The notes beneath the pieces were generated by a model that was given only the letters and a program-made list of their open reading frames with translations, did not search any database and had not been told where the DNA came from. Below are positions 1-64,000 of a stretch of 64,000 nt of DNA, piece by piece (position 1 is the first letter of the stretch; each line of letters begins with the position of its first letter). The position numbers were made by a program, and so were the translations under genes. This DNA comes from a virus, in IMG/VR virus record IMGVR_UViG_3300000117_000011, positions 1 through 64,000 of that record. One strand, 5' to 3'.

Positions 1-54
1 TATTGTTTACACGAAGCGAGACGACGCCACGAAGCCACCACCACCCGAAACACC

Positions 55-804
55 TTAGAAGTCTAAGTTGTCCTCATCGTCCATGAGATCCTCAATGTCG
101 CCCATCATATCCTCGTCGCCATCCTCAGCCCAAGCTGAACCACCATCGTCACCAGGATTCAGTTCGTAACCGCTGAGCTCTAAAACTTCTTCTTCCTCAA
201 CCTCAAAGAACGCGTCAGCCTCTGGTACGTCAACGATCTTGTCGAGACTATGCGTTGGAACTGATGACCCGCCAACAGGAGCTTCATCATCTACGTTGCG
301 GGTCGTCGCGACCTCTTCAAGCTTCATCGCGTGGGGAGTCGAGTTAAGAGCCTCGATCTTGTCGTCTAGTAAATGGACTGGAACGTAGTGAAGCTGTTTA
401 GGATGATCGATAGTAGATCCAGCTGTTCGAACCTCGAAGGCCGCACAATTACTTCCATTCGCGACGCGAGGACCTGCGAAGCGAATCCAAGCGAAGCCGG
501 CTGTCTGAATCCAACCTGTGTATTCAGCTGCGTCATCGAATCCTTCGAGAGTCGGGATGATATCATCAACTGCGACCTTAACCCATTTCGCTCCTCGACC
601 TGAGAAACGAGCCTTCACCTCGCTACGCCAATCATTGACGAGGCCAGTCTTCGCCGAACGACCACAAAGCGGTTTAACAAAAACACTGACCAGATCGTCA
701 AGATGACGTTTAAAGGCCGTCACTTTAGGCTCACCACCTTCTTCGATAAAGTTGTTGAACAGTCCCATGATCATATCATCATCATATTGTTTTTGGTTTT
801 CCAT
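55..804 (-). CDS. hypothetical early protein with long acidic C-terminal tail
   Basis: ORF track 55..840. The second ATG (804) has the RBS AAGGAG 5 nt upstream, whereas the 840 ATG is only 5 nt from a -10 box. C-terminus is D/E-rich. Confidence 0.75.
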   Translation of the reverse strand: MENQKQYDDDMIMGLFNNFIEEGGEPKVTAFKRHLDDLVSVFVKPLCGRSAKTGLVNDWRSEVKARFSGRGAKWVKVAVDDIIPTLEGFDDAAEYTGWIQTAGFAWIRFAGPRVANGSNCAAFEVRTAGSTIDHPKQLHYVPVHLLDDKIEALNSTPHAMKLEEVATTRNVDDEAPVGGSSVPTHSLDKIVDVPEADAFFEVEEEEVLELSGYELNPGDDGGSAWAEDGDEDMMGDIEDLMDDEDNLDF

Positions 805-845
805 GTTGTCTCCTTGAATGTTTGATTGAATGTTTTCCATGGTTT

Positions 846-875
846 ATTATAATCCTTTGTTTTATTAGTTACACG
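846..875 (-). promoter_or_regulatory. early promoter copy 1 (CGTGTAA-N17-TATAAT)
   Basis: Minus strand reads cGTGTAA ctaataaaacaaaggat TATAAT; same motif and spacing in four copies. Confidence 0.8.
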
Positions 876-899
876 TTTTGAGTTAAGTTTGATTCCTTG

Positions 900-977
900 T
901 TATCTGTAATACCAGATCGCGAAGGGAATCGCCAAGAATGTTGAGCCAAGAATGAGCGGGATTAAGTCGTAGATCAT
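900..977 (-). CDS. 25-aa hydrophobic peptide (MIYDLIPLILGSTFLAIPFAIWYYR)
   Basis: Hand-translated. TAAGGAGGA RBS just upstream of the ATG, own promoter, one TM-like stretch; below the ORF-track cutoff. Confidence 0.7.
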   Translation of the reverse strand: MIYDLIPLILGSTFLAIPFAIWYYR

Positions 978-995
978 TTGTCCTCCTTATGGTTT

Positions 996-1025
996 ATTAT
1001 ATCTTTACTTTAGATGAGTTACACG
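996..1025 (-). promoter_or_regulatory. early promoter copy 2
   Basis: cGTGTAA ctcatctaaagtaaaga TATAAT. Confidence 0.8.
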
Positions 1026-1048
1026 TTTCGGGTTGACGAGGTGAGAGG

Positions 1049-1105
1049 TTATAACCATAAGACAAATGCGGTAAGAGAAAGAAAGGTTATTAAGTCGGGA
1101 ATCAT
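1049..1105 (-). CDS. 18-aa hydrophobic peptide (MIPDLITFLSLTAFVLWL; alternative start 1117)
   Basis: Hand-translated. GGAGG RBS before both ATGs, own promoter, N-terminus MIxDLI shared with the 900-977 peptide. Confidence 0.6.
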   Translation of the reverse strand: MIPDLITFLSLTAFVLWL

Positions 1106-1162
1106 ATAAGCCTCCATGAGACCTCCGTGATTGAATGATTGATCGTTTGTCCTTACATCTGT

Positions 1163-1192
1163 ATTATAGACTAAGGAATTGAGTTTTACACG
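1163..1192 (-). promoter_or_regulatory. early promoter copy 3
   Basis: cGTGTAA aactcaattccttagtc TATAAT. Confidence 0.8.
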
Positions 1193-1365
1193 TATTACGT
1201 CCTTTTCAGCCGAATCATCTCACATCGCAGTCCTCGTGTATCTTGACCGCTTCATCAGCTGGAGTTTCCTAGTTTTCAAAGATCTGGAGTCGGAATCCCG
1301 AGGTCGGTTGCCATCCCTTCCTCATCGTCCTTAGGAACCGCCGTTCCTATCCCTCCTTATGTTTT

Positions 1366-1395
1366 ATTATACTCCACATCGTGGAAAGATACACG
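1366..1395 (-). promoter_or_regulatory. early promoter copy 4
   Basis: cGTGTAT ctttccacgatgtggag TATAAT. Confidence 0.75.
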
Positions 1396-1399
1396 ACGA

Positions 1400-1605
1400 T
1401 GGCTAAAAGCCCCGGGGCTCTAAAGGGCCCCTAAAAGGGCCCCCTACAGAGGGCCTAAAACTCAGTGATACACGCCGGGCTAGGGGGTTTAGTCGTCTAC
1501 CCGAATTTTCTTCGCGCAACTTTTTCAAAAAGTATTAGGGTACACATCTGAATACACCAAGATGTGCTTAAGCACGCATCTGAATATATCGAGTATAAAT
1601 AGAGG
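1400..1605. other. non-coding strand/composition switch with GGGCCC repeats, palindromes and direct repeats
   Basis: GCCCCGGGGC, tandem AAAGGGCCCC units, palindrome GTGCTTAAGCAC (1564-1575), direct repeat CATCTGAATA (1545-1554, 1577-1586); genes diverge from here. Confidence 0.6.
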
Positions 1606-1657
1606 AGTGTATATATGAAAGTTTGCGGCGCTTATTTCAAATAGTATTTTCAGCTTT

Positions 1658-1705
1658 TTGTGCGAAAAACTTCGAGAGAAATTTTGGAAAACTTTTTAAT
1701 AATTA
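1658..1705 (+). repeat. upstream repeat family P, copy 1
   Basis: AAAAACTTCGRGAGA..TTTT.GAAAACTTTT core shared with 2687-2750 and 3554-3613. Confidence 0.8.
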
Positions 1706-1731
1706 GTGTATAAGTGTATAAAGAGGTTGAC

Positions 1732-1896
1732 ATGATATTATTAGAAAGTTACATAAGAAGTGTTTTATTCGAAAGAGGCAGGTTTAGTAGTGGGAGTGGA
1801 TTAGATGCTTATTTAATTGGTTTGGATTGTGAAGCCAAAGAACTTTTAGGATTAGTTAAAAAAATTAAAGAAAGTAATAGTGTGCTGAAAGTGTGA
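1732..1896 (+). CDS. small protein with Glu-terminated leader (MILLESYIRSVLFE)
   Basis: GAGGT RBS before the ATG at 1732; leader resembles those of downstream genes. Confidence 0.6.
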   Translation: MILLESYIRSVLFERGRFSSGSGLDAYLIGLDCEAKELLGLVKKIKESNSVLKV

Positions 1897-2495
1897 ATAA
1901 TCGTTTTGGCTATTTACAAATCTTTGAAAAGAAAAAAGAAATAATTGATATTGTAAAAAAAGAATTAGGGGAAGAGTTTGTTGATGATTTAGGTATTGAG
2001 TTTAATGATGATTTGCCTGTTGTGGTGAGAATAATCCAGGGTGACAATACTTCTAAAGAAAAATCAGGCAAATTAAATTTACAAGATAACTTAGATTGGA
2101 TGGTTCATGATACTTGGCATTTAATTGTTGATAGAAGTTTTTGGATTAGGGAATTTTTAAGTAAAAGTGTGCATATTAGTCAAACGCTGGAATATTATAT
2201 TGATAATAGTATTTTAGTAAATGGTAGTCGTACTGATTTTGAAAAAGATTGTTTAATGTTTTTGAGAAATTATAATTTTACATCTGGAGTAGGTGAATTT
2301 GATTGTGTGCCAAGTTTAGCAGCTTTTTGTGTTATGAACAAAGAAGTAAAAAGTGTGCCTGTTGAGTTTAAAGGAAAAATGAAAAATTATGAAGACTTTA
2401 ATGAGTTTTACATTAGATTACATGTTATGAGTCCTTTATTGTGGAAGTCTATATTTAAGAGTTTAAAAGGTAAGTTGATTTTTAATCATTTTTAA
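1893..2495 (+). CDS. hypothetical protein
   Basis: 200-aa ORF with GTGA overlap; may be the frameshifted continuation of 1732-1896. Confidence 0.65.
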   Translation: MNNRFGYLQIFEKKKEIIDIVKKELGEEFVDDLGIEFNDDLPVVVRIIQGDNTSKEKSGKLNLQDNLDWMVHDTWHLIVDRSFWIREFLSKSVHISQTLEYYIDNSILVNGSRTDFEKDCLMFLRNYNFTSGVGEFDCVPSLAAFCVMNKEVKSVPVEFKGKMKNYEDFNEFYIRLHVMSPLLWKSIFKSLKGKLIFNHF

Positions 2496-2505
2496 TGTAT
2501 TTTTT

Positions 2506-2539
2506 GACGAGCTGGGTGTCTCTTGAGTCACAGACGTAA
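2506..2539 (+). repeat. downstream repeat family T, copy 1
   Basis: GAGCTGGGTGTCTCTTGAGTCACAGACGTAA; related copies at 3477-3510 and 4779-4804. Confidence 0.8.
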
Positions 2540-2686
2540 TAGGATAAACTTGAACGCACAAATATATTATATTTTTTTATATTTGTGCACAAATCTCTAA
2601 CTATCTCTAGAGAAACGGGTATTGAATGGGGCATTTGCATTGAATCCCCTAAATAGTTTCCAGTATGCAAAACAGTTTTGCTGAAA

Positions 2687-2750
2687 TTGTGCAAAAACTT
2701 CGGGAGACTTTTTCGAAAACTTTTACATTTCCAGAGATAAATAGATTTAT
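2687..2750 (+). repeat. upstream repeat family P, copy 2
   Basis: AAAAACTTCGGGAGA...GAAAACTTTTACATTT...ATAAATAGATTTAT. Confidence 0.85.
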
Positions 2751-2778
2751 AGAATATTTTCAAAGTAAGGTTTTAAAT

Positions 2779-3471
2779 ATGAGAGTGACTGAGAGCAAGT
2801 TAAGAAGGATAATTCGCCAAGTAATAAAAGAAAGTGCTGGTGGATCATATAATTGGTATTCTGATTGGGTGGAAGCAACAGAAAAAATTAAAAAAAGAAG
2901 TTTATCAAAGATTTCATATGAATGTTTAAACGACTTTGGTATTTCTCGTGTTGATGCAAACAGTAACGACAGTATTGTATATAATTTAACTAAATTTCAA
3001 GATAGAGGAATTTCTGAGGGTGAATTAACATCTATCCTTTCTAACATATCAAGCGTACATGCTGCAGATGCTGATGAGATGTCAAGACTTCATTTAATGT
3101 TTACAGCGACTGTTGGGTTGCTAATAGAAAATGGAAAGATAAAAGTTAATTTTGGTGCTAAAGACAAAAATGCATTAAAACAAATGAAACCTGGAGAGAT
3201 GGCGATTGTTGCTGCGATTTCAACATCTGGAAGTGATAGGTTACAATCTTGTTTAATATATGAAAAGCCAAGCAATCATTCACTTCCTGACAGGAGTAAT
3301 TATTTTGTAATTGCACAAAATCCTCATAATCACAAGGTATTTGATAGAGAAGAGGCTGGTAATATAAGAAGGTATAACGAAAAACAGCAAGCTGATTATT
3401 TAGAGCGAAGGGAAAAAGCCGAGAAAAAAAGAAAAGACGAAGAGCTTCCTTGGTACGAATATACTAGATAA
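2779..3471 (+). CDS. putative internal head protein, leader MRVTESKLRRIIRQVIKE
   Basis: Start reassigned to the ATG at 2779 because the leader matches the 3641 gene and the upstream extension runs through repeat P. Confidence 0.7.
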   Translation: MRVTESKLRRIIRQVIKESAGGSYNWYSDWVEATEKIKKRSLSKISYECLNDFGISRVDANSNDSIVYNLTKFQDRGISEGELTSILSNISSVHAADADEMSRLHLMFTATVGLLIENGKIKVNFGAKDKNALKQMKPGEMAIVAAISTSGSDRLQSCLIYEKPSNHSLPDRSNYFVIAQNPHNHKVFDREEAGNIRRYNEKQQADYLERREKAEKKRKDEELPWYEYTR

Positions 3472-3476
3472 TCTTT

Positions 3477-3510
3477 GTCGAGCTGGGCATCTCTAGCGTC
3501 ACAGACGTAA
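3477..3510 (+). repeat. downstream repeat family T, copy 2
   Basis: GAGCTGGGCATCTCTAGCGTCACAGACGTAA, immediately after a stop codon. Confidence 0.8.
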
Positions 3511-3553
3511 CAGAATAGTTTTAAGTTTGTGAAAGTATTTTACTGGGTTTGAT

Positions 3554-3613
3554 GAAAAAACTTCGGGAGAAATTTTGAAAACTTTTTACATTTTCAGTTA
3601 TAAATAGATTTAT
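3554..3613 (+). repeat. upstream repeat family P, copy 3
   Basis: AAAAAACTTCGGGAGAAATTTTGAAAACTTTTTACATTTT...ATAAATAGATTTAT. Confidence 0.85.
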
Positions 3614-3640
3614 ATGATGTTTTTTAAAGAAAGATTAAAT

Positions 3641-3955
3641 ATGAGAATAACTGAGAGTAGATTGAGAAGAGTGATTCGTCAAGTGATTAGCGAAAACATG
3701 CCTTACGACGAGCCTGATGAGTATATGGGTTATGGGTCGTATGGTGAAGTTGAAGATAGTGATGTTAGTCTTAAAGAGCTAGAGAATATGCTAATGTCAC
3801 ATAGCTATGAAGCCCAAAGAGCTGATGGTTATGGTGAAGTAATGCATGCGAAAGGTGAGTATGAGCTTGGTGTTATGAGTAAAGACGAGTACATGAATTT
3901 GCTTAGGCCTTTTATAAATGACGTAATTGAGCAAAGTGGAAGATCTAGTTTTTAA
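3641..3955 (+). CDS. putative internal head protein, leader MRITESRLRRVIRQVISE, acidic body
   Basis: Leader nearly identical to that of the 2779 gene; bodies unrelated. Confidence 0.7.
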   Translation: MRITESRLRRVIRQVISENMPYDEPDEYMGYGSYGEVEDSDVSLKELENMLMSHSYEAQRADGYGEVMHAKGEYELGVMSKDEYMNLLRPFINDVIEQSGRSSF

Positions 3956-3977
3956 TTATTATAAAGTGTAAATACAA

Positions 3978-4703
3978 ATGAGAAGAAAAGACACAGCGCT
4001 ATTAATAGAAGAGTGGAAACAATTTAACAGTGAAGAAGAGTTAATTTATAACACAAAGCTACTGTTAGAAAAAAATGAAAATTTCGACAAGCAAGTTTTA
4101 AAAGAAAGTTTTGCAGGAAAAATGACTGATTGGTTGCAGTCTGGATTTGACATTGTAGGATTTATTCCCGGGATAGGCGAAGGATTTGATGCGATAAATG
4201 CTATAATATCTTTATCTCGAGGCAGACCTTTCGAAGCTTTGTGCTCAATTATATCATTATTCCCAGGTGTAGGTGATGTTATTGGTAAGGGCGGAAAATA
4301 TTTGGTTAAATATTTAGGACCAGAGTTAGATGATATTATTCAGGGTAAGATTTCAAGCCCAAGTGACTTAAGTGAAAACTCAATTTTAAAAAAAGAATTT
4401 CTTTTATTAGAGGCTAACAAAGGAGATGGAAAAATGTTTAAATTAGTTGTTAAAGCAATTTCAAAAACCAAAAACAGGTGGTTTCCTTTTATTAAAAACT
4501 TATTAAAAAGTGTAGAAAAAAACAAAGATTCAGTTGAACTGGTTAATGCAATAGAAGATAGTGAAATCAAGCTACCTAAAATTCCTGAAAAATTTAAGGA
4601 AAAAATTGGAGATATAATAAAGAAAAAAATAACAAACCCAAGTGACATTATGAAAAAAATTACTAATCTTGTTAATTTTATTGATAATTGTGCTAAAGAA
4701 TAA
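3978..4703 (+). CDS. protein with pre-toxin TG (PT-TG)-like helical domain after a LLIEEW leader
   Basis: DIVGFIPGIGEGFDAINAIISL...IISLFPGVGDVIGKGGK matches the PT-TG/polymorphic-toxin linker pattern. Confidence 0.65.
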   Translation: MRRKDTALLIEEWKQFNSEEELIYNTKLLLEKNENFDKQVLKESFAGKMTDWLQSGFDIVGFIPGIGEGFDAINAIISLSRGRPFEALCSIISLFPGVGDVIGKGGKYLVKYLGPELDDIIQGKISSPSDLSENSILKKEFLLLEANKGDGKMFKLVVKAISKTKNRWFPFIKNLLKSVEKNKDSVELVNAIEDSEIKLPKIPEKFKEKIGDIIKKKITNPSDIMKKITNLVNFIDNCAKE

Positions 4704-4778
4704 AATATTTTTATACTTTTATTAATAAGTAGATTTATTTAATATCTATTAAAGAAAGTGACTTATAGAATTGGGTGT

Positions 4779-4804
4779 GCTGGGTATCTCTAGTGTCACG
4801 ACGT
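4779..4804 (+). repeat. downstream repeat family T, copy 3 (degenerate)
   Basis: GCTGGGTATCTCTAGTGTCACGACGT. Confidence 0.7.
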
Positions 4805-4880
4805 TTATATAAGTTTAATCTTATGTGCGAAAATATATATATTATTAAGCGTATGAATAAGATTAAACAGGGGTCATAAT

Positions 4881-5663
4881 ATGAATCGTAAAGAATATAA
4901 ATTATTGGTTGAAGGATGGAATGGTTATTTGAACGAAATTTCATCTGATATAAGTGGTGTAACAAAGATTAAATCATTTGTTGATAGAATAGTTGCTTTA
5001 CGTGAAGAGACAGGGAAAGATATTAAGATTAGGGCACGATTAAACGGTACTGTACTAGAAGTTAATTTATTAAACTACTCAGTCTTAAGAATGAATGGTG
5101 TATTTTATCAAAAAGCTTGGCTTAATCATCTTGGAAATGTAGATAGAGAAGTAAAAGTTGATGGAACCCGCGATCCTTACGTAATAAAATATTCAGACGT
5201 AGGTGGAGGATTTGGGCCTTTACTTTATGAGATAGGATTAGAGATTGTTAGTTGTAACTTAGGTGGTGCATTAATGAGTGATAGAGGTGAAGTATCTGAG
5301 GAAGCTGAAAGTGTTTGGGATCGCTATCTTAGTCGATCTAAATCTGAGTTCAATCTTGAAGCTGTTAAGATGGATTTTTCTGATGAGTCTTGGGACGATG
5401 TAATGTATGATGCACCCTTTGCAGATATGTCAGACGAAGAGCAGGAAAGATTTAAACAGACACAAAAGTACACTCCAGATGATGCTTCTGATGACATATA
5501 TCAATATTCAGCTATTTTAAATTCAGCAAAAAAAGGTAATTTTGTTGATGGTGATTGGAAAAATTTTGAAAGCCCTTTAGCATATGCATATTATAAATTA
5601 GAGCCTGAAGTATTGACATACATTGAAAGTTTAGAAGAAAACATACTTGAGATAGACATTTAA
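4881..5663 (+). CDS. GNAT-like protein with YKLLVEGW leader (paralog of 9266-9955)
   Basis: GGGFGPLLYE...LMSDRGEVSEEAESVWDRY resembles a GNAT motif A/B-like core. Confidence 0.55.
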   Translation: MNRKEYKLLVEGWNGYLNEISSDISGVTKIKSFVDRIVALREETGKDIKIRARLNGTVLEVNLLNYSVLRMNGVFYQKAWLNHLGNVDREVKVDGTRDPYVIKYSDVGGGFGPLLYEIGLEIVSCNLGGALMSDRGEVSEEAESVWDRYLSRSKSEFNLEAVKMDFSDESWDDVMYDAPFADMSDEEQERFKQTQKYTPDDASDDIYQYSAILNSAKKGNFVDGDWKNFESPLAYAYYKLEPEVLTYIESLEENILEIDI

Positions 5664-5806
5664 ACTTGTTTGTTTAGTTCGTTAACTGTTTTTAATATAT
5701 TCTGAATTTCATCTTCGTCAAAACATTCTCTATTAACAGCTTCTTGCAGTGTTCTAATTAAAATATTGATACATACTAATTGTTTGTGATTTATTAAATA
5801 ATTCAT
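5660..5806 (-). CDS. 48-aa helical hypothetical protein (MNYLINHKQLVCINILIRTLQEAVNRECFDEDEIQNILKTVNELNKQV)
   Basis: Hand-translated; fills the intergenic gap; TATAAT just upstream. Confidence 0.55.
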   Translation of the reverse strand: MNYLINHKQLVCINILIRTLQEAVNRECFDEDEIQNILKTVNELNKQV

Positions 5807-5847
5807 GATAATTATAGTATGATAAGATTAGAAAGTTTACAATTAAC

Positions 5848-6105
5848 ATGAAAAAGACAGTAAAATATATTGCAATTTGCTTAACTTTCTTTTTAGTATC
5901 TGTAACTTCATGTTCAGAGAAAAAAGAAGACATTAAATTGCCTAGAACAGAGTGTGAGCAGATAAAAGACATTGTTACAGATTGTTTAGGGTTATATCGA
6001 GGTGCTTTAGGATATATAAAAAGTTGTGGTAATATATCTTTGTCTGAAATTAAATCTCTTGCAAGCTGTGAAGAAATATTTGAGTATATAGAAAACAAGG
6101 ATTAA
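5848..6105 (+). CDS. Cys-rich lipoprotein
   Basis: Basic N-terminus, hydrophobic stretch, VTS-C lipobox, four further Cys. Confidence 0.65.
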   Translation: MKKTVKYIAICLTFFLVSVTSCSEKKEDIKLPRTECEQIKDIVTDCLGLYRGALGYIKSCGNISLSEIKSLASCEEIFEYIENKD

Positions 6106-6107
6106 TA

Positions 6108-7589
6108 ATGAAAAGGCAAGAATATAAGTTGTTAGTAGAAAACTGGAATACTTTTTTAGTTAAAGAAGAAGAAAACTATAGTTTAATTGAGCAAAATATA
6201 AATAGCAATGCTGAGTTGTTGTATCTTTTAGAGTGGGGTGATAAACTTGAAAGATTAATCGTAGAAAGTGGTAACTATTTACTATTAGAAAGCTTACATG
6301 AATCAAATAGTTTTCTTGGAAAACTAATTAGATTAAAAGATAAAGTTAAAAGTTCATTTAAAGTTAGAAAAGATGCTATAGATGGTGAAGGCAACAAAGT
6401 CAAGTACGATGATAGCGAAGAAAGTCAAGTAAAACAAGAGTATACTAAGCTTGCTAAAGCAGGCATGTCAGCGATGGCTGCAATTAAAATTGCAACTATC
6501 ATTATGACAGCTTTGACTCCAAATAGCTTAGCAGCTGGCAGCGCGCCAAAGAATTTTCAAGAACTTCCTCCCGGTGTTCAACAACTAATTTCTGCTGAAA
6601 CGAAAATACCTGCTAAAGATTTGACTAGAATTCAATCTATGGAATTTAATGATTTTCATATAGGGCCTAGAACGCAAAATTTAGAGTTCGATGCAAAGAA
6701 AATAGGACCAAGTGAAGAGTTTAAAGCAGAATTAGCATTAGCTGCTGCGAAGAACGTTGCAGACGAACCAGAAAAAGTAAAAAAAGAAACAGCTTTAGAA
6801 CTTCTTGATAAGTTAGGTTTGAAAGGAGGCTTACCAGATGACTTTGAAAAAGGTTCTGCTGAAGGTCGTGCAACATCATTAGGTATAGATACATCAGGTC
6901 CAGTTACAGTATTGAATTCTTTTGAATCTTCAGAAGAAGCAGACATGGAACTAGCTAATAATATTGTCAAGCTCATGGCAAGTCAAACAGACTTAGGTAA
7001 AACAGATGTTAAGACATATGATTATTCACCGACACAAGATGAATTCAAGCAATCTTTAAATAATTTTAAAAGTCTAGACAAGTCAACTAAAATAAAGCTT
7101 TTGAGAGCTGCAAAACTTAAAGCAATAAAGGATTTAATGGAAAAGCATCCTAAGATTTTTGATAAAGCAAAGTCATGGACGAGTACTATTTGGGGATTTG
7201 AAGGAGAGGGTGCAGGAAAAGATGTTTCTGATATGGGACATCATAAAGCGGAAGGTTCTAAAGAAGCTAGAGTTTTGAGCTCGTTATATGGTGCTTTTAC
7301 TGATGATGACTTTGATTTTAGCGAAGTAAAAACATTTCAAGATCTTGAAAAAGTTATTGATGGTCATAATAGTTTTGCTCAAGTTACAGGTGACAACTCT
7401 CTTGCAGATGATGTAAAAGGATCAATTGTTACTTATGTATTGAAAAACTGTACAGACGCAGGTTTAGAAGATCTTGAATCTAATTTAAGTGGAGTAAAAC
7501 ACATTGATCAAGACTTAGAAAAGATTACAGATGCAGCAACTACTTTTAAAATTAGCGGAACTCAAGATTCTTATACAAAACTTAGGTAA
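6108..7589 (+). CDS. putative internal virion/ejection protein, YKLLVENW leader
   Basis: Shared leader, several (L/I)xE sites, one hydrophobic segment (AMAAIKIATIIMTAL). Confidence 0.6.
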   Translation: MKRQEYKLLVENWNTFLVKEEENYSLIEQNINSNAELLYLLEWGDKLERLIVESGNYLLLESLHESNSFLGKLIRLKDKVKSSFKVRKDAIDGEGNKVKYDDSEESQVKQEYTKLAKAGMSAMAAIKIATIIMTALTPNSLAAGSAPKNFQELPPGVQQLISAETKIPAKDLTRIQSMEFNDFHIGPRTQNLEFDAKKIGPSEEFKAELALAAAKNVADEPEKVKKETALELLDKLGLKGGLPDDFEKGSAEGRATSLGIDTSGPVTVLNSFESSEEADMELANNIVKLMASQTDLGKTDVKTYDYSPTQDEFKQSLNNFKSLDKSTKIKLLRAAKLKAIKDLMEKHPKIFDKAKSWTSTIWGFEGEGAGKDVSDMGHHKAEGSKEARVLSSLYGAFTDDDFDFSEVKTFQDLEKVIDGHNSFAQVTGDNSLADDVKGSIVTYVLKNCTDAGLEDLESNLSGVKHIDQDLEKITDAATTFKISGTQDSYTKLR

Positions 7590-7607
7590 TAAGTTTAAAC
7601 TCAAATA

Positions 7608-8900
7608 CTAGACAAATAAATGTTTATAAACTCTTTTAAGAGATTCATTGCTGCTTTTATCTTGAAAATTTTTCGGTGTAATAGATATTCTTATTTCTTC
7701 AATGCCTGTTTTAATTAGTTCATAATTTTTTTGAGGTCTGCCGCTTCTTTCTAAATCACTATGATATTTTGTTTTACCTCTTACTGTACCATCATCATTA
7801 AAGTTGTACAATATTTCTTCAGCAGCAATTTCAAATAAATTAATAGCAACTTCAACTTCTTCTTCGCTTAAGTCTTCGCTGTCTAAGACTATAGCTGCGT
7901 GACGCATTGTTTCGTTAAAGTTTTTAAACTTATCTAAAAATCCCGGGCCCATATTGTAAGCCATGTCATAAAAAGCTTGCTTTGTATCTTCAGGAAGTAC
8001 TTTAAAATATTTTACTTTGTTCATTTCATCAATTACGTGAGCAACTTCTTTATCTGCAGCGAGACCTGCTTGATCTAAGTTTATAGGATCAGTACTTGAT
8101 GCATTATCATCTTGAATTGAATAAGTAGTAAAAAACTTTTCACGCCATCCCGGGAGTGTTTTTTCTATCCACTCGGCTTTACTTACACCTTTTTTACTTT
8201 GTTCTTTGAAATCTTTTTCTAATTCTTCATGTTCACCTTCATCAAGATCTGAAGTAGAAAAAGCTTTTGTTCCATGACCAACACTCCATTGATGGTGGTC
8301 TAGATATGGTAGTCCTCTAAAACCTTCGTGACTAAGAATACTTTGTTTAACTTTTTCTTTGTCAATACTTGAGTCGTATTCTATAGAGAATTTAAGATCT
8401 TCACTTTCACTTTTGTTTTTAATTTCGCTAAATGTTTTTTCAATTTTGCTTTTTTCTTCTGGATTTTGTTTGATTAGAGCATCTTTAACTGCATCTTCAG
8501 TTTTTTCTTGTTGAGCAGAGTACGTTTGACCACTACCTTGACTGCTCCCAGGAAATTTAACATGATCAGGTATACAGTTCCAAAGAGCTACAATCATTCC
8601 AAGCGTTACCAATCCTCTTGACGCATAACTTTTAAGACTATTGTACTTTGGTTCTATTGCAGTTAATGCTTTAAATTCTTTGCTTTGTTCGTCAGGTGTA
8701 TCTTTATCTACATAAACATTTTCTTTTCCTACAGGTCTTAAGCCAGTCTGAACATATTTTTCAGGGTCAGATCCTGGTGGATGAGAAGAAACTGGTGTTA
8801 AATTAACATACCTTTTTGAGCTGTCGTCTTCTATTCCTGATTCTATTAAGAATTTTTTTATTAAATAGTGATTTTTTTTATTTTCTGCTATAATAATCAT
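7608..8900 (-). CDS. phage lysozyme (GH24-like) domain protein, likely virion-associated
   Basis: ILSHEGFRGLPYLD..WSVGHG and AFYDMAYNMG..FLDKFKNF motifs; long N-terminal extension with a hydrophobic segment. Confidence 0.8.
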   Translation of the reverse strand: MIIIAENKKNHYLIKKFLIESGIEDDSSKRYVNLTPVSSHPPGSDPEKYVQTGLRPVGKENVYVDKDTPDEQSKEFKALTAIEPKYNSLKSYASRGLVTLGMIVALWNCIPDHVKFPGSSQGSGQTYSAQQEKTEDAVKDALIKQNPEEKSKIEKTFSEIKNKSESEDLKFSIEYDSSIDKEKVKQSILSHEGFRGLPYLDHHQWSVGHGTKAFSTSDLDEGEHEELEKDFKEQSKKGVSKAEWIEKTLPGWREKFFTTYSIQDDNASSTDPINLDQAGLAADKEVAHVIDEMNKVKYFKVLPEDTKQAFYDMAYNMGPGFLDKFKNFNETMRHAAIVLDSEDLSEEEVEVAINLFEIAAEEILYNFNDDGTVRGKTKYHSDLERSGRPQKNYELIKTGIEEIRISITPKNFQDKSSNESLKRVYKHLFV

Positions 8901-8945
8901 ACAATACCTTTGATTTTATATTTAAGTATAATTATGAGAGACAAA

Positions 8946-9239
8946 ATGAATAATGACGATTTATATATAATTCAGTCAGATGTAACTGGAATGATAAAAA
9001 TAGGTAGATCTAAAAACCCAGAAAAAAGACTGAAACAGCTTCAAACTGGTAATCCAAATAAGTTAAAATTAATAGCTTCTTTTAAAGGAGAAGGATGGAA
9101 AGAAAAGAATATTCATGAAAGATTAAAAAGATATCGTCTTGAAGGTGAATGGTTTAGTTACGATTGCATAGGAAGCATTCCTGATAATCATTATGAACAA
9201 ATATCTTTTGGCTCATTTGATGACTGGTGGGATAATTAA
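8946..9239 (+). CDS. GIY-YIG superfamily (T5orf172/MUG113-like) protein
   Basis: LYIIQ..IKIGRSKNPEKRLKQLQTGNP...EKNIH...RLEGEWF. Confidence 0.85.
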   Translation: MNNDDLYIIQSDVTGMIKIGRSKNPEKRLKQLQTGNPNKLKLIASFKGEGWKEKNIHERLKRYRLEGEWFSYDCIGSIPDNHYEQISFGSFDDWWDN

Positions 9240-9265
9240 TTTAATAGATACTTAAAGGGAAAAAA

Positions 9266-9955
9266 ATGAATACAAAAGATTATTTTTATCTGTTTAATGA
9301 GTGGAAACGTTTTTTAGTTAAAGAAGACAACAATATCTTAAATATCGATAGTCAAATTCAAAAAGCAATAAAAAAAACAAGTGAGCTTAATAGACAAAAA
9401 TTAAAAATAGACATCCTAAAAGAAGGAAACGAGTATACTTTAATCGCAAACTTTGTAGACGAAAGCAATGAAAATCATATTATAGAGGAAATAGCAGATA
9501 TATCATTTAGAAAATTCCCGTACAGTCAAGTAAAAGATCAGAAAGGAATTGAAAGAAATGCTTATATAATCGAGCGCACTAAAATTGTCAAGTATGACTT
9601 AGGGCCTTTAATGTATGATTTAATAATTGAATTTGTCTCAGGTGACAATTCTGTATTGTGTCCTGATAGATTTGAAATTTCTAGTGAGGCTCAAAACTTA
9701 TGGTTAAATTATTTTAATAAAAGACCCGAAGTGAAAACTGTCCAGCTTGATATCGAAAATGATAGTTTAGATGACAAAGAATTTCCAAACTTAACGCCAG
9801 ATTGGCGAGATGATTTTTATCAAAATGTATCAATAGAAGATAAAGGTAAAGAGTGGTTTAACAGTCCTTTTTCAAAAGGATACTACAAAGATAATAGTTA
9901 CGTTATTAATCAATTAAATCTTAATAATGATATCTTTATTTTAAATATAAAATAA
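9266..9955 (+). CDS. GNAT-like protein with LFNEWKRFLVKE leader (paralog of 4881-5663)
   Basis: LGPLMYD...LCPDRFEISSEAQNLWLNY...TPD..DD.YQ...SP....YYK aligns with the 4881 gene. Confidence 0.55.
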   Translation: MNTKDYFYLFNEWKRFLVKEDNNILNIDSQIQKAIKKTSELNRQKLKIDILKEGNEYTLIANFVDESNENHIIEEIADISFRKFPYSQVKDQKGIERNAYIIERTKIVKYDLGPLMYDLIIEFVSGDNSVLCPDRFEISSEAQNLWLNYFNKRPEVKTVQLDIENDSLDDKEFPNLTPDWRDDFYQNVSIEDKGKEWFNSPFSKGYYKDNSYVINQLNLNNDIFILNIK

Positions 9956-9972
9956 ACTAACAAGGCTTAACT

Positions 9973-10896
9973 ATGAAAGATTTTTTTCTGGAAGAAATTA
10001 AAAAAAGTGGTGGATATTCTTGTTACCATGCACATTTTGACAAAGCTTATTTGATAACTCCTGAAATATTTGAAAAATGCCAATCATCGCTTCAGGAAAA
10101 ATGGAAGCTGTACAGAGGATTTAAAATAAATTACACAAAAGAAACACTTTTAAACAGAATGTCAAAATGTATAGTTAACATGATTAATCAGGACGTGAAA
10201 TATGTCAGAACTTTTGTTGATGCTGATAGTATTGTTGAACAAAAATGTATTGATGCTGCTTTGTGTTTAAAAGAAATTTATAGAGACGAGATAAAAATAG
10301 ATATAGCAATACAACCTCTTGAAGGGTTAGAAAAAACAAAAAGTAAAGAAAACTTTCTAGAAGCTTGCATGAAATCTGATTTTATTGGCGGTCTTCCAGA
10401 CCGAGATTCTTCACCAGATAATCATTTAGATTTGTTGTTTGGTTTAGCAAAAAGTCTTAATAAACCTGTTGACATACACGTTGGTCAAAACAATATCCCG
10501 TCTGAAAAAGAAACAGAGCTTGTGTTGGACAAAATAGAAGAACACAAACTTAAACAAAAAGTTAGTTTAGTTCACTGTATTTCACTTTCTTGTCAAGATG
10601 AGAGCTATATAAGACACCAGGCAAATCGTATGCAGCAATTAAACGTTGATGTGATAGTTTGTCCAAGCGCAGCAATAAGTATGAAGCAGAATCATTCTGT
10701 ATACTCTCCTGTTCATAATTCAATAGCACCTGTCAAGATACTTTTAGAAGAAGGTGTCAATGTTAAATTAGGTATAGACAACATTGAAGATTTATTTATG
10801 CCTTTAGTAGACGGTGACATGTGGTTTGAAACAAGATTGTTAATGGAGGCAACAAGAATTTATGATTTGAAAAAAATACTAAATATAGTAACCTAG
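9973..10896 (+). CDS. metal-dependent amidohydrolase, cytosine deaminase (CodA)-like
   Basis: HAHFDK, VRTFVD, IGGLP, DIHVGQ, VHCISL and LGIDN in CodA-family order. Confidence 0.85.
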   Translation: MKDFFLEEIKKSGGYSCYHAHFDKAYLITPEIFEKCQSSLQEKWKLYRGFKINYTKETLLNRMSKCIVNMINQDVKYVRTFVDADSIVEQKCIDAALCLKEIYRDEIKIDIAIQPLEGLEKTKSKENFLEACMKSDFIGGLPDRDSSPDNHLDLLFGLAKSLNKPVDIHVGQNNIPSEKETELVLDKIEEHKLKQKVSLVHCISLSCQDESYIRHQANRMQQLNVDVIVCPSAAISMKQNHSVYSPVHNSIAPVKILLEEGVNVKLGIDNIEDLFMPLVDGDMWFETRLLMEATRIYDLKKILNIVT

Positions 10897-11366
10897 TCTT
10901 TGTCTAATCTAGGAATCCATTCATCAACTTCACTCGGGAGAACAACGTCAGACTGTTTTTTTGTTTTAATAGGTTTTTCTCCATTACTAAAAACTGAAAG
11001 TTTGTCAATTACAGCATTTTGCAATTCAAATATTTGTTCTCTTAATAACTGCATTTGAATTTGAGAGTCACGTAAGCGTGCTATTAAGGCAGCACGGTCA
11101 GCATTGGCAGTAGCAAGTTTATCCTTTAACTCTTCAACTTCAGATGGATCCCGACCAGATGCAATTGCGAGCATAGAAGAAATACTGCCTGTGAGCATAC
11201 CTATAATACCAATTAGAATATCACGATTTTCTTCAACAATTTTTGTTGTTGATAAAAAATAAATAAGCTCACAAATAAGTGCCATAAATACAACACTAGC
11301 CCACCAACCACGTTTGGCTTTGTCACTTTTTGTAAATTGTTTGTTTGTTTTTTCTTTCTCTGCCAT
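10893..11366 (-). CDS. two-TM membrane protein with C-terminal coiled coil
   Basis: Two hydrophobic helices followed by a heptad-like stretch; starts 3 nt after the cyclase stop. Confidence 0.7.
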   Translation of the reverse strand: MAEKEKTNKQFTKSDKAKRGWWASVVFMALICELIYFLSTTKIVEENRDILIGIIGMLTGSISSMLAIASGRDPSEVEELKDKLATANADRAALIARLRDSQIQMQLLREQIFELQNAVIDKLSVFSNGEKPIKTKKQSDVVLPSEVDEWIPRLDKD

Positions 11367-11369
11367 GAT

Positions 11370-12248
11370 TTAAGATCCTATTAGTATGTTATACAGAAAT
11401 ATATATATATTTTGCAGTAAAGGATACACCCAGCCAATATAATGTTTTAAATCTATTCCTGTCATAGTGTAAAAAATTGCATTTCCATGGAAAGTATTAG
11501 CAGTCTTGATAAGACCCCAAACTAAATAACAAAATATCAAAAAGGAAAGTCTATATATAAACCACCAAAACAATTCATTTAGCGTTTTATTTCTCAATCT
11601 TGTTTTAATTTTTTTTGCGCCACCAATTCGCTTTGCTTTTTCGCCATCTGGAGGTGGTTGTAATTGTGATTCTATTAAACCAATAGCATAAATAGATTCA
11701 GGTTCAGCAACACCTTTAAATTTATATAATCCTACAAGCGCTGACAGGGCTTTTTTAGGTATGTATGGACTCCGGTGCCCATATTTTTTATATTGTATAA
11801 ACGCAGATTTTGAGAGCAATATTTGTTCTTCTCCACATATAGACATAGTTCTTGCTGCAATATTTTTTCCAATTCCTTCAAGGTTAATTCTTTTCCCGCC
11901 AGCTCTTACGATATGTGCTTCAGACTTAACAATAAGCATTTTATCCCAATGTATTCCTACTCTACTACGAAAAGGAAACTTCTTTTTTCGAAGAAACTTT
12001 TTATAGTCAAAAGCAAAACCAATTGAATCTGAAACTTTTGAAAACATCATTAAATGACCATCAGAAGCATCTATTAATTGGCCGTTGTGTCTTGCAATAA
12101 AATTCATGACTGCTTTATCATGAATTCCGAACCACATTGCTGATATTCTTGAGCCATTTTTCTGCACAAACTTAGTACTACCAATTATATCTGTCAAGAC
12201 AATTGCAATATGAGATTCAATCATATTCTCAGGTAAATAATTACTCAT
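11370..12248 (-). CDS. class III nucleotidyl (adenylate/guanylate) cyclase with C-terminal membrane anchor
   Basis: VLTDIIGST, GQLIDASDG, RVGIH, NIAAR, QILLS and FKGV.EP motifs; hydrophobic C-terminus. Confidence 0.85.
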   Translation of the reverse strand: MSNYLPENMIESHIAIVLTDIIGSTKFVQKNGSRISAMWFGIHDKAVMNFIARHNGQLIDASDGHLMMFSKVSDSIGFAFDYKKFLRKKKFPFRSRVGIHWDKMLIVKSEAHIVRAGGKRINLEGIGKNIAARTMSICGEEQILLSKSAFIQYKKYGHRSPYIPKKALSALVGLYKFKGVAEPESIYAIGLIESQLQPPPDGEKAKRIGGAKKIKTRLRNKTLNELFWWFIYRLSFLIFCYLVWGLIKTANTFHGNAIFYTMTGIDLKHYIGWVYPLLQNIYIFLYNILIGS

Positions 12249-12453
12249 TTTTACACACACATTTATCTGATATATTTAGACATTCATAACAAATGCAATC
12301 AGGCCATTTACATTCTAAAGCTATAATGTTACATTTACAATTATATTTAATACATTCACAATCTTTGTTGTCCAGATTACATAAAGGACAAATGTGGTCT
12401 TCTGGAATTGGCTTTGTAAAGTCTCTTATATTTTCTTGAGAAGACATTTGCAT
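12241..12453 (-). CDS. small Cys-rich protein (12 Cys in 70 aa)
   Basis: CxxC and CxC clusters; its stop overlaps the cyclase start (ATGAGTAA). Confidence 0.7.
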   Translation of the reverse strand: MQMSSQENIRDFTKPIPEDHICPLCNLDNKDCECIKYNCKCNIIALECKWPDCICYECLNISDKCVCKNE

Positions 12454-12509
12454 TCCTTTTTGTTTGATATGTAAATAATTATCTGTAGGAATAGTAGAAT
12501 AGAGGTTAT

Positions 12510-12773
12510 ATGTTTGATAAAACTCCCCTGAAAAGTAAAAAGTTTATTGCTTATTTAACGGCTGACGTTGGTTGGAAAATAGTAATTTTATATATGTTGA
12601 CACACTTAAAATCAAAGTTAGAAGCTGGCGAACTAACTTTTTTAATGACAGTTGTTGTTACAAGTGGTGTAATTCAAATAGGCTATATACTAGGTCAAGC
12701 AGCATTAGATAAATATATTAATGCTGCTGTTGAAATTCTTGATAAAGATGATCAAGAAAAAAAGGAAAAATAA
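12510..12773 (+). CDS. holin-like two-TM protein
   Basis: LKSKKF...two TM...YILGQAALD pattern, charged tail, GAGG RBS. Confidence 0.55.
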   Translation: MFDKTPLKSKKFIAYLTADVGWKIVILYMLTHLKSKLEAGELTFLMTVVVTSGVIQIGYILGQAALDKYINAAVEILDKDDQEKKEK

Positions 12774-12774
12774 A

Positions 12775-13197
12775 ATGTGTAAATATTTATTTGAAAGTCT
12801 AAGATATAATAAGTGTCTTATAAAACTAGATAAAGTAGAAAAAAAATTTTTATATGAATCACTTATACGAAGTATTGAAAACAAAAACATTAATCTAGAA
12901 TTAGTCAAAAAAACTATTAATAATCTTTCTGAAAGAACTGACGTCCGATATTTTTCTAAATCTCACATTAATCCTATTTCTATTGAATTAATGGAAAGGA
13001 TTAATGAATTCATTAAAGAAGATGTCGGAAGAAATTGGCAAACAGTTTCATTCAGTTCAGAACCTGAACTGGTTAAGCGATCTGTTAGTATTTGTACACA
13101 AACAGGAAAGTACATTGTATGCTGCAACTCTAAAGAAATATATTTTAGTGACGAAGACTCTGCAGTTCTTTATGCTAGAAATAATAAATGCTATTAA
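12775..13197 (+). CDS. hypothetical protein
   Basis: ORF; start placed right after the upstream stop. Confidence 0.6.
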   Translation: MCKYLFESLRYNKCLIKLDKVEKKFLYESLIRSIENKNINLELVKKTINNLSERTDVRYFSKSHINPISIELMERINEFIKEDVGRNWQTVSFSSEPELVKRSVSICTQTGKYIVCCNSKEIYFSDEDSAVLYARNNKCY

Positions 13198-13273
13198 GTT
13201 AATAAATTTTATTTTTGTCTAATATAATATTGTTTGCAAACTTATTTTAAACTCAAATTGAAAAGTATAATAC

Positions 13274-14896
13274 ATGAATTATTGGATCAACCATTTTCCT
13301 TATAAACAACCTAGAGACGCTCAAGAAAAAATTATATCTAAAGTATTAAAAGAATTTAACAATGGGAAAAAATACGCAATCATAGATTGCGGAACAGGCG
13401 TTGGAAAGTCTGCTATAGGTTTAACAATAGCAAGTTACATGAATGAATCTTCAGACTATGAAGGTGTTTATGAACCTGGTTCTTACTTTTTGACAACACA
13501 AAAAGTCTTACAAGAGCAATATGAAAAAGACTTTCGAGACAAAGGAATGATTTCTTTGTATTCTTCATCCAACTATTGTTGTTCAAAAGATGGAAAAGCA
13601 TCTTGCAAAGATATACAGACAGGCTTAAGAGCAAATAGCTTGTCGAAGAAATACGAAAAATGCAAATACAGCTGTGTTTACAAAGCAAAGAAAAAAGACT
13701 TTATTGAAAAAGACAAAGGTATTACAAACTTTTCATATTTCTTGACAGAAAAAAATTATAGTCAAAAAATACCTAACAAAAAAGTTTTAGTTATTGATGA
13801 AGCACATAATCTGGAGTCAGAATTGTCCAGGTTTATTGAGATTAGTGTTTCTGAATATTTCTCAGAAAAAATACTCAAATTAAAAATACCCAAAGACTTA
13901 AATACACAGTTTAGAGTTTTTAATTGGATAAAAAACAACTATATAGTTTCTCTTTCACAAAAGAAACAATTTATTGAAAATCAATTAGAAAAATTTGGTA
14001 TTACTAGTAATAAACTCGATGAGTTTAAAAAAATTACTAATCATTACGAAATGATAACTTCTCATGAAAAAAAAATAAAACAGTTTATAGAGATATACGA
14101 CAAAGACAATTGGATTTTTGATACAGATAACAGTAGTAAGAGTTATAAAAAGTTTATTTTCAAACCAATAGACGTATCTAAATATGCTAAAGACTATATT
14201 TTAAATTATGCTGATTATGTTATATTTATGTCTGCTACAATAATATCACATGAAGGCTTTTGTTTAACTTTAGGTCTTCCAGCTGAAAAAACTGTTGTTG
14301 TAAAAGAAGAATCACCATTTCCTCCGGAGAATAGACCAATAATATTTTCACCTGCAGGAAGTATGTCTTTTAAAAATATAGACAAAACGCTACCAATATC
14401 AATTGAAATGATAAGCTCTATTCTTAGTCATCACAAAGATGAAAAAGGAATAATACATACTCATAGCATAAAAATTTCTGAGTATATTAGAAAAAATATT
14501 CCAAAAAAATATAAAGACAGAGTTTTGATTGCTTATGGCGAAAACAGAGAAACAATGTTAAATAAACACAAAAAATCAAAAAAACCCACAGTCCTCATAT
14601 CACCTTCAATGGCAGAAGGTGTTGATTTAAAAGGCAGTTTATCAAAATTTCAAGTAATATGCAAAGTTCCTTTTCCTTACTTGGGCGATAAGGTCGTCAA
14701 AAAGAAAATGTCTAAATGGGATTGGTGGTATGATGTTTCAACAATTAGGACTATAATTCAAAGCATTGGCCGAAGTATTAGATCAGAAACTGATACTGCT
14801 GTGACATATATACTAGATAGCGATTGGAAGAGACTCTATAATAAGTCTAAAAAAATGCTACCTAAAGATTTTGAAAGAAGTTATTATGAAAATTGA
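13274..14896 (+). CDS. DinG/Rad3-like SF2 helicase
   Basis: Q motif, GTGVGKS Walker A, DEAH, MSAT, EGVD, KVPFP, QSIGRSIR; Cys cluster. Confidence 0.9.
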   Translation: MNYWINHFPYKQPRDAQEKIISKVLKEFNNGKKYAIIDCGTGVGKSAIGLTIASYMNESSDYEGVYEPGSYFLTTQKVLQEQYEKDFRDKGMISLYSSSNYCCSKDGKASCKDIQTGLRANSLSKKYEKCKYSCVYKAKKKDFIEKDKGITNFSYFLTEKNYSQKIPNKKVLVIDEAHNLESELSRFIEISVSEYFSEKILKLKIPKDLNTQFRVFNWIKNNYIVSLSQKKQFIENQLEKFGITSNKLDEFKKITNHYEMITSHEKKIKQFIEIYDKDNWIFDTDNSSKSYKKFIFKPIDVSKYAKDYILNYADYVIFMSATIISHEGFCLTLGLPAEKTVVVKEESPFPPENRPIIFSPAGSMSFKNIDKTLPISIEMISSILSHHKDEKGIIHTHSIKISEYIRKNIPKKYKDRVLIAYGENRETMLNKHKKSKKPTVLISPSMAEGVDLKGSLSKFQVICKVPFPYLGDKVVKKKMSKWDWWYDVSTIRTIIQSIGRSIRSETDTAVTYILDSDWKRLYNKSKKMLPKDFERSYYEN

Positions 14897-15341
14897 AGAT
14901 GTCATTACAGGTGCAGGTGTAATATGTTATTTTGATAATAGAAATAATTTAATTAAAGATTTAGATCAGGAAATCTTATATTTAGTTTTACAAGATTTTA
15001 GAAATAAATACGACTTTACTAAAGGAACAAAAGATAAAGGTGAAGAAGTTCTTGAGTGTGCGATAAGAGAGACTTACGAAGAGTCAAATTTAGATTCTTT
15101 TAATTTTGAAAAAATTTACAATCCTATTATCGCTAATAATAATTTAGTTATGTTTATGGGTCAAATTAAATATGAAACAATGATTCAAAGAAACGATATC
15201 ATAAAACTAAAAATTAACAAACAAATAAACAGTCCAGAGCATAAATCTTATAAGTTTTTAAGCTACAAAAATATTTTAAAAGTTGATTTGTATGAATATC
15301 TTTTACCATACTTAGAATCAGCACAAAATATTTTATATTAA
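14886..15341 (+). CDS. Nudix hydrolase (Ap4A hydrolase-like)
   Basis: AGVI...YDFTKGTKDKGEEVLECAIRETYEESNL Nudix box. Confidence 0.85.
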   Translation: MKIEDVITGAGVICYFDNRNNLIKDLDQEILYLVLQDFRNKYDFTKGTKDKGEEVLECAIRETYEESNLDSFNFEKIYNPIIANNNLVMFMGQIKYETMIQRNDIIKLKINKQINSPEHKSYKFLSYKNILKVDLYEYLLPYLESAQNILY

Positions 15342-15365
15342 ATTTAATTTTTATATACTTGTTTT

Positions 15366-16553
15366 ATGAGCAAGTCAAATTTATTTACGCTTGTTAACAA
15401 TTTTAACAAGCTTGTAGAAAAACAAAAAAACAGTAAAATAAGAATTATTCAAAATAATGCTGTTTATAATAACAAGAGTTTATTTTTAAATAGCTTAATA
15501 CAAGATGAGTATTTTAAACATAGTCCATATAGAAACATTATTTTAAATTATATTTTAAAAGCTGAGAGTTATTTAAAAGGTGGCTCTTACTTGCTTTTAA
15601 AACTTATGGTCTTAAAAATAAGAAAACTTGCTATAGATAAAAGCAATATTGATAAAAATTTATCTAATCTAGAAAAAGCAATACTGCAAAATTCAAGTAG
15701 CAAAAAAAATCATGAAGTCATAAAACAAATACTCAACTTTTCAGGCTCTGATAGTAGTATTCTATGTAAAAAAACTAAAAATAGTATAATAGAAGTTGCA
15801 AAAAATACACACCCAGAAATTTTTGTCAATATTGCTGAAGATTTTAATAGTTTGTATTTTAAAAATCAGAATAGCAGTACTAAAAACTTTTTGACTATTT
15901 GCATGGATGCTTATCTTGAAAGAGAAAGCGAAATATCGACTGTAATAAGTAAGTCAATTGAAAGTAGACAGCCTGTTATAGTTTTTGCAAGAGGTTATTC
16001 TGACAATTTTAAAAGAAACATTAAAAATATTATATTAAAAAGTAAAACATACATTTATTTGTATGAAGTTAAATTTGACAACAATGATCCTTTTCTATTA
16101 AGAGATATTGCAAGCATACTAGGGATGAAAGTTTACTCTTTAGAGTCAGGTGATAATATAGCAAAAGATTTACTTCAAAAATCAAAAAGCAATTATTTAA
16201 AAGTTTTCTCAAATAAAATCAAAATATTAAACCCTAACTTGAAAATACAAGAGGAATTAAACAAGCAATTGAAAGATTGCATAGACGTAGATTTAAGAAA
16301 ATATTTATTAAAAAGAAAAAAAAGATTAACATCAAACACTACTGAAGTTTTAATACCAGAGACAGAAATACAACTTTTCGAGGAAATAAAAAACGTTGTT
16401 CATTTCTACAACAATTCAGCAATATCAGGTTTTGTAGAATTTGAAGGTCTAATTTATCCTAAAAACACATTTAATTTTATTGATGTCCTTGCAGAAAGAC
16501 TTATAAATACTATAGATAACATTGAAGTTGTAGTTAAGTTAAAGGAGAGTTAA
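15366..16553 (+). CDS. degenerate GroEL/chaperonin-like protein
   Basis: Apical-domain-like segment (QPVIVFARGYSD...LRDIASILG...KKRL); no GDGTT motif; only 395 aa. Confidence 0.55.
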   Translation: MSKSNLFTLVNNFNKLVEKQKNSKIRIIQNNAVYNNKSLFLNSLIQDEYFKHSPYRNIILNYILKAESYLKGGSYLLLKLMVLKIRKLAIDKSNIDKNLSNLEKAILQNSSSKKNHEVIKQILNFSGSDSSILCKKTKNSIIEVAKNTHPEIFVNIAEDFNSLYFKNQNSSTKNFLTICMDAYLERESEISTVISKSIESRQPVIVFARGYSDNFKRNIKNIILKSKTYIYLYEVKFDNNDPFLLRDIASILGMKVYSLESGDNIAKDLLQKSKSNYLKVFSNKIKILNPNLKIQEELNKQLKDCIDVDLRKYLLKRKKRLTSNTTEVLIPETEIQLFEEIKNVVHFYNNSAISGFVEFEGLIYPKNTFNFIDVLAERLINTIDNIEVVVKLKES

Positions 16554-17021
16554 GTGTATCAAAAACATCTTATCGAATGTCAATGTACTTTAAGTATTTT
16601 TAAAAATAATAACAAAGTTGTTTATCACAAAATACCCGTCATATCTTTTTTTAATGAAAAAGACGAAGCAAAAGAAAAATATGTAATATGCAATAATTGT
16701 GGAATTGTTCATAGAGTTTATGAAGTTTTTAAAAGTGAAATTAAATGGGGAATGGAAGATTTAAAAAATCTTGTTAATACAAAAGAAGATATAGAGCAAA
16801 ACTTAAACTTTTTAGGTAAAAGTGAGATTGTTAATATTTTAAATAAAGAGCAGTCATATACCTGTGATTGGGAACTAGCTGAATATTTAATTGAAAATAA
16901 TTTAAGTGGAAATATAATTTTACAATCAACTGAGTCTGATAATAATATTGTACATAAGGTTTTAGAAATTAAAGGCGACAAACATCGTATTAAAAAAGAA
17001 ATTAATCAGAGGTATTTGTGA
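16554..17021 (+). CDS. hypothetical Zn-ribbon-like protein
   Basis: CQC and CNNC..H motifs; tightly packed in the operon. Confidence 0.65.
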   Translation: MYQKHLIECQCTLSIFKNNNKVVYHKIPVISFFNEKDEAKEKYVICNNCGIVHRVYEVFKSEIKWGMEDLKNLVNTKEDIEQNLNFLGKSEIVNILNKEQSYTCDWELAEYLIENNLSGNIILQSTESDNNIVHKVLEIKGDKHRIKKEINQRYL

Positions 17022-17236
17022 ATAATCTTGATCCAAAAAGCGAAAATGACTTGAAGTCAATCAATAAAGCTAGAGATATTCGTAAAGAAATACTAGACTT
17101 TGGGATTAGTCAAAAAGAAATTATCAAGCTAATTGAACTGCTTTGCTTAGAATTGGAAGATACAAAAATTATGCGAGAAGTCTTGTCAGTTGTAAAACCT
17201 ACTAAAAAAGAAGAAAAACCAAAATTATTATTATAA
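17018..17236 (+). CDS. hypothetical protein
   Basis: GTGA-coupled ORF with GAGGT RBS. Confidence 0.65.
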   Translation: MNNLDPKSENDLKSINKARDIRKEILDFGISQKEIIKLIELLCLELEDTKIMREVLSVVKPTKKEEKPKLLL

Positions 17237-17248
17237 AAGGATTTTAAA

Positions 17249-17455
17249 ATGGAAGAAAGATTAGAAGAAGTAGCAGTATCACCAGAATCTGTTCAAGAAT
17301 ATTATAGTTCATTAAGACTACTTGTAGAAACTATGGAGTCAGATGCACTCAAGTCAGAAAGAGGAAACAAAGCAGCCGGAGTAAGACTTAGAAAAAGTCT
17401 AAGGCATTTAAAGAAATTTTCAGGTGATTTTGTTAAGTTTACTTTAGAAAGTTAG
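17249..17455 (+). CDS. histone H1-like (Hc1-family) small protein
   Basis: DALKSERGNKAAGVRLRKSL motif. Confidence 0.75.
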   Translation: MEERLEEVAVSPESVQEYYSSLRLLVETMESDALKSERGNKAAGVRLRKSLRHLKKFSGDFVKFTLES

Positions 17456-17707
17456 ATCTATTTTTTTTCTTAACTTTTCTACAATACTTTTCTCTATTTG
17501 ACAGACTCTCATTCTTGTTATATTAAAAAGATCACCTACTTCTTGCAAAGTGTGTGTATCTTTACTTTTGATTAGATTAATTACGCAATTATTGTTACTG
17601 CTATCTAAATCATGCCAGTATCTACATGATTTATTTTTACAGCTTTTATTTTTATTTTGATGGGCCTTAAAGCACGTAACGCTTTTTTGAGAATTAATTT
17701 TATCCAT
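17444..17707 (-). CDS. stand-alone sigma-70 region 4 HTH protein with Cys-rich N-terminus
   Basis: TLQEVGDLFNITRMRVCQIEKSIVEKLR matches region 4.2; four Cys upstream. Confidence 0.8.
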   Translation of the reverse strand: MDKINSQKSVTCFKAHQNKNKSCKNKSCRYWHDLDSSNNNCVINLIKSKDTHTLQEVGDLFNITRMRVCQIEKSIVEKLRKKIDLTF

Positions 17708-17746
17708 GTTTTAATAAACCTTTCTTTTAAGTTTAATATTTATACT

Positions 17747-17775
17747 ATTATAGAAAGCCAAGAAAGATTTTACTA
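17747..17775 (-). promoter_or_regulatory. probable early-type promoter of the sigma region-4 gene
   Basis: TAGTAA aatctttcttggctttc TATAAT: same GTAA-N17-TATAAT spacing as copies 1-4. Confidence 0.5.
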
Positions 17776-17779
17776 AAAC

Positions 17780-19096
17780 ATGCACGAAAATTCAAGAAAA
17801 ACTTTTGTAATAGATACTAGTGTTTTATTATATGACATGAATTCTCTTTTTAATATGAGTGGAAATGATATAGTAATACCTCTAGTTGTTCTCGAAGAGT
17901 TAGATAAGTTTAAAACCCGAGAGGGTTTGTTAGGTGAATATGCCAGATTTTTTAATAGATTTTTTGATGAACTAAGAAAGCTAGGAAGTCTTAACAAAGG
18001 AATATGGTATGAAGACTCAGATATTAATATCGTTGTATCTTCTAGTTATTATTGGGATAATATAGATTCTTTAGATAAAAGTACAAACGATAATAAAATA
18101 ATAGCATGCGCTAATTTAGCAAAAAGATACAATCCTTATACAGAAGTTATTGTTATAACTAAAGACATAAATCTTAGAGTAAAATGTGATGCTGTCGGAA
18201 TACTATCTAATGATTATTACGCAGATTATGAATTCATTCAAAAAGATAATCTTTACAAAGGATACGAAGAAATAATTACTTCACATGATATTATAAATTC
18301 AGTTTATACCAATAAAAAACTTTTAATAGACAAAATCCCTGAAATTGAAAAAAACAACGTTTTATTGACTGAAAATCAATTTGCTGTTCTTAGAACAGAT
18401 TACAATAATCAATCATGTCTTTCTGTTAAAAAAGGTGAATATATTTGCTTAGTCGAAAAAAATTCTAAGCTAGGAATAGAACCTAAAAATAAAGAGCAAA
18501 CTTTTGCTTTAGATCTTTTAATGGATGATAAAATATCACTTGTTTCATTGACAGGTATTCCTGGAAGCGGTAAAACTTATTTAGCTTTGATGACTGCACT
18601 TAAATTTATTGAAATGGAAAAAAAGAAAAGAATTATATTTACCAGACCAATTCAGACTGTCGGTAAAGATATAGGATTTCTGCCTGGTGACATAAGCGAA
18701 AAAATGTCGCCTTGGTTAGCGCCTATTGTTGATAATTTTAGGAATCAATTTGGTGATTTAACTTATTTTGAAATGATGATTGAAAAAGGTCAAATAGATG
18801 TTGCACCTTTATCACATATTAGAGGAAGAAGTTTTAACGACGCGATAATTATAGTTGACGAAGCTCAAAATGCAACTGTGCACGAGCTCAAAACAGTGAT
18901 TACAAGAACTGGTAAAAACTCAAAAATAATACTTTTAGGTGATATTGAGCAAGTTGATTTGCCTTATATTAATAAATTTTCTAATGGATTAACAATAATT
19001 GTTGAAAAATTAAAAAATGAAAAAATAACAGGACACGTTAATTTTGAAAAAGGCTATAGATCAGAACTTGCTAATATCGCTGCAAAAATAATATAA
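17780..19096 (+). CDS. phoH: PIN-PhoH (PhoH2/YlaK-like) protein
   Basis: VIDTSVLL...VLEELD...NDNKI...TKDINLR PIN domain; GIPGSGKT, GFLPGD, RGRSF, DEAQN, GDIEQ. Confidence 0.92.
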   Translation: MHENSRKTFVIDTSVLLYDMNSLFNMSGNDIVIPLVVLEELDKFKTREGLLGEYARFFNRFFDELRKLGSLNKGIWYEDSDINIVVSSSYYWDNIDSLDKSTNDNKIIACANLAKRYNPYTEVIVITKDINLRVKCDAVGILSNDYYADYEFIQKDNLYKGYEEIITSHDIINSVYTNKKLLIDKIPEIEKNNVLLTENQFAVLRTDYNNQSCLSVKKGEYICLVEKNSKLGIEPKNKEQTFALDLLMDDKISLVSLTGIPGSGKTYLALMTALKFIEMEKKKRIIFTRPIQTVGKDIGFLPGDISEKMSPWLAPIVDNFRNQFGDLTYFEMMIEKGQIDVAPLSHIRGRSFNDAIIIVDEAQNATVHELKTVITRTGKNSKIILLGDIEQVDLPYINKFSNGLTIIVEKLKNEKITGHVNFEKGYRSELANIAAKII

Positions 19097-19106
19097 GGAT
19101 AGTAAC

Positions 19107-19430
19107 ATGACAGCTAGTAAATATGATTTAAATCGATTTAAAAAAGTTTATCCTCTGATAAGAACAAAGCCCTTAATTCAAGAATTTACAGTTGTCGACG
19201 GTCTCGATGCAGAAACGACTATTTTAAATTATACAAATTCTCATGCGCAAACATATAATTTTGTAAGAAGTTATACAACAATACCCACAGTTTCAGCTAC
19301 ACCTGAAGATGAAAATGTTAATGTCTATATAACAAGTTTGTCTATTTCATCTGTTACTATAGAGAGTTCAGCGCCATTTACGGGTAAAGTACATTTGCAA
19401 ATTCTTAAGGACACAAGTCAAAATGTCTAA
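19107..19430 (+). CDS. small beta-rich structural protein
   Basis: Heads the structural operon; NVNVYIT motif shared with the next gene. Confidence 0.55.
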   Translation: MTASKYDLNRFKKVYPLIRTKPLIQEFTVVDGLDAETTILNYTNSHAQTYNFVRSYTTIPTVSATPEDENVNVYITSLSISSVTIESSAPFTGKVHLQILKDTSQNV

Positions 19431-19644
19431 CTATGAGCATGGTAGATTTATAATTGAGCAAGGAATTTACGATAAAACTGTGTATTTGAGCAATAGTTAT
19501 AACAATGAAATAGTTATTAAGTTATCGCCTATAAACAAAAACATTAATGTATATTTATCTGATGTTCAAAATAATTATTTTGTAGCATCTAAAAGTTCGA
19601 ATGAGGTGATAGAAGTTAGCTACGTAGTAATAGAAAGCGATTAA
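19423..19644 (+). CDS. small beta-rich structural protein (probable paralog of upstream gene)
   Basis: SP..NINVYLS aligns with TP..NVNVYIT. Confidence 0.5.
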   Translation: MSNYEHGRFIIEQGIYDKTVYLSNSYNNEIVIKLSPINKNINVYLSDVQNNYFVASKSSNEVIEVSYVVIESD

Positions 19645-19646
19645 TA

Positions 19647-22600
19647 ATGCCAAAAGATTTTTTAAGTAGTCAAATAAAGACTGGCCAAATCATAGGATCA
19701 GGCTCTCAGGACAGACCAGAAGTTGTAATTGTAAATGCTGATGCAACTGATGGCGTGGGAGGCATCAATGCTGACGTTTTAACAAGTAAAGCTGGAGATG
19801 ATGTATTTCTCTTTGTGAGTGGCACAATCGGAGGTAAAAATGCTTCAACGCCGAACTCAGTCTCAGTTTTTGGAGGCGATGTTGTTATAAGTGGCTCGTT
19901 ATTTGATGCTAACGGTGATTTAATAACTGGCGGAGGTGACGGCTTTCCAACTGGTTCAATAAATATTACGGGTTCAATAACACACACTCAAGGTGTAAAT
20001 ATAGGTTCTGCACCTGACGATGATTATACAGATGGGCTATTTACAGACTTAACAGAAAATACATTGCTTGGTGATGTTATTGATAGATTTAACGAAGTAT
20101 TAGGTAATTTAGCCCCAAAGCCGGCGCCTAATTTAAGCACGATAGCAGCAAGAAACGGCGGCAATCCATCATATTCAAAGTCTGGTTACCTTTCTTTCGG
20201 CGCGCTTAATCCTCAAGAAAGCTCTGGTTATAGTTCTGTCTTGAAAGAAATAAGCTCAGGGGATCCGACAGAAGATCTTCATTTTAGCGCTGTTAATGTC
20301 AACCAATTATACGAGCCAGTTGCATCTAGTCAAAATTTTCACAAGCTTGGTCTTACAGACGGGCAGCAAATTTTTGTAGGAGAATTAAATATTCATGTTA
20401 CAAATGATACATATACAAATTCTATTATAAACTATTCAGACACAGCTTTTAATGACGGTGACAAAGGTGAATTAAAACTTTATCGTAACAACACGTTGCT
20501 ACATACATTAGACTTATCAACTCTTCCTGCAGGCACAAGCTCAAGTTTAAATAATAACGGATCTGGTTTTTTTAGTATTACTGATAGTAGTTTTGGAAAA
20601 TTTTCAAATAACGAAGTATTTAACCTGTTTAGTCACAGAAATGCTATGTGGATTTTAGATCCAGCAGATCAAGTTAATGGATTAAATTTTGTTACAATAG
20701 TTCATGAAGTAGGTGCTGATGAAAGAACAACAACTTCTGCACAATGGGTTAATGATAACAATAACGACCCATTAACAGTTACGTCTTCTACCTTAGTTTT
20801 TAACACAACAGATACCACAGTTTCAGAAATAAAACATATATCAGGTGTAAAATATTTTAAAGGCGCAAGTTTAGACTACAGTGCTGATATTGAAAATTTT
20901 TATAAGTTTGTATATGATAAAACACCTGTAACTTTTAGTGCAAGTGAAAATGCAGGCTCAGCTAGCTTAAGCTTTTCTTCTTTCGTAATACCAGATATTG
21001 ATACTGCTACAGAAGATCATACTAAAACTTTGAGCATAACCTCTTCTAGCCAGATTGGTTTACCAAATAGTAATAGAATAATTACTAGTAATTCTGAGGG
21101 CTTTGGTATTGAGTCAAACATAACACACCCGTTAAAGAGTATTGCTTCTGTTGATACTATTAGCAGAGCTAGGGGTATTCTCATAGACAACGTTAATCCT
21201 ACAAGCACAGTCACTTTAGAAAACTTTGATGATGAAGATTATAGACTTATTATTGGTGATTATTTAAATCAAGCTGATATCAATACTGGTAACGAGTGGG
21301 ATGAAACACAGACATTAATTATCGGAAATCTAGGCTATGAAGATAGCTTGTTAATTCACAATGGTAAATTAATGTCAACAACTAATTCTTCAATTGTTAA
21401 TGGTGCTAATTTTTCTTCTTTAGATAACAGTCCTGCTAGCAATGTTGATTATTCTACTACCAATATAAAAGGTACAGCGAAATTTTATATTAGAAAATTT
21501 AAAAATGAAACAGAAAATTCAGTCAGAGATTTTAGTTATAGAATTTCTGGTAATAGCGAAATGCTTGAAGGAACAACGTTGTCTGATCCTACAAACAGTA
21601 TTAATGTTTCGTTTAAGATACCTGGAAAAACTGGCTGGATGGATGCAGCGAAGGACTTTATATACAACAATACATCAGACAGCGACGGTGGTAAAAACGG
21701 AACCTTTACGTCAGTTACTAATTCAAATCCAGAAAATTACTTTACTTTTGGAACGCAAGAGTTGTTAGATGACGAGTATATGATTGTTAGGGTAAGATCA
21801 AATAAATTGTGGTCTGGTAATTTAGAAAGCATTAGTGTAGACTTTAACGATGGTGTTGCAAATACAAATATAGTAAGTTTAACAGAAACAGACTTTTTAA
21901 ACATAGATAACAGTGTTGATGCTTCTAATGTTAAGTTAAGTTTTGGTACCTCGTTAGTTAAGAATCAAGATTATGAATACGAAACAACAGGCGACGTTAC
22001 TTTTTCTACTACACCAAATGATGGTTTAGGAGACGCTATTCAATATACAAAACATAATGACTACATAAGCACAACTCTTGACGGAACTTTTGTTCTAAGT
22101 TCGATTACAAATGAAAACTACTTTTCTTTAACAACACCTTCAACTTTAGCTGCTTCTCCTAACCCTATTGAAATTGTAACAAGCGGAGCAACAATACTTT
22201 ACGAGCTTAGTGATCCTAATGATTTATCAACAAAATCAGAAAGCTTATTGGCAAATAGCTTTTCTTCACACGGCATGCAATTTGAAGAAGATAAAGATTA
22301 TTATTTTTGGCGTGAGTCAGATAATCACTGGTATTTTAGTGAAACTAGTTTTCCACACGATCCAAACGGTACAGGACCATATGCAAATGTTACTGGAATT
22401 AGTGGTGTAGGTGTTGCTGATGCAAATAGTCAATACGTAGCTTCAACTTTAAGTAACGGTACTGTTAGAAAAGGTGTTTACGATGGCACACAGATAATTT
22501 CTGGAAGTATAAACGATAATATTTCTGGTCAAGGTACAAATAACAATAATTTTCCTGATAATGCGTGGGGTAGAGGAGAAGCGCATAAAGGAACGTTAAG

Positions 22601-24059
22601 GCTTGAGATAAATGGGGTTACTCATCAAACTATTGATCTATCAGATATTACAACTTCTGGAAGCTTTTTGACTAACAATAGTGGCCTAATAATTTCAGCA
22701 GCCGCACAGACAAAAGATAACAATGATCTCTCAGACTACCGATATTTTTATAGAACTGGCACTATTCAAATAGATCCAACACATCAAAGGCTTGGCTGGA
22801 ATTATGCTAGAGTATTGCATGAAATAGACGGAAGCACAACTGACACTACTAACTATGTAGAATGGGTAAACAATGACGCAGACGGACCTAATTTTGAATC
22901 AATATCAAATAGTAGCCTATTAAGCTCTATTACAGAGTCTAGCGGGACATTTAGCGAGCCATTATCAGGTATATTTTATTTTCATACACCTGTAGGAACT
23001 TTATCGCAAGAAGTAAATGATGTATACAAATATGTCTATAGTCCTGAAAGTAATGCTATTAACTATAGCACTTCAAACATATCAGTTAATTCAATAGCAG
23101 TTTCAGGTGATGGTGTAAATAATAGTACAGTTAACAGTTCTTCTAGAACTTTGCCAAGCTTAGATACCAGTGTAACAGACGCATTTGATAAAAGCATTAC
23201 CATTGAAGCTGATTTTACATACCAGAGTACAGTAAGTTTGCCAGGCAATTTAATATCTGCAGACCTAAACTACACTGTTAAACATCCTATGGGTGATGCT
23301 AGTTCTGGTCAAATTAATCTCCCGAAGCCTTTAATATATAGAATTAATGATACAGAAACAGCTGTTATTGAAGATTTTTCAGCTGAGACTTATAGACTTC
23401 AAGACGATACGTTTGGATATAGTCAGCAATCTGCTATTGCTTCTGGATCATGGGACTCTTCAGAGAGTTTAGTCGGTAATAACGTTGGTCACTCTGGTGG
23501 TTTGCAAGTATTCAACAATCAGTTGATATATCCCGCTATAAATTTTTCAAACGATTTGTCATCTTTGTTTGTAGGGCCGATTAATAATTCTGACTATTCA
23601 AATGCAAGTGCGACTAGCGAAAGAACTTTTTTAAGAAAGTTTCAAAATACTACAGCTAGCTCATTAAAAGGTTGTAAAATTCAAATAAAAGGACAAGGCT
23701 CTAAAATTTCAAACAAAGCTTTCGATAACTCATTAGGATCTTACGATCTAAATTCAGATGAAATTAAAGTTTTTGTCAAGATACCTGGACAAACAGGCTT
23801 CCTTGATATTGCAATACCATGGACATCAGGACAATATAACGATGGAGATGGCAGTTTATCTGGAGATTTAAGCAGTGTTATTACTAATATAAATACAAGT
23901 GTAACAGAAGATAATGTAACCAGAACAATCCAGGGAACAGAAAATAATATTACTTTTGGTGTAAAAGAAGTTTTATCTAACGAGTTCATAATAATTAATA
24001 TAATTGCAAATGATTCTTGGTCTGGTAATTTAAATAGAATTGAAATAGTTTGGAGCTAA
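19647..24059 (+). CDS. large virion structural protein with internal tandem duplication
   Basis: 1470 aa, S/T/N/G-rich; two units each ending KIPG.TG..D.A...TFG...WSGNL..I. Confidence 0.75.
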   Translation: MPKDFLSSQIKTGQIIGSGSQDRPEVVIVNADATDGVGGINADVLTSKAGDDVFLFVSGTIGGKNASTPNSVSVFGGDVVISGSLFDANGDLITGGGDGFPTGSINITGSITHTQGVNIGSAPDDDYTDGLFTDLTENTLLGDVIDRFNEVLGNLAPKPAPNLSTIAARNGGNPSYSKSGYLSFGALNPQESSGYSSVLKEISSGDPTEDLHFSAVNVNQLYEPVASSQNFHKLGLTDGQQIFVGELNIHVTNDTYTNSIINYSDTAFNDGDKGELKLYRNNTLLHTLDLSTLPAGTSSSLNNNGSGFFSITDSSFGKFSNNEVFNLFSHRNAMWILDPADQVNGLNFVTIVHEVGADERTTTSAQWVNDNNNDPLTVTSSTLVFNTTDTTVSEIKHISGVKYFKGASLDYSADIENFYKFVYDKTPVTFSASENAGSASLSFSSFVIPDIDTATEDHTKTLSITSSSQIGLPNSNRIITSNSEGFGIESNITHPLKSIASVDTISRARGILIDNVNPTSTVTLENFDDEDYRLIIGDYLNQADINTGNEWDETQTLIIGNLGYEDSLLIHNGKLMSTTNSSIVNGANFSSLDNSPASNVDYSTTNIKGTAKFYIRKFKNETENSVRDFSYRISGNSEMLEGTTLSDPTNSINVSFKIPGKTGWMDAAKDFIYNNTSDSDGGKNGTFTSVTNSNPENYFTFGTQELLDDEYMIVRVRSNKLWSGNLESISVDFNDGVANTNIVSLTETDFLNIDNSVDASNVKLSFGTSLVKNQDYEYETTGDVTFSTTPNDGLGDAIQYTKHNDYISTTLDGTFVLSSITNENYFSLTTPSTLAASPNPIEIVTSGATILYELSDPNDLSTKSESLLANSFSSHGMQFEEDKDYYFWRESDNHWYFSETSFPHDPNGTGPYANVTGISGVGVADANSQYVASTLSNGTVRKGVYDGTQIISGSINDNISGQGTNNNNFPDNAWGRGEAHKGTLRLEINGVTHQTIDLSDITTSGSFLTNNSGLIISAAAQTKDNNDLSDYRYFYRTGTIQIDPTHQRLGWNYARVLHEIDGSTTDTTNYVEWVNNDADGPNFESISNSSLLSSITESSGTFSEPLSGIFYFHTPVGTLSQEVNDVYKYVYSPESNAINYSTSNISVNSIAVSGDGVNNSTVNSSSRTLPSLDTSVTDAFDKSITIEADFTYQSTVSLPGNLISADLNYTVKHPMGDASSGQINLPKPLIYRINDTETAVIEDFSAETYRLQDDTFGYSQQSAIASGSWDSSESLVGNNVGHSGGLQVFNNQLIYPAINFSNDLSSLFVGPINNSDYSNASATSERTFLRKFQNTTASSLKGCKIQIKGQGSKISNKAFDNSLGSYDLNSDEIKVFVKIPGQTGFLDIAIPWTSGQYNDGDGSLSGDLSSVITNINTSVTEDNVTRTIQGTENNITFGVKEVLSNEFIIINIIANDSWSGNLNRIEIVWS

Positions 24060-24062
24060 ATA

Positions 24063-26939
24063 ATGAGTTTTTCTAGTGCATCAAAGGAGCAAATATCTTT
24101 AAAAAAGCTTTTAGGTAAAGCTCATACAAAAAATGAATCAGAATTTTATAATGAAAGCAAAAGTTCAGGCGTTTCAGTCAATGCAAATACAGTTTTTGCT
24201 GAAGATATTCCAAGCAGTCCTTCGAGTTTAAGTCAGAATCAAACAACTAATGATATAGTTGAGCATGTTAGATTAGAACTAACCCCACTTACAGAATCGA
24301 TTCAAGATGGAAAGTATCATGCTTTTTCTGCAGCATTACCTGCTACATATGAAGACAATGCTAGCCATTCTAAAGTAGGCAACGGAAGTTTTAATAATTC
24401 TACTAGCATTCATTCAACACAAGGTAAAGTTCAATTTGTTTCTGACTCAGCAGGTTTAGATTACGAAGTTAAAGTTTATAACGGTGGGACAGATTCAGGA
24501 ATAGATTCAGGTTCTAGAATTCCTATCCTTGACAATAGACGTTGGTACTTTGACTATTTTAACGGTGTACTTTTTCAACAAAATCCTAAGTTTAGCTCGA
24601 GTATTCAAAGTGTAACAACCAGTCTTACTTCAGGCAAAAGCTACCAAATTAAAACTAAAGGAAATACAACAGATGCACAGTGGCGATCATTAGGTATTCC
24701 TTTGAGCGTTACACCCGAAGCTGGCGTATCTTTTATTGCAGCTGCCTCTTTACCTGTTGACGTTTCAGGCTTTGGCAACGGTGAAGTTTATCCAGCAGAA
24801 AATCCTGAGCATATCGAAGCATTTCTCTACATTGGTAAGATGGCAAGCGAAAGATTTACTGAAGGCAGTGGAGGCGGTACTTCTGTAATTAGTGATCTAT
24901 CTGATGTAAACTCATCAGGAGTATCACAAGATCAGATATTAAGATGGAATGGCAGTACTTTTATACCAAGCGACGATATTAATACACAGTTGACAAACGA
25001 ACAGGTTCAAGATATTGTTGGTGAAATGGTTTCTGGAAGTGCAAATTCAGGAATCAGTGTGACATACGCTGACAACAATTCTGCAGCTGGGAAACTTAAC
25101 TTTGATGTTGATTTAAGTTCTTTTTCTATAAATGCTCTTTCTGACGTAGACACATCAAGCGCAGCAGACGGAAAAATTCTTAAGTTTGTTAGCGGTTCTT
25201 TAGTCGCTTCTGATGAAACTGATACTAATACACAACGAACAAACGAGGAAATTCAAGATATCGTTGGTGAAATGGTTTCTGGAAGTACAATGACAGGAAT
25301 CAATGTAACATATGCTGATAACAATGCTTCAGCTGGGAAACTTGACTTTGCTGTTGATTTAAGTTCTTTTTCTATAAATGCTCTTACTGATGTTGATACG
25401 GCGAGTATTTCAGAAGGTCAAGTTCTCAAGTTTAATAGCGGTTCTTTAGTTGCTTCTGACGAAACTGATACACAGTTGACAAACGAGCAAGTTCAAGATA
25501 TTGTTGGTGAAATGGTTTCTGGGAGTACAAATTTAGGAATCAGTATAACGTACGCTGATAACAATGCTTCAGCTGGGAAACTTAACTTTACTGTTGATAA
25601 TACGATCGCTCGATTAGCTGATCCAGCCTTTACTGGGATTCCAACAGCACCGACTGCCGACTCTGGGTCTAATGATACGCAAATTGCAACTACAGCTTTT
25701 GTTAACACTGAATTGTCAGAATATGTAATTGCTAGCGCTTTAAGTTTAAATAGCTTAAATGATGTATCTTTTGTAAGTGGATCAGATGCTCAAATATTAG
25801 TTTATAGTCACACCAACGATAGCGACGATACTAATGACAACTGGCAAAATGTAACAATTTCCGGGGATGCAACAATTAGTAATTCCGGCTTTGTAACAAT
25901 AACTACAGGTAGCATTTCAAATTCAAAAATTAACACACCTTATATTGACATCTTATCAGGTGCATCTACAGATAGACTTAATTTAGGTGAAATACTTACT
26001 GTTACAGGATCTTTAAATGAAATCGAAGTTTCAATAACCAACGACGTTTCAGGATCGACTCCGGGTGCAACACTGTCTATTGGACTACCTGATGATGTTA
26101 AAGTTGAAGGTGATCTTACTGTTGGAGGTGATCTATATTTAAGTGGATCAGCAACTACAATTGTTACTACTAATTTAGACGTAACTGACTCTATAATTAG
26201 TTTAAACAACGGTATAATTGGTGATGATCCTAACAATCCTGTTGCAAATCCTGATGCTAATGATATTGGTTTGTTTTTTGATCGAGGTGCATTAAGTCCT
26301 GCGCTATTTTTTTGGGATGAAGCAGACGACGTATTTAAACTAGGAATTAATTCCGGAAGTATTGATTCGACAGCTAATGATTTGCATGACGGAAATTTTG
26401 GATATTCAGTCCTTAAAATTGCAACAGCAAAAAATCAAAGTAACGAAACAGACTTAACATCTAATGATAACACAGCTGCGACGACTGAATGGACGACTTC
26501 TAAGATTGCAAACACTTCAATTAATGATTTATCTAACGTTGTTGGTGCTGCTGTAGGAAAAGTTCTTAAATTTAATTCTGATCTTGAACTGGTTCCTGAA
26601 GACGCTAGTGAATTTACTGCTGATACTTCGTCGTTGTGGGCAGAAGGTGATATTCAAAACCCAAATGACCCTGAAGCAGATCAAGTAAGAGAGCTTTTTC
26701 CTCACGGAATAATCGATGGTACTTTAGACACAGGAATGTTTGCAATTAATTTAAGTGCTGGTAGTATTAACTATTCTGATCCAAACGTAACATTACATAG
26801 TGTTTTAGAAGAGTTAAGCTCTATGAATGCTTATACACCGTCCACAAGATCATCAGCGAATATAGATGATACTTTTTTTGAAATTTATACTGATCCCAAT
26901 GATGATAGTGGAGCTGAATGTATTCGACCAAAAGAGTAA
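24063..26939 (+). CDS. tail fibre protein
   Basis: PAFTGIPTAPT...TQIATTAFV fibre motif, L(S/N)DV repeats, three EQVQDIVG repeats. Confidence 0.8.
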   Translation: MSFSSASKEQISLKKLLGKAHTKNESEFYNESKSSGVSVNANTVFAEDIPSSPSSLSQNQTTNDIVEHVRLELTPLTESIQDGKYHAFSAALPATYEDNASHSKVGNGSFNNSTSIHSTQGKVQFVSDSAGLDYEVKVYNGGTDSGIDSGSRIPILDNRRWYFDYFNGVLFQQNPKFSSSIQSVTTSLTSGKSYQIKTKGNTTDAQWRSLGIPLSVTPEAGVSFIAAASLPVDVSGFGNGEVYPAENPEHIEAFLYIGKMASERFTEGSGGGTSVISDLSDVNSSGVSQDQILRWNGSTFIPSDDINTQLTNEQVQDIVGEMVSGSANSGISVTYADNNSAAGKLNFDVDLSSFSINALSDVDTSSAADGKILKFVSGSLVASDETDTNTQRTNEEIQDIVGEMVSGSTMTGINVTYADNNASAGKLDFAVDLSSFSINALTDVDTASISEGQVLKFNSGSLVASDETDTQLTNEQVQDIVGEMVSGSTNLGISITYADNNASAGKLNFTVDNTIARLADPAFTGIPTAPTADSGSNDTQIATTAFVNTELSEYVIASALSLNSLNDVSFVSGSDAQILVYSHTNDSDDTNDNWQNVTISGDATISNSGFVTITTGSISNSKINTPYIDILSGASTDRLNLGEILTVTGSLNEIEVSITNDVSGSTPGATLSIGLPDDVKVEGDLTVGGDLYLSGSATTIVTTNLDVTDSIISLNNGIIGDDPNNPVANPDANDIGLFFDRGALSPALFFWDEADDVFKLGINSGSIDSTANDLHDGNFGYSVLKIATAKNQSNETDLTSNDNTAATTEWTTSKIANTSINDLSNVVGAAVGKVLKFNSDLELVPEDASEFTADTSSLWAEGDIQNPNDPEADQVRELFPHGIIDGTLDTGMFAINLSAGSINYSDPNVTLHSVLEELSSMNAYTPSTRSSANIDDTFFEIYTDPNDDSGAECIRPKE
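24982..25600 (+). repeat. three near-identical coding repeats, period about 240-246 bp
   Basis: CAAGATATTGTTGGTGAAATGGTTTCTGG...GCTGGGAAACTT at about 24982, 25228 and 25468. Confidence 0.9.
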
Positions 26940-27039
26940 ACACAAATAATATATGATAATATTGAAATCAAATTTATAATTTTATCATCTAACAAATAGT
27001 TATATAAGAAAAAGAATATTAAGTTAGGATTGTAATAAT

Positions 27040-30000
27040 ATGACTACAAGAAATTTAGTTCCAAGAGGAGACTCTGAAGGCAAGCTAGGTATTTCCAATA
27101 AAAGATGGGAAGAAATAAATGCTGTTAATCTAAAGATTGACAATTTATATAATGCAAGCGGCAGTTCTCTATTTGTAAAAGGCCCGGGAATAGGCGATAT
27201 TGCACTTGATGGAAATAACCAGTTAAAGATTTCGTTGGACGCAACATTCCTAACTGGATCATTAGGTTTTAATGCAGATGGTACAAAGCCTTCTTTTACT
27301 AACCCAGTAAAATTTACTGCCGATGCGTCTATTATTGCAGCTATCGAAGCATTAGATGAAGCAGCAGGCCAAGTTTCTACACCAACAGGCATTCAATTTA
27401 GTCAGCTTGCTAACGCAACTGTTATAAGTGCATCAGATAGCTCTCAGGCAGATAATGGTTCAGCACTAGAAAGTGCAAAAGCAACAGATAATGCTCTAGT
27501 AACAGGTAAAGCAGTTGTTGATTGGGTAGAATCTCAAAATTATTCTACTAGCACAGGTGATATTACTAACATCATAACAAATACAGCAGGTGGTTTATCT
27601 GGAGGGAGTGAAAGTGGTGAGATAACATTAAGCATAGCTAATACAGATATAGCCACACAAGCGCCGGGTTTATTTCTTGATGGAAACAGCGCTGAACTAG
27701 TTCAAGGCGCTTTAACAGCTTCTATAGGCTCTGCATCTGAAATTCCTGTTTTGACAATTAACAAACAAGGACAAATAACAGGTACAACTACTGAATCCAT
27801 TACTACTAGCTTTAATATAAGCGACAATCAAAGCGATACTGTAACCAGCGGTATAAATGTAACTGGATCTTTTGACAACGGAAACACAATTACATTTGCA
27901 GGTACTTCAGGAGAAATTAAAACTGTATTGGCTGATAACACATCATCATCTAGCATTACTTATAGTTTAATTGACACTACAGTTACAGCTGGAACTTATG
28001 GTAATGCAAGTACAGTCGCAACATTTACAGTCGATGCAAAAGGTAGACTTACAAATGCAGCTGCGACCTCTATCAGCATTGCAACGAGTCAAACTGATGC
28101 AACAGATCTATACTCAGCTGAAGCTCCTGCTGTGGGTCTTAATTTACTAGTCAAAAGAGATGGAAGTGGCAATTTTCAGGCAAATACAATTACAGCAGAT
28201 CTTGTGGGTGATGTATCAGGATCTGTAACAGGAACAGTGTCGACCATAGCAAATCACACTACAGATGGTCTTCCGGTTGGCTCAAGTAATAAATATTTTA
28301 CAGATGATTTAGCAATAGCCGCATTTTCAGCTGGTTCTTTAACCTCTGGAGCAGGAGTTACTGTTAGTACAGCCAATTCTAGAGGCGTAATATCTATTGG
28401 ACAACCTGTTGCGACAGCTTCTACACCACAATTTGCTGGTTTAACACTTAATGATGAAGGTGCGTTAACATTTAAATCTAATCTAGTTGATACAACAGAC
28501 GATGGTATAGATAATCCAGATACAGCATTTCATGTAACACTTCAAGCACCACAAGATTTAGCTGCTTCTTACGGTTTAGTTCTTCCTCCTAATGACGGTG
28601 ATGATAAAAATGTTTTAGTTACAGATGGCTCCGGAAATCTTTCATGGGACACGGTTGAAGTTGCAGCTGGAAATGCTGTTAATTCTTTTGGAATAATCAC
28701 TGTAAGCGGCTCTTCTAGTCTTACTGCTGATACAGCTCAAGATACGCTTACAATAGTAGCAGGCGATGCGATTAATATTACTACGTCAGAAACAGGAAAC
28801 AACGATACATTAACATTTGCAGTTTCTGACGTCTCTGACGACCACCTCAGAGAAATTGCTACCGGCTATACAGGAATAGCTAATGATAAAATAGCAAATA
28901 TAACAGCTGCAGATAAAGTTGCAGTTTCAGCACTAAACATTTCAGCACAATCTGCAGTGTCTAATGGTCTTGCTGATGGTGATCAAATTATTATAAGAGA
29001 CGTATCAGCTGGGTCAGGCGGCGCTAACTCTAAAGCGACAATGACACAACTTGCTACTTATATTAGAGGAAAAGATTCAGGAATAACAACACTTGCTGGT
29101 CTTACATCTGCAGGTGCAGTTGATAGTACACTAAATCTTGAAGGCAGTGTATTAATCGATCAAGCACTAACAGTTGCTGGTAATTTAACAGTTAACGGAA
29201 CTACTACAACAGTTAACTCAACAACACTCCAAGTTGATGATAAAAATATTGAACTTGGCGTAATCCCTAGTGCGCAAACAGGACAAACAGCTACACTCGA
29301 ACAAGATAGCGTTAACGTTTCAGTTGCGTCTACTGCTAACTATCGTGTAGGTGCAAGCTTAACAGTTACCAGCGGTGCAGGTGCTTTTGCATCAGGCGCA
29401 ATAATTGATAGTATTGTTAGCGATACACAGTTTACTACTAACTTTGGACATCAAACTGCAGGCGCTGTCACATTTACAGCAGGCGGTGAATCAAATGGAA
29501 CTGCAAATGGCGGTGGTATTACATTAAAAGCTGGGAATGATACTGATAAGACATTTAATTGGAATAGTAACTCAGAGTCATGGACTTCTTCTGAACACCT
29601 GAAATTATCAGCTGGTAAAGCACTTAAAGCTGTAGATACTGGTAATAGTAATCAAACTGTTTCTATTCTTGATTTAACAACACTTGGCTCTACTGTTACA
29701 AGTTCTAGTTTAACATCAGTTGGAACAATTACTTCCGGTGTATGGCAGAGTAATACCAAAATAGCTTCAGCTTATCTAGATGATGATACTGCACATTTAA
29801 CTACTACTCAAACTTTTACTGGTGCAAAAACATTTGATGCAGCACTTACAGTAGGTGCTGATGCTAATAGTCATGATGTTAAATTCTTTGGTGATTCAGC
29901 TGGTGCTTACTTAGAATGGGATGCAGATACAGATAAACTTGAGTTAAGAGGTAAACCATCAATACTTAATGAAAGCAGCGTTCGAACTGGTAACCCAAGC

Positions 30001-32955
30001 CCTGGACATTTACTACTTTCAACAGGTACAGCTGAAGTACAAGACGGAGACAAGCTAGGTAGAATTGATTTCCAAGCACCGATAATGGGTATTGCCAGCG
30101 ATGACGGCAGACTTGTTTCAGCAGCAATTTGGGCAGAAGCTAATGCTGCTTTTTCAAATGCAGTTAATGCTACAGATCTCGTATTCGCTACAGCCGCCTC
30201 AGAAGTAGCTGCTGAAAAAATGCGACTTGATTCTACCGGTAATTTAACTATTGGTAGTTCTTTAACAATTGGAACAGCTGTAATGACTGAAGCTGATCTT
30301 TTAAAGCTAGACGGTATTGAAGATGGTACAGCTGCAGCTAACAAAGCTTTAGTTTTAGACGACAACAAAGACATTGGAACAATTAGAAATCTTACAATAA
30401 ACGGTACATTTTCTAATGGCAGCTATACATTTGATGCAAGCGGCAATGTAACTGGATTAGGAACTGTAGGTTGTGGCGCAATTACAACTAATGGTGACCT
30501 AACAGTTAATGCAGATACTTCAACATTTGCTTCTGGTAATGCTAGTGATCCTGTTGTTATAATAAAAAATACTACAGATGATGCAAACGGAGCTCGCTTA
30601 AGATTTGTTAAAGATAGAGGCGCAATTGGTGTTGATGACGACGTTGCAGGTCTTATCGAATTCTTTGCTGATAATGACAAATCTAGTGGTAATGAAGAGC
30701 AAGTTAAGTTTGCTGAAATTAAAGCTCAAGTTGCTGATGCAACTGATGGATCTGAAGGTGGTAAATTAACATTAGGTGTTGCTTCACATGATGGCGAGTT
30801 AGTTAGTGGTATTATTTTAAATGGAAGTAGTCAGTTTACTGATAATTCATGTGCTTATAATGATGACACAACTATAACAATGACTAGTACTGCAGCACTT
30901 AAGGTTGGCATGGCAGTTTCAGGTAATGGAATTCCAGAAGATGCTTCTATTGCTAGTATCGCTGAAAACGGAACTGAATTTACACTGTCTGCTTCTACAA
31001 CTGGCGGTAATTTATCAAGTCAGACATTAACATTTGGTAACGTAGAAGATGAAGTTGATGTAACAATAGGATCTGGAACTTCATCTAAAACAACAATTTC
31101 TGGTGATTTAAACGTAACTAGCAATCTTAGCGTAGCTAGTAATCTTAGCTTAGATGGCACAATATCTGTAGATGATCAAACAGACTCAACAGCAACATCT
31201 AATGGCTCAATACAGACTGGTGGTGGTTTAGGCGTTGTGAAAGACGCTTACTTTGGTAATGACGTTATACTAGCTTCAGATAGCGCTGAACTGGTATTTG
31301 GTAGTGACAAGGAAATTAAACTAGCTCACTCAAACGACTCCGGCTTAGTTATGACTTCTGGCGATGCCTCAGCAAGTCCAGTGTTAGAGCTTAAAAATAC
31401 AAATTCTGATGCGACTGGTGCTATATTGAAGTTTGTTAAAGATAAAGGAACCGCTGGCGCAGACAATGATGTTGCAGGTGTTATTGAGTTTCACGCTGAT
31501 GATGCCAACCAAGACCAAGTTAAGTTTGCCGAAGTTAAAGCTCAAGTTGCTGATGCAACTGATGGATCTGAAGGCGGTAAATTAACATTAAGTGTTGCTT
31601 CACATGATGGTGATTTAGTAAGTGGTATCGTTATAAATGGAAGTAGTCAATTTACAAATAGCTCATGTGCTTATAATAACTCGACAACTATAACAATGGA
31701 TAGTACTGCAGCTCTTAAAGTGGGAATGTCAGTTTCAGGTACAGGTATACCTGCTGGAGCTGAAGTTTCTAGTATCGCTGAAAACGGAACTGAATTTACA
31801 CTGTCTGCTTCTACAACTGGCGACAATTTATCAGGTCAGACATTGACATTTGGTAACATAAATGACGAAGTTGACGTAACCCTTGGTAATGGATCAAGTT
31901 CTACAGTAACAATTGCAGGTAATCTAACAGTAAGTGGCACAACAACAACAGTTAATACAGTTACTATGGAAGCTGCAAATGCAATTGTTTTTGAAGGTGC
32001 TACGCCAGATGAACATGAAACAACTTTAACTATTGAAGATCCAACAGATGATCGAACAATAACATTGCCTGATGCAACAACTCAACTGGTTGGTCGTGAC
32101 ACAACAGATACTTTAACAAATAAAGTTTTAACAACACCAACTATTAATGGCGCTGCTCTTAGCGGCGCATTCTCTGGATCACCTACATTCAGCGAAGCTC
32201 TTGGATTTAGTGGTATTGGTACACATAATGCTTTGGATGTTTTTAACGCAGGCATTTCAGTTAAAAATGGAAATACTACAGCAGGCTTTATTGATTTCTA
32301 TGAAAATAGTGGCAACGCTGAGGGTAGCCCAGCAACATCGAAATACGCAAAATTAATCGGGCCAGCATCCATTACGGGAAATATTACATTAACATTGCCA
32401 GCAACAGCAGATACATTAGTTGGTAAAGCTACGATAGATGCACTTACAAATAAAACAATCGATTGTAATGGTACTGGAAATAGTATTACAAATATTGAAG
32501 TTCATAATTTTAATCAGGCTGTTATTGTAGAAGATTCAGAAGGAATTGCAAATAACGACAATAATACAACGATACCAACATCTGCAGCAATCAAGTTATT
32601 TGTTGAGCAACAGTTAGGACGACACGGCGGTATATTTAAAACAGACTCAGTAGATAACGGTAATACAGGGGCAGCATATGAGACAACTCGCGCACAATTA
32701 ACAGATGGTATTACACACGATTATACAAGAGACGTTATATTTGACTCTTCACCTTTAGTTCGATCACACTTCGGTCCTTTTGCATTTGACTTAGGACAAC
32801 TTGTAGATGAAGGAGGTTCAGATATAAGTTTCTTTGGCTCGACAGCAGTTCAATCATCAGATAGACACTTTCTAGTGATTGGCTCTACTGTTGATGGAAC
32901 AGATGATACTGCCGGTGATTGCAAGTTTACAGGAGCACATGCAAAGACACCTTGA
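27040..32955 (+). CDS. long tail fibre/adhesin protein A
   Basis: 1971 aa T/S/G/A-rich; GTYG..TFTVDAKGRLT, GNLTVNGTTTTVNSTTL.VDDKNIELG and RTITLPDAT..LVG motifs. Confidence 0.85.
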   Translation: MTTRNLVPRGDSEGKLGISNKRWEEINAVNLKIDNLYNASGSSLFVKGPGIGDIALDGNNQLKISLDATFLTGSLGFNADGTKPSFTNPVKFTADASIIAAIEALDEAAGQVSTPTGIQFSQLANATVISASDSSQADNGSALESAKATDNALVTGKAVVDWVESQNYSTSTGDITNIITNTAGGLSGGSESGEITLSIANTDIATQAPGLFLDGNSAELVQGALTASIGSASEIPVLTINKQGQITGTTTESITTSFNISDNQSDTVTSGINVTGSFDNGNTITFAGTSGEIKTVLADNTSSSSITYSLIDTTVTAGTYGNASTVATFTVDAKGRLTNAAATSISIATSQTDATDLYSAEAPAVGLNLLVKRDGSGNFQANTITADLVGDVSGSVTGTVSTIANHTTDGLPVGSSNKYFTDDLAIAAFSAGSLTSGAGVTVSTANSRGVISIGQPVATASTPQFAGLTLNDEGALTFKSNLVDTTDDGIDNPDTAFHVTLQAPQDLAASYGLVLPPNDGDDKNVLVTDGSGNLSWDTVEVAAGNAVNSFGIITVSGSSSLTADTAQDTLTIVAGDAINITTSETGNNDTLTFAVSDVSDDHLREIATGYTGIANDKIANITAADKVAVSALNISAQSAVSNGLADGDQIIIRDVSAGSGGANSKATMTQLATYIRGKDSGITTLAGLTSAGAVDSTLNLEGSVLIDQALTVAGNLTVNGTTTTVNSTTLQVDDKNIELGVIPSAQTGQTATLEQDSVNVSVASTANYRVGASLTVTSGAGAFASGAIIDSIVSDTQFTTNFGHQTAGAVTFTAGGESNGTANGGGITLKAGNDTDKTFNWNSNSESWTSSEHLKLSAGKALKAVDTGNSNQTVSILDLTTLGSTVTSSSLTSVGTITSGVWQSNTKIASAYLDDDTAHLTTTQTFTGAKTFDAALTVGADANSHDVKFFGDSAGAYLEWDADTDKLELRGKPSILNESSVRTGNPSPGHLLLSTGTAEVQDGDKLGRIDFQAPIMGIASDDGRLVSAAIWAEANAAFSNAVNATDLVFATAASEVAAEKMRLDSTGNLTIGSSLTIGTAVMTEADLLKLDGIEDGTAAANKALVLDDNKDIGTIRNLTINGTFSNGSYTFDASGNVTGLGTVGCGAITTNGDLTVNADTSTFASGNASDPVVIIKNTTDDANGARLRFVKDRGAIGVDDDVAGLIEFFADNDKSSGNEEQVKFAEIKAQVADATDGSEGGKLTLGVASHDGELVSGIILNGSSQFTDNSCAYNDDTTITMTSTAALKVGMAVSGNGIPEDASIASIAENGTEFTLSASTTGGNLSSQTLTFGNVEDEVDVTIGSGTSSKTTISGDLNVTSNLSVASNLSLDGTISVDDQTDSTATSNGSIQTGGGLGVVKDAYFGNDVILASDSAELVFGSDKEIKLAHSNDSGLVMTSGDASASPVLELKNTNSDATGAILKFVKDKGTAGADNDVAGVIEFHADDANQDQVKFAEVKAQVADATDGSEGGKLTLSVASHDGDLVSGIVINGSSQFTNSSCAYNNSTTITMDSTAALKVGMSVSGTGIPAGAEVSSIAENGTEFTLSASTTGDNLSGQTLTFGNINDEVDVTLGNGSSSTVTIAGNLTVSGTTTTVNTVTMEAANAIVFEGATPDEHETTLTIEDPTDDRTITLPDATTQLVGRDTTDTLTNKVLTTPTINGAALSGAFSGSPTFSEALGFSGIGTHNALDVFNAGISVKNGNTTAGFIDFYENSGNAEGSPATSKYAKLIGPASITGNITLTLPATADTLVGKATIDALTNKTIDCNGTGNSITNIEVHNFNQAVIVEDSEGIANNDNNTTIPTSAAIKLFVEQQLGRHGGIFKTDSVDNGNTGAAYETTRAQLTDGITHDYTRDVIFDSSPLVRSHFGPFAFDLGQLVDEGGSDISFFGSTAVQSSDRHFLVIGSTVDGTDDTAGDCKFTGAHAKTP

Positions 32956-33025
32956 TTTAGCTGTTTGTTTTACGCCCTGTTTTACTTTTGTAAAATACAT
33001 GATTGTTAATATAAAGAGTGTTATA

Positions 33026-33304
33026 ATGAAAAACAGAGCAATATCTGAGTCAATGAAAAAGTTTTGGAGAGAAAAAGGTAAATCTTGTCTTAAAGAAGCG
33101 AACAAAAAAAGAAGTGATACATTAAAAAGTCAGTGTATATGGTTGAAAAAAGAAGGTGAAAAGCCTTTTCCTTGTAATATTGAGCTTATTCTAAACAAAC
33201 TTTCTGAGGGGTACTTGATTGTTAACACTGAAAAGAATAAAGAGAAAGTGTATTCTTTTTTTGGTGAAGTTCCAGAATTTTTTTGGGCAAAGAAAAATAA
33301 ATAA
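33026..33304 (+). CDS. small basic hypothetical protein with NUMOD3-like segments
   Basis: ISESMKK and KKRSDTLK; AT-rich ORF between two fibre genes. Confidence 0.5.
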   Translation: MKNRAISESMKKFWREKGKSCLKEANKKRSDTLKSQCIWLKKEGEKPFPCNIELILNKLSEGYLIVNTEKNKEKVYSFFGEVPEFFWAKKNK

Positions 33305-33407
33305 TATTTTATTATTATGTTATATAATTAATAATAAGAAAAATTAACTTTACTTTTTGTGGTTAGTTTATCGATAAAAACTTAATAAAAACCGAAAGGA
33401 ATAATAA

Positions 33408-36400
33408 ATGTCAGCATTGAAACCTGATACAGACGACCTACATACGCTTGGTACGTCGGATAAAAAATGGAAAGAACTCCATGTTCACGATATTGAATTG
33501 AAATCGAGCTTAAAATTAGAAGGCTCAAGCTCGGGCGTATCGACACTAGCTACCTTGGCCGCAGCTGCTGATACAACAATTAATTTGCCTGCAATGGCTA
33601 CAGGTACATATCATCTACCAGTTTTAGCTTCAGCTACAACAACAGCAATTGCTGCTACGCCTGAAGAACTTAATCTTCTTGACGCAGGTACAGCAAGAAC
33701 AGCATTTGCCGGGGGAGATGGCTTACAGCTTGCAGACGAACTTATAATTGATGATAATTCTGCAAGTGCGTCTAAAAAAATACAAGTTCAAGATCTGGTT
33801 GATTTTCTTGAAACAACAAACGGTGTGAGCGGCTTTGCTTCTGCAGTTTCGATTACAGATTCTACTGCGTCTTCTAGCGTAGGTACTGGTGCTTTAAAAG
33901 TCGATGGTGGCGTAGGTATTGATAAAGAGTTATTTGTAGGTTTAACAGCTAATATTGCAGGTATTGCAACATTTCAGGATTCACTCGCTATTCAGAGTCA
34001 ACCTGCAAATGCTCTTGGTATTCGCTTTAACTCTGATCGGGGTGAGAATGACATCAATAGTACAGACTACGACGTTAAGGTCATTGATGTCTTTGCGGGA
34101 ACAGGAGATGCAACTCAAGGTACAATCCTTTGGGATGATGATCAATCCTCTTTCTCGGTAACAAGCGGAAAACTTCACTCTGAAACGCAGTTTACAGTAG
34201 GACCGATTGCCACTCCTAACTTTACAGTTGCGCCAACAACCGGTGTAATTGATGTTGAAGGTTCAGCTCCAGTTCTTACTATAAAAAATACAGCTAGTGA
34301 TGCAGTTGGTGGTGTGTTAAAACTTGTTAATGATAAAGGCGCTGCAGGCGCTGATAATGATGTTGCAGGTGCAATTGAATTTCATGCTGATGATGATGCT
34401 CAAGATCAAGTTAAGTTTGCTGAAATTAAGGCACAAGTTGCTGATGCATCTCAAAGTTATGAAGGTGGTAAATTAACTCTAAGCGTTGCTTCACACGACG
34501 GAGGTTTAGCAAGTGGTATTGTTATAAATGGTGGCACTCAAATTACAGATGCTACATGTGATACGACTGAAAATAGTACAACTGTAACGATGGATAGCAC
34601 TGCAAATCTACATGTAGGAATGGGTGTTATAGGAACAGGTATTCCAGCATTAGCTACTGTTGCAAGTATTCATGCGAACGGAACTGAATTTACACTGTCT
34701 GCACAAGCGACTGCATCAAACAATGACGAAACGTTAACATTTATAAATGCAGATGACGAAGTTGATGTAACAATTGGTAACGGTTCAAATTCTACAGTAA
34801 CAATCCCGGGTAATCTAACTGTTCAAGGAACAACAGTTACAGTAGACACTACAAATTTAAGTGTGAGTGATCAAAATATTCTTATTAATGATGGTGGTTC
34901 ATTAGCAAACTCAGCAGGAGCAGGATTAGATATCGAAGCAGCCGGCTCGGTCGCTGGCTTTATGAGAGTAGCATCAAGCCATGCTAATCTAGAGTTTAAA
35001 GCACCTTCTGGAAGTACTTTAACTCTAGATGTTGATGCTAACAAAACACTTACAGTAAATGGTGATCTAAATATTTCAGGTGATTCTGTAATTAATCAAG
35101 ATTTATCATCAAACTCTACTAATGCAGAACTTGGAAGATTAACACTCAGTAATGCTTCAGGTTTATTACCAAAGACTACTGCAGGCGGGGGCTTTATTGA
35201 TATCGGCTCAGCTACTGCAGAATTTGGTGACATTTTTGTTGGTGATGGAAAAGGACTTAAGCTTGGCGCGGATCAAGATGTAACAATTTTACATGATTCT
35301 GCTGTAGGTCTTGCAATTGAATCGACAGGTGATATCGGTATTAGTTCAAATGCCGGTAGCATTAACATTGGCGCTGATCTGGCAGATGATCAAACTTTAA
35401 AGCTTGGTAAAGCAAGTACTGTTCAAACAATTATTGCACCGAGCAATACAGCTGGTAGTGAGCTTTACTCTGTAATTAACACTGCAGGTGATACAACAGG
35501 TGCTGATGGTGCAGGTGCTATTTTACTCAGTTCAGTAGCTGGTGGTATGGGTCTTGCTTGGAATGCTGCTAAAGCATTACATGCACAAGGTGGTACAGCT
35601 GTTATCGCTGCTGAAGAAAATATTGCTAATGCTATTAAGCTTCACGCAACTGCAGGCTCTAGTCAGTCTATCAGATTAGAAAACACTGCAGGTTCAGCTG
35701 ATGCATCGACAATTACAGATGCTACATGTGATACGACTGAAAATAGTACAACTGTGACAATGGATGATACATCAGCTATTGCAGCTAACATGTCAGTTTC
35801 AGGAACAGGTATACCAGCTGGTGCTTTTGTTGTAAGTGTTACAAATGGAACCTCTTTTGTACTGTCTGCACAAGCGACTGTGTCAAACACTAATGAGACT
35901 TTGACATTTACTAAATCCGCTGCAATTGATTTAACAGCATCAGCTGGTGGTGTTAATATTGATGCTGCAGCAGCTAAAGATGTTAAGATTTCTGGTGGTC
36001 AATTAGCTTTAACTTCAAAAGATGATGCCGCTTCTGCAATTTCATTAACTGCTAATGTAGGTACAAGTGAAACAATTGTCGTAACAAATACACAAGGTAC
36101 AGCTGACGGTACAAATTCAAATGCAGCTGCAGTTCAATTAACTTCAACTGCAGGTGGTATGGGTCTAGCTTGGAATGATGCTATGGATCTTTGGGCTGAA
36201 GGTGGTAGAGCAATTATTACTGCTAATGAAAACCCAGGATCAGCTGGTCCAGTTATTAAATTACATGCTGATGCAGGAGCTAATCAAACTATACAGTTGT
36301 TAAACGATGCCGGTACAGATGAAGCTGCAATTGATTTAACAGCATCAGCTGGTGGTGTTAATATTGATGCTGCAGCTGCTAAAGACGTTAACATCGGTGG

Positions 36401-39191
36401 TGGTCAAGTAGCTTTAACTTCAAAAGATGATGCCGCTTCTGCAATTTCATTAACTGCTAATGTAGGTACAAGTGAAACAATTGTAATTACTAATACAAAA
36501 GGAATTACTGATGGTTCTGACGATGCAGGTGCAATCGAGCTTTCTGCAGCTGCAGGTGGTATTGGACTTGCTTGGGCAGATAATAAAGATCTTTGGGCTG
36601 AAGGCGGTAGAGCAGTTATTACAGCTAATGAAAATGCTATTGAAGCTATTAAACTTGATGCGTCTTCAGGCGCTAATCAGACTATTAAGCTACTAAACAC
36701 ATCGAGCACAAAAGCTTACAGTCTTGTTACAGATACCTCTTGCGATTTAAATGAAACTACAACTGTGTCAATGGATGATACGTCAGCTATTGCAGCTAAC
36801 ATGTCAGTTTCAGGTGAAGGTATACCAGCTGGTGCTTTTGTTGTAAGCGTTACAAATAGTACCTCTTTTGTACTGTCTGCTGCAGCAACTGCAACATCTA
36901 CTGATGAGACTTTGACATTTACAACGCCAGCTGCTATTGACTTACATGCAGCTTCTGGTGGATTCTCTATTGACGGTGTGCAACCATCAAATATTACAGT
37001 TGATTCAGCAGGTAATGCCGATGATCTAACAATTTCAGTAACAGGCGCAACTGACTCTAGTCTTTTCTTGACTTCAGCCGGTACAGGTGTTGATGCTATA
37101 GACATTGATGCATCAGCAGGTTCAATGCTTATTGGTAAATCACTTGCTGATGGTAAAACGCTTAAGATTGGTAAAAATGCTGCTGTTGAAATGACCTTTA
37201 CACCTCATGGCACTCCTGCTAGTGAAAAATGGTCTTTAGTCAATACAGCAGGTACAGCTACTGACGCTATTTCACTACAATCAGTCGCGGGTGGTATCAC
37301 AGCAAAAGTTGCTGATGGTAGCGAGCTTATTTTAGGAAACTCAAACAGTGATACTTTTGTTAAGGTCTTACCACATGGTACTCCAGCTTCAGAGAAAATT
37401 AGTATTACAAATGCTTCAGGTACAGCTGCAGATGCAATTGGCTTGACAACAACAGCTGGTGGCATATCACTCACTTCAGCAAGTACAGTTACAGTTGATT
37501 CTGATGCTTTTGATATTACGTCTGATCAAGCAAATGATCCGCTTGTAAGAATTATTAATACAGTAAATGATGCAGATGGAGCAAGACTTAGATTTGTAAA
37601 AGCTAGGAACAGTGCTGCAGGTGAGGACAATGACGTTGCAGGTTTAATTGAATTCTATGCAGGCGATGACAACCAAGATCAAGTTAAATTTGGTGAAATT
37701 AAATCACAAGTGGCAGATGCGTCAAATGGTGCTGAAGGTGGTAAGCTTACACTTAGCATTGCTTCACATGATGGTGGATTAGCTCCTGGATTGATTCTTG
37801 CAGACGGTTCAGCTGATGATGAAGTTGATGTAACAATTGGTAATGGTGCTGCTTCTGTGACAACAGTTGCTGGTGAGCTTGCAGTTACTGGTGCACTTGC
37901 AGTTACAGGAAATCTTACAGTTAATGGTACAACAACAACTGTTAATTCAACAACACTTACAGTTGATGATAAAAACATCGAGCTAGGTGTAAGTGGAGAT
38001 GATATTACAGGTCAAACTGCAACACTAGACAATACTGTTGCTACTGTAACTGTAGCAAGTACAGCAGGATATCGTGTAGGTGCTACTCTTACAAAGACAG
38101 ACGGTGGTGGTGCATTTAAGGCAGGCGGTGTAAGAATTAAGTCCGTTGATTCTTCAACGCAAATTACTGTTGAGAATGATGTTGGTGATGCAGTACATGC
38201 AACAACCGGTGCTATTACATTTACAGTTGACAATAGCGATGCTACTGACTTTACAGCAGATGGTGGTGGTATTACTCTTAAGGCTACTCAAGATAAGACT
38301 TTCAACTACGTTAAGAGCACTGAATCATGGACTTCATCTGAGAATCTAAACTTAGCTAACGGGAAAGAAATTAAACACAATGGAACATCTTTACTAAGTT
38401 CTAGCACTCTTGCAAATTCAATAACATCATTGGCTGGAATTACAGTTGCCCAATCCGGTGGGATTGCAACTCTAGGCTCAGGAGGTGCTATTGGCGCAGA
38501 CTTTGGTGCAATTGATAATGGAATAAGCAATATTACAACTGGTGGTATACTAAAGATTGATGTTGACGGAACTGCAATTAATGCTGCAGGCTCATTAACA
38601 CTTGGTGAAGGAAATGATGCAGGTTTATACTTTAAAAACTCAGGTAACGAGCTCTTTATCGAAAATACTGTGGCCACAGGTGAGATTAGACTTAAAATTG
38701 GGAGTGAGGAATTATTAAGAATTGACGGTGTTAATGATAGAGTTATTCTACCTCAGGGTAAGTTACACATTGCTAAAGACAATAGTAATAATCTTCTTGA
38801 AGTAGATCCAAGTGATGACCTTGCCATTCAATTTAAAGGACCTACTAGATTTGAATCAGCTGTTGTACTTAATTCAGTAACTAAGACAATATCATCTGAC
38901 TCAATAGAAGTTACTTCTGGTTATCATAAGCTAGAATGCCCGGGCTCTGATACTACTGATGACTTGACTTCATTAACTTCAGGAACAGGAATTGACTTTC
39001 AAGCAGGACAAATTTTAGTACTACAAATTGCAAGTGCAGGTGATACAATTACTGTTAAAGATAATACAGATAGCGGTAATATTAGATTAAGTACTGCTAC
39101 TTTTGCTATGAACAGTGTTAATGATACATTAACTTTGATATATAACGGAACAAATTGGTGTGAGACTTCTAAATCTGATGCTGCTACTTAA
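33408..39191 (+). CDS. long tail fibre/adhesin protein B (shares modules with protein A)
   Basis: 1927 aa; QVKFAEIKAQVADA..EGGKLTLSVASHDG and DKNIELG..GGGITLK modules shared with A; AAGGA RBS. Confidence 0.85.
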   Translation: MSALKPDTDDLHTLGTSDKKWKELHVHDIELKSSLKLEGSSSGVSTLATLAAAADTTINLPAMATGTYHLPVLASATTTAIAATPEELNLLDAGTARTAFAGGDGLQLADELIIDDNSASASKKIQVQDLVDFLETTNGVSGFASAVSITDSTASSSVGTGALKVDGGVGIDKELFVGLTANIAGIATFQDSLAIQSQPANALGIRFNSDRGENDINSTDYDVKVIDVFAGTGDATQGTILWDDDQSSFSVTSGKLHSETQFTVGPIATPNFTVAPTTGVIDVEGSAPVLTIKNTASDAVGGVLKLVNDKGAAGADNDVAGAIEFHADDDAQDQVKFAEIKAQVADASQSYEGGKLTLSVASHDGGLASGIVINGGTQITDATCDTTENSTTVTMDSTANLHVGMGVIGTGIPALATVASIHANGTEFTLSAQATASNNDETLTFINADDEVDVTIGNGSNSTVTIPGNLTVQGTTVTVDTTNLSVSDQNILINDGGSLANSAGAGLDIEAAGSVAGFMRVASSHANLEFKAPSGSTLTLDVDANKTLTVNGDLNISGDSVINQDLSSNSTNAELGRLTLSNASGLLPKTTAGGGFIDIGSATAEFGDIFVGDGKGLKLGADQDVTILHDSAVGLAIESTGDIGISSNAGSINIGADLADDQTLKLGKASTVQTIIAPSNTAGSELYSVINTAGDTTGADGAGAILLSSVAGGMGLAWNAAKALHAQGGTAVIAAEENIANAIKLHATAGSSQSIRLENTAGSADASTITDATCDTTENSTTVTMDDTSAIAANMSVSGTGIPAGAFVVSVTNGTSFVLSAQATVSNTNETLTFTKSAAIDLTASAGGVNIDAAAAKDVKISGGQLALTSKDDAASAISLTANVGTSETIVVTNTQGTADGTNSNAAAVQLTSTAGGMGLAWNDAMDLWAEGGRAIITANENPGSAGPVIKLHADAGANQTIQLLNDAGTDEAAIDLTASAGGVNIDAAAAKDVNIGGGQVALTSKDDAASAISLTANVGTSETIVITNTKGITDGSDDAGAIELSAAAGGIGLAWADNKDLWAEGGRAVITANENAIEAIKLDASSGANQTIKLLNTSSTKAYSLVTDTSCDLNETTTVSMDDTSAIAANMSVSGEGIPAGAFVVSVTNSTSFVLSAAATATSTDETLTFTTPAAIDLHAASGGFSIDGVQPSNITVDSAGNADDLTISVTGATDSSLFLTSAGTGVDAIDIDASAGSMLIGKSLADGKTLKIGKNAAVEMTFTPHGTPASEKWSLVNTAGTATDAISLQSVAGGITAKVADGSELILGNSNSDTFVKVLPHGTPASEKISITNASGTAADAIGLTTTAGGISLTSASTVTVDSDAFDITSDQANDPLVRIINTVNDADGARLRFVKARNSAAGEDNDVAGLIEFYAGDDNQDQVKFGEIKSQVADASNGAEGGKLTLSIASHDGGLAPGLILADGSADDEVDVTIGNGAASVTTVAGELAVTGALAVTGNLTVNGTTTTVNSTTLTVDDKNIELGVSGDDITGQTATLDNTVATVTVASTAGYRVGATLTKTDGGGAFKAGGVRIKSVDSSTQITVENDVGDAVHATTGAITFTVDNSDATDFTADGGGITLKATQDKTFNYVKSTESWTSSENLNLANGKEIKHNGTSLLSSSTLANSITSLAGITVAQSGGIATLGSGGAIGADFGAIDNGISNITTGGILKIDVDGTAINAAGSLTLGEGNDAGLYFKNSGNELFIENTVATGEIRLKIGSEELLRIDGVNDRVILPQGKLHIAKDNSNNLLEVDPSDDLAIQFKGPTRFESAVVLNSVTKTISSDSIEVTSGYHKLECPGSDTTDDLTSLTSGTGIDFQAGQILVLQIASAGDTITVKDNTDSGNIRLSTATFAMNSVNDTLTLIYNGTNWCETSKSDAAT

Positions 39192-39207
39192 AATAATTTT
39201 ATAAATT

Positions 39208-39245
39208 GACCTCACTTTTATTATAATATTAATGAAAGTGAGGTC
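39208..39245 (+). promoter_or_regulatory. stem-loop covering the RBS of the Cas4-like gene, with TATAAT at its apex
   Basis: GACCTCACTTT (39208-39218) pairs with AAAGTGAGGTC (39235-39245); extends to 16 bp with one G-U. Confidence 0.7.
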
Positions 39246-39249
39246 TGTT

Positions 39250-40083
39250 ATGACTATTTTAAAGGAGCATGTCTCCTATTCTGAAGTTCGTCAATGGAAA
39301 GAGTGTCCTTGGCGACATAAGTTATTATACATAGATAAATTATCAACATTTGAAGAAAGTCCTCATTTGCATTACGGAACAATCATTCACGATGCATGTG
39401 AGCACTTTTTAAAAACAAAAGAACTTAAAATCGAAGAAGCACAAAGCAAGATTAAAGCTGCATGGGACGAACATGGCTTTGACTCAGAAGATTTTATTCA
39501 GTTGCAAACACAACGCGCAGAGATTCAAGGTTGGAAGTACAAGCATAGCAAGCTAAAAGACTGGCTACAATGGGCAGAAGCAAGTATAAGCTCAGTGCCA
39601 CAATTTTTAGATGAAACGTTTCCTGGTTGGGAATTCCAATCAGCGGAAGAAGCTTTATATGAAAACATGCAAAACATTAATACAAAATTTAAAGGCTATA
39701 TCGATTGTATCATAAAAGTCCCGCACAAAGAAAAATATAAATATTGGGTGTTAGATTGGAAAACATCTAATGGAAGAGGTTGGTCTTTAGATAAACAAAG
39801 AGACTTTAAGACGCAAGCACAAGTTATACTTTATAAGCACTTTTGGGGAACTAAGCATAACGTAGATATGAAAGACATACAGTGTGGTTTTATTTTACTT
39901 AAAAAGGTTAAGACAGTAGGTAAATCATGTCAGCTCATAAAAGTTTCAGCAGGTCCAAAAAACTTAGAAAAATCACAAAAAATGGTGAGAAGCATGATTA
40001 AAACTGTAGAAAAACAATTTTTTCTAAAAAATAGAAATTCTTGTATGTTTTGTGAATTTAAAAATACTGACTATTGTAGATAG
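39250..40083 (+). CDS. PD-(D/E)xK Cas4/RecB-like exonuclease
   Basis: SYS..CP, GTIIH, KGYID, DWKT, Q..LY and C-terminal CxxC-x6-C (Fe-S staple-like). Confidence 0.85.
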   Translation: MTILKEHVSYSEVRQWKECPWRHKLLYIDKLSTFEESPHLHYGTIIHDACEHFLKTKELKIEEAQSKIKAAWDEHGFDSEDFIQLQTQRAEIQGWKYKHSKLKDWLQWAEASISSVPQFLDETFPGWEFQSAEEALYENMQNINTKFKGYIDCIIKVPHKEKYKYWVLDWKTSNGRGWSLDKQRDFKTQAQVILYKHFWGTKHNVDMKDIQCGFILLKKVKTVGKSCQLIKVSAGPKNLEKSQKMVRSMIKTVEKQFFLKNRNSCMFCEFKNTDYCR

Positions 40084-40089
40084 GAAAAT

Positions 40090-41340
40090 ATGAGTAAAAA
40101 GAAAATATTAATAATTTCAGATCACGCTTTGTCTCCAAGTGGTGTAGGTGTACAAACAAAGTTTTTAGTTGAAGGTCTACTTAAAACAAACGATTATGAA
40201 TTTATTCAATTAGGCGCAGCTGTAAAACACCAGAATTATAGTACAGTTAAAGTAAATGATAATTTCTATATAAAACCTATAGATGGATTTGGGAGTCCAG
40301 CGCTGTTAAGATCTGTTATTCTAAACGAACAGCCTGATGCGTTGTTAATATTCACTGACCCTAGATTTTTTACATGGTTATTTCAAATTGAAGATGAAAT
40401 AAGACAAGTGTGTCCTATTTTATGGTGGCATGTTTGGGATAACAAACCTACTCCTAAATTTAACTATTGGATGTACGACTCAACAGATGCTATTAATTGT
40501 CACTCTTATTTGACTTACTTAATGTGCAAAGAAAACTATGATAAGAAGACAACTTTTATTCCTCACGCTTTCCCGAAATCTGTTTTTTACAAGATTGATG
40601 ATAATTTAAGAAAAAGTGAAAAGAAGAGAATATTAGGTGAGAAAAGAAAAGATAATTTTGTATGCCTTTGGATGAATAGAAATTGTAAAAGAAAAAGACC
40701 CGGGGACGTATTATATTCTTGGAAGTTATTTCTTGAAAGTCTAAACAAAGAAGATAGAAAAAATGTTACACTTTTGCTTCACACTAACCCGAAAGATAAT
40801 GCTGGATGTAATTTGTTTGAAATAGGCTACAACTTAGACATATTAGACACAGTTGCTTTTTCTACAGAAAAAGTTGAAACAGAACACATTAATGTTTTAC
40901 ACAACATTTCAGATGTTTGCTTAAATATGAGCTTCAATGAAGGTTTTGGTTTAACAACACTTGAATCAATGATGACTGGAACGCCTATCATTGCTGCTAA
41001 AACTGGAGGTTTATATAGACAAGTTATAGACTTTAGAGATAATACAGAAAATGGTATAGCGATAGATATAAAAAACAAGTCACTTGTTGGTAGCCAAAAT
41101 GTACCTTATATCTTTGAAGACTATGTTGATAATCAAGATGTTGCAAACGCCATTATGAAAATATACAAAATGAATTTTGAAGAAAAATTAAAGCTTAGCG
41201 AAAAGGTAATAAACTACGCAAATTTTGCGTTTAATTATGAAAATACAATTAACTTATGGGACAAATCAATAAGAAAGACAATTGAGGAATTTAAGTGTCA
41301 AAAACAAAAAACAAACGTAACAGCGATCACTTTAAAGTAA
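40090..41340 (+). CDS. GT4 (GT-B) glycosyltransferase
   Basis: SDH...SGVG, NRNCKRKR, EGFGLTTLESMMTGTPII. Confidence 0.9.
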   Translation: MSKKKILIISDHALSPSGVGVQTKFLVEGLLKTNDYEFIQLGAAVKHQNYSTVKVNDNFYIKPIDGFGSPALLRSVILNEQPDALLIFTDPRFFTWLFQIEDEIRQVCPILWWHVWDNKPTPKFNYWMYDSTDAINCHSYLTYLMCKENYDKKTTFIPHAFPKSVFYKIDDNLRKSEKKRILGEKRKDNFVCLWMNRNCKRKRPGDVLYSWKLFLESLNKEDRKNVTLLLHTNPKDNAGCNLFEIGYNLDILDTVAFSTEKVETEHINVLHNISDVCLNMSFNEGFGLTTLESMMTGTPIIAAKTGGLYRQVIDFRDNTENGIAIDIKNKSLVGSQNVPYIFEDYVDNQDVANAIMKIYKMNFEEKLKLSEKVINYANFAFNYENTINLWDKSIRKTIEEFKCQKQKTNVTAITLK

Positions 41341-42497
41341 AAAAAGTTTTATTAAAAGGACCTTTATTCACAAGCTCGGGTTACGGAGTACATTCAAGAC
41401 AAGTTTTTACAGCACTATCGAAAAGAAGTGACATCGACTTATTTTTAAAACCTACAGACTGGGGTAACAACTCATGGATTTTAGATCAAGATTTTAATAA
41501 TGGTATTATAAAAAAAATGTTAGACTATGCAAGAAAAAATATTGCAAATATTAGTTTTGATGTTTCATATCAAGTATCACTGCCTAACGAGTGGACAAAC
41601 ATAGCAAGTAAAAATGTAGGTATAACTGCTGGATTCGAAGCTGATATTGTTAAAGAAAGCTGGATTGACTCATGTAATTCGATGAATGCAATAATAACGC
41701 CCTCAGAGTTTACCAGAATGGCGTTTGTTAAAACTTCTAACACTTGCAAAACAAAACTAAAAAGAAAAATAAAAGTAATAAACGAGTGGTATTATGATGA
41801 ATTTGATCGTATAGAAGAAGATTCAAGATACTTTGACTTTTTGGAATACGATAAAAACATATTAATAATGGGCCAAATTACAGCTTCACACCCAGTTGCA
41901 GATAGAAAAAACATTATAAAAACGATTAAATGTGCTGTCGAATTTTGTAAAAACAAAGATATTGGTATTGTTCTTAAAATAAATGCAGGTAAAAATACAA
42001 AACAATTAAAAGATGTAGTTATAGATAGTATTAAGAAAAATATTGATCAAGAGAATTTATCAAAAATTACTTTTTTGTTTGGAAACTTTTCTATTCAAGA
42101 AATTAAAAATTTATATATATCAAGTAAAATAGCGTGTATGCTTACTGGAACAAGAGCTGAAGGCTGGGGTCTTCCTTTGATTGAAGCTGCTTCATGTGGA
42201 CTACCAATAATTGCAACAAACTATTCTGCTTATAAAGAATTTCTTAAAGAAGACTTTTTGAAAATTAACTTTAATTTGATAGAATTTAAAAGTGATTTAA
42301 ATTTCGTAGATATAGACAAAAGTCCTAAGTGGGCTGATTTTTGTGAAAACGACATGTTAGATAAGCTAAAAACATTCTTTAAAAACACAGAAGTTTACAA
42401 AGACATTGCTACTAGAAGGCAAAAAATAATTAAACAAAATTTTAATATGAGTAAAATATTAAATAATTATAATAAATTTTTTAAGAGCAATTTTTAA
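41295..42497 (+). CDS. GT4 (GT-B) glycosyltransferase
   Basis: SGYGVHSR, DRKN, EGWGLPLIEAASCGLPIIATNYS. Confidence 0.9.
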   Translation: MSKTKNKRNSDHFKVKKVLLKGPLFTSSGYGVHSRQVFTALSKRSDIDLFLKPTDWGNNSWILDQDFNNGIIKKMLDYARKNIANISFDVSYQVSLPNEWTNIASKNVGITAGFEADIVKESWIDSCNSMNAIITPSEFTRMAFVKTSNTCKTKLKRKIKVINEWYYDEFDRIEEDSRYFDFLEYDKNILIMGQITASHPVADRKNIIKTIKCAVEFCKNKDIGIVLKINAGKNTKQLKDVVIDSIKKNIDQENLSKITFLFGNFSIQEIKNLYISSKIACMLTGTRAEGWGLPLIEAASCGLPIIATNYSAYKEFLKEDFLKINFNLIEFKSDLNFVDIDKSPKWADFCENDMLDKLKTFFKNTEVYKDIATRRQKIIKQNFNMSKILNNYNKFFKSNF

Positions 42498-42791
42498 ATG
42501 ATCTACATACTAATACTATCAATTTTAGCTAATTTTTTCTTTGGCTACTTTTGTATAAAGTTTGCTTTAATAGTTTTAAACGTTCAGGATGCCATTGAAA
42601 AGTCGTTAGATAAAATAGACGTTAAATACAATAGACTAAATCAGATAGCAAAAATACCTGTTTTTTATGACAGCCCAGAAATTAAAAACATTATAAGTGA
42701 AGTAATAGAAGTTCAAGACGTTGTCTTAGAAGTTGCAGCAATTCTTTCAAACTCACCAAACAAAAAAGAAGAGGAAATGAAAGAAGAATAA
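42498..42791 (+). CDS. membrane-anchored hypothetical protein
   Basis: N-terminal TM followed by helical region. Confidence 0.65.
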   Translation: MIYILILSILANFFFGYFCIKFALIVLNVQDAIEKSLDKIDVKYNRLNQIAKIPVFYDSPEIKNIISEVIEVQDVVLEVAAILSNSPNKKEEEMKEE

Positions 42792-42800
42792 ATCTAGTAA

Positions 42801-43562
42801 ATGAGGAATGTCTTGACTAAAGAAACAAAAGAAGAAGATAAAAAAGTTTTAAAGAAAAAAAAGAAGAAAAAAAACTATTATTTTTCAATGGAAACACAAG
42901 AAAAAATAGTAGAATACCAGCAAGTAAAAGCTAAAAGAAGAAGAGACACCATATATGTTAGTCATATACATCCAGCTTTTAAAGAATTAGTTCATAATTT
43001 AGTATCTGTTTATAAATTTAAATCATCTTCAGAAGACATTAATCATTTAAAACATGATTGCGTTACTTTTCTATTTGAAACAATACACAAGTGGAAACCT
43101 GAAAATGGTACTAAAGCTTTCTCCTATTTTAACGTTGTTGCTAAAAACTGGCTTACAATTCATTCAAGAAGACTTATGAAAAACGCAAAAAGAAACATAT
43201 CAACTGATTGCAATGAAGGATTTACTTCTTACGAAAAGGAACAGCTCAACAGAATAGCTCCTGATGTAGGCCAGTTATATATCGATGCAATTGACAAAGC
43301 TGAATTTTTGCCAAAATTTATGGAAATGACTGATCGTATTCAAGAAAAACTCAAAGACGAAAAAGATATTCGCTGTATAAATGCTGTAAAGCAAATTTTT
43401 CAAAATGCTAATAATCTAGACTATTTAAATAAACGAGCAGTTTTTGTATATCTTAGAGAAATATCAGGACTTAATAGCTCAGAACTTAGTTCAAGTTTAT
43501 CAACAATAAGAAAACATTACAGAAAAATGTGTGGTCATGGTAAAGAATTTGACTTATTTTAG
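42801..43562 (+). CDS. phage late sigma factor (T4 gp55-like)
   Basis: NYYF...KWKPENGTKAFSYFNVVAKNWL resembles the gp55 region-2 motif. Confidence 0.7.
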   Translation: MRNVLTKETKEEDKKVLKKKKKKKNYYFSMETQEKIVEYQQVKAKRRRDTIYVSHIHPAFKELVHNLVSVYKFKSSSEDINHLKHDCVTFLFETIHKWKPENGTKAFSYFNVVAKNWLTIHSRRLMKNAKRNISTDCNEGFTSYEKEQLNRIAPDVGQLYIDAIDKAEFLPKFMEMTDRIQEKLKDEKDIRCINAVKQIFQNANNLDYLNKRAVFVYLREISGLNSSELSSSLSTIRKHYRKMCGHGKEFDLF

Positions 43563-43570
43563 GAAAAACA

Positions 43571-43942
43571 ATGGAAAATATAGATAAAATATCAAAAAAA
43601 ATTGATAAAAACAACGAAAAAGAAGACCAAATAAAAAACTTTTCAGACATTCTTGACTCCATTGACTCATTGGAGAATAAAAAAAAGATGCTTTGGAAAG
43701 AAGTCTATTCTAATGCTATAGAAGATAGAGAAAAAGCAAAAATGTTATTTAACGACGCTTATATTTCAATGACAGGCGGAACAAATGAGCATATGAACGT
43801 TGGAAGTATCATGGCAAAGTATGTTGAAAGAATGAGCAAGTCAAATGATCAAATACTTAAGTTAGCTGAATTAATAGCAAAAGAAGAAGAAAAGTCAGAA
43901 GTAATATCTGATGATGATATATTTAATAAAATTAACGTTTAG
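43571..43942 (+). CDS. hypothetical helical protein
   Basis: 123-aa ORF with AGGA RBS. Confidence 0.7.
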   Translation: MENIDKISKKIDKNNEKEDQIKNFSDILDSIDSLENKKKMLWKEVYSNAIEDREKAKMLFNDAYISMTGGTNEHMNVGSIMAKYVERMSKSNDQILKLAELIAKEEEKSEVISDDDIFNKINV

Positions 43943-43951
43943 AGTAAATTT

Positions 43952-45925
43952 ATGTTTTTCAAATCAAGAGTACTATATACAATAGAGTCACAAAGAGCAA
44001 ATTCAATAAAAATTTATAATGATCTTGAAAATCGAGGTCTTATTTCAACTTTTTTTTCTTCACAACTGCCTATAAGAGATAGCAAACTACTTTTATTTCT
44101 AGAAAGTCTACCATCAGGTACTATTTTTTCAAAAAAGATTGCTATTGATGAAAAAGATAGCACACAAAATCTTATTTCACTTCCTTTTTTTTCGTCACAT
44201 ATTAAAATACCTGCGAAACCGGGAGAGTACATTTGGGTTTTTAGTCAAACGTATGATAAAGTAAAAAACCCGTTTGAAATTTCATCTTACTGGCTTAGCA
44301 GAGTGCATGCACTAAACTATACTGAAGATGTTAATTATACACATAACGATAGAGACTTTGCAGTTGACTTAAAAAAAATACTAGATAGTAAAAACACAAA
44401 ACCCGATAGCTTTTCAACTAGAGGCAAAATAGATGTTAAAAATTTAAAAAAACTTGCTAAAAATAGTATTATTAAACCTGAAAATCAAGTTGGAAATACT
44501 ACTTTTGAACTTAGCGATGACGAAATTGATTTAATTAATTCTTTTAAATCAGAATATCCAAATTATTGCACACCTGCAGTTATGTCAAATGCAGACGATT
44601 TAGTTTTCCAAGGATCAAATAACACTTTACTAAAGTTGACAACAAGTGATTATTCTAATGGCAATTACAGAAAAAACAAAACCGGAAAAGGAGAAGTTAG
44701 TATTGCTGCTGGTATTGGATCGTTTGCAAACAATACTTTTTCAAGAATAGAGGGTATTTTTTTTGATAATCAAGGAAAAACATCTTCTAATCAAAGTTTT
44801 GAGGCTTTCTTTCCTAGCCACCCAAGTAAGTCTGCAAAATTAAAATGTGAAGGATTAGAAGAAAACTTTAAAAATCCAAATATTTTTTCTGTATTTAATG
44901 ATGAAATTATACCTGAAGGTGTTAATGAAGGAGCATTTAATATTTTAGAAGATGCTTCTAAAATAGTTATTTCTGAGCTTGGCGGAAACGAGTCTTTGTT
45001 TTTACAAAATTACTCTACTCTTTTAAATATAAGTGTAGCTGAAGATCTTTCTACAGAAACTCAAATAACAAACTCAAGCTTGTATGATAGTGAAAAAAAA
45101 TATAAAACATTTTATTATAAAAAAGATAGAAGTATTATTAGCGCTAAGACAAAAAATCCTACAATCGATATTTCTTCAAATAATATTAACCTATATTCAA
45201 GAAAAGAAGGTGATGGGATTAAAATTATTAAAGAGTATCACAACAAAATTTTTAATAAAAAATTAAATGCAATAATGAGGATAAATGATAAAGGTGATAT
45301 ATTTTTAGACGCAAACAGGATATTTGTTGGTAATGGAGAATATCATCAATTAAAAAAAGAGTTAGCAGAAAAAACAATGCCAGAAAAACTTGGAAAAGAT
45401 AATAAAGAGTATGAAGGTGCTCTTGTTGTCTTAGGAGAAAGTAAAAACAGCCAACAGTTAGTTTTAGGAAATCAATTAAAAGAATTTTTAAGAGAAATGT
45501 TAGACGTAAATAGAGAAGACATGCATCAAACAAAGTTGCTTTTTGAAAATACTCGTGATACAATATTTTCCAACAATAACAATCTTATTAAAGAGCTTGA
45601 GGCGAGTTTTGTTAAACTAAAGAAAGAACTAGAAACTGGTAACAATAAATCGCAATCCTTTGTATCTTCTTTTGCACCACAAACACTTCCTGGCGCGCAA
45701 GTAGCCTTGTCAGTAAATCAATTATATAGTGATATTACAAACGTTGTAAATGAACTAAAAAAGTCTATAAAAGCATTTGAAAGTAAGTTTAAAAGCACTC
45801 AAGATACATTTGCAAAAAATATAAAAAATAGAAATATGAAAAGAGATGAAGAATTATCTCTAAGACTAGCGTCAATAGAAGATAATATTGATAAAATATT
45901 AAGTAAAATTAGCAAAACATCTTAA
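43952..45925 (+). CDS. putative baseplate hub/spike (gp5-like) protein
   Basis: N-terminal P..GEYIWV..YWL OB-fold-like motif, DLVFQGSNN, LVLGNQL; directly upstream of the gp25-like gene. Confidence 0.55.
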   Translation: MFFKSRVLYTIESQRANSIKIYNDLENRGLISTFFSSQLPIRDSKLLLFLESLPSGTIFSKKIAIDEKDSTQNLISLPFFSSHIKIPAKPGEYIWVFSQTYDKVKNPFEISSYWLSRVHALNYTEDVNYTHNDRDFAVDLKKILDSKNTKPDSFSTRGKIDVKNLKKLAKNSIIKPENQVGNTTFELSDDEIDLINSFKSEYPNYCTPAVMSNADDLVFQGSNNTLLKLTTSDYSNGNYRKNKTGKGEVSIAAGIGSFANNTFSRIEGIFFDNQGKTSSNQSFEAFFPSHPSKSAKLKCEGLEENFKNPNIFSVFNDEIIPEGVNEGAFNILEDASKIVISELGGNESLFLQNYSTLLNISVAEDLSTETQITNSSLYDSEKKYKTFYYKKDRSIISAKTKNPTIDISSNNINLYSRKEGDGIKIIKEYHNKIFNKKLNAIMRINDKGDIFLDANRIFVGNGEYHQLKKELAEKTMPEKLGKDNKEYEGALVVLGESKNSQQLVLGNQLKEFLREMLDVNREDMHQTKLLFENTRDTIFSNNNNLIKELEASFVKLKKELETGNNKSQSFVSSFAPQTLPGAQVALSVNQLYSDITNVVNELKKSIKAFESKFKSTQDTFAKNIKNRNMKRDEELSLRLASIEDNIDKILSKISKTS

Positions 45926-45938
45926 GTATAACTTTTCT

Positions 45939-45951
45939 TATAAATATTTAT
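45939..45951 (+). promoter_or_regulatory. candidate late promoter (TATAAATA / ATATTTAT)
   Basis: ATATTTAT also precedes genes at 17736 and 57826; AT-rich background limits confidence. Confidence 0.45.
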
Positions 45952-45966
45952 ACTTGAGGTAGATTC

Positions 45967-46479
45967 ATGACAAAAGAAAATTTTTTAAACTCTGGAAAAA
46001 AAGAAGCTGATGTGATATTAGAAAATGCTCAGCAAAATAGTCAACTTAATTCTTTCGATATACCAATAGGAATAAGACTTCCTTTGTCTAAAGGGAAAAA
46101 ATCAAAAGAGTCATTGTTTGAAATGAATTTTGAAATAGAAAAACAAATTTCCAATAATTTTAAAGTTTTTTTATCAACTAAAAAAGGCGAATTATTGTGT
46201 AATCCTGAATTTGGACTACCAATATTCACCTTATACAACAAGACTAATTTATCTTTAGAAGATATAGAAAATATAGTTATGAAAGAAATAAAAGAAGGAA
46301 CAAGTAAATACTTTCCTAGTATAGAACTCGAAGATTTTGAAAGCGTCCTAGATCCTTTAAAAAATAATGATGTGCCTGATTTACTTAAGATACGTATAGG
46401 TTATAGACTAAAGCTTGGAAGTCTTGAGTCCTCAAGGACAAAGCATATAGTTGAACTAGATATTAAAAGGTCAATATAA
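45967..46479 (+). CDS. baseplate wedge gp25-like protein
   Basis: QISNNFKVFLSTKKGELLCNPEFG motif. Confidence 0.85.
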   Translation: MTKENFLNSGKKEADVILENAQQNSQLNSFDIPIGIRLPLSKGKKSKESLFEMNFEIEKQISNNFKVFLSTKKGELLCNPEFGLPIFTLYNKTNLSLEDIENIVMKEIKEGTSKYFPSIELEDFESVLDPLKNNDVPDLLKIRIGYRLKLGSLESSRTKHIVELDIKRSI

Positions 46480-48344
46480 TGAGTGTAAAAGTTTCAGATA
46501 ACTTAGTTAATCAAAGGAAAAACCAGTACATAAATAAAACTTTTCAAGACTTTAGGAATGAACTGTTAATTTATGCAAGATCTAACTTTAGTAGTCAGAT
46601 TAATGACTTTTCTGAGGCTTCTTTAGGCGGAATGCTTTTAGATTTTGCTGCTATTGTCGGTGATTCACTGGCTTTCTATACTGAACAGCAAATTAATGAA
46701 CTTAATTATGAAACTGCAACGAATACAGAAAATATTATTAGCCACTTAAGACGTGCTGGAATAACAGGTGGTAATGCTTCACCTTCAAGCGCTTTTGTAA
46801 CGTTTTATATTGAGGTAGATTTAGATCCTAATGAAGAAAATATAAACTTACTTAAGCCAAATCCAAGGCTGTTACCAATAATAAAAAAAAATACTAGATT
46901 GTCATCTAGCAATAATATACCTTTTATTCTTTCAGAAGATGTAGATTTTAGATCAGGATTTAAAAAAACAGTTTCTGAAACTGATGATAGTGGCTTGCCT
47001 TTGACTCTAATTTTAGAGAAAAAAGGACTATGCACTTCAGGGGAAATATCTACAGAAACAGTATCTTTTAATTCATCAAACCAGAATTTATTTTTATCAT
47101 ATCAGTTAAACAATACAAATGTACAAAAAATATTAAAAGTAGTTGACAATGACTTAAATGAATATTATCAAGTTGATTTTTTGAGTCAAAACACTATATA
47201 TAAAAAGTTAGAATTATCTAACGAAAACCAGTTATATCCTACAGCTGCACCTTTTAGATTTATTTTAGAAAATAACTTTAATAACAATACAACACTAATA
47301 AGATTTGGAAATGGCGAAGGAAAAAAAATTGAAGATAATATTTTAACAAATCCAGAAGACTTACTTCTTCCTTTAAAGCATAGAGAATATGATCTAGGTA
47401 AATCTTTAGATCCAAATACCTTGATTAGTTCTAATACTTTAGGTGTTTCACCTGCAGGCAAAACACTTACTATTACTTATATGCATGGAGGAGGAACTTT
47501 GACAAACGTTGCCGCAGAAAGCATTGATGTAATAGAAGACGCCATAATAGTTTTACCAAACATTTCTGATTCTGACGCTAGTCTTGATGATGCATTAGAA
47601 GAAATAGAAAGCTCACTTGATGTAATAAACGAAAAAGAAGCAGTTGGTGGGACTAATCGTTTGTCTTTAGAAGAACTAAAGCTCCAAATACCAAATAGTA
47701 TTGTTTCTCAAAATAGAGTTGTAAATGAAAAAGATTTAATATCTAGAATATATACAATGCCTAGCGATTATGGAAAAGTTCATAAAATAGCTGTTTTACA
47801 AAACCCGTTTACTAATTTGGCAAAAGATCTTTATGTTATATGTAAAAGTCAAACTGGTTTTTACGTGAGTGCAAATGATGCACTTAAGAAAAATTTAAAA
47901 ACTTACATAAATGAATTCAGAGTCCTAGGGGATAGTTTTAATATCATAGATTCTCCAATATACAATTTTTCAATTGATTTAACTGTAACTGTTGAGCCTA
48001 ATACAAACATAGAGTCTGTTTTGGATGATGTAATTACAAGAATAGACGATAATATGAAATTTGAAAAATTACAAATCAATGAAGGAATAAACGTGAATGA
48101 TATTATTAATATTGTTTTAAATACAAGAGGTGTTATAGGCTTAATTACATTACCTGAAAATATTATTAAGTCAAAATCGTTTCAAGATGACTTTTTTGAT
48201 GGCTTTAGAGAAATTAATATTACTTACTCAAACAATATGTTTTCTCCTAAACAAGAATTTATAAATGGCTTTGTTTTTCCGAAAAGGGGTGGCATCTTTG
48301 AACTCAAGCATTTAGACTATGATATTGTAGTTAGAAACGGGTAA
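46479..48344 (+). CDS. baseplate wedge gp6-like protein
   Basis: Y.NK.F..FR..L, DFSEASLGGM, IRFGNG, AVGG, QNRVV...D motifs. Confidence 0.85.
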   Translation: MSVKVSDNLVNQRKNQYINKTFQDFRNELLIYARSNFSSQINDFSEASLGGMLLDFAAIVGDSLAFYTEQQINELNYETATNTENIISHLRRAGITGGNASPSSAFVTFYIEVDLDPNEENINLLKPNPRLLPIIKKNTRLSSSNNIPFILSEDVDFRSGFKKTVSETDDSGLPLTLILEKKGLCTSGEISTETVSFNSSNQNLFLSYQLNNTNVQKILKVVDNDLNEYYQVDFLSQNTIYKKLELSNENQLYPTAAPFRFILENNFNNNTTLIRFGNGEGKKIEDNILTNPEDLLLPLKHREYDLGKSLDPNTLISSNTLGVSPAGKTLTITYMHGGGTLTNVAAESIDVIEDAIIVLPNISDSDASLDDALEEIESSLDVINEKEAVGGTNRLSLEELKLQIPNSIVSQNRVVNEKDLISRIYTMPSDYGKVHKIAVLQNPFTNLAKDLYVICKSQTGFYVSANDALKKNLKTYINEFRVLGDSFNIIDSPIYNFSIDLTVTVEPNTNIESVLDDVITRIDDNMKFEKLQINEGINVNDIINIVLNTRGVIGLITLPENIIKSKSFQDDFFDGFREINITYSNNMFSPKQEFINGFVFPKRGGIFELKHLDYDIVVRNG

Positions 48345-48347
48345 ATT

Positions 48348-50567
48348 ATGATCATAATACAAACAGCAAAAAAAGATACTTTTGTAACTGATATGTCGAC
48401 ACAATTTAACAAGGGCATTGAATCTAATTTTGGTCAAGCTTCAACACTAGATCTTTTTAAAATCGTAGATGAAAATAAAAAAGTCAAGTCTAGAGCATTA
48501 TTAACAATAAACACACCAGTTGAAGGTGATACTTTCACATTAATAGATTATAAAGGTATTTCTAAAACTTTTGAGTTTGACGTCAACAATGATGGTGTTA
48601 ACGCTAACAATATAGGAATATTTGAAATTAATGGAAATTATTTAGATGAAATTGTTGCAAGAATAAACGATCAGCAAGACTTAGACATTAGTGCATATAA
48701 ACTAGATGCAAACAAAATTATGTTACAACAGAATCAAACAGGAACTTCTGGTGACACAGTTTCAAATGTTTCTAACATAAGAAGTGTCACAATTTCACCG
48801 TTTAGAAGGTTTGAACATTCTGCTGTTTTATTGACATATGACTTTCAAAAAATATATGATGAGCATATTAAAGATTTAGACAACTCAGTTTTTTCAACTT
48901 CTGCCCCAGCTGCAGATTTCAAGGCATATATTAGATTAACAGACGTAGGCGTCGACTCTTCAAACCCAAAAAACTTCAAGCTAAGAATTAGACCTCTTTC
49001 TAGTGATTTCAATGAGGGTTTAGGTAGAGACACAGTGCAGTTTTCTGATATTGGTGATGCGAACTTTAAAACAATTAACTCGCTGAACAGTACGCCTTCT
49101 GAATGGTCTGTAGAAGGTATTGTTACTATTAATGATATAGATTTATCAACTTCTTTTGAACAAGAAGTTTCTTTTGTCAAAGGGAATGAAAACGTATTAT
49201 TTGACGTAACTAGTCATGTATATCAATTTTTAACATCAGCTAGAGATAACAATCATACAGGCACTAAGTCACAAACTTTTGTTATTGACTTTAGTTTAGA
49301 AAATTTATTTGATAACTACACTTATTTTGTTAAAAGATTAGGAAGCCGAAATTTATCAAATAAATATAATCGACCAAAGCTAGAAATAAAAATAAAAGAT
49401 AAAAAGCTGAAAAGTGTTAACTATGATACTAAAAAAAGATATTTAGACAACGAAGAAGAATTTTATTTAACAAACTTAATTAATAAAAAATTAGTTGATT
49501 TCGCTTCAGACTCGCAAATAGTAAGACTTGAATATTTAGGAAACATTAGAGAATCAGAAAATATTGTTTTTTTAAGAAAACCTTTGGCAGATACATCTTT
49601 TAAAATCACAGACTCTTTGAGTAATTCAATTAATATTAGAATATCTTATGCAGATGATAACAACATTACAAATGTTGACGCTGACAATTATTACATCGGT
49701 TTGTTCAGTCTAAGTCAAGAAAATGGCATCTCTTTAGCAGATGCAATTAGCAAAATAGCACAACAAATTCAAACCAAAGTCAACGATGGAACTTTAAATA
49801 ATTTAACAATAACAGCAACAGATACAACTTTGAATATTCTCAACAATTCAAGTTCAGAAGGTGATATTTTTAAATCTATTGTAGATACTCAAGAAACAAT
49901 GATAATAACTAGAAATAATGTTAAAAAAAATATTTTTAGCTCAATAATATCTTCAAGTTTAGTTTATGATTACAAAGGCAATATTTTGACTGGAATAAAA
50001 AAGTTTATTATTCCGGAAACTACAATGAGTAGGTTTGAGTCTAATTCAACTTTTAAAAAAGAATTAGAAGATAATAAATTTGCAAGCGTAAAATTTAAAT
50101 TTATTGATATTAAGTCAAACGTTGAATTTATAACAAAAATAGAAGATATTAAACTTTATCTACCAGAATCAAGCGAAGAAGATCTTTTTAAAAAACTTAG
50201 AGTTGTTTTAGACACTCAACAAAAAAACATTACAGCTGATGATTCTATAAAAACATTAAAATTTAGCTTTTTAGATATATCTAGGCAGCACGCAGCAGTT
50301 AATGTTCCACATCAAATTATCTCAGAAGATTTAGGTGATATAAATTTTTCAATGTATAATTTTGATTCTAAAGAAAACATAATTATAAATGATAAAGAAT
50401 TTGATGACACACTTCTTTATTTTAATGGCAAACATTACGTTGCAAATCTTTATGCTTCAAGCATTTATAAGAACTTAAGAGTTGGATTTGTATTTGAATA
50501 CACAGATCCTTTAACTGGCTTAAGCAAAAAAATCAAAGACGATAAGCTCGTAGTAAGGTTTCAGTGA
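48348..50567 (+). CDS. baseplate-associated structural protein
   Basis: A.KDT..., F.EG.G.D and FDVT motifs; position in the baseplate operon. Confidence 0.6.
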   Translation: MIIIQTAKKDTFVTDMSTQFNKGIESNFGQASTLDLFKIVDENKKVKSRALLTINTPVEGDTFTLIDYKGISKTFEFDVNNDGVNANNIGIFEINGNYLDEIVARINDQQDLDISAYKLDANKIMLQQNQTGTSGDTVSNVSNIRSVTISPFRRFEHSAVLLTYDFQKIYDEHIKDLDNSVFSTSAPAADFKAYIRLTDVGVDSSNPKNFKLRIRPLSSDFNEGLGRDTVQFSDIGDANFKTINSLNSTPSEWSVEGIVTINDIDLSTSFEQEVSFVKGNENVLFDVTSHVYQFLTSARDNNHTGTKSQTFVIDFSLENLFDNYTYFVKRLGSRNLSNKYNRPKLEIKIKDKKLKSVNYDTKKRYLDNEEEFYLTNLINKKLVDFASDSQIVRLEYLGNIRESENIVFLRKPLADTSFKITDSLSNSINIRISYADDNNITNVDADNYYIGLFSLSQENGISLADAISKIAQQIQTKVNDGTLNNLTITATDTTLNILNNSSSEGDIFKSIVDTQETMIITRNNVKKNIFSSIISSSLVYDYKGNILTGIKKFIIPETTMSRFESNSTFKKELEDNKFASVKFKFIDIKSNVEFITKIEDIKLYLPESSEEDLFKKLRVVLDTQQKNITADDSIKTLKFSFLDISRQHAAVNVPHQIISEDLGDINFSMYNFDSKENIIINDKEFDDTLLYFNGKHYVANLYASSIYKNLRVGFVFEYTDPLTGLSKKIKDDKLVVRFQ

Positions 50568-53500
50568 TGTTTAGACAACCAGGAACTGCAAAATTAAATA
50601 AATTAAAAAGTCAAAGCAGTGCTATTAAAAAGGAAAATAATTTTAATACAAATACTACAGAGACAATTGAAAGAATACGAAATCAAAGCTATGTTACAAA
50701 TCAAAGTAAAGACGATAGAAGTAAACAAGATTCTGAGTTTTTAGGAAGAATAGATGACTACGAAGGCCTTTTTACAAATCAGCAACTTGAAAGCATAGAC
50801 TTTTCAAATTTTCGAAATCATGTTTTTTTTGATTCAGCTGTTAGCAAAGTCCACTATTCATACGATAGAATTTTAAATGATTTTCCTTACGATAAAAGTC
50901 AGTATTATTTTAATCAATACTTTAATAGCTTAGATGGCTTTACAAAATATGTTTATGATAATTTTATACCTAAAAACAAAGGTTACTTAAATTTTGACGG
51001 AACTAATACAGTCATAGTAAATGATGTAACAGACAATATACTAAATCAAAACAAAGAAGAGAAAAAAGTCGGATTAATCAATTTAAACAAGAGAAAATTT
51101 TCATTTGATTTCTGGCTGTATGTGGATAATGTTGACAATAATGAACAGCTAGGAAAACAAATTGTTTTTCAAAAGTTATATTCAAATAGTTCAATTAATA
51201 ACGGAATTACGATTTATCTAGACAACTTTCGTCGAGATGAAAGTTTAGAAAAAAACTTTTGTAAAATTAATGCTTTGATTACACATTCACAAAGTTATCA
51301 TCTATGTTCAGCAGAAATTTGTCTAGGAGAATTTAATCATATTAATTTTTCTTTTTTCAACGCTAAAGGCAAAAAACATAGCAAGTTTTATTATAACGGA
51401 ATTAGAGAAAAGTCTTCAAGTTCAGGAAGTCTAAGTAAAAACAAAGAGTTTTCAAATTTATTTCTTAATACTAATTTCTTTATTGGTAATGGATTTGATC
51501 ATATTTGTGAAAGAGACAGCAGCTTAAATGTTATTAAAACTACTGGATTAATAGGATATATAGATGAATTTAGATTTTTTACTGGTTCCAGGAGCGATCA
51601 AGATATTTCTAAAGAAAAAAATATAAATTTACATGCAAAAAGTGGCCTTGAAATTTATTATAAGTTTAATGAACCATCAAGCAGTTATTTAAATAATCAT
51701 GTGGTTTTAGACTATAGCGGTCATAAAACTTGCGGAATTATAAAAAAAATTGATTTAAGCACTTATACACAAATCGAAATTAAAAATTTTAGAGAAAAGC
51801 AAACAAATATTGATTTTCCTTTAGTATACGAAAAAAAAGAAGATAATCCTGTTCTTTTTGCAAGGTTTGAAAATATATTGAGTGATCAAGAAATACTTCT
51901 TAAAAAAGCAAGAAAATATGACGATGTTAATCCTAACATATTTTATAAATTTTTTCCTAAAAGCTTGTTCTTAGAAAGTGCTAATGCTGGCGGAATTAGT
52001 GGTGTATTTGTTTCTGGCGAATTTATTGATGTGGTAGAAGGCAATAAAATAAATAGAACTGATTTGTTAAAAGTTGAAAAGCCTGATAATAGCTTATTAG
52101 TGAAGTTAATAACAATTTGGGCAAGGTTTTTTGATCAGTTTAAGTGTTATATTGATCATATTACAAATATTATAGACATCAACTATGAAGATTTAAATAA
52201 AGGCAAAAAACACTCTAGTATCATATTACCTTATGCAGTATCAAAATTAGGTTTTAGTTTTGAAGAAATATTTCCTAGTCCTATATTAGAAAAACTTGAC
52301 AATAAAAATCTTGAATATAATGAATTAATAAGCGAGACTTCAATAAGACAGATTCAAAATAATCTTTGGAAAAGGTTTTTGATTAATTCTCAAGATTATA
52401 TAACAAGTAAAGGTACAATAAATTCTGTAAAGTCTGTGTTTAATAGCTTTGGTCTTGATGTCGATACATTTATTAACATAAGAGAATTTAATTCACAAAA
52501 CAAACTTAACATTTATCCAGGATTTAAAGAAAAATTAACAGCACTTAAATATATTGACTTTTTTGAAAATGATATAATGCTAAATAGTACTCAATTCAAT
52601 AATAACGGTTTACCTATTAATAGAGTATATTTTGAAACTACAAAGCAATCTAGTGACTTTATCAATTTGTCAGCAGATTGGTCCATTGAAACTTTTATCA
52701 AGTTTGATCATTTAAAATTAAACAATTATAACAATAAACAATCTATATTTAGACTAGATATCTCACCTGGAAACTCAACGATTCCTTATATTAATGTTAT
52801 TTTTGAAAGAGAAAAAAATACGTCTCAAAAAGGTACATTGAAATTATTTGTTAATGAAGTTAATTTAAACAATGAAATTAAGGTAGCAGAAATTAACGAC
52901 GTTAGCATTTTATCTGGAAAAATATATTATGTATGTCTAACTAAAAAAAATAAATCTAGTGATTGTTCTGAATATGTATTGAGTGTTATAAACTCAGATA
53001 AAATGTCAAGAATTCAGAAAACAAATAACGCTACATGTAAAGTTAAAATTATCAATAAGTCAGTTAATCTTAGTAATCCTAGTCTTAGAATAGGATCTCT
53101 AAATGTATATGAAGCAAATGATTTAAGTACTTTGACGAATTTAGACTTTCATAGTACTTTTGAAGGTAAATTGATAGGGCTTAAGGTTTGGTCAAAGACT
53201 TTAAATCCTATGGAAAAAAATATACATAAAACTGATATTTTTTGTCACGGATCTAATGACTTTAATATTGTTAGTTCATTAAACAATTTAAAGGTAAACA
53301 TAAATTTTAGAGAAAATATCAAAAACAATATTGACAATAGACAGAATACATTTCTATCTCTATACAATGATGTAAAAAATTCTGATGTTAGTAATTTGCT
53401 TTTTATTCCAGATACCTACATAGGTAAAAATTTTATTAATATAATAGACTACGTGGCTTTAGAGCAATCTAGTGCTATTGATTATCCAGAAAATTATAAT

Positions 53501-54100
53501 CGTGTAAATATTAATTCGCTCGAAGACGTCTCTTTGTCGAAAGATTTTAATAATTATTTAGTAAATCCTAGCTACGAAACCGATTCTGACTTTAGCAGCT
53601 TTGATGATATAAGACTTTCTATAGACTTTTCTTCAAGTAAATTTATAAATAAAGAAATATCAAAAATGATATTAGTCAACAACTATTTTACTCAAAATTT
53701 AAGTAATAGATCAAATTTGTATGCAAGTGAATATCAAAGCTTATATGAATTAAGAAATGTTTTTTACGAAAAACTTGAAAAAGAAATTAATATTAAACAA
53801 CTGTATCAAGTTTACAAATATTTTGATAACATATTAGAGAAATTATTATATGACGCAGTACCTTCAAAAGTCCATTATCAAGGCTTTAATTTTGTTTATG
53901 AGTCAAGTATTGCTGAACGTCATAAATATCAGTACAAAATGTCAGACAGTAGATTTCCTGTAATAGATTCGTCAATAGACTATTCAAGATATAATACACG
54001 ATATGCTTCTGATGAATTTTGGAATAGTTCAGATATCAGATTAAGTACATTTAGTAGAACAGATAATAATCAAATTATATCTACGACACCATTTAAATAA
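50564..54100 (+). CDS. baseplate wedge protein with LamG-like domains
   Basis: F.NHVFFDSA, FSFDFW, GYIDEFRF, YYKFNE, D.SG, KGT..SV motifs. Confidence 0.7.
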   Translation: MMFRQPGTAKLNKLKSQSSAIKKENNFNTNTTETIERIRNQSYVTNQSKDDRSKQDSEFLGRIDDYEGLFTNQQLESIDFSNFRNHVFFDSAVSKVHYSYDRILNDFPYDKSQYYFNQYFNSLDGFTKYVYDNFIPKNKGYLNFDGTNTVIVNDVTDNILNQNKEEKKVGLINLNKRKFSFDFWLYVDNVDNNEQLGKQIVFQKLYSNSSINNGITIYLDNFRRDESLEKNFCKINALITHSQSYHLCSAEICLGEFNHINFSFFNAKGKKHSKFYYNGIREKSSSSGSLSKNKEFSNLFLNTNFFIGNGFDHICERDSSLNVIKTTGLIGYIDEFRFFTGSRSDQDISKEKNINLHAKSGLEIYYKFNEPSSSYLNNHVVLDYSGHKTCGIIKKIDLSTYTQIEIKNFREKQTNIDFPLVYEKKEDNPVLFARFENILSDQEILLKKARKYDDVNPNIFYKFFPKSLFLESANAGGISGVFVSGEFIDVVEGNKINRTDLLKVEKPDNSLLVKLITIWARFFDQFKCYIDHITNIIDINYEDLNKGKKHSSIILPYAVSKLGFSFEEIFPSPILEKLDNKNLEYNELISETSIRQIQNNLWKRFLINSQDYITSKGTINSVKSVFNSFGLDVDTFINIREFNSQNKLNIYPGFKEKLTALKYIDFFENDIMLNSTQFNNNGLPINRVYFETTKQSSDFINLSADWSIETFIKFDHLKLNNYNNKQSIFRLDISPGNSTIPYINVIFEREKNTSQKGTLKLFVNEVNLNNEIKVAEINDVSILSGKIYYVCLTKKNKSSDCSEYVLSVINSDKMSRIQKTNNATCKVKIINKSVNLSNPSLRIGSLNVYEANDLSTLTNLDFHSTFEGKLIGLKVWSKTLNPMEKNIHKTDIFCHGSNDFNIVSSLNNLKVNINFRENIKNNIDNRQNTFLSLYNDVKNSDVSNLLFIPDTYIGKNFINIIDYVALEQSSAIDYPENYNRVNINSLEDVSLSKDFNNYLVNPSYETDSDFSSFDDIRLSIDFSSSKFINKEISKMILVNNYFTQNLSNRSNLYASEYQSLYELRNVFYEKLEKEINIKQLYQVYKYFDNILEKLLYDAVPSKVHYQGFNFVYESSIAERHKYQYKMSDSRFPVIDSSIDYSRYNTRYASDEFWNSSDIRLSTFSRTDNNQIISTTPFK

Positions 54101-54111
54101 AAGGCGAAAGA

Positions 54112-55179
54112 ATGAAAATTGTAAAAATAAATGGTTTTCCTAACCACGTTTTTAAAGAAGGACGAGGATATCCAATTGACTTTGCCCTAATATCAAACAA
54201 CATTGTTAGAGATAATGTTAACATATTAGACTTTAACAGGTCTATATACAAACATGCTAATAATAGACATTACATTAAAATAAAGTACAACTTTTTTAGC
54301 CCAGTTAAAAAAACAATAATAGATCAAAAACATATACAGGCTTACAGAGAAAAAAGCAATTACAAAATAGAACCTTTTCATGAAAAAAATGTTGATTACA
54401 AAGAAGTTAAGACAAATACAGAAATATTTGATCAAACGTTAGGCTATTTAGACGGAAATGAGATTTTTTTAGAGCTTGATGAAAAGGAGTATCAAGATAA
54501 CAATAATCTTAATCTTGAAGAATTTGTCTTTCTTAATGAAGATGATGTTTTAAACTACGTTTATCCAATTAAATTTAATAAAACTAGCTTTCATAGAAGA
54601 GGTGGGAGAATAAATGTTTTTGATATAATGAACAAGTTGACCTTGAGTTCTCTTGGCATTGATAAGTTTAGAGGCTTTAAGGGTTACATGCTAAATAGTG
54701 GTAAAAATGCAACTAATGAAAACAACGTTATTCGAGACTTTTATGTTAAAAATAATATTGATCATGTTGCTTTTGAAGACGGTGTATTAGAAGGTTACTT
54801 ATTTAATGAAAACCTTACTAAAAAAATCGATAAAGTCAATATAAACTATGATCCTATAACAAAATTATCAACTACAACTTTTACTTTTAAAGATGTTATA
54901 AAAATATCAGGAGAACCAAGATATACAGAGTTAAATCAACAAAAAATTACACCATACAAAGATTTTGATAATAACAAAAACAATCCTAATTTAACAAATG
55001 ATAGTCAAATATATTTAAACAAACTAAAAGATGACAACTTAAACAATATTTTGTTAAATAATTCTACTATTTTTAATAGAATTAATGAAGATAAAATTTT
55101 TACTAATAACGGTAAGACTGTTGATTTATCTTTATCTTCTGGAAAAGAATCGATAATTTTTCATGAAAGCTTAGACTGA
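54112..55179 (+). CDS. hypothetical structural protein
   Basis: ORF in a continuous structural operon. Confidence 0.6.
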   Translation: MKIVKINGFPNHVFKEGRGYPIDFALISNNIVRDNVNILDFNRSIYKHANNRHYIKIKYNFFSPVKKTIIDQKHIQAYREKSNYKIEPFHEKNVDYKEVKTNTEIFDQTLGYLDGNEIFLELDEKEYQDNNNLNLEEFVFLNEDDVLNYVYPIKFNKTSFHRRGGRINVFDIMNKLTLSSLGIDKFRGFKGYMLNSGKNATNENNVIRDFYVKNNIDHVAFEDGVLEGYLFNENLTKKIDKVNINYDPITKLSTTTFTFKDVIKISGEPRYTELNQQKITPYKDFDNNKNNPNLTNDSQIYLNKLKDDNLNNILLNNSTIFNRINEDKIFTNNGKTVDLSLSSGKESIIFHESLD

Positions 55180-57806
55180 TGCCAAAAATAAGACAAAAAG
55201 AACATTTAAAAATTGACGGTGAATACAGAAAAAAGTCAGGTATTTTAACAAGATCATTAAAAAATGCAATTACAAAAAACATAAATAGCAAATCTTTCTT
55301 TAAAGAAAACAATTTACATAATAGTCGTCAAATAGAATATAACGCTATACCTTTTAATGATAACAACACACCTCTTTTCATAGAAAAACTAGTCAATCCT
55401 GTTATTCCGATAGAAGATGAACTTAAGTCTAGAAGCAGTATATTACATACTCCAAATGAGTTTGATACAACATTTAAAATTCAAAAGCTAACAAAGTCTA
55501 GATTTTATGACAAAAATTTAGAAACACAATTTTTAAATGAAAGCATAGATTTTCACCCTTATGATGATGCGACTATTGAAAGTAAACTAGACTTAACAGG
55601 TAATAAAGAAAAAATCAATATTAATCTTGAATTTGATGATCCTTGCAGACTTTCTCTTAATAAAACTAACAATAACTCTGTAACATTAAATAGTCAAACT
55701 TTTATTGCTGATAATTGTCCTGTTGTTTATTATAATTTTGAAGACAAGAAGTGGGATTATCTAGGTAAACCTATGCAGGAATACTTTCAGAGTGAAGAAA
55801 ATTTAAAAAAAATACCTTTGGCTTTTAATTCAATATCACCTGAATTTGAAAAAACAAAAATTGAAAATCAAACTTTAGGCATACCTATCAATACTTTTGG
55901 TTTTCCTTTTGACAGTAGATATAGAGCTATGAATAGACATTTGCTAAAAATGAAAAGTTATATATCAAAGCCTTTTGTAGTCGAAAAAATAAAAATTAAA
56001 TTTATAGGAACAAATCTTGCAGAAGTCGAAGACAACTTAAATCATTCAATTTTGAATTCTTTAAACTTTTTTGTATTGAATCAAAGAAAAAACTTAAATG
56101 AAAATTCATTTACAAACCTAAACTTAGAAAGTGGTACATATAAAAAAGCAGTAGCCTCTAATGTTAATTCTGGATTTAATATTGTAGAATCTAATGTCGA
56201 TTATAAAATTAACGAAATGCCTTTTTTCCACAATAAAGTTAATATTAATAGTTCTAATGAAAGTAACGATATCTATCTAGGCAGCAAGTCTACTATTACT
56301 TACGAAGAAAGTCAGGCCAGTCAAAGAGAACTAGTTGGTTATTTGTCCTTGGTTAATTTTTCATCCGGATCGAACAATACTGATAATATTGATTATGAAG
56401 GCATAAAAAATAATGCAGACTACTTTTACGAAGAACTTACATCGCCTCCAGCAGGATATACAGCAAAGTGCATTTTTAATAAAAAGACTTTAACATTATC
56501 AGGAAAAGTTAGAACTCCTGTGTATTATAACACTTTAGAATCAATAACAGCAGAAAATATTTATCCATACAGTAAGTTTACGAGTAGGACTGGGACTGAA
56601 TATAGTACAGAAAGATCAATAAAGTCTGATTTTAAAAAAGGCATCAATATTGAGACTACACAAGATGACAATGACAAAATAATATCTTTAGGTACGAATA
56701 TTTTTAAAGAAAATCCGTATATTTTAAATCCGACTGATGATATTATTTTTGGTTTTAGTTTTAATCCTAGCATGAAGTTTTTTAATAACTCAAGTTACTC
56801 TAATGACATCTTTATGCTTTTTGAAAATGTTAAGATTACATTAATAGGAAGTTATTACGCAAATAACGAAAGTAAAAAATCGGACGATACTAACTTCAAT
56901 CTAAGTAATTCAAAAAAAGTAAACTTCTATGAAAGCAAAAACACGACTGACAGAGTTGGGTTTAATAATATTTACTTGAATAAAGGTGCCTACTATGACT
57001 CAACAGTAACAGAAATACTGTCAGCAGGATCTTTTGGACAAAACAAAGTGGTTTATGAAGACTTTTACTCAAGTGCAGGAAATGACAATATAAACCCAAA
57101 AAGACTGTTTTTCGCATCAGACTCAGGAACTTTTACAAGCTATAATATTGTAGAAAAAAGTAACGAAGTAATTACTTTGGAAGACAGCAATAATTTAGAA
57201 ACAGTTAACGTAATTTTAGAAGAGTTATTTAGTAATGTTTATTTTAATAAAAAAAATTGCCGTAGCGCAAGGCTAACAGAAGATAAAAAATATGTATTCG
57301 ACATTAGTGACAATTCTCTTGTAGGTTATGATATTAAATTAGGCATATCAAGCGTAAAGACTGATGCGTCTATTTACAACGATCAAGGCGTTAACTACAT
57401 AGGCATAGCAGGTACGTCAGATGCAAAAATAGAAATAGAGCCAAGAGCAATAAGTTCAAGTGAAAACTTAACACTGTTTTTTGTTAATATTAATGCTAGC
57501 AATCAAATTGATTTTCATCTTGAAGCAAGTAGTATAATAATTATTAAGGATTCAATGCCTAGAAATAAGTCAGTCTATAGATATAGAAGTTTTGGGCAAC
57601 CTTTTGATAAGTTATACGAGTATAGATTTTTGCCTTATAATGACATAGATGATAACAACAAGGCGTTTTATACAATTTACAAAAGATTTAAAAATTTGTT
57701 TTTAGAAGAAATTGAAATGCCTACATTGTCATTTAATGTAGATCAATATAGCAGAATTTCTGTTCCTAGTCCATTTTCAGATGATTTTATTGACTTAGCA
57801 ACATAA
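55179..57806 (+). CDS. hypothetical structural protein
   Basis: 875 aa, coupled start (TGATG); Y.Y.SFGQ..D near the C-terminus. Confidence 0.6.
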   Translation: MPKIRQKEHLKIDGEYRKKSGILTRSLKNAITKNINSKSFFKENNLHNSRQIEYNAIPFNDNNTPLFIEKLVNPVIPIEDELKSRSSILHTPNEFDTTFKIQKLTKSRFYDKNLETQFLNESIDFHPYDDATIESKLDLTGNKEKININLEFDDPCRLSLNKTNNNSVTLNSQTFIADNCPVVYYNFEDKKWDYLGKPMQEYFQSEENLKKIPLAFNSISPEFEKTKIENQTLGIPINTFGFPFDSRYRAMNRHLLKMKSYISKPFVVEKIKIKFIGTNLAEVEDNLNHSILNSLNFFVLNQRKNLNENSFTNLNLESGTYKKAVASNVNSGFNIVESNVDYKINEMPFFHNKVNINSSNESNDIYLGSKSTITYEESQASQRELVGYLSLVNFSSGSNNTDNIDYEGIKNNADYFYEELTSPPAGYTAKCIFNKKTLTLSGKVRTPVYYNTLESITAENIYPYSKFTSRTGTEYSTERSIKSDFKKGINIETTQDDNDKIISLGTNIFKENPYILNPTDDIIFGFSFNPSMKFFNNSSYSNDIFMLFENVKITLIGSYYANNESKKSDDTNFNLSNSKKVNFYESKNTTDRVGFNNIYLNKGAYYDSTVTEILSAGSFGQNKVVYEDFYSSAGNDNINPKRLFFASDSGTFTSYNIVEKSNEVITLEDSNNLETVNVILEELFSNVYFNKKNCRSARLTEDKKYVFDISDNSLVGYDIKLGISSVKTDASIYNDQGVNYIGIAGTSDAKIEIEPRAISSSENLTLFFVNINASNQIDFHLEASSIIIIKDSMPRNKSVYRYRSFGQPFDKLYEYRFLPYNDIDDNNKAFYTIYKRFKNLFLEEIEMPTLSFNVDQYSRISVPSPFSDDFIDLAT

Positions 57807-57859
57807 AAGTAAGTTTTAAATAATGATATTTATAAAAGTATTGTAGTTAGGCAAAGTAA

Positions 57860-58870
57860 ATGGCAGGTTTTTTAAACAAAAAAGACAGACTTATCGATTA
57901 TAAACTTACAGAAAATGGTCGAAAGCAATTAGCGTCTGGCGATATAAGATTTAAATATTATACTTTTTCTGATCGTTCTATACATTATGAATCGTCAGTC
58001 CAAGATAACAAGATAATATCAGACTCAGAATTTTATTATTTGCCTTTTGAAGTTTCAACTAATCCAGGTTTAACTAATAACCCAGAATACTACTTGTCAA
58101 ATACTCTTTCTTTTGAAAATACAGAAGATAACATATTCAGACTCAAACAAACTCAAAAAGTATTAGGCAATTCACTTTCTTCACAAAATTATATAAGCAG
58201 AAAAAAAATAACAAATAATTTAGTTTCTGGTAATGGAGAAATTTATTTTGACAATTTAGATTTAAAATCAGAATTTGATTTTGCAAATAATTCTAGTATA
58301 AGACGATATCCAACTATTAAATTTTTTGAAGAAAATATAAGTAATATTGAAAATGTTGAAAACGATAAAAGATTTAGCACACATTTAAAGAATTTAAAGC
58401 TTATTCCAGAAAGTTCTTTAGGACAAAAAATAATTAATGACAATAATGTTGAAATTGTTGAAAGCGGCTTGAACTTTATATATAAAACTTTAGATTTAAA
58501 AAACAACATTGAATTAAATTCCCCTAGAGAAAGTTCAATTACAAAAGCTATTAATGTTCTTAAGAAAAACAAAAATAGATTTTTTTACCTTGAGTATGAA
58601 TTGAATAGTTCTTATTTGTCAAATGATGATATTTTTAATTTTGAAATTCATTCTATAAATGAAGATCAAAGTCTTTCAAAACTTCCAATTGTTAGTCTTG
58701 GTAAATTTTTTGACAAAGACAACAATAAATTTATTAACGTATATTTGATAGGAAAGTTTATCAAAAAAAACGAAATAGAAGAATTTAAAAATTTTGAAAA
58801 CAAGACTTATTATTTTGAAGAAATAAGCAACTATTATTTTATAAACTTATTTACATTGGTAGCAGAGTAA
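57860..58870 (+). CDS. baseplate/tail-associated protein
   Basis: MAGFL...D..LT..GR.QLA.G.....Y.FSD N-terminus typical of myovirus baseplate/fibre-attachment proteins. Confidence 0.55.
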   Translation: MAGFLNKKDRLIDYKLTENGRKQLASGDIRFKYYTFSDRSIHYESSVQDNKIISDSEFYYLPFEVSTNPGLTNNPEYYLSNTLSFENTEDNIFRLKQTQKVLGNSLSSQNYISRKKITNNLVSGNGEIYFDNLDLKSEFDFANNSSIRRYPTIKFFEENISNIENVENDKRFSTHLKNLKLIPESSLGQKIINDNNVEIVESGLNFIYKTLDLKNNIELNSPRESSITKAINVLKKNKNRFFYLEYELNSSYLSNDDIFNFEIHSINEDQSLSKLPIVSLGKFFDKDNNKFINVYLIGKFIKKNEIEEFKNFENKTYYFEEISNYYFINLFTLVAE

Positions 58871-58871
58871 A

Positions 58872-61800
58872 ATGTTAAAAAAAGCAAACAAACAACAAAT
58901 TATTAAAAACATTGATATAGAAAATGCATTTATTGATGAGAGTAGTTTTTATATTCCTGTAACTTTAAATGTTGCTGAAAGCTTGTTTTTTGATATTGAA
59001 AAAATATGCGTTTCAATAATTCCTAAAAACTTTGTGTACAATCATAGCTCGGGTAACAGCCTCGGTGAATTGCAATCACTCAACAAAGGGTTTTCTTTGC
59101 TAGAAAAACCGTTATTCGTTAAAAAGTTTTCTAATAACAATAAGTCTTTAGGAGAAATAGATATTGAACAAGAAAGTTCAAACAACAATATTTTTAAATA
59201 TTTATACTCTAAAAATATTGTCTCTTCAAAAGGGCAAGAAGAGTTTTTAGAGTATCAAACTGCTGTTTTTTTTGATGAACAAGGCGTTTCACAAACTAAA
59301 ACTTTTGTTAATGTTATACCTTTAAGTTTAATAGAAGAAAAAACAGTATCAGTAAATCGTTTCATAGAAGGTGACGATAGACCGCTATTTATATACAGCG
59401 ATATTATTATTAATGTTTATGCAATAAACTCAAAAAAAGAGATTATTGACAACTTTAGTATTGAATCAAAAAAAATAAATGAATATGAAGTAAATACAAA
59501 CGCTGAAGCAGTTAGATTAATAGAAATAGAAAATGCACTTAGTTCTTTTACAAATTCTTTTGATATTTTATTTACACCTTATAACTTTCCAATATCTGAG
59601 AATTATCGGTTAGGTAGCTTAAACGGCATTGACGTTAGTTTTAATAAAGATATTTTAAACGCAATATTTATTGATAGAGGTTTTTCAAATGAAACTGTAC
59701 AAAGGCTTAACATTAATTTGTTTCAAAATGATGTAAATACTTCATATAACTTAACTTCAATAAGAAGTTTTGACTTTTTTAGATTTGGCGAAATAAATTC
59801 TAGACAAGGTAATAATTTTTCAAATTCTCTTATAAATGATTCTAATTTTCAAGTTTTTACTAATAATATATGTGATTATTTAGATATAAACAATTTAAAT
59901 GAAATTGAAATAGATGTAAGTTTTAATCTTGTTTATACAAGTAGCAATATAAACATAACAAAAAGAATTATCGTTAATAAAAATAGTATAAAACACCTCA
60001 AAGAAGACTTTTTAAAATATAAATTTGAAAAAGACTTAGTACAAAAAAAAGTAATTTTTGCAAATCTGAGTAAATTTAGAAACAACACAGTCACTGATGT
60101 ATATAAACTAACTTTGGGCCTCAATTTAGAAAACTATTCTAAATCAGACATTATAGAAAGCGGTATTTCTTTAACATTTGTTAAAAAAGACTACTCAGTA
60201 ATAAACTCTATAGAAACTTTTTTCTTTGATGATGCTCTTACTGAAGGTAATTCTATTGCAATTGATTCATCTAATATTATAAAAAACTACTTCTTAGAAG
60301 AAAATAGATTAGTACTTTATTTTCCCTATACTAGACATTTAGAATATGACGATATTATAGGTTGCTATATTAATTTTTTCAATGAGGGCAGCAGAGAGTC
60401 TCTTAGTATTGGTTTGTTTTCTACCATTACTGTAAATGAAAGTTTAAGAAGTTTAAATACTGAATTGTTAAATATATACGATTTATGTTCTAATTTATTA
60501 ATACGACAGACATCTTTTGTCACAGATTCTTCTGACACTGAATTTTTAAGGGCTGTTTTAAATATTGAAGAAGAATATTATTATAAAATTAACATGACAA
60601 ACTTAATTTCAAATTCTGATCTTAAAAAGATAGGCTATTTTAGTAATGCAGATGATTCAATACAAGAAAAAATAAATCAAATTATCGGTAATGTAATATT
60701 AAAAAGTGAAAAAATATTAAAAATAGACGGCGTTGAAATCAAAGAAAAAGTCTCATATGATTTAATGAGTGATATATATCAAAACTATGAGAATGTAAAT
60801 GGCAAAATCAGTGTTACTCTACAGCAAACAAGCGCAAAAAAGTTATTTGAAAACTTTGACGTAGAAAGAATATTGCTTGGAACAGACTTTTTAGACTTTA
60901 TAAAATCTATTAGGACAGGTCAAAAACCTGTCTATTCAACAGATGATTATGTAACATATACTAATAAAGTAAGTTACATAATAATGAAAGAAGGAACGAT
61001 TGCTAATTTTGGTGAAACAAATAATGTAGCGTCATACAAACAAAATATTATGGACTTTATTATTTCAAGTAATCCTAATTTTAAAGCAACAATAGCAAAT
61101 AGTTTAAAAAATAAACTATACAGTAATTTATATTTTTCTAATAAAGCAAAAGACATAGAAAAAATATTTAATATTTCTGGATTTGAACAAAATAATTTCT
61201 TCAATAAAGAAATGCTAGTAAAAAAGAGCTTGTTCAATACTAATCAAAGTGTAGATGTAATTGAAAATAACAATGTAACGCCAGTTATAAACTTGAATGA
61301 TATTACAAATATGTTATTTGAAAATGCTCAAAAGTGTACTTCTAATATCAAAGCAAACTTATTTAACTCAAAAATTATTTTGCAAAAAATTAAAAAAGGT
61401 AGAGACTTTGTTTTACAAGGGAGTGAAGTTAGTAGATTAATCAACGAATATCAAAATAGCGATAATAGCTTTATACAAAGTGCTTTTTTCTATCCAGAAA
61501 TTGTTTTAGATCCAGAATTTAATTTTAGTAATAACTTAGATTCTGAAGAACTTGTTTTTTTAAAGGACGACGAAAAAGCTTTTATAACTTTTAAAAATAG
61601 AAATGTTTTAAGTGATTATATGAATCAGCTTGCAGTTAGTATTGAAAATGATCAAATTATTGCGAACATAGTTAAAAAAGATATTGATTTTAAAAGATTC
61701 AATAAAGACTATTATTCTTTGATATTGAACTATCTCGAACAAGAAAGAAGACGCGCTTTGCCAAGAAGATCTGAAAGCTTTTTTGGTAGATCTAGATCTA

Positions 61801-62036
61801 GAGAAAGAGTTTTATTAGTAAGCAATATTGTGATAAGAGTCTGTATTGTATACAATATAAATAACTTAAGTTATTTATTAACAAAAAACGTAATAATTGA
61901 TCCAGTTGACAACTTAAAAGCGTATGTTAATTATAATTCTTATAGAAAATCAAAAAGAAAATTAAATATAAACTTTCTTGATTTAGAAAATAATATCTAC
62001 ATGCCTAGTATTTCTTATAAAGGAATGAAAAAATAA
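58872..62036 (+). CDS. large hypothetical (probably structural) protein
   Basis: 1054-aa N/I/S-rich ORF. Confidence 0.6.
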   Translation: MLKKANKQQIIKNIDIENAFIDESSFYIPVTLNVAESLFFDIEKICVSIIPKNFVYNHSSGNSLGELQSLNKGFSLLEKPLFVKKFSNNNKSLGEIDIEQESSNNNIFKYLYSKNIVSSKGQEEFLEYQTAVFFDEQGVSQTKTFVNVIPLSLIEEKTVSVNRFIEGDDRPLFIYSDIIINVYAINSKKEIIDNFSIESKKINEYEVNTNAEAVRLIEIENALSSFTNSFDILFTPYNFPISENYRLGSLNGIDVSFNKDILNAIFIDRGFSNETVQRLNINLFQNDVNTSYNLTSIRSFDFFRFGEINSRQGNNFSNSLINDSNFQVFTNNICDYLDINNLNEIEIDVSFNLVYTSSNINITKRIIVNKNSIKHLKEDFLKYKFEKDLVQKKVIFANLSKFRNNTVTDVYKLTLGLNLENYSKSDIIESGISLTFVKKDYSVINSIETFFFDDALTEGNSIAIDSSNIIKNYFLEENRLVLYFPYTRHLEYDDIIGCYINFFNEGSRESLSIGLFSTITVNESLRSLNTELLNIYDLCSNLLIRQTSFVTDSSDTEFLRAVLNIEEEYYYKINMTNLISNSDLKKIGYFSNADDSIQEKINQIIGNVILKSEKILKIDGVEIKEKVSYDLMSDIYQNYENVNGKISVTLQQTSAKKLFENFDVERILLGTDFLDFIKSIRTGQKPVYSTDDYVTYTNKVSYIIMKEGTIANFGETNNVASYKQNIMDFIISSNPNFKATIANSLKNKLYSNLYFSNKAKDIEKIFNISGFEQNNFFNKEMLVKKSLFNTNQSVDVIENNNVTPVINLNDITNMLFENAQKCTSNIKANLFNSKIILQKIKKGRDFVLQGSEVSRLINEYQNSDNSFIQSAFFYPEIVLDPEFNFSNNLDSEELVFLKDDEKAFITFKNRNVLSDYMNQLAVSIENDQIIANIVKKDIDFKRFNKDYYSLILNYLEQERRRALPRRSESFFGRSRSRERVLLVSNIVIRVCIVYNINNLSYLLTKNVIIDPVDNLKAYVNYNSYRKSKRKLNINFLDLENNIYMPSISYKGMKK

Positions 62037-64000
62037 TGTTAAGATTACAGCAAAAAACCAGTAGTACTTCAAAACAATCTAAGTCAAATCCTGCAGTTAA
62101 CTTTAAAAAAAAATCTCAAAATGAAGAAAGCGAAGATTCAACAACTAGAGAATCTTTACCAAAAGACATATTTAGTGAAACAGAAGATGCAACTTTCAAT
62201 AGTCAGACATCAGCTAATGTGACAAATTCTAACTTTGCTGTTGAAGCAGATTTTCAAAATTCTCCTAATTTTTCGGAAGCTGAAAGTGTTGTTGTTGTTG
62301 TGCCTGGCACAAAAAGCGTAGTACAAGTTCAAACAGGAATACCTGGATTAGATGAGTATACACAAGAAAGTGAAAGCGAAGAAGAATATAGTCTGTACGA
62401 TGCTGCCGCTGCGGCTGGCGTTGCTACTTTGGACGGTATATTACCAGTTTCAGATAGCACTCCTTATAACGTAACAAACTTTAATATTCCCCCAAATTAT
62501 TATAATTATCTTAAATTTGGAGAGGTTTTTAGTCCAACAAGTATTAGTAACATTTTGACGAAATCTTTAAGTTTGAAGCCTGATTTAGAAATAAAAATAC
62601 TTTCACATGAAATTTTAAAAATAAACAATTCTTCTGGTCTAGATTCTAATTTATTGTTTATGTCAAAAAATGACTTGTCACAAAATAAATTTGAAAGTAT
62701 TAGAAATAGTGAAATTAACAAATGTGAATCAATTAATGATAGATTAATTCAATATATTGACGTTTCAAAACATAGCGAATTAGTTAACATAAGTATTGAA
62801 AAGTCAAAAGATATCATAAGTAGTTTAGATAAAATTACGTCTTTTTCAAATAAGCTTGAAAAACAAATTAACTACGGTAATATCGTAGAAGACTTTATTA
62901 TAAACAATAGTAGCGATTATAATGGTAAAATTTTAAATACTATAACAGAAAATAGCAATATTAGCTTGCAAAGCTTTTATATTGGAGAAACGGGTGGATC
63001 TGATGAAAGGTTACTCGATAAGCAAAGCAAGACAGAAATATCTGAATTAACTGTGTCTGATTTGGAAATTTTTTATAAAAACATATCAGGATTTGATTTT
63101 AGAGAAAGAAAAGAAGATACACCATTCAGCATTTTAAATAACATTATTATTAATTCTGATAGCTTGATTGGACAAATGTTTATAAATCAAAGTATTGGAA
63201 TGTATAGTTTATATCCAAATACAGATAACATTCACTTGAGTGATGTTTTAGAAAAAAGAAACAGAATAAATACTAATGCACTCAATAGATTTCCAATAGT
63301 ACAAGTAGCAAACTTAAGTTTAAATTCGAGAATATTTAGTACTAGTAATTTTGAAATTCTTAATATAAAAGGTTCTTCTTTTAACAAAAGTAATATTCCT
63401 TATCAATCATTTGATCCTTATAATGTCTACTTAAGAAACTTTAACTCATATGATTTTATGATTAAAAATGTTAGTGTCGACAAAGATGATGACAATTATT
63501 ATCGAAGAATCAGTGTTGCCGGTAAAAATCCTGCTAGTGATAGGTTTACTATAGCTGGTCGATCGTTGCCTTTTGATAATAATGTATTCAAGATAAATCT
63601 AAAAAGTGCAGACAATACGAAATATACATATGAAACGTTGTATGCAGACGTTAATACTAATTTTAATATCAAGAGTCCGAGTTTCTATATATATCCAGAG
63701 AGGTTTTTTATGTCAGATTTAATTAAGTTTGACAATCAAAACTCTTCAGAAAACGAATTTATGTCTAGTCAGTTACCTAATCAAATTATAGCTTCAAGTA
63801 ATTCTGACAGTGATGTGATAGGTATAATTAAAGACCGGATTCGAAGTTTATTTTTTAACAACTTTACTGGCTCTAATCTTGACTCAAACGAATACGCTCA
63901 AAGGGTTAACCAAGAGTACGTTTTAAAATTAGGTAGTTTTTATACAAACTATATAGAAAATCGTTTAATTACAAACTATTTATACCTATTTAAAAATTCT
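62036..64000 (+). CDS. large hypothetical protein, truncated by the window end
   Basis: TAATG-coupled start (MLRLQQKTSS...); the same frame is open at the end (...RLITNYLYLFKNS). I checked both ends, not every codon. Confidence 0.65.
   Translation, partial: MLRLQQKTSSTSKQSKSNPAVNFKKKSQNEESEDSTTRESLPKDIFSETEDATFNSQTSANVTNSNFAVEADFQNSPNFSEAESVVVVVPGTKSVVQVQTGIPGLDEYTQESESEEEYSLYDAAAAAGVATLDGILPVSDSTPYNVTNFNIPPNYYNYLKFGEVFSPTSISNILTKSLSLKPDLEIKILSHEILKINNSSGLDSNLLFMSKNDLSQNKFESIRNSEINKCESINDRLIQYIDVSKHSELVNISIEKSKDIISSLDKITSFSNKLEKQINYGNIVEDFIINNSSDYNGKILNTITENSNISLQSFYIGETGGSDERLLDKQSKTEISELTVSDLEIFYKNISGFDFRERKEDTPFSILNNIIINSDSLIGQMFINQSIGMYSLYPNTDNIHLSDVLEKRNRINTNALNRFPIVQVANLSLNSRIFSTSNFEILNIKGSSFNKSNIPYQSFDPYNVYLRNFNSYDFMIKNVSVDKDDDNYYRRISVAGKNPASDRFTIAGRSLPFDNNVFKINLKSADNTKYTYETLYADVNTNFNIKSPSFYIYPERFFMSDLIKFDNQNSSENEFMSSQLPNQIIASSNSDSDVIGIIKDRIRSLFFNNFTGSNLDSNEYAQRVNQEYVLKLGSFYTNYIENRLITNYLYLFKNS

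Follow-up and report, generated by a model that had tools for sequence, protein, structure and literature searches.

The internal-protein class of phage T4 includes anti-restriction and host-takeover factors, and the polymorphic internal-protein (IP) locus of T-even phages was reportedly described by Repoila and colleagues in 1994. In T4, gp21 cleaves after L/I-X-E, and a capsid targeting sequence of 10 residues is enough for packaging (PMC9026906). A second known system concerns gene order. Promoter-early stem-loops (PeSLs) are composite terminator/promoter motifs of the T4-type phages RB49/phi1, PST/T4 and nt-1/KVP40, and excised mini-circles are a feature of PeSL cassettes (Arbiol et al., 2010, PMC2839356; Comeau et al., 2014, PMC4122927). 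The comparison with integrons was already drawn by the authors for the T4 PeSL cassettes (PMC2839356).

Here we describe a row of unrelated small genes in an uncultured marine phage with a T4-type head, each framed by a joint of ~230 nt and a short N-terminal leader. The best reading, by analogy, is that this locus would unite the workings of the T4 PeSLs with those of the T-even internal-protein locus, although its joint is a different one. The DNA comes from the IMG/VR virus record IMGVR_UViG_3300000117_000011; the window is the whole stretch of 64,000 nt analyzed, positions 1 to 64,000 of that record, and all array features lie on its plus strand. Whole-contig searches covered 95 kb, or 38% of the genome.

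Results

A single conserved joint of ~230 nt recurs in ~60 related marine contigs, where it lies between payload genes that are unrelated and almost all ORFans. It consists, in order, of a T box (~35 nt) right after the stop codon, a spacer of ~55 nt, a P box, a late-promoter-like NATAAATA box, a ribosome site and ~18 leader codons. The copies are directly repeated and 75-90% alike. The original prediction, made from the window alone, had treated T and P as separate repeats; they are in fact two blocks of one joint, with a T-to-P gap of 49-59 nt in 43 of 55 T-to-P pairs and a block-wise conservation profile. It had nevertheless placed both elements correctly: the P box core AAAAACTTCGRGAGA is found at 1665, 2693 and 3556 with 0 mismatches, and the T box core GCTGGGYRTCTCTWGNGTCAC at 2511, 3482 and 4779, where shuffled sequences give an expectation of 0.00 matches. 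Neither the window nor the rest of the 95-kb contig contains a further T box, and the P box, too, is confined to its three places in that contig. A second joint type (type II) is shorter and lacks a P box; an alignment that would derive it from the P-bearing joint was unconvincing, and we do not propose such a derivation. Two sets of matches were left out as chance: those to the P box in L015, an unrelated phage, and high-GC matches to the T pattern in soil and other metagenomes.

The array begins beyond a conserved left flank (282-1558), whose conservation ends at ~1556-1591. Its first element is a joint without a T box (1618-1731) that fits the joint consensus from the spacer onward, with the conserved spacer GCGGCGCTTATTT..AGTATTTT, P box 1 (core 1665-1679), a TATAA-like box and a ribosome site. 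The cassette 1 payload (1732-2495, family F30), which has an MxLLExY-type leader, had been read as two ORFs (1732-1896 and 1893-2495). It is really one gene, 258 aa long in relatives, whose reading frame is broken in this contig by a shift of 1 nt within the A run at 1888-1890: the first piece matches the intact 258-aa relatives over residues 1-50 and the second over residues 63-253, and an additional A follows 1887 in runs X2, X5 and X6, which come from three other samples. T box 1 (2502-2538; core 2511-2531, tail AGACGTAA) is followed by an atypically long spacer (2539-2680), which extends the T-to-P gap to 161 nt compared with the usual 49-59 nt. This spacer contains an 11-bp AT-rich hairpin (2556-2566/2578-2588) and a partial T core, TATCTCTAGAG, at 2602-2612, and is probably what remains of an older joint or cassette. 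Similarly long T-to-P spacers are present in other contigs, and in other samples the canonical spacer comes after T1 (joint 2539->1618, plus loose ends).

P box 2, a GATAAATAGATTTATA box and a ribosome site (2681-2778; core 2693-2707, box 2736-2752) precede the cassette 2 payload, a 230-aa protein of family F21 (2779-3471) whose leader, MRVTESKLRRIIRQVIKE, occupies the first 18 codons (2779-2832). T box 2 (3473-3509; core 3482-3502) then leads, through a canonical spacer, P box 3, a TATAAATAGATTTATA box and a ribosome site (3510-3640; core 3556-3570, box 3599-3614), to the 104-aa payload of cassette 3a, family F10 (3641-3955; leader MRITESRLRRVIRQVISE). The 241-aa payload of cassette 3b (3978-4703) has a MRRKDTALLIEEW-type leader and no joint of its own, and no homologue of it was found in the fetched loci, which makes it a singleton. 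Directly before T box 3 lies a remnant of the 3' half of a joint (4703-4758), comprising a T-rich stretch, a TAATAAGTAGATTTAT box and a AAAGAAAG ribosome site. It matches 3578-3633 at 77%, has no gene behind it and, as judged from these features, marks the place of a payload that has been lost; L005, L033, L061, L079 and L021 have comparable cassettes that are empty or hold only a leader. The three predicted rounds of P and T are all present, and the third contains two leader-bearing genes and a decayed remnant.

At the right end, T box 3 (core 4779-4799, tail GACGTTTAT) forms part of a P-less type II joint (4770-4880). The TGTGCGAAAA at 4824, previously taken for a P-like remnant, belongs with T3 to this joint, which leads to the gene at 4881. 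That gene (4881-5663; 260 aa, MNRKEYKLLVEGW-type leader) is the first backbone gene past the variable array. Its protein is 85-91% identical in three relatives, and a search for related loci with this protein returned three known contigs only.

The payloads themselves share nothing that we can detect. P2 and P3 retain a similarity of ~77% that starts at the P box, runs through ATAAATAGATTTAT and lasts until codon 18 of the ORFs at 2779 and 3641; beyond codon 18 the two proteins are unrelated (BLASTP E > 0.5), in agreement with the abrupt stop that had been noticed after the leader. The same is true more widely: payloads of 54 to >300 aa have no detectable mutual similarity. The pool inside the arrays of ~60 contigs comprises 35 recurring families and 36 singletons; a Pfam match was obtained for only 3 of 84 payload representatives, almost all being ORFans. 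For the payloads of the window and their neighboring genes, Pfam and PHROGs gave nothing, and a DNA search of a phage collection with 1400-8000 gave no match. Atlas look-ups for two payloads produced a model of low confidence (TM about 0.35) and, for the cassette 3b payload, a weak lead to PT-TG (Atlas score 0.84), neither of which was used.

Gene content at this position is not fixed among relatives. In L016, L017 and L018, conserved flanks enclose 1.4-5.3 kb of differing cassettes; the right flank starts at 4779, exactly where homology to L007/L018 and L011/L016 begins. Cassette maps of ~55 non-redundant loci reveal at least two different left neighbors for 19 of the 21 recurring payload families, and at least two different right neighbors for 17 of them. 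The 229/230-aa and 104-aa payloads appear in varying order and with varying neighbors: F21 and F10 are in the opposite order in L017 to that in the window, L010 and L027, and homologues of F10 stand behind either a P-bearing or a P-less joint, next to 5-6 different neighbors. Cassette 2, from P box to T box (2693-3508), has a 91% identical counterpart in L006/L017 that is located elsewhere in the array. L059 and L028 are distinguished by a single cassette.

Could such variation arise by birth and death of tandem paralogues? One gene and its flanks would have been duplicated, the payloads would have diverged beyond recognition, and relatives would differ by differential loss. A joint and leader common to all cassettes is what duplication predicts; empty and decayed cassettes exist, and the payloads are mostly ORFans. 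We nevertheless consider this explanation very unlikely. The payloads are unrelated across their whole size range, rather than diverged paralogues, and, because F21 and F10 occur in opposite order and a new neighbor is found almost every time, loss alone is insufficient. Moreover, the F21 cassettes of the window and of L010 share 88% identity, whereas the adjacent backbone gene reaches only 72-74%, and a contig from another sample (run X2) is 99.9% identical over cassette 1 but then, from T1, continues with a canonical joint and other content before T3.

The positions at which homology breaks point to the joints. Joints account for 28% of array bases and contain 67% of the homology break ends located within arrays; the ends concentrate at the edges of the T box, in the P box and where the leader stops. 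Natural joint-to-joint fusions are also seen directly, in assembled contigs of DNA sequencing runs; no RNA run was listed among those containing the locus. A T2-T3 fusion (3488->4786), with 8 shared letters and its crossover inside T box 2, is present in runs X5 and X6, from two studies, and a P2-P3 fusion (2692->3555) is present in run X2. Together with the reordered payloads, these fusions are the payload swaps between P and T repeats that a recombination-driven plug-and-play locus, as originally proposed, predicts among relatives.

All relatives are metagenome assemblies, and some apparent neighbor changes could be chimeric joins at repeats. The extreme form of this explanation, that repeated joints make assemblers join co-occurring strains and that most apparent shuffling is chimeric, draws on the short-read origin of all loci, on Logan contigs that break at joints and on exact stretches of 15-35 nt within joints. 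It appears highly improbable to us. These exact repeats are shorter than the k-mers typical of final assemblies. The same arrangement occurs in separate metagenome records (L081 and L031, 99.1% identical over 7.2 kb), and adjacency is kept in the diverged L027, in which the stretch matching cassettes 2-3a of the window is colinear and 81% identical. Finally, the leader-only cassettes and decayed remnants are features of the sequence itself and not joins.

The contig encodes both a Peptidase_S77 protease of gp21 type (PF03420 at L122:4451-5053, 1e-29) and a Gp23-type capsid protein (PF07068 at L122:9476-11344, 7e-79). The leader is amphipathic, ~18 codons long, and ends in the gp21 cleavage motif [LIVFM]-x-E. 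We distinguished three leader classes, on 113, 32 and 10 unique sequences, whose mature parts are unrelated. The [LIVFM]xE motif of class A has its E at residue 18 in 91 of 113 leaders and at residue 14 in a further 18; among the class B leaders, 30 of 32 have it at residue 11. A role of the leader as a packaging tag is plausible, as is a late-promoter role of the joint box: the NATAAATA box is also found 21 nt before the capsid gene, where it reads TATAAATA, although the box is short and the genome AT-rich. A sigma-70 scan gave best joint matches of 9/12 (2728-2755 and 3591-3618), no more than in shuffles. From the sequences we infer promoter activity, packaging and cleavage, and the same holds for any specific role of the T box.

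The T box is the most distinctive part of the joint. It is GC-rich and array-specific, its core mostly lies 4-23 nt 3' of the stop codon, and its 121 unique copies have many invariant positions flanked by variable ones. On both strands, neither the 121 T boxes nor 43 complete joints yielded a hairpin or consensus structure. The predicted folds of individual T copies do not surpass those of shuffled sequences, RNA folding of P gave no structure, and Rfam yielded no credible family in 1300-5000. A terminator scan identified no terminator-like site at any T box, and there is no U tract. With neither hairpin nor U tract, a terminator role is unsupported, and we dropped it. The strong block-wise conservation of these 121 copies is not explained by passive homologous recombination. 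Because the T box is ~35 nt long, strongly conserved, free of hairpins, array-specific and close behind the stop codon, it might be recognized by a dedicated factor of the phage that sets the limits of cassettes. Such a factor would be either a nuclease or recombinase with site specificity, or a terminator or processing factor that depends on a particular sequence. We think this reading unlikely.

In a related proposal, a dedicated protein of the phage, be it a site-specific nuclease, a recombinase or a homing-type enzyme, would recognize the T box, possibly with the P box, and initiate the exchange of cassettes, making the locus a true integron-like machine. Its invariant positions, without RNA structure and confined to arrays, would fit a protein-binding site; homology tracts begin and end at T-box edges, the crossover of one natural fusion lies inside the T core, and a small MUG113/T5orf172 protein (GIY-YIG superfamily) is conserved 4 kb downstream. 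However, the MUG113 gene belongs to the conserved backbone, with no specific link to the arrays, break ends fall in the P box and leader as well, not at one fixed site, and a P2/P3 fusion is also seen. No tyrosine or serine recombinase, integrase or resolvase (PF00589, PF00239) was found in the 95-kb contig, a search that covers 38% of the genome and extends the earlier statement that no recombinase is visible in the window. The contig does encode an Mre11-Rad50-like fusion nuclease, and a PD-(D/E)XK nuclease is present; repeats that are 75-90% alike and a nuclease of the Mre11-Rad50 type suffice for homologous exchange, as in PeSLs (PMC2839356). Protein-guided exchange is therefore improbable in our view.

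Discussion

Overall, these data lead us to propose, with a probability of about 0.72, that 1618-4880 of the window is a hyperplastic locus of capsid-targeted cargo genes in a distant T4-type marine myovirus, and that its repeated joints let homologous recombination shuffle these genes. In this model, crossovers made by the phage's own homologous recombination would link non-allelic joints, whether these lie in one genome or in two co-infecting relatives, and such crossovers would delete, duplicate, reorder and exchange whole cassettes. A gene landing between leader and T box would gain late expression and an N-terminal propeptide in one step. The propeptide would target the protein to the prohead core and then be removed by the gp21-type protease, so that the payload would be packed into the capsid and delivered with the DNA. 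Homologous recombination accounts for the shuffling of existing cassettes, not for the first entry of a new gene.

If the leader does target the capsid, the locus and its relatives constitute a large natural library of proteins injected with DNA by abundant uncultured marine phages. Given the anti-restriction and host-takeover factors of the T4 class, that library would be a focused place to seek new counter-defense proteins, and the conserved joint, with its T box and P box, provides a simple sequence handle for fishing cargo genes from metagenomes. The locus also extends PeSL-type modular shuffling to a distant T4-type lineage, in which the joint would carry a protein tag as well as regulatory signals. 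Were the T box truly the site of a dedicated factor, marine T4-type phages would possess a protein-guided system for exchanging cargo genes.

How does this locus compare with known systems? Like integrons (IntI, attI/attC, Pc), it has ordered single-gene cassettes with unrelated contents, a repeated 3' element and a content that varies between relatives. The likeness to integrons drawn in the original prediction thus holds as an analogy, but not as a mechanism: integrons need IntI, whereas neither IntI nor another site-specific recombinase is found in 95 kb (38% of the genome); attC is an imperfect inverted repeat, whereas the T box and the whole joint are without conserved pairing or an attC-like hairpin; and integron cassettes share one promoter, whereas each joint here repeats a promoter-like box and a ribosome site.

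The resemblance to PeSLs is closer. Both are repeated intergenic modules in a hyperplastic region, just upstream of ORFans, and in both, recombination between copies yields the insertions, deletions and replacements that distinguish relatives, with no integrase. PeSLs have a sigma-70 promoter and a stem-loop; in the joints, sigma-70 matches did not exceed those in shuffles, and we found no stem-loop. The joint is also longer (~230 nt), with its late-type NATAAATA box and GC-rich, non-hairpin T box, and, unlike a PeSL, it reaches ~18 codons into the gene, so that a protein tag is transferred too. PeSLs occur in ~50 copies across the genome, whereas the joints are at one locus of the 95-kb contig.

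In its putative cargo, the locus resembles the T-even internal proteins (IPI, IPII, IPIII and Alt; PMC3012670, PMC9026906), which are unrelated small proteins sharing only an N-terminal propeptide that ends in L/I-X-E; the genome here likewise has a gp21-type protease and a gp23-type capsid protein. As at the polymorphic IP locus (PMC3012670), the cargo set varies between related phages. The leaders are different, being ~18 residues long (MRITESRLRRIIRxVIxE), or 11-19 in the two other classes, as opposed to 10 in T4, and having no sequence similarity to the T4 targeting sequence. The putative cargo pool is far larger than the T-even set. Cassette shuffling at joints is a further form of the gene shuffling already described for T4-type phages.

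A Cassette Array Built on One Joint

Two repeated blocks, the P box and the T box, punctuate the region at 1618-4880. Their places are as the original prediction had them. Exact copies of the P box core, AAAAACTTCGRGAGA, occur at 1665, 2693, and 3556; those of the T box core, GCTGGGYRTCTCTWGNGTCAC, for which no match is expected by chance, occur at 2511, 3482, and 4779. No T box copies besides these three were found in the window or in the whole 95 kb contig. The abrupt end of similarity between cassettes was also borne out. P2 and P3, the second and third P boxes, are about 77% alike across ATAAATAGATTTAT, the ribosome site, and 18 leader codons; past codon 18, the similarity ends and the encoded proteins are unrelated.

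Relatives were sought by scanning viral and metagenome contigs for exact matches to the T and P cores. In the viral contigs, the two motifs alternate and always lie on one strand, and the same motifs are found in about 60 low-GC marine metagenome contigs. High-GC matches to the T pattern contained T only and were discarded as chance matches. After removal of duplicates, the locus maps have a recurring order of P, payload, and T, and alignment of 43 T-to-P units yielded one conserved joint of about 230 nt. It consists of the T box, a conserved spacer (..GTTTGCGGCACTTATTT..AGTATTTT..), the P box followed by TTTTGGAAAACTTTTT, the block gATAAATAGAtTTATAT, a AAAGAAAGAG-type ribosome site, and finally the ATG and leader. 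T and P are not the separate repeats first described but two components of a single module; they are spaced 49-59 nt apart, from T to P, in 43 of 55 pairs. Stop codons lie mostly 4-23 nt ahead of the T core, implying that payloads exactly fill the space between leader and T box. In a second joint type, the T box ends in GACGTTTAT, there is no P box, and the distance to the ATG is about 100 nt. The sequence TGTGCGAAAA at 4824, originally read as a P-like remnant, forms with T3 part of such a P-less joint ahead of gene 4881, the first gene of the right flank.

The contents of two cassettes needed revision. Cassette 1, which had been taken for several ORFs, is one gene (1732-2495) whose frame is shifted by 1 nt within the A run at 1888-1890: its two pieces both align to intact 258-aa relatives, and contigs from three other samples have an extra A after 1887. 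The frameshift is due either to misassembly or to a recent mutation that inactivated the gene. Cassette 3 does contain more than one ORF, namely two leader-bearing genes, but these are followed, before T3, by what remains of a joint's 3' half, with no gene after it (4703-4758).

Several other features lie in or near the array. Within the long spacer from T1 to P2 (2539-2680) are an AT-rich hairpin of 11 bp (2556-2566 / 2578-2588) and part of a T core (2602-2612). Long spacers with a CATCTGAATAYATCGA-like motif also follow T boxes in other contigs, and two copies of this motif lie at 1542-1593, immediately to the left of the array. At 201-302, contigs from three other samples have 16 other letters in place of 100 nt of the leftward gene 55-840 (joint 201->302); this indel polymorphism affects the acidic C-terminal region of the protein. 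To the right, between leader-bearing backbone genes, 5848-6105 encodes a small conserved protein (about 80 aa) that has conserved cysteines and whose N terminus resembles a signal peptide or that of a lipoprotein (..SCSEK..); homologs are found in the related loci L005, L010, and L016-L018.

Cassettes Differ between Conserved Flanks

The prediction that relatives would differ by payload swaps between conserved P and T repeats is supported: cassettes, their order, and their neighbors all vary between conserved flanks. Both flanks, the left at 282-1558 and the right from T3 (4779) onward, are conserved at 80-92% in the relatives L016, L017, and L018. Between them lie different cassettes, spanning 3.2 kb in the window versus 5.3 kb, 2.5 kb, and 1.4 kb in these relatives. 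Cassette 2, taken from P box start to T box end (2693-3508), is 91% identical to a cassette located elsewhere in the L017 array. Its identity to an L010 cassette is 88%, compared with just 72-74% for the neighboring backbone gene of L010. Its 230-aa payload, of family F21, precedes the 104-aa payload of family F10 (cassette 3a) in the window, L010, and L027, whereas the order is F10...F21 in L017; F10 itself is preceded by a P-bearing joint in some contigs and by a P-less joint in others. Among 21 payload families seen with neighbors more than once, 19 have at least two different left neighbors and 17 at least two different right neighbors. Distinct homology break ends, which are not independent events, fall in joints in 67% of cases versus 28% of array bases and are concentrated at T-box edges, the P box, and the leader end. 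Exactly one cassette distinguishes L059 from L028. Finally, L005, L033, L061, L079, and L021 contain cassettes that are empty (a P box and then a T box, with no gene) or leader only, at sites including L005 (oriented) 2921-3072, L033 358-502, L079 714-918, and L021 1575-1803. The empty cassettes and the leader-only mini-ORFs, of 31-37 aa, look like footprints of payload loss.

We also compared window positions 1-10000 with assembled contigs of four DNA runs from four studies. A contig in two runs joins 3488 to 4786, a T2-T3 fusion over 8 shared letters in which cassette 3 is absent; another joins 2692 to 3555, a P2-P3 fusion in which cassette 2 is absent. The best-covered run contains a contig that differs from the window at 1 of 1048 nt across cassette 1; after T1 it enters a canonical spacer and P box, then has content unlike the window, and rejoins it at T3. 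Cassette sets therefore differ among near-identical backbones. Some individual neighbor changes could be assembly chimeras, but the separate records L081 and L031 agree at 99.1% over 7.2 kb, two cassettes included, and the F21-F10 adjacency is preserved in L027 at 81% identity; moreover, scars and leader-only cassettes are sequence features rather than joins. We conclude that the locus is a cassette array, real and well supported.

The T Box and a Late-Type Box

In folding tests, the T box did not outperform shuffled sequence. No consensus RNA structure was detected in 121 unique T boxes or, on either strand, in whole joints; a terminator scan made no terminator-like call at the T box, and no Rfam family matched it. 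Its pattern of invariant and variable positions, together with its restriction to the arrays, argues for sequence-specific recognition by some factor. This conserved non-hairpin block is the one unexplained element of the locus.

A promoter scan found no convincing sigma-70 promoter in the joints. The T4-type late promoter is TATAAATA, which the conserved gATAAATAGA of the joint fits. In the same contig, TATAAATA also stands 21 nt upstream of the capsid gene's ATG, and TTATAAATATTTATA is present at gene 45967. Together with the fit of the joint box, these make late expression of the cassettes plausible; a search of sequencing runs gave no RNA run that contains the locus.

Leaders and Possible Cargo

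The leaders fall into class A (MRITESrLRriIRsVI.E, in which residue 18 is the E of [LIVFM]xE for 91 of the 113 unique sequences), class B (MnRKEykLLVE.Wr.fLnE), and class C (MKLLErYIkEvL.e). T4 gp21 cleaves after L/I-X-E, and foreign proteins can be loaded into the head by the initial 10 residues of IPIII alone (PMC9026906); the T-even internal proteins are described as a diverse set with the targeting sequence alone in common (PMC3012670). This contig also encodes a protease of the gp21-type family (Peptidase_S77), and two small head-module proteins (L122:5427-5855 and 5938-6228, on a later piece of the contig) have leader-like N termini. The leader-bearing payloads may be packaged and cleaved. 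A Pfam match was obtained for 3 of 84 representative leader-bearing payloads from L005-L119, one each to AAA_33 (kinase-like), NUDIX, and baeRF_family5; if packaged, these would be enzymatic cargo.

Genome Context

The window is the first 64 kb of a 95 kb IMG/VR contig whose completeness is estimated at 38%. Its GC content is low, and its products include a helicase, tail-fiber and baseplate proteins, glycosyltransferases, and a PIN-PhoH protein (17780-19096), in which a PIN domain is fused to a PhoH-like ATPase (PF13638 + PF02562). The rest of the contig holds a T4-type head module with terminase; L122:3622-11344 (contig 83622-91344) encodes the portal, the S77 protease, several small proteins, a 529-aa acidic scaffold-like protein, and a 622-aa Gp23-type capsid protein. 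No deposited phage has a capsid protein more than 50% identical to this one, the nearest matches being an uncultured 484 kb phage, Flavobacterium and Microcystis phages, and Rhodothermus RM378.

The original prediction saw no recombinase in the window, and we likewise found no tyrosine or serine recombinase in the 95 kb contig (38% of the genome). The contig does encode a PD-(D/E)XK nuclease and a single 1042-aa protein (L121:12181-15309; contig 76181-79309) whose Mre11-like phosphoesterase and Rad50/SbcC-like ATPase parts resemble a fusion of the T4 recombination nuclease gp47/gp46. Four kilobases downstream of the array, 8934-9239 encodes a 101-aa MUG113/T5orf172 protein of the GIY-YIG superfamily (PF13455, 1.4e-13), conserved in relatives; it is a candidate nuclease.

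Comparison with Known Systems

The array had been called integron-like in its logic. That comparison has a precedent, having been drawn for PeSL (promoter-early stem-loop) cassettes by the authors who described them (PMC2839356, PMC4122927). The locus itself, however, is not an integron: it has no attC-like sites, there is no IntI in the 95 kb contig, and each cassette has its own promoter-like box. PeSLs are small composite terminator/promoter motifs in hyperplastic regions of T4-type phages, and recombination between them leads to indels and replacements and can yield mini-circles (PMC2839356, PMC4122927). The array lacks two defining features of a PeSL, the stem-loop and a clear sigma-70 promoter, and its joint additionally extends into coding sequence. 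It works like both the PeSLs and the T-even internal-protein locus.

Follow-up and report, generated by a model that had tools for sequence, protein, structure and literature searches.

The region from 1732 to 9955 of the window, i.e., of the whole 64,000-nt stretch of DNA analyzed, contains seven genes whose products begin with an N-terminal leader of 14–20 residues and whose payloads are otherwise ORFan (Table 1). Three leader classes were distinguished, namely, A (2779 and 3641), B (3978, 4881, 6108 and 9266) and C (1732). The leaders quoted in the sequence-only reading were all found at ORF starts at these seven positions; the leader at 1732, which had been filed under type A, belongs instead to a third class with four members in the fetched loci. 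The start of gene A2 was taken as 2779 rather than 2665 because the sequence preceding 2779 matches the non-coding sequence that precedes A3 (repeat D3). Leader HMMs were run, as that reading had proposed, over the whole 95,164-bp contig, beyond the window, and recovered one further class B leader (94940), which is situated 3.6 kb past the capsid gene and whose ORF is cut off by the contig end. A regular-expression scan of the same contig gave matches at the known leader ORF starts only. Pfam and PHROGs searches with the ten proteins of the region yielded no leader protein above the curated cut-off; only the GIY-YIG/T5orf172 product was matched. Nothing was found with Rfam in positions 1–10500 at E ≤ 0.1, and megablast of positions 1–12000 against cultured phages gave no match.

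Table 1. Genes and repeated elements of the leader locus (positions of the window).
Feature	Position	Strand	Product length (aa)	Remarks
Class C leader gene	1732-1896	+	54	Leader residues 1-14 (1732-1773), end L-F-E; MILLESYIRSVLFE
Upstream "P" repeat with ATAAATA box	2690-2776	+		Copies 1643-1707 and 3553-3639; repeats D1, D3, D4
Class A leader gene A2	2779-3471	+	230	Leader 2779-2832, end I-K-E; MRVTESKLRRIIRQVIKE
Downstream "T" repeat	3469-3517	+		Copy 2498-2546, related stretch near 4775-4815; repeat D8
Class A leader gene A3	3641-3955	+	104	Acidic payload; leader 3641-3694, end I-S-E; MRITESRLRRVIRQVISE
Class B leader gene B1	3978-4703	+	241	Leader about 3978-4034
Class B leader gene B2	4881-5663	+	260	GLGPLxY[DE]-family payload; leader 4881-4937, end L-N-E
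Small lipoprotein-like gene, not a leader gene	5848-6105	+		Conserved anchor; kept in every relative within the variable locus
Class B leader gene B3	6108-7589	+	493	Leader 6108-6167, end V-K-E
GH24 lysozyme-like gene	7608-8900	-	430	Own conserved 20-residue N-terminus; profile against PDB: lysozymes, best E 3.7e-4
GIY-YIG/T5orf172 gene	8868-9239			Pfam/PHROGs match
Class B leader gene B4	9266-9955	+	229	B2 paralog; leader 9266-9325

In an all-versus-all blastp comparison of the ten proteins, the likeness of A2 and A3 was confined to residues 1–19 (74% identity), and B1 and B3 matched other B proteins over the N-terminal 17–41 residues only. B2 and B4, being paralogs over their whole length (E = 9e-13), are not unrelated to each other. 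Thus, the earlier statement that the leaders are carried by unrelated proteins stands insofar as the likeness is mostly N-terminal and fails for this pair. The leader codons of A2 and A3 comprised 8 identical, 6 synonymous and 4 non-synonymous ones, three of the latter being V/I or K/R swaps, and those of B2 and B3 comprised 6 identical, 6 synonymous and 5 non-synonymous ones, with upstream DNA at background identity. Consequently, conservation acts on the leader peptide and not just on the DNA. The class A leader is strongly basic with a helical pattern (R at 2, 9, 10 and 13), and the class A and class B profiles are unrelated (hhalign 0.05%).

The leaders close with [I/L/V]-x-E, and column information is at background beyond about residue 19–22. 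An [IL]-x-E ending at residues 11–26 was present in 73 of the 79 unique class A leader proteins, a set whose first 12 residues were fixed by the search pattern that gathered it, compared with 126 of 583 control ORFs; composition-matched shuffles averaged 34.0 of 79. All 19 class B leaders had [ILV]-x-E. The terminal Glu, two positions after I/L, is invariant, and 12 different residues occupy position P2 before it.

The source of the contig is an uncultured marine T4-like jumbo phage with a genome of ~250 kb (CheckV estimate). It should be noted that the record is a linear fragment rated 38% complete (CheckV), so that position 1 is a contig end and not the putative terminus beside which the leader genes had been placed in the sequence-only reading. 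A T4-type head module lies at 79973–91344 of the contig and encodes a gp17-type terminase (TerL), a gp20 portal (Portal_T4/gp20, Pfam, 4e-79), a prohead protease of the gp21 family (contig 84451–85053; Pfam Peptidase_S77, 1e-29; PHROG head maturation protease, 4e-51) and a gp23 capsid protein (Gp23, Pfam, 6.6e-79); the T4-type set of S77 protease, portal and capsid protein is thus present on one contig with the leaders. A scaffold-like protein of 524 residues was recognized as well. The protease search matched 2,611 phage records, and those among the matches listed were T4-like throughout. The [I/L/V]-x-E ends of the leaders, together with the S77 protease gene, are consistent with the gp21-type cleavage site that had been predicted for them.

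The locus is hyperplastic. In five related loci the flanks were conserved and the gene and cassette content between them differed. A metagenome contig (runs X5/X6) joins position 3488 to 4786, the shorter side of the joint being 136 letters; A3 and B1, which lie between two T repeats, are missing from it. The joint and the comparison of the five loci show genes being gained and lost through recombination at the repeats. The leaders of A2 and A3 lie inside a longer DNA repeat that takes in 87 nt of upstream non-coding DNA (D3, D5). The P repeat, which holds an ATAAATA box, is likely to provide the class A and C cassettes with both a promoter and homology for recombination. An ATAAATA box stands 5′ of the A2, A3, TerL, capsid and gp25-like genes, with only 7 of the 70 called genes having one, and the upstream repeat also looks sigma-70-like. 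Of 36 low-GC class A genes, 11 had the box upstream, versus 14 of 197 controls; the 11 genes are not independent counts because they are copies of one repeat, and the reading of ATAAATA as a late promoter was not supported. The number of promoter-like sites (51) was in small excess over that in shuffled sequences (40.5 ± 6.0). When the three T repeats were folded, no structure more stable than that of shuffles was obtained (z from −0.96 to +1.49).

The payloads of 98 leader proteins fell into 74 blastp clusters. The largest of these carries a B leader in the present phage group and a class A leader in six members from L010, L012, L033 and L041 (E down to 1e-16), and in a further relative a class C leader precedes a B2-family payload (L005:2570, E = 1e-27). 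Leaders of classes A, B or C are thus swapped between homologous payloads in different relatives. A GNAT-like fold for the GLGPLxY[DE] payload family of B2 is given as a lead only; the B4-family profile had no matches in the PDB at E ≤ 1, and A2 gave no usable match in the atlas, its model being poor. B3 has a single hydrophobic, membrane-helix-like stretch near residues 115–137. The mature payloads are mostly acidic, five of them at about net −10 to −20, and the net charges from residue 21 onward were 0 (A2), −13 (A3), +4 (B1), −20 (B2), −19 (B3) and −11 (B4), which is not the basic character of T4-type internal proteins.

The lysozyme-like protein had been counted as an eighth cargo on account of its N-terminus. 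This N-terminus is conserved among five orthologs, one of which has Asp at the position of the expected Glu; it is common to no other protein family and is not among the matches listed for either leader HMM. As the N-terminus is restricted to its own family, the lysozyme was rejected as a member of the system.

The class A leader extends far beyond this phage. In public data, its profile was matched by 1,759 protein cluster representatives (E ≤ 1e-3). The contigs on which the leader was met spanned 29–58% G+C. Among the best 150 database matches, 145 had an N-terminal copy and 54 a second, internal one; a free N-terminus is therefore not needed, and the motif may do more than address. Meanwhile, neither a 108-residue leader protein nor a 22-residue leader had a tblastn match among 50,697 phage records, RB43 contained neither a class A nor a class B leader, and the class B leader was also absent from three further T4-like phages in culture. 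Only Flavobacterium phage vB_FspM_immuto had a class A-like start, in shortened form, on two proteins (immuto35A_176 and immuto35A_190). Literature searches on the leader sequence, on capsid targeting in cyanophages and on prohead protease propeptides of marine jumbo phages returned no paper describing these leaders.

The class A profile resembled the N-terminus of p96, a conserved 96-residue head-module protein with a syntenic family in eight relatives (hhalign 87%, E = 4e-6, 22 columns), and the N-terminus of p142 (hhalign 52%), with controls at 0.05–0.1%; in p96 and p142 the class A-like helix is retained within small conserved proteins. Class B as a copy of the N-terminus of the capsid protein or the protease is no more than a weak lead, with hhalign values of only 9% and 6.6%, respectively, and with both proteins absent among the HMM matches listed. 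The S77 protease was detected in 8 of 36 leader-bearing records, including all four of at least 100 kb, and gp23 in 12 of 36. In one record (L030), three class A leader starts lie 3′ of the capsid gene with one ORF between, two of which were recovered as ORFs of ≥60 aa; in four other large records, the class A genes are mostly tens of kb away from the head module.

Taken together, the leaders are probably capsid-targeting propeptides like those of the T4 internal proteins, with packaging, cleavage and injection of the cargo proposed by analogy with the latter. What we infer is that the cargo docks, is cleaved, stays in the virion and is injected. Each leader would be a short N-terminal helix by which a new protein docks to the scaffolding core while the prohead assembles, and the class A helix would have been copied from, or would share a common origin with, the N-terminus of p96. 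After assembly of the shell, the gp21-family serine protease would cut behind the closing [I/L/V]-x-E, and the freed cargo would remain in the head and probably exit with the DNA. The repeated non-coding elements and the leader itself would let cassettes be gained, lost and re-tagged. Against capsid targeting speak the acidic payloads, since T4-type internal proteins are described as basic, the position of most class A genes far from the head module in the four other large records, the internal leader copies, the weak likeness of class B to capsid-protein and protease N-termini, and the sigma-70-like look of the upstream repeat together with the small excess in the promoter scan. More tentatively, class A may be a portable docking helix that originated in a conserved protein of the prohead core. 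Marine T4-like jumbo phages would have spread it to well over a thousand protein families unrelated to one another, multi-module polyproteins among them, and would use it together with two leaders of unrelated sequence for the same task.

The same observations bear on other readings. The leader could be a recognition tag for a different shared partner, such as a RiPP-like modifying enzyme, a chaperone, or an export or degradation/timing system, to which the internal copies, the remoteness of most leader clusters from head genes and the acidic payloads would all be agreeable. This is judged unlikely: no conserved enzyme gene lies alongside the clusters in the five compared loci, RB43 is without class A and B leaders, and both the p96 likeness and the [IL]-x-E boundary would be left unexplained. 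Its radical-SAM-linked form was rejected, as PF04055 occurred in 0 of 37 leader-bearing records versus 14 of 14 control genomes. Similarly improbable is that the helix is a permanent working part of the mature protein, i.e., a basic amphipathic element for oligomerization or for nucleic-acid or membrane binding. An invariant Glu two after I/L with a free residue between them is the pattern of a protease site, and three unrelated leaders on one payload family are more readily explained as exchangeable address labels than by a specific biochemical role; these points stand against the basic, helical character of class A, its recurrence within longer proteins and its persistence in p96 and p142. 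Finally, that recombination of cassettes by itself produced the common 5′ ends, with the promoter and first codons co-copied and the peptide functionless, would suit the inclusion of the A2 and A3 leaders in a longer repeat and the cassette joints at repeats, but is very improbable and close to refuted because of the leader codon pattern (six synonymous and three conservative changes between the two class A leaders), with the B leaders conserved despite unrelated upstream DNA and the same class A peptide recurring across the G+C range and clusters given above.

If the portable-helix reading of class A is correct, the leader would be a sequence-readable address label, and the injected proteome of uncultured ocean phages, a potentially rich source of anti-defense and host-takeover proteins, could be listed from metagenomes alone. 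Capsid-borne proteins act ahead of any phage gene expression; one of those in T4 inhibits a restriction system. With a leader marking capsid cargo in uncultured marine jumbo phages, an experimental question would become a search, and a list of candidate first-strike effectors would be at hand. The T4 leader sequence serves as a packaging tag in engineering, and the present leaders could be such tags for phages of hosts other than coli. The exchange of leaders between payloads and the connection with a protein of the head core suggest how address labels may arise and spread.

Among known systems, the T-even phages reportedly possess a hyperplastic internal-protein locus, an account attributed to Repoila et al. 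in 1994 (as cited in PMC3012670), in which the genes vary between relatives and the targeting leader is kept. The present locus is similar in its variable genes and retained leader and differs in its marine lineage of ~250 kb and in the mixing of several leader classes at one locus. According to PMC9026906 and PMC5694885, T4 capsid-targeting sequences are 10–20-residue N-terminal propeptides on otherwise diverse proteins, and gp21 cuts after L/I-X-E. Like T4 IPI, IPII, IPIII and Alt, as portrayed in PMC9026906 and PMC3012670, the present proteins have a short N-terminal propeptide common to diverse proteins and ending in a site of the L/I-X-E type; a gp21-family protease is encoded by the phage together with gp20/gp23 head genes, and the cargo set varies between close relatives. 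Unlike in T4, there are three leader classes of 14–22 residues rather than 10, which are set beside T4 by length and motif; the cargo, of 50–490 residues, is mostly acidic, whereas T4-type internal proteins are described as basic; and class A appears traceable to a conserved head-module protein and occurs on 1,759 protein clusters, also within polyproteins.

PMC2839356 describes PeSLs, conserved intergenic cassettes in which a strong sigma-70 promoter is paired with a stable stem-loop and through which modules are shuffled among T4-type phages. The present locus agrees with this description in that the ORFan genes of a variable region are flanked by intergenic repeats of ~50–90 nt and deletion/insertion end points fall within repeats (joint 3488 to 4786); it differs in that the repeats are without a stable stem-loop and the class A repeat reaches into the coding leader. 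In phiKZ, 201phi2-1 and SPN3US, as described in PMC5694885, the protease cleaves behind Glu, a large number of proteins inside the head are processed, the N-termini of paralogs are conserved, and the propeptides are mostly >100 residues with an S/A-X-E motif. The present phage resembles these giants in being a jumbo phage with a gp21-related protease, whereas its leaders are short with a T4-like I/L-x-E motif and its head genes are plainly T4-type (Pfam).

Seven plus-strand genes at 1732–9955, within the first 64 kb of one single 95,164-bp viral contig, opened with N-terminal leaders, and all the leaders quoted in the sequence-only reading were indeed present at ORF starts. Scanning the entire contig for the leader motifs turned up none outside these places; HMMs built from the leaders and run on the contig revealed one further class B leader. 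The claim that the leaders head unrelated proteins was upheld only in part: according to all-versus-all blastp, the similarity of A2 and A3 was limited to the first 19 residues, and B1 and B3 had only the N-terminal 17–41 residues in common with the other class B proteins, whereas B2 and B4 were paralogs over their full length. None of the seven leader proteins matched a Pfam or PHROG family above the threshold. The remaining class C genes encoded 192–328 residues, so this one, with only 54, could be a remnant; alternatively, translational coupling may be involved.

Leader genes, neighboring genes and head-module features of the contig
Feature	Position	Strand	Remarks
261-residue gene	55–840		common flank of five related loci
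Class C leader gene	1732	plus	54 residues
ORF with GTG start	1893–2495		200 residues; 4-nt overlap with the stop of the class C gene
A2 (class A)	2779	plus	
A3 (class A)	3641	plus	
B1 (class B)	3978	plus	
B2 (class B)	4881	plus	
Lipoprotein-like gene	5848–6105		85 residues; signal peptide, then Cys
B3 (class B)	6108	plus	
Lysozyme-like ORF	7608–8900	minus	GH24-like by profile search only, best E 3.7e-4
GIY-YIG/T5orf172 gene	8868–9239		Pfam MUG113 2e-13; head to head with the lysozyme-like gene
B4 (class B)	9266	plus	
T4-type head module	79973–91344		
gp17-type terminase	within 79973–91344		
gp20 portal	within 79973–91344		4e-79
One N in the portal gene	82119		beyond the window
Peptidase_S77 prohead protease	within 79973–91344		Pfam 1e-29, PHROG 4e-51
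p142	85427–85855		L003, 6427–6855
gp23 capsid protein	within 79973–91344		6.6e-79
Class B leader	94940		ORF truncated by the contig end

Related loci came from three scans of IMG/VR, two seeded with proteins and one using a DNA pattern. The pattern for class A residues 1–12 gave 45 matches in 36 stretches (29–58% G+C), 43 of them at most 48 codons from the preceding in-frame stop. All fetched loci together yielded 98 unique leader proteins, 79 of class A and 19 of class B, whose payloads (residue 25 onward) formed 74 blastp clusters. An [IL]-x-E motif ending at residues 11–26 was found in 73 of the 79 class A leaders, with peaks at 14, 18, 19 and 21; control ORFs had it in 126 of 583 cases, and shuffled leaders gave 34.0 of 79 on average. 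[ILV]-x-E was present in all 19 class B leaders. At the last [IL]-x-E site, the middle residue was free (12 different residues), and the residue following the site was usually S, N or A. Beyond about residue 19–22, column information was at background, class A columns 1–12 being fixed by the search pattern and the later ones not.

The largest payload cluster, the B2/B4 family, is marked by a conserved GLGPLxY[DE] motif. In the present phage group this family carried a class B leader; six members from loci L010, L012, L033 and L041 (best E 1e-16) had one of class A instead, and in locus L005 (E 1e-27) the family was headed by a leader of class C, M-x-L-L-x-x-Y-I-x-x-x-L-x-E, a class with four members. 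Profile comparison indicated that classes A and B are unrelated (0.05%). At the level of sequence, leaders are thus exchanged between homologous payloads. A structure-atlas match of this family (feature score 0.93; TM 0.55 to a cluster with 15% PF00583 members) provides a lead toward a possible GNAT-like fold.

That a single payload family occurs with three mutually unrelated leaders fits poorly with the less probable alternative that the leader is a functional helix retained in the mature protein. The view of leaders as a pure by-product of recombination is contradicted by their codon pattern: A2 and A3 had 8 identical leader codons, 6 synonymous and 4 non-synonymous differences, three of the latter being V/I or K/R swaps, and for B2 and B3 the respective counts were 6, 6 and 5, with upstream DNA at background identity. 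The peptide itself is thus under selection. A tag for some other enzyme was rejected in the case of radical SAM, found in 0 of 37 leader-bearing records with 14/14 controls positive, and the lack of class A and B leaders in RB43 also speaks against such a tag. Capsid targeting is the best-supported reading of the leaders and, on the combined analyses, probably, if far from certainly, the correct one; the acidity of the payloads, the internal leader copies and the position of most class A clusters away from head genes were counted against it.

The head module was syntenic in nine relatives, with the order portal, p275, protease, p122, p142, p96, small genes, a long scaffold-like protein and the capsid protein. 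The class A profile matched the N-terminus of the p96 family (96 residues) with 87% probability (E 4e-6, 22 columns) and that of p142 with 52%, while the comparisons of class A with the capsid N-terminus, A with B, and B with p96 gave 0.05–0.1%. Among 4,191 N-terminal windows searched, p96 was the top match in the contig besides the leader genes (E 0.055). By eye, [IL]-x-E was located within about 30 residues in 7/8 p96 orthologs and all nine p142 orthologs. Likeness to class B was weak (9% for an L-V-E-x-W stretch of the capsid-protein N-terminus, 6.6% for the protease N-terminus). The p142 N-terminus, L-K-x-I-V-K-E-C-L-V-E-I-L-A-E-G-L, was nearly invariant in nine relatives of 31–55% G+C and holds two L-x-E sites. 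Of 70 called genes, 7 had an upstream ATAAATA box, including A2, A3 and the genes for TerL, the capsid protein and the gp25-like protein; the repeat containing it upstream of A2/A3 also resembles a sigma-70 site.

A tblastn search with the protease gave 2,611 phage records, the best listed being a Microcystis phage, Flavobacterium phages and cyanomyoviruses. The supposed terminus beside the leader genes proved to be the contig end, the record being a linear fragment, 38% complete according to CheckV; since relatives of 102–153 kb were rated 39–61% complete, the genome size is probably about 250 kb. Of 36 leader-bearing records, 8 had S77, among them all four of at least 100 kb, and 12 had gp23; as all these records are fragments, absences carry little weight. 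Five large records had 2, 7, 3, 4 and 9 class A genes, which tended to cluster and generally lay far from the head module. In four of the five records (G000, G007, G009 and G032), the clusters lay within about 2–17 kb of a contig end, probably reflecting assemblies broken by micro-diversity of the locus rather than a genome terminus. In locus L030, the capsid gene was followed by one ORF and three class A leader starts, two of which open ORFs that reach 60 aa or more.

A search of 1.84 billion cluster representatives with the profile of class A gave 1,759 matches at E ≤ 1e-3. Among the best 150 (P0016–P0165), a list biased toward multi-copy proteins because scores add up, 145 had an N-terminal copy and 54 an additional internal copy, some without Met; polyproteins with repeated leader–payload modules therefore exist. 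Four T4-like phages in culture were compared, and a class A-like start, shortened, M-K-K-S-Q-L-R-x-I-I, was present only in Flavobacterium phage immuto (MW353176), a possible bench model, on two hypothetical proteins (113144 and 102836; L056, L058).

Five related loci have common flanks, namely, the 261-residue gene and, on the other side, the lysozyme, GIY-YIG gene, cyclase operon and helicase, and each has its own combination of A, B and C genes in between. Repeats of 49–87 nt border the cassettes of classes A and C. In a public marine metagenome contig, 3488 was joined to 4786 between two T (downstream) repeats, removing A3 and B1; this joint was found in runs X5 and X6 with identical figures, perhaps one data set, and run X2 had weaker joints between P (upstream) repeats. 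Such joints represent cassette turnover at the population level. The lipoprotein-like gene was kept in 5/5 loci within the variable cluster, followed directly in four by a leader gene of class B or similar to it and in L007 by a class A variant. The GIY-YIG gene was conserved beside the lysozyme-like gene in the relatives.

The lysozyme, previously proposed as leader-bearing cargo, was not counted as a member of the system. Its first 20 residues were nearly invariant in five orthologs (the rest of the alignment being 23–72% identical to the window protein) and common to no other protein family, and one ortholog had Asp at the supposed cut position.

PMC9026906 and PMC5694885 report gp21 cleavage after L/I-X-E, reportedly stopped by Asp at the last position, and describe T4 targeting sequences as propeptides of 10–20 residues whose front part serves targeting and which are processed at residues 8 and 10. 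T4-type internal proteins are described as basic, whereas the payloads here are mostly acidic. The shuffling resembles that of the PeSL cassettes of T4-type phages (PMC2839356), but the repeats of the present locus have no stable hairpin. Read as capsid-targeting sequences, the leaders extend the T4 capsid-targeting principle, with no new principle involved.

Follow-up and report, generated by a model that had tools for sequence, protein, structure and literature searches.

Why would a phage carry a membrane-anchored nucleotidyl cyclase that is coupled to a small membrane protein? The question is raised by three genes in the window (the whole 64,000-nt stretch that was analysed), which comes from a 95-kb IMG/VR record of an uncultured marine jumbo phage. 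A first-pass annotation, made from the letters alone, had described these genes as a tightly coupled minus-strand operon on phage DNA, and both points hold. Matches to PHROG families for tail-fibre, baseplate, PhoH, and helicase proteins confirm the phage setting, and terminal repeats occur in a complete 239.5-kb relative. The ORFs, the sequence, and the coordinates confirm the coupling. The genes run from a 12-Cys peptide through the cyclase to a 2TM coiled-coil protein, which we will term the partner (Table 1). The stop of the peptide gene and the start of the cyclase gene share 8 nt (the ATGAGTAA overlap), and a 3-nt gap (11367–11369) separates the cyclase stop from the start of the partner. 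The peptide probably has 68 aa, as its homologues and its Atlas record begin at the second ATG (12447).

All three genes are real, not chance ORFs. Homologues number at least 570 for the cyclase, at least 1458 for the partner, and 8 for the peptide. GenBank phages gave no match by megablast with the region or by tblastn with the cyclase and the partner, and the cassette is thus absent from the cultured phages of that database. Scans for sigma-70 promoters and terminators found nothing exceeding shuffled expectation, and the T4-type late promoter TATAAATA was not enriched in the window and did not occur at the operon. An amidohydrolase gene (9973–10896) was considered as a further member and excluded because it is missing from all 18 related loci.

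Table 1. Features of the cyclase locus (positions in the window)
Feature	Position	Strand	Description or basis
12-Cys peptide ORF	12241–12453	-	70 aa from first ATG; 12 Cys
Cyclase ORF	11370–12260	-	292 aa from ATG at 12248
Cyclase, catalytic class III cyclase-homology domain (aa 1–210)	11619–12248	-	Fold, profile, invariant residues
Cyclase, linker and C-terminal anchor, including stop codon	11370–11618	-	Hydropathy, AF2 helices
2TM coiled-coil partner ORF	10893–11366	-	157 aa
Palindrome ATAATTAT, candidate shared promoter/operator element	12475–12482	.	Centred in divergent intergenic region
Holin-like protein, 87 aa, 2TM	12510–12773	+	phrog_9987 'holin', E = 0.004 (weak)

The second gene encodes a real but divergent class III nucleotidyl cyclase, which is predicted from its residues and its modelled fold to be catalytic. 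The AF2 model (pLDDT 95.2) matches Ma1120 and Rv1900c in Foldseek (E ~1e-13, target-normalised TM-score of 0.87–0.92, rmsd ~2 Å), and a profile of the cyclase finds the same two proteins in the PDB (E = 2.8e-18 for Rv1900c, 1ybt; E = 3.4e-15 for Ma1120). These mycobacterial class III adenylyl cyclases (Rv1900c/LipJ, 1YBT and 1YBU; Ma1120, 4WP9 and 5D0E) share the fold of the phage cyclase, but it is only ~21% identical to them. The motifs TDIIGST, LIDASDG, and KNIAAR can be read in the protein, and D20, D60, D63, R96, K119, K128, and R133 are invariant in an alignment of 50 sequences. Both metal Asp residues (D20 and D63) and the transition-state Arg (R133) align with their counterparts in Rv1900c. 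The window protein has the transition-state Asn (N129), as do 41 of the 50 sequences; the other nine have Pro or Ala.

The specificity positions depart from the known pattern. Where Rv1900c and Ma1120 have the Lys/Asn specificity position, the phage cyclase has Asp, and this residue (D60, at the position of the base-specifying Lys) is invariant across the 50 sequences. The second position is N122 in the window protein and Glu in most relatives. None of the canonical base-specifying pairs (Lys/Asp for ATP; Glu/Cys or Glu/Ser for GTP) is found, and the base of the product cannot be predicted because Asp replaces the Lys of adenylyl cyclases and the Glu of guanylyl cyclases. Motifs and alignment thus bear out the earlier description of a membrane-anchored class III enzyme with its metal Asp and Asn/Arg residues intact and a non-canonical specificity position. 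The HMM comparison that the first-pass annotation had proposed gave a divided answer: PF00211 had no hit to the window cyclase at E ≤ 1, but two members of the family exceed its gathering cut-off of 21.9 bits (P0122 with 32.1 bits, P0125 with 29.7 bits). (P0122 had no match in the viral contigs.)

In place of the hydrolase or regulatory domains of Rv1900c and Ma1120, the phage cyclase has a C-terminal membrane anchor, and, unlike them, it is phage-encoded and comes with an obligate 2TM partner. Kyte-Doolittle hydropathy gives one clear TM segment (aa 225–248) followed by a less hydrophobic C-terminal helix, and the AF2 model has helices at 223–251 and 274–290. The basic linker before the anchor (LQPP..EK.KR.GG) is conserved, with P199 and K204 invariant, and the TM sequence itself is poorly conserved.

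The nearest bacterial relatives of the cyclase domain (30–37% identity) belong to TIGR04510, the "putative peptide modification system cyclase" of Lysobacter, Stenotrophomonas, Burkholderiales, and Acidobacteriota, as had been suggested in the first-pass annotation. Both share the motifs ID..DG and AGAK..E.EG..K..AR. The likeness stops at the cyclase domain: the phage protein scores 112.9 bits against a cut-off of 400 and covers profile positions 7–204 of 814, so that it is not a full-length member. TIGR04510 proteins have ~810–880 aa and a long TPR-type C-terminal part, where the phage cyclase has a TM anchor instead. In a tree, the short membrane-anchored cyclases form one clade against the bacterial TIGR04510-like domains (SH-aLRT 99). 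A true TIGR04510 member was confirmed in one of the loci (L031, 1168 bits), and its neighbour encodes a CRP-like cNMP-binding domain fused to GGDEF, which fits the production of a cyclic mononucleotide by this type of cyclase.

The partner has a basic N-terminus, a first TM helix, an invariant ENRD loop, a Gly/Ser-rich second TM helix, and a long conserved cytoplasmic helix with the consensus RDPSEVEELKDKL..ANADR.ALIARLRD.QIQ. That it is a 2TM coiled-coil protein, as first described, is confirmed by hydropathy (Kyte-Doolittle TM segments at aa 20–44 and 49–70) and by a 53-residue helix in the AF2 model (pLDDT 77). Its conserved cytoplasmic domain spans 85 aa. In 80% of pairs, conservation is higher for the partner than for the cyclase, and among pairs whose cyclases are 35–45% identical, the median identity of the partner is 61%. 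We found no Pfam or PHROG family for it, no match in 50,697 GenBank phage records, and neither PF00027 nor another nucleotide-binding family at E ≤ 1. Its Atlas neighbours are viral, without exception. Foldseek with the model returned nothing at E ≤ 0.001, and a wide VIA-align search returned generic helical hairpins and coiled coils (all Z < 7).

The linkage of the two genes holds in other genomes. Of 59 informative metagenome loci, 54 have the partner directly downstream of the cyclase, and the two genes mostly overlap by 4 or 8 nt; the cyclases of these loci share just 27–42% identity with the window cyclase. Among the viral loci, it adjoins the cyclase in 10 of 17 and is displaced by less than 4 kb in 6 more (within 4 kb in 16/17). 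The GC content of the carriers ranges from 26 to 60%. About 20 loci place the cassette between TerS/TerL and the portal gene; in four (L100–L103), it lies inside a baseplate module; and in 23 loci, on two backbones, it lies beside a holin-like gene. The carriers are lytic-type phages, and the cassette sits in their structural modules, outside defence islands or prophages.

The Cys peptide is a real gene, but it is optional. It consists of an N-terminal RDFTKPIPE motif, a CxxC-x6-CxC knuckle, and eight further Cys. Among its homologues, an LRDF..P.P motif usually precedes the knuckle, and C22, C25, and C32 are invariant and C34 nearly so. Its dN/dS of 0.20–0.39 indicates purifying selection. 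Twelve of 18 viral loci have it immediately upstream of the cyclase, as do 6 metagenome loci; it is missing from 6 of the 18 close loci and from most of the distant ones. In other phages, a small lipoprotein gene often takes its slot. So, the linkage that had been described as a three-gene operon is better seen as a two-gene core of cyclase and partner with an optional peptide. Searches of Pfam, PHROG, and PADLOC assigned no family to the peptide; its similarity to rubredoxin knuckles is weak and non-significant (E ≥ 0.19), and its Atlas scores are all below 0.9. A complex prediction for two cyclase domains with the Cys peptide, run on our own alignments, gave a score of 0.00 (mark 0.32, partner fold uncertain), which counts neither for nor against binding.

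Upstream of the cassette, a divergent intergenic region of 62 nt leads to the holin-like gene. The palindrome sits in its centre, at a distance of 27 nt from both start codons (12447 and 12510), and 14 of 17 related loci carry a similar AATAATTAT-like motif 25–35 nt ahead of the start of the operon. The palindrome motif is not enriched across the window and is a candidate for a shared promoter or operator element. The holin-like gene is transcribed divergently from the cassette here and adjoins the cyclase in all 18 viral loci. In five loci (L010–L012, L015, and L019), it is co-directional and forms one overlapping operon with the cassette, and in a different backbone (L116 and L179), it lies downstream. 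The holin-like protein is possibly a functional associate of the cassette.

How might these parts work together? The core is a membrane-anchored class III nucleotidyl cyclase that is translationally coupled to a very conserved 2TM protein. We infer all of the functions that follow. The cyclase would act as a dimer on the inner side of the host membrane and make a cyclic mononucleotide. The partner would be either a membrane effector that answers this signal or a subunit that regulates the cyclase by gating it. The product of the first gene would be an interchangeable subunit for input or regulation, which in this phage is a cytoplasmic, zinc-knuckle-like mini-protein with 12 Cys and in other phages a periplasmic lipoprotein. 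The output would be control of a late envelope event, such as the timing of lysis or superinfection exclusion. We suggest a late envelope event because the operons that hold the cassette are late or structural ones and because, within this phage group, the holin-like gene always lies next to it. Tentatively, and at somewhat less than an even chance, we favor this reading as a phage-specific membrane second-messenger cassette that controls a late envelope event. Some observations run against it: we could recognise no nucleotide-binding domain in the partner, neither the contig nor the complete 239.5-kb relative encodes a PF00027 receptor, PF00211 does not hit the window cyclase at E ≤ 1, the specificity positions are non-canonical, and the transition-state Asn is replaced in some relatives (9/50). 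The link to lysis comes from gene neighbourhood; the holin-like match is weak, and we found neither an endolysin beside the cassette nor a T4-type late promoter at the operon.

The first-pass annotation had compared the cassette to Pycsar, and a competing phage might activate the cyclase, whose nucleotide would open a 2TM pore, as in a Pycsar- or CBASS-like module for suicide or exclusion. The two-gene layout does resemble Pycsar (PycC with PycTM or PycTIR) in that a small membrane protein comes after a class III-type cyclase, and the second TM helix of the partner is rich in Gly and Ser. The likeness does not extend far beyond the layout. Pycsar effectors carry a cNMP-binding domain fused to TM or TIR, and such a domain, which defines the TM effectors, is missing from the partner. 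The PADLOC PycC models match the cyclase weakly (E = 0.0014–0.044, 11–16 bits), and the solved Pycsar uridylate cyclase (8jsz) is found at E = 0.37 only, against the far stronger match to Rv1900c. Also, Pycsar resides in bacterial defence islands, whereas the phage cassette is in the structural modules of lytic-type phages. SLATT effectors of the CBASS type are similar to the partner in that two TM helices precede helical cytoplasmic segments beside a nucleotide-making enzyme. Sub-threshold SLATT_fungal matches (E ≤ 0.1) were found for 31 of 39 partners (best E = 0.0008), covering the TM hairpin alone; the window partner scores 15.1 bits, below the cut-off of 26.5, and hhalign of the partner with an alignment of 11 SLATT_1 domains gave a probability of 2.7%. 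We consider such a module quite improbable. Far less credible still is a RiPP system, with the Cys peptide as the precursor and the TIGR04510-like enzyme as a helper in its modification. The NCBI name of TIGR04510 and the Cys-rich small ORF directly upstream of the cyclase would suit it, but the TIGR04510 likeness lacks the TPR part, the peptide is missing from most cassettes, and its Cys pattern is fixed and structural, with a CxxC/CxC knuckle core. The earlier idea that the peptide is a substrate is unsupported because there are no RiPP-type modification enzymes near the cassette. We do not class the cassette as Pycsar or as a RiPP system, and the SLATT matches of its partner all stay below the Pfam cut-off.

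Another possibility is that the cassette acts much like an auxiliary metabolic gene and reprograms the host: the cyclase would raise cAMP or cGMP and drive CRP-type or other host receptors, and the 2TM protein would be merely an anchor or activator. The catalytic residues are all in place, adenylyl cyclases are the nearest relatives with solved structures, and a host receptor is plausible because we found no phage-encoded cNMP receptor in the contig or the 239.5-kb relative. Adenylate cyclase genes have also been described in the curli (T8SS) clusters of uncultured pelagiphages, with a proposed regulatory role (PMC9599517). These too are marine-phage genes with an adenylate cyclase annotation, a likeness that we draw by description; however, the paper describes no 2TM partner, and CsgG and FecR genes are missing from our phage group, including near-complete relatives. 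Further, the adenine-specifying Lys has been swapped for an invariant Asp, one would not expect a mere anchor to exceed the enzyme in conservation among phages of such different GC content, and positions in structural operons suggest late expression, which is late for a metabolic takeover. Host reprogramming is unlikely, on balance, but we take it seriously. That the 2TM protein is a plain holin or antiholin, with no functional tie to the neighbouring cyclase, seems very unlikely to us. The partner is small with two TM helices, and a holin-like gene is nearby, but it matches no PHROG holin and has a long conserved cytoplasmic domain. Holins are among the most diverse of phage proteins, and the partner is ~60% identical across its family. 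It stays beside the cyclase across unrelated backbones, usually with overlapping stop and start, and no endolysin was recognised among the neighbours of the cassette that would make up a lysis cassette: the partner is tied to the cyclase, not to lysis genes.

To return to the late envelope event, a more specific form of this reading is that several unrelated lytic marine phage types carry a nucleotide-controlled lysis clock or superinfection block, in which the membrane cyclase would make a nucleotide that either gates the phage-only 2TM protein or is itself gated by it, and the zinc-knuckle or lipoprotein sensors would be exchangeable. This is speculative and rather unlikely to hold in full. 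If true, a nucleotide-controlled lysis clock would be a form of phage regulation that has not been described so far. Our literature search, mostly outside subscription journals, found no paper on this cassette, on TIGR04510, or on a phage-encoded adenylate or nucleotide cyclase.

On the bacterial side, cyclic-nucleotide signalling in the conflict with phages is represented by Pycsar, CBASS, type III CRISPR, and Panoptes. On the phage side, to our knowledge, only the degradation or sequestration of the signal is known. The cassette would be a phage-encoded maker of a signal, and its homologues number from hundreds to over a thousand in marine metagenomes, on several phage backbones. The partner, which falls outside the known families and mostly exceeds the enzyme in conservation, would add a family of small membrane proteins to cyclic-nucleotide biology. 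The product of the cyclase and the role of the partner, if determined, could reveal how uncultured marine phages control the timing of lysis, keep out competitors, or reprogram their hosts.

Of the three-gene operon that the first-pass annotation proposed, the linkage of cyclase and partner was borne out, but the Cys peptide gene is optional (present in 12 of the 18 close loci). Of 80 metagenome loci with distant cyclases (representatives 27–42% identical to the window cyclase), 59 extend at least 500 nt past the cyclase on its downstream side. The partner immediately follows the cyclase in 54 of the 59, mostly with overlaps of 4 or 8 nt. The exceptions are locus L178 and the P0126 clade of cyclases (L100–L103); in that clade a gene for a ~102-aa 1TM coiled-coil protein instead lies directly upstream of the cyclase, within a baseplate module. 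(In this subclade, Pro replaces the transition-state Asn of the cyclase.) Close cyclases came from 18 IMG/VR loci, in 10 of which the partner is directly downstream; in 6 it is displaced by insertions of 1.2–3.2 kb, and in one it is missing. Apart from these absences the partner is obligate, and it is phage-only and very conserved. The GC content of the carrier loci spans 26–60%. About 20 loci have the cassette flanked by the small and large terminase genes on one side and a Mu-type portal gene on the other. In relatives of this jumbo phage (L106, L109, and L177), the slot flanked by the holin-like gene and a T5orf172 gene holds a cyclase of the other subtype (EIDRSDG type), ~36–40% identical; the cassette was apparently swapped as a unit.

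The tight coupling described for the three minus-strand genes is also correct: inspection of the sequence shows an 8-nt overlap (ATGAGTAA) of the peptide's stop with the cyclase's start, and by coordinates 3 nt separate the cyclase stop from the partner start. The true start of the peptide is probably the second ATG (12447), because its homologues have 68 aa and residue 3 of the ORF is where the Atlas record begins; an AGGA box lies 7 nt upstream of this ATG. By hydropathy, the cyclase has one clear TM (aa 225–248) and the partner has two (aa 20–44 and 49–70). The window's IMG/VR record (95 kb) has a completeness rating of 38%, and phage matches in the window include tail-fibre, baseplate, PhoH, and helicase proteins. 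The carrier is a jumbo-type phage, since the complete genome of a relative, which has terminal repeats, measures 239.5 kb.

Features of the cassette and its surroundings
Feature	Positions	Strand	Remarks
PRK06886-type amidohydrolase, cytosine-deaminase-like	9973-10896	plus	344 bits
2TM partner ORF	10893-11366	minus	157 aa
Cyclase ORF	11370-12260	minus	292 aa counted from ATG at 12248
Cys peptide ORF	12241-12453	minus	70 aa, 12 Cys (ORF listing)
Palindrome ATAATTAT	12475-12482		centred in 62-nt divergent spacer
2TM holin-like protein	12510-12773	plus	87 aa; weak holin match (phrog_9987, E 0.004)
NUDIX hydrolase	14871-15341	plus	PF00293, 25 bits; after helicase gene

The Cys peptide gene is real, as its dN/dS is 0.20–0.39 (four homologues). 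Its invariant core is a CxxC-x6-CxC knuckle, and most members have an LRDF..P.P motif ahead of it. Short forms end after the knuckle, and the jumbo-phage forms carry eight further Cys in a fixed pattern. The peptide looks like a small zinc-binding (or iron-binding) domain; its sole database matches are non-significant ones to the rubredoxin knuckle. Immediately before the cyclase, 6 metagenome loci have the peptide gene. Another 17 (L111, L115, L116, L122, L123, L128, L129, L131, L134, L137, L139, L151, L153, L160, L166, L171, and L174) and the viral locus L019 have a small lipoprotein gene there instead. The lipoprotein, which belongs to no family in Pfam or PHROG, has a signal peptide, a lipobox, four conserved Cys, and in many cases a C-terminal ..PCENI..LWR. 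Because either gene can precede the cyclase, the operon opens with an exchangeable slot, whose product, cytoplasmic or periplasmic, would be an input or regulatory subunit.

At least 1458 homologues of the partner were found, and it belongs to no family in Pfam, PHROG, or NCBIfam. Its 30 nearest Atlas clusters likewise have no Pfam assignment; of these, the three listed are viral. Its conservation exceeds that of the enzyme in 80% of 2278 pairs; at a cyclase identity of 35–45%, the median partner identity is 61%. Invariant features are a basic N-terminus (KAKRGWW), a tiny ENRD loop, a second TM rich in Gly/Ser, and a cytoplasmic helix (RDPSEVEELKDKL..ANADR.ALIARLRD.QIQ). The monomer is modelled as a helical hairpin with an additional 53-residue helix. 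SLATT_fungal gave weak matches in 31 of 39 partners (best E 0.0008), all under the cut-off and covering the TM hairpin only, and hhalign against 11 collected SLATT_1 domains gave a probability of 2.7%, so the partner does not, on present evidence, qualify as a SLATT protein.

The cyclase is a competent-looking, membrane-anchored class III enzyme. It has no Pfam match even at E ≤ 1, and two family members (38–42% identical to it) pass the PF00211 gathering score. A 50-member family profile matches Rv1900c/LipJ (E 2.8e-18) and Ma1120 (E 3.4e-15), and the AlphaFold model (pLDDT 95.2) superposes on the Rv1900c and Ma1120 structures with TM-scores of 0.87–0.92 (normalised to target) and an rmsd of ~2 Å. 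The claimed motifs (TDIIGST, LIDASDG, and KNIAAR) are all present. D20, D63, R133, K119, K128, and R96 are invariant in the 50 family sequences and N129 is kept in 41, and activity is predicted on this basis. D60, also invariant, aligns with the adenine-specifying Lys; Rv1900c has Asn here, and guanylyl cyclases have Glu. The second specificity position is N122 in the window cyclase and Glu in 40 of the 50. With D60 and N122 at these positions, the substrate is not readable from the cyclase sequence.

An exhaustive search of representatives found 1439 cyclase relatives at E ≤ 0.001. The closest non-phage relatives are N-terminal cyclase domains of 800–1400-aa proteins with TPR, AAA, or kinase parts, and a genome scan led to loci in Lysobacter, Stenotrophomonas, Burkholderiales, and Acidobacteriota. 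In a quick, unrooted ML tree, 50 short membrane-anchored cyclases split from 52 bacterial or long forms (SH-aLRT 99). The TIGR04510 likeness that the first-pass annotation noted is real for the N-terminal cyclase part (NCBIfam, 112.9 bits, E 1.6e-32, profile positions 7–204 of 814), but the score falls short of the 400-bit cut-off and no TPR-type C-terminal part is present, so the cyclase is not a member. One genome-scan locus (L031, Lysobacter enzymogenes) is a true member (1168 bits). The product of the gene before it (L031:3625-4929) is a fusion of a CRP-like cNMP-binding domain and a GGDEF diguanylate cyclase, a hint from gene order that the family named 'peptide modification system cyclase' may feed a cNMP-to-c-di-GMP relay.

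The holin-like gene adjoins the cassette in all 18 close loci: it is divergent in 13, as in the window, and in 5 it is the first of one overlapping four-gene operon. In another backbone (L116 and L179), it lies downstream of the cassette. The palindrome is exactly 27 nt from each start (holin-like ATG 12510 and peptide second ATG 12447), and of 17 related loci, with spacers that are otherwise different, 14 keep a palindrome-like motif 25–35 nt ahead of the operon start, which suggests joint control of the cassette and the holin-like gene. On the other side, the amidohydrolase gene runs toward the partner gene, and their stop codons overlap. As none of the 18 related viral loci has this gene next to the cassette, we rejected it as a cassette member; it resembles an insertion specific to this lineage. 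A protein family similar in size to the NUDIX hydrolase (median 156 aa) is near the cassette in 12 of these 18. Also, in loci with the four genes co-directional (L010–L012, L015, and L019), an ORF lies ~170–200 nt downstream of the partner whose lipoprotein-like product is secreted, Cys-rich, and very acidic; it begins MKKLL... and has E-, D-, and P-rich repeats.

Although the layout recalls the Pycsar architecture raised earlier, the cassette is not a Pycsar member: no cNMP-binding domain was found in the partner, the contig, the near-complete relatives, or the complete relative. A solved Pycsar uridylate cyclase matches the family profile at only E 0.37, and PADLOC PycC models score 11–16 bits against the cyclase. 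A cyclase beside a membrane protein might still act as a Pycsar-like suicide module, which we consider improbable. Host reprogramming via cAMP or cGMP would draw on the predicted cyclase activity, and is possible but unlikely. The two TMs could mark the partner as a plain holin, a very doubtful reading for a protein with an invariant cytoplasmic helix and a fixed place behind a cyclase, and a RiPP system, which the TIGR04510 likeness brings to mind, deserves almost no credence.

The cassette is not described in the searchable literature, and tblastn of the cyclase and partner against 50,697 GenBank phage records matched neither. The nearest mention concerns uncultured pelagiphages in which adenylate cyclase genes neighbour curli genes (PMC9599517); the cassette's phage group has no curli genes. 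Judged by its sequences, the cassette would work like a class III cyclase signalling pair, with cyclase and partner forming a membrane second-messenger module. Because of its structural-operon positions and its holin-like neighbour, we propose that the module would control a late event at the envelope, for example exclusion or the timing of lysis.
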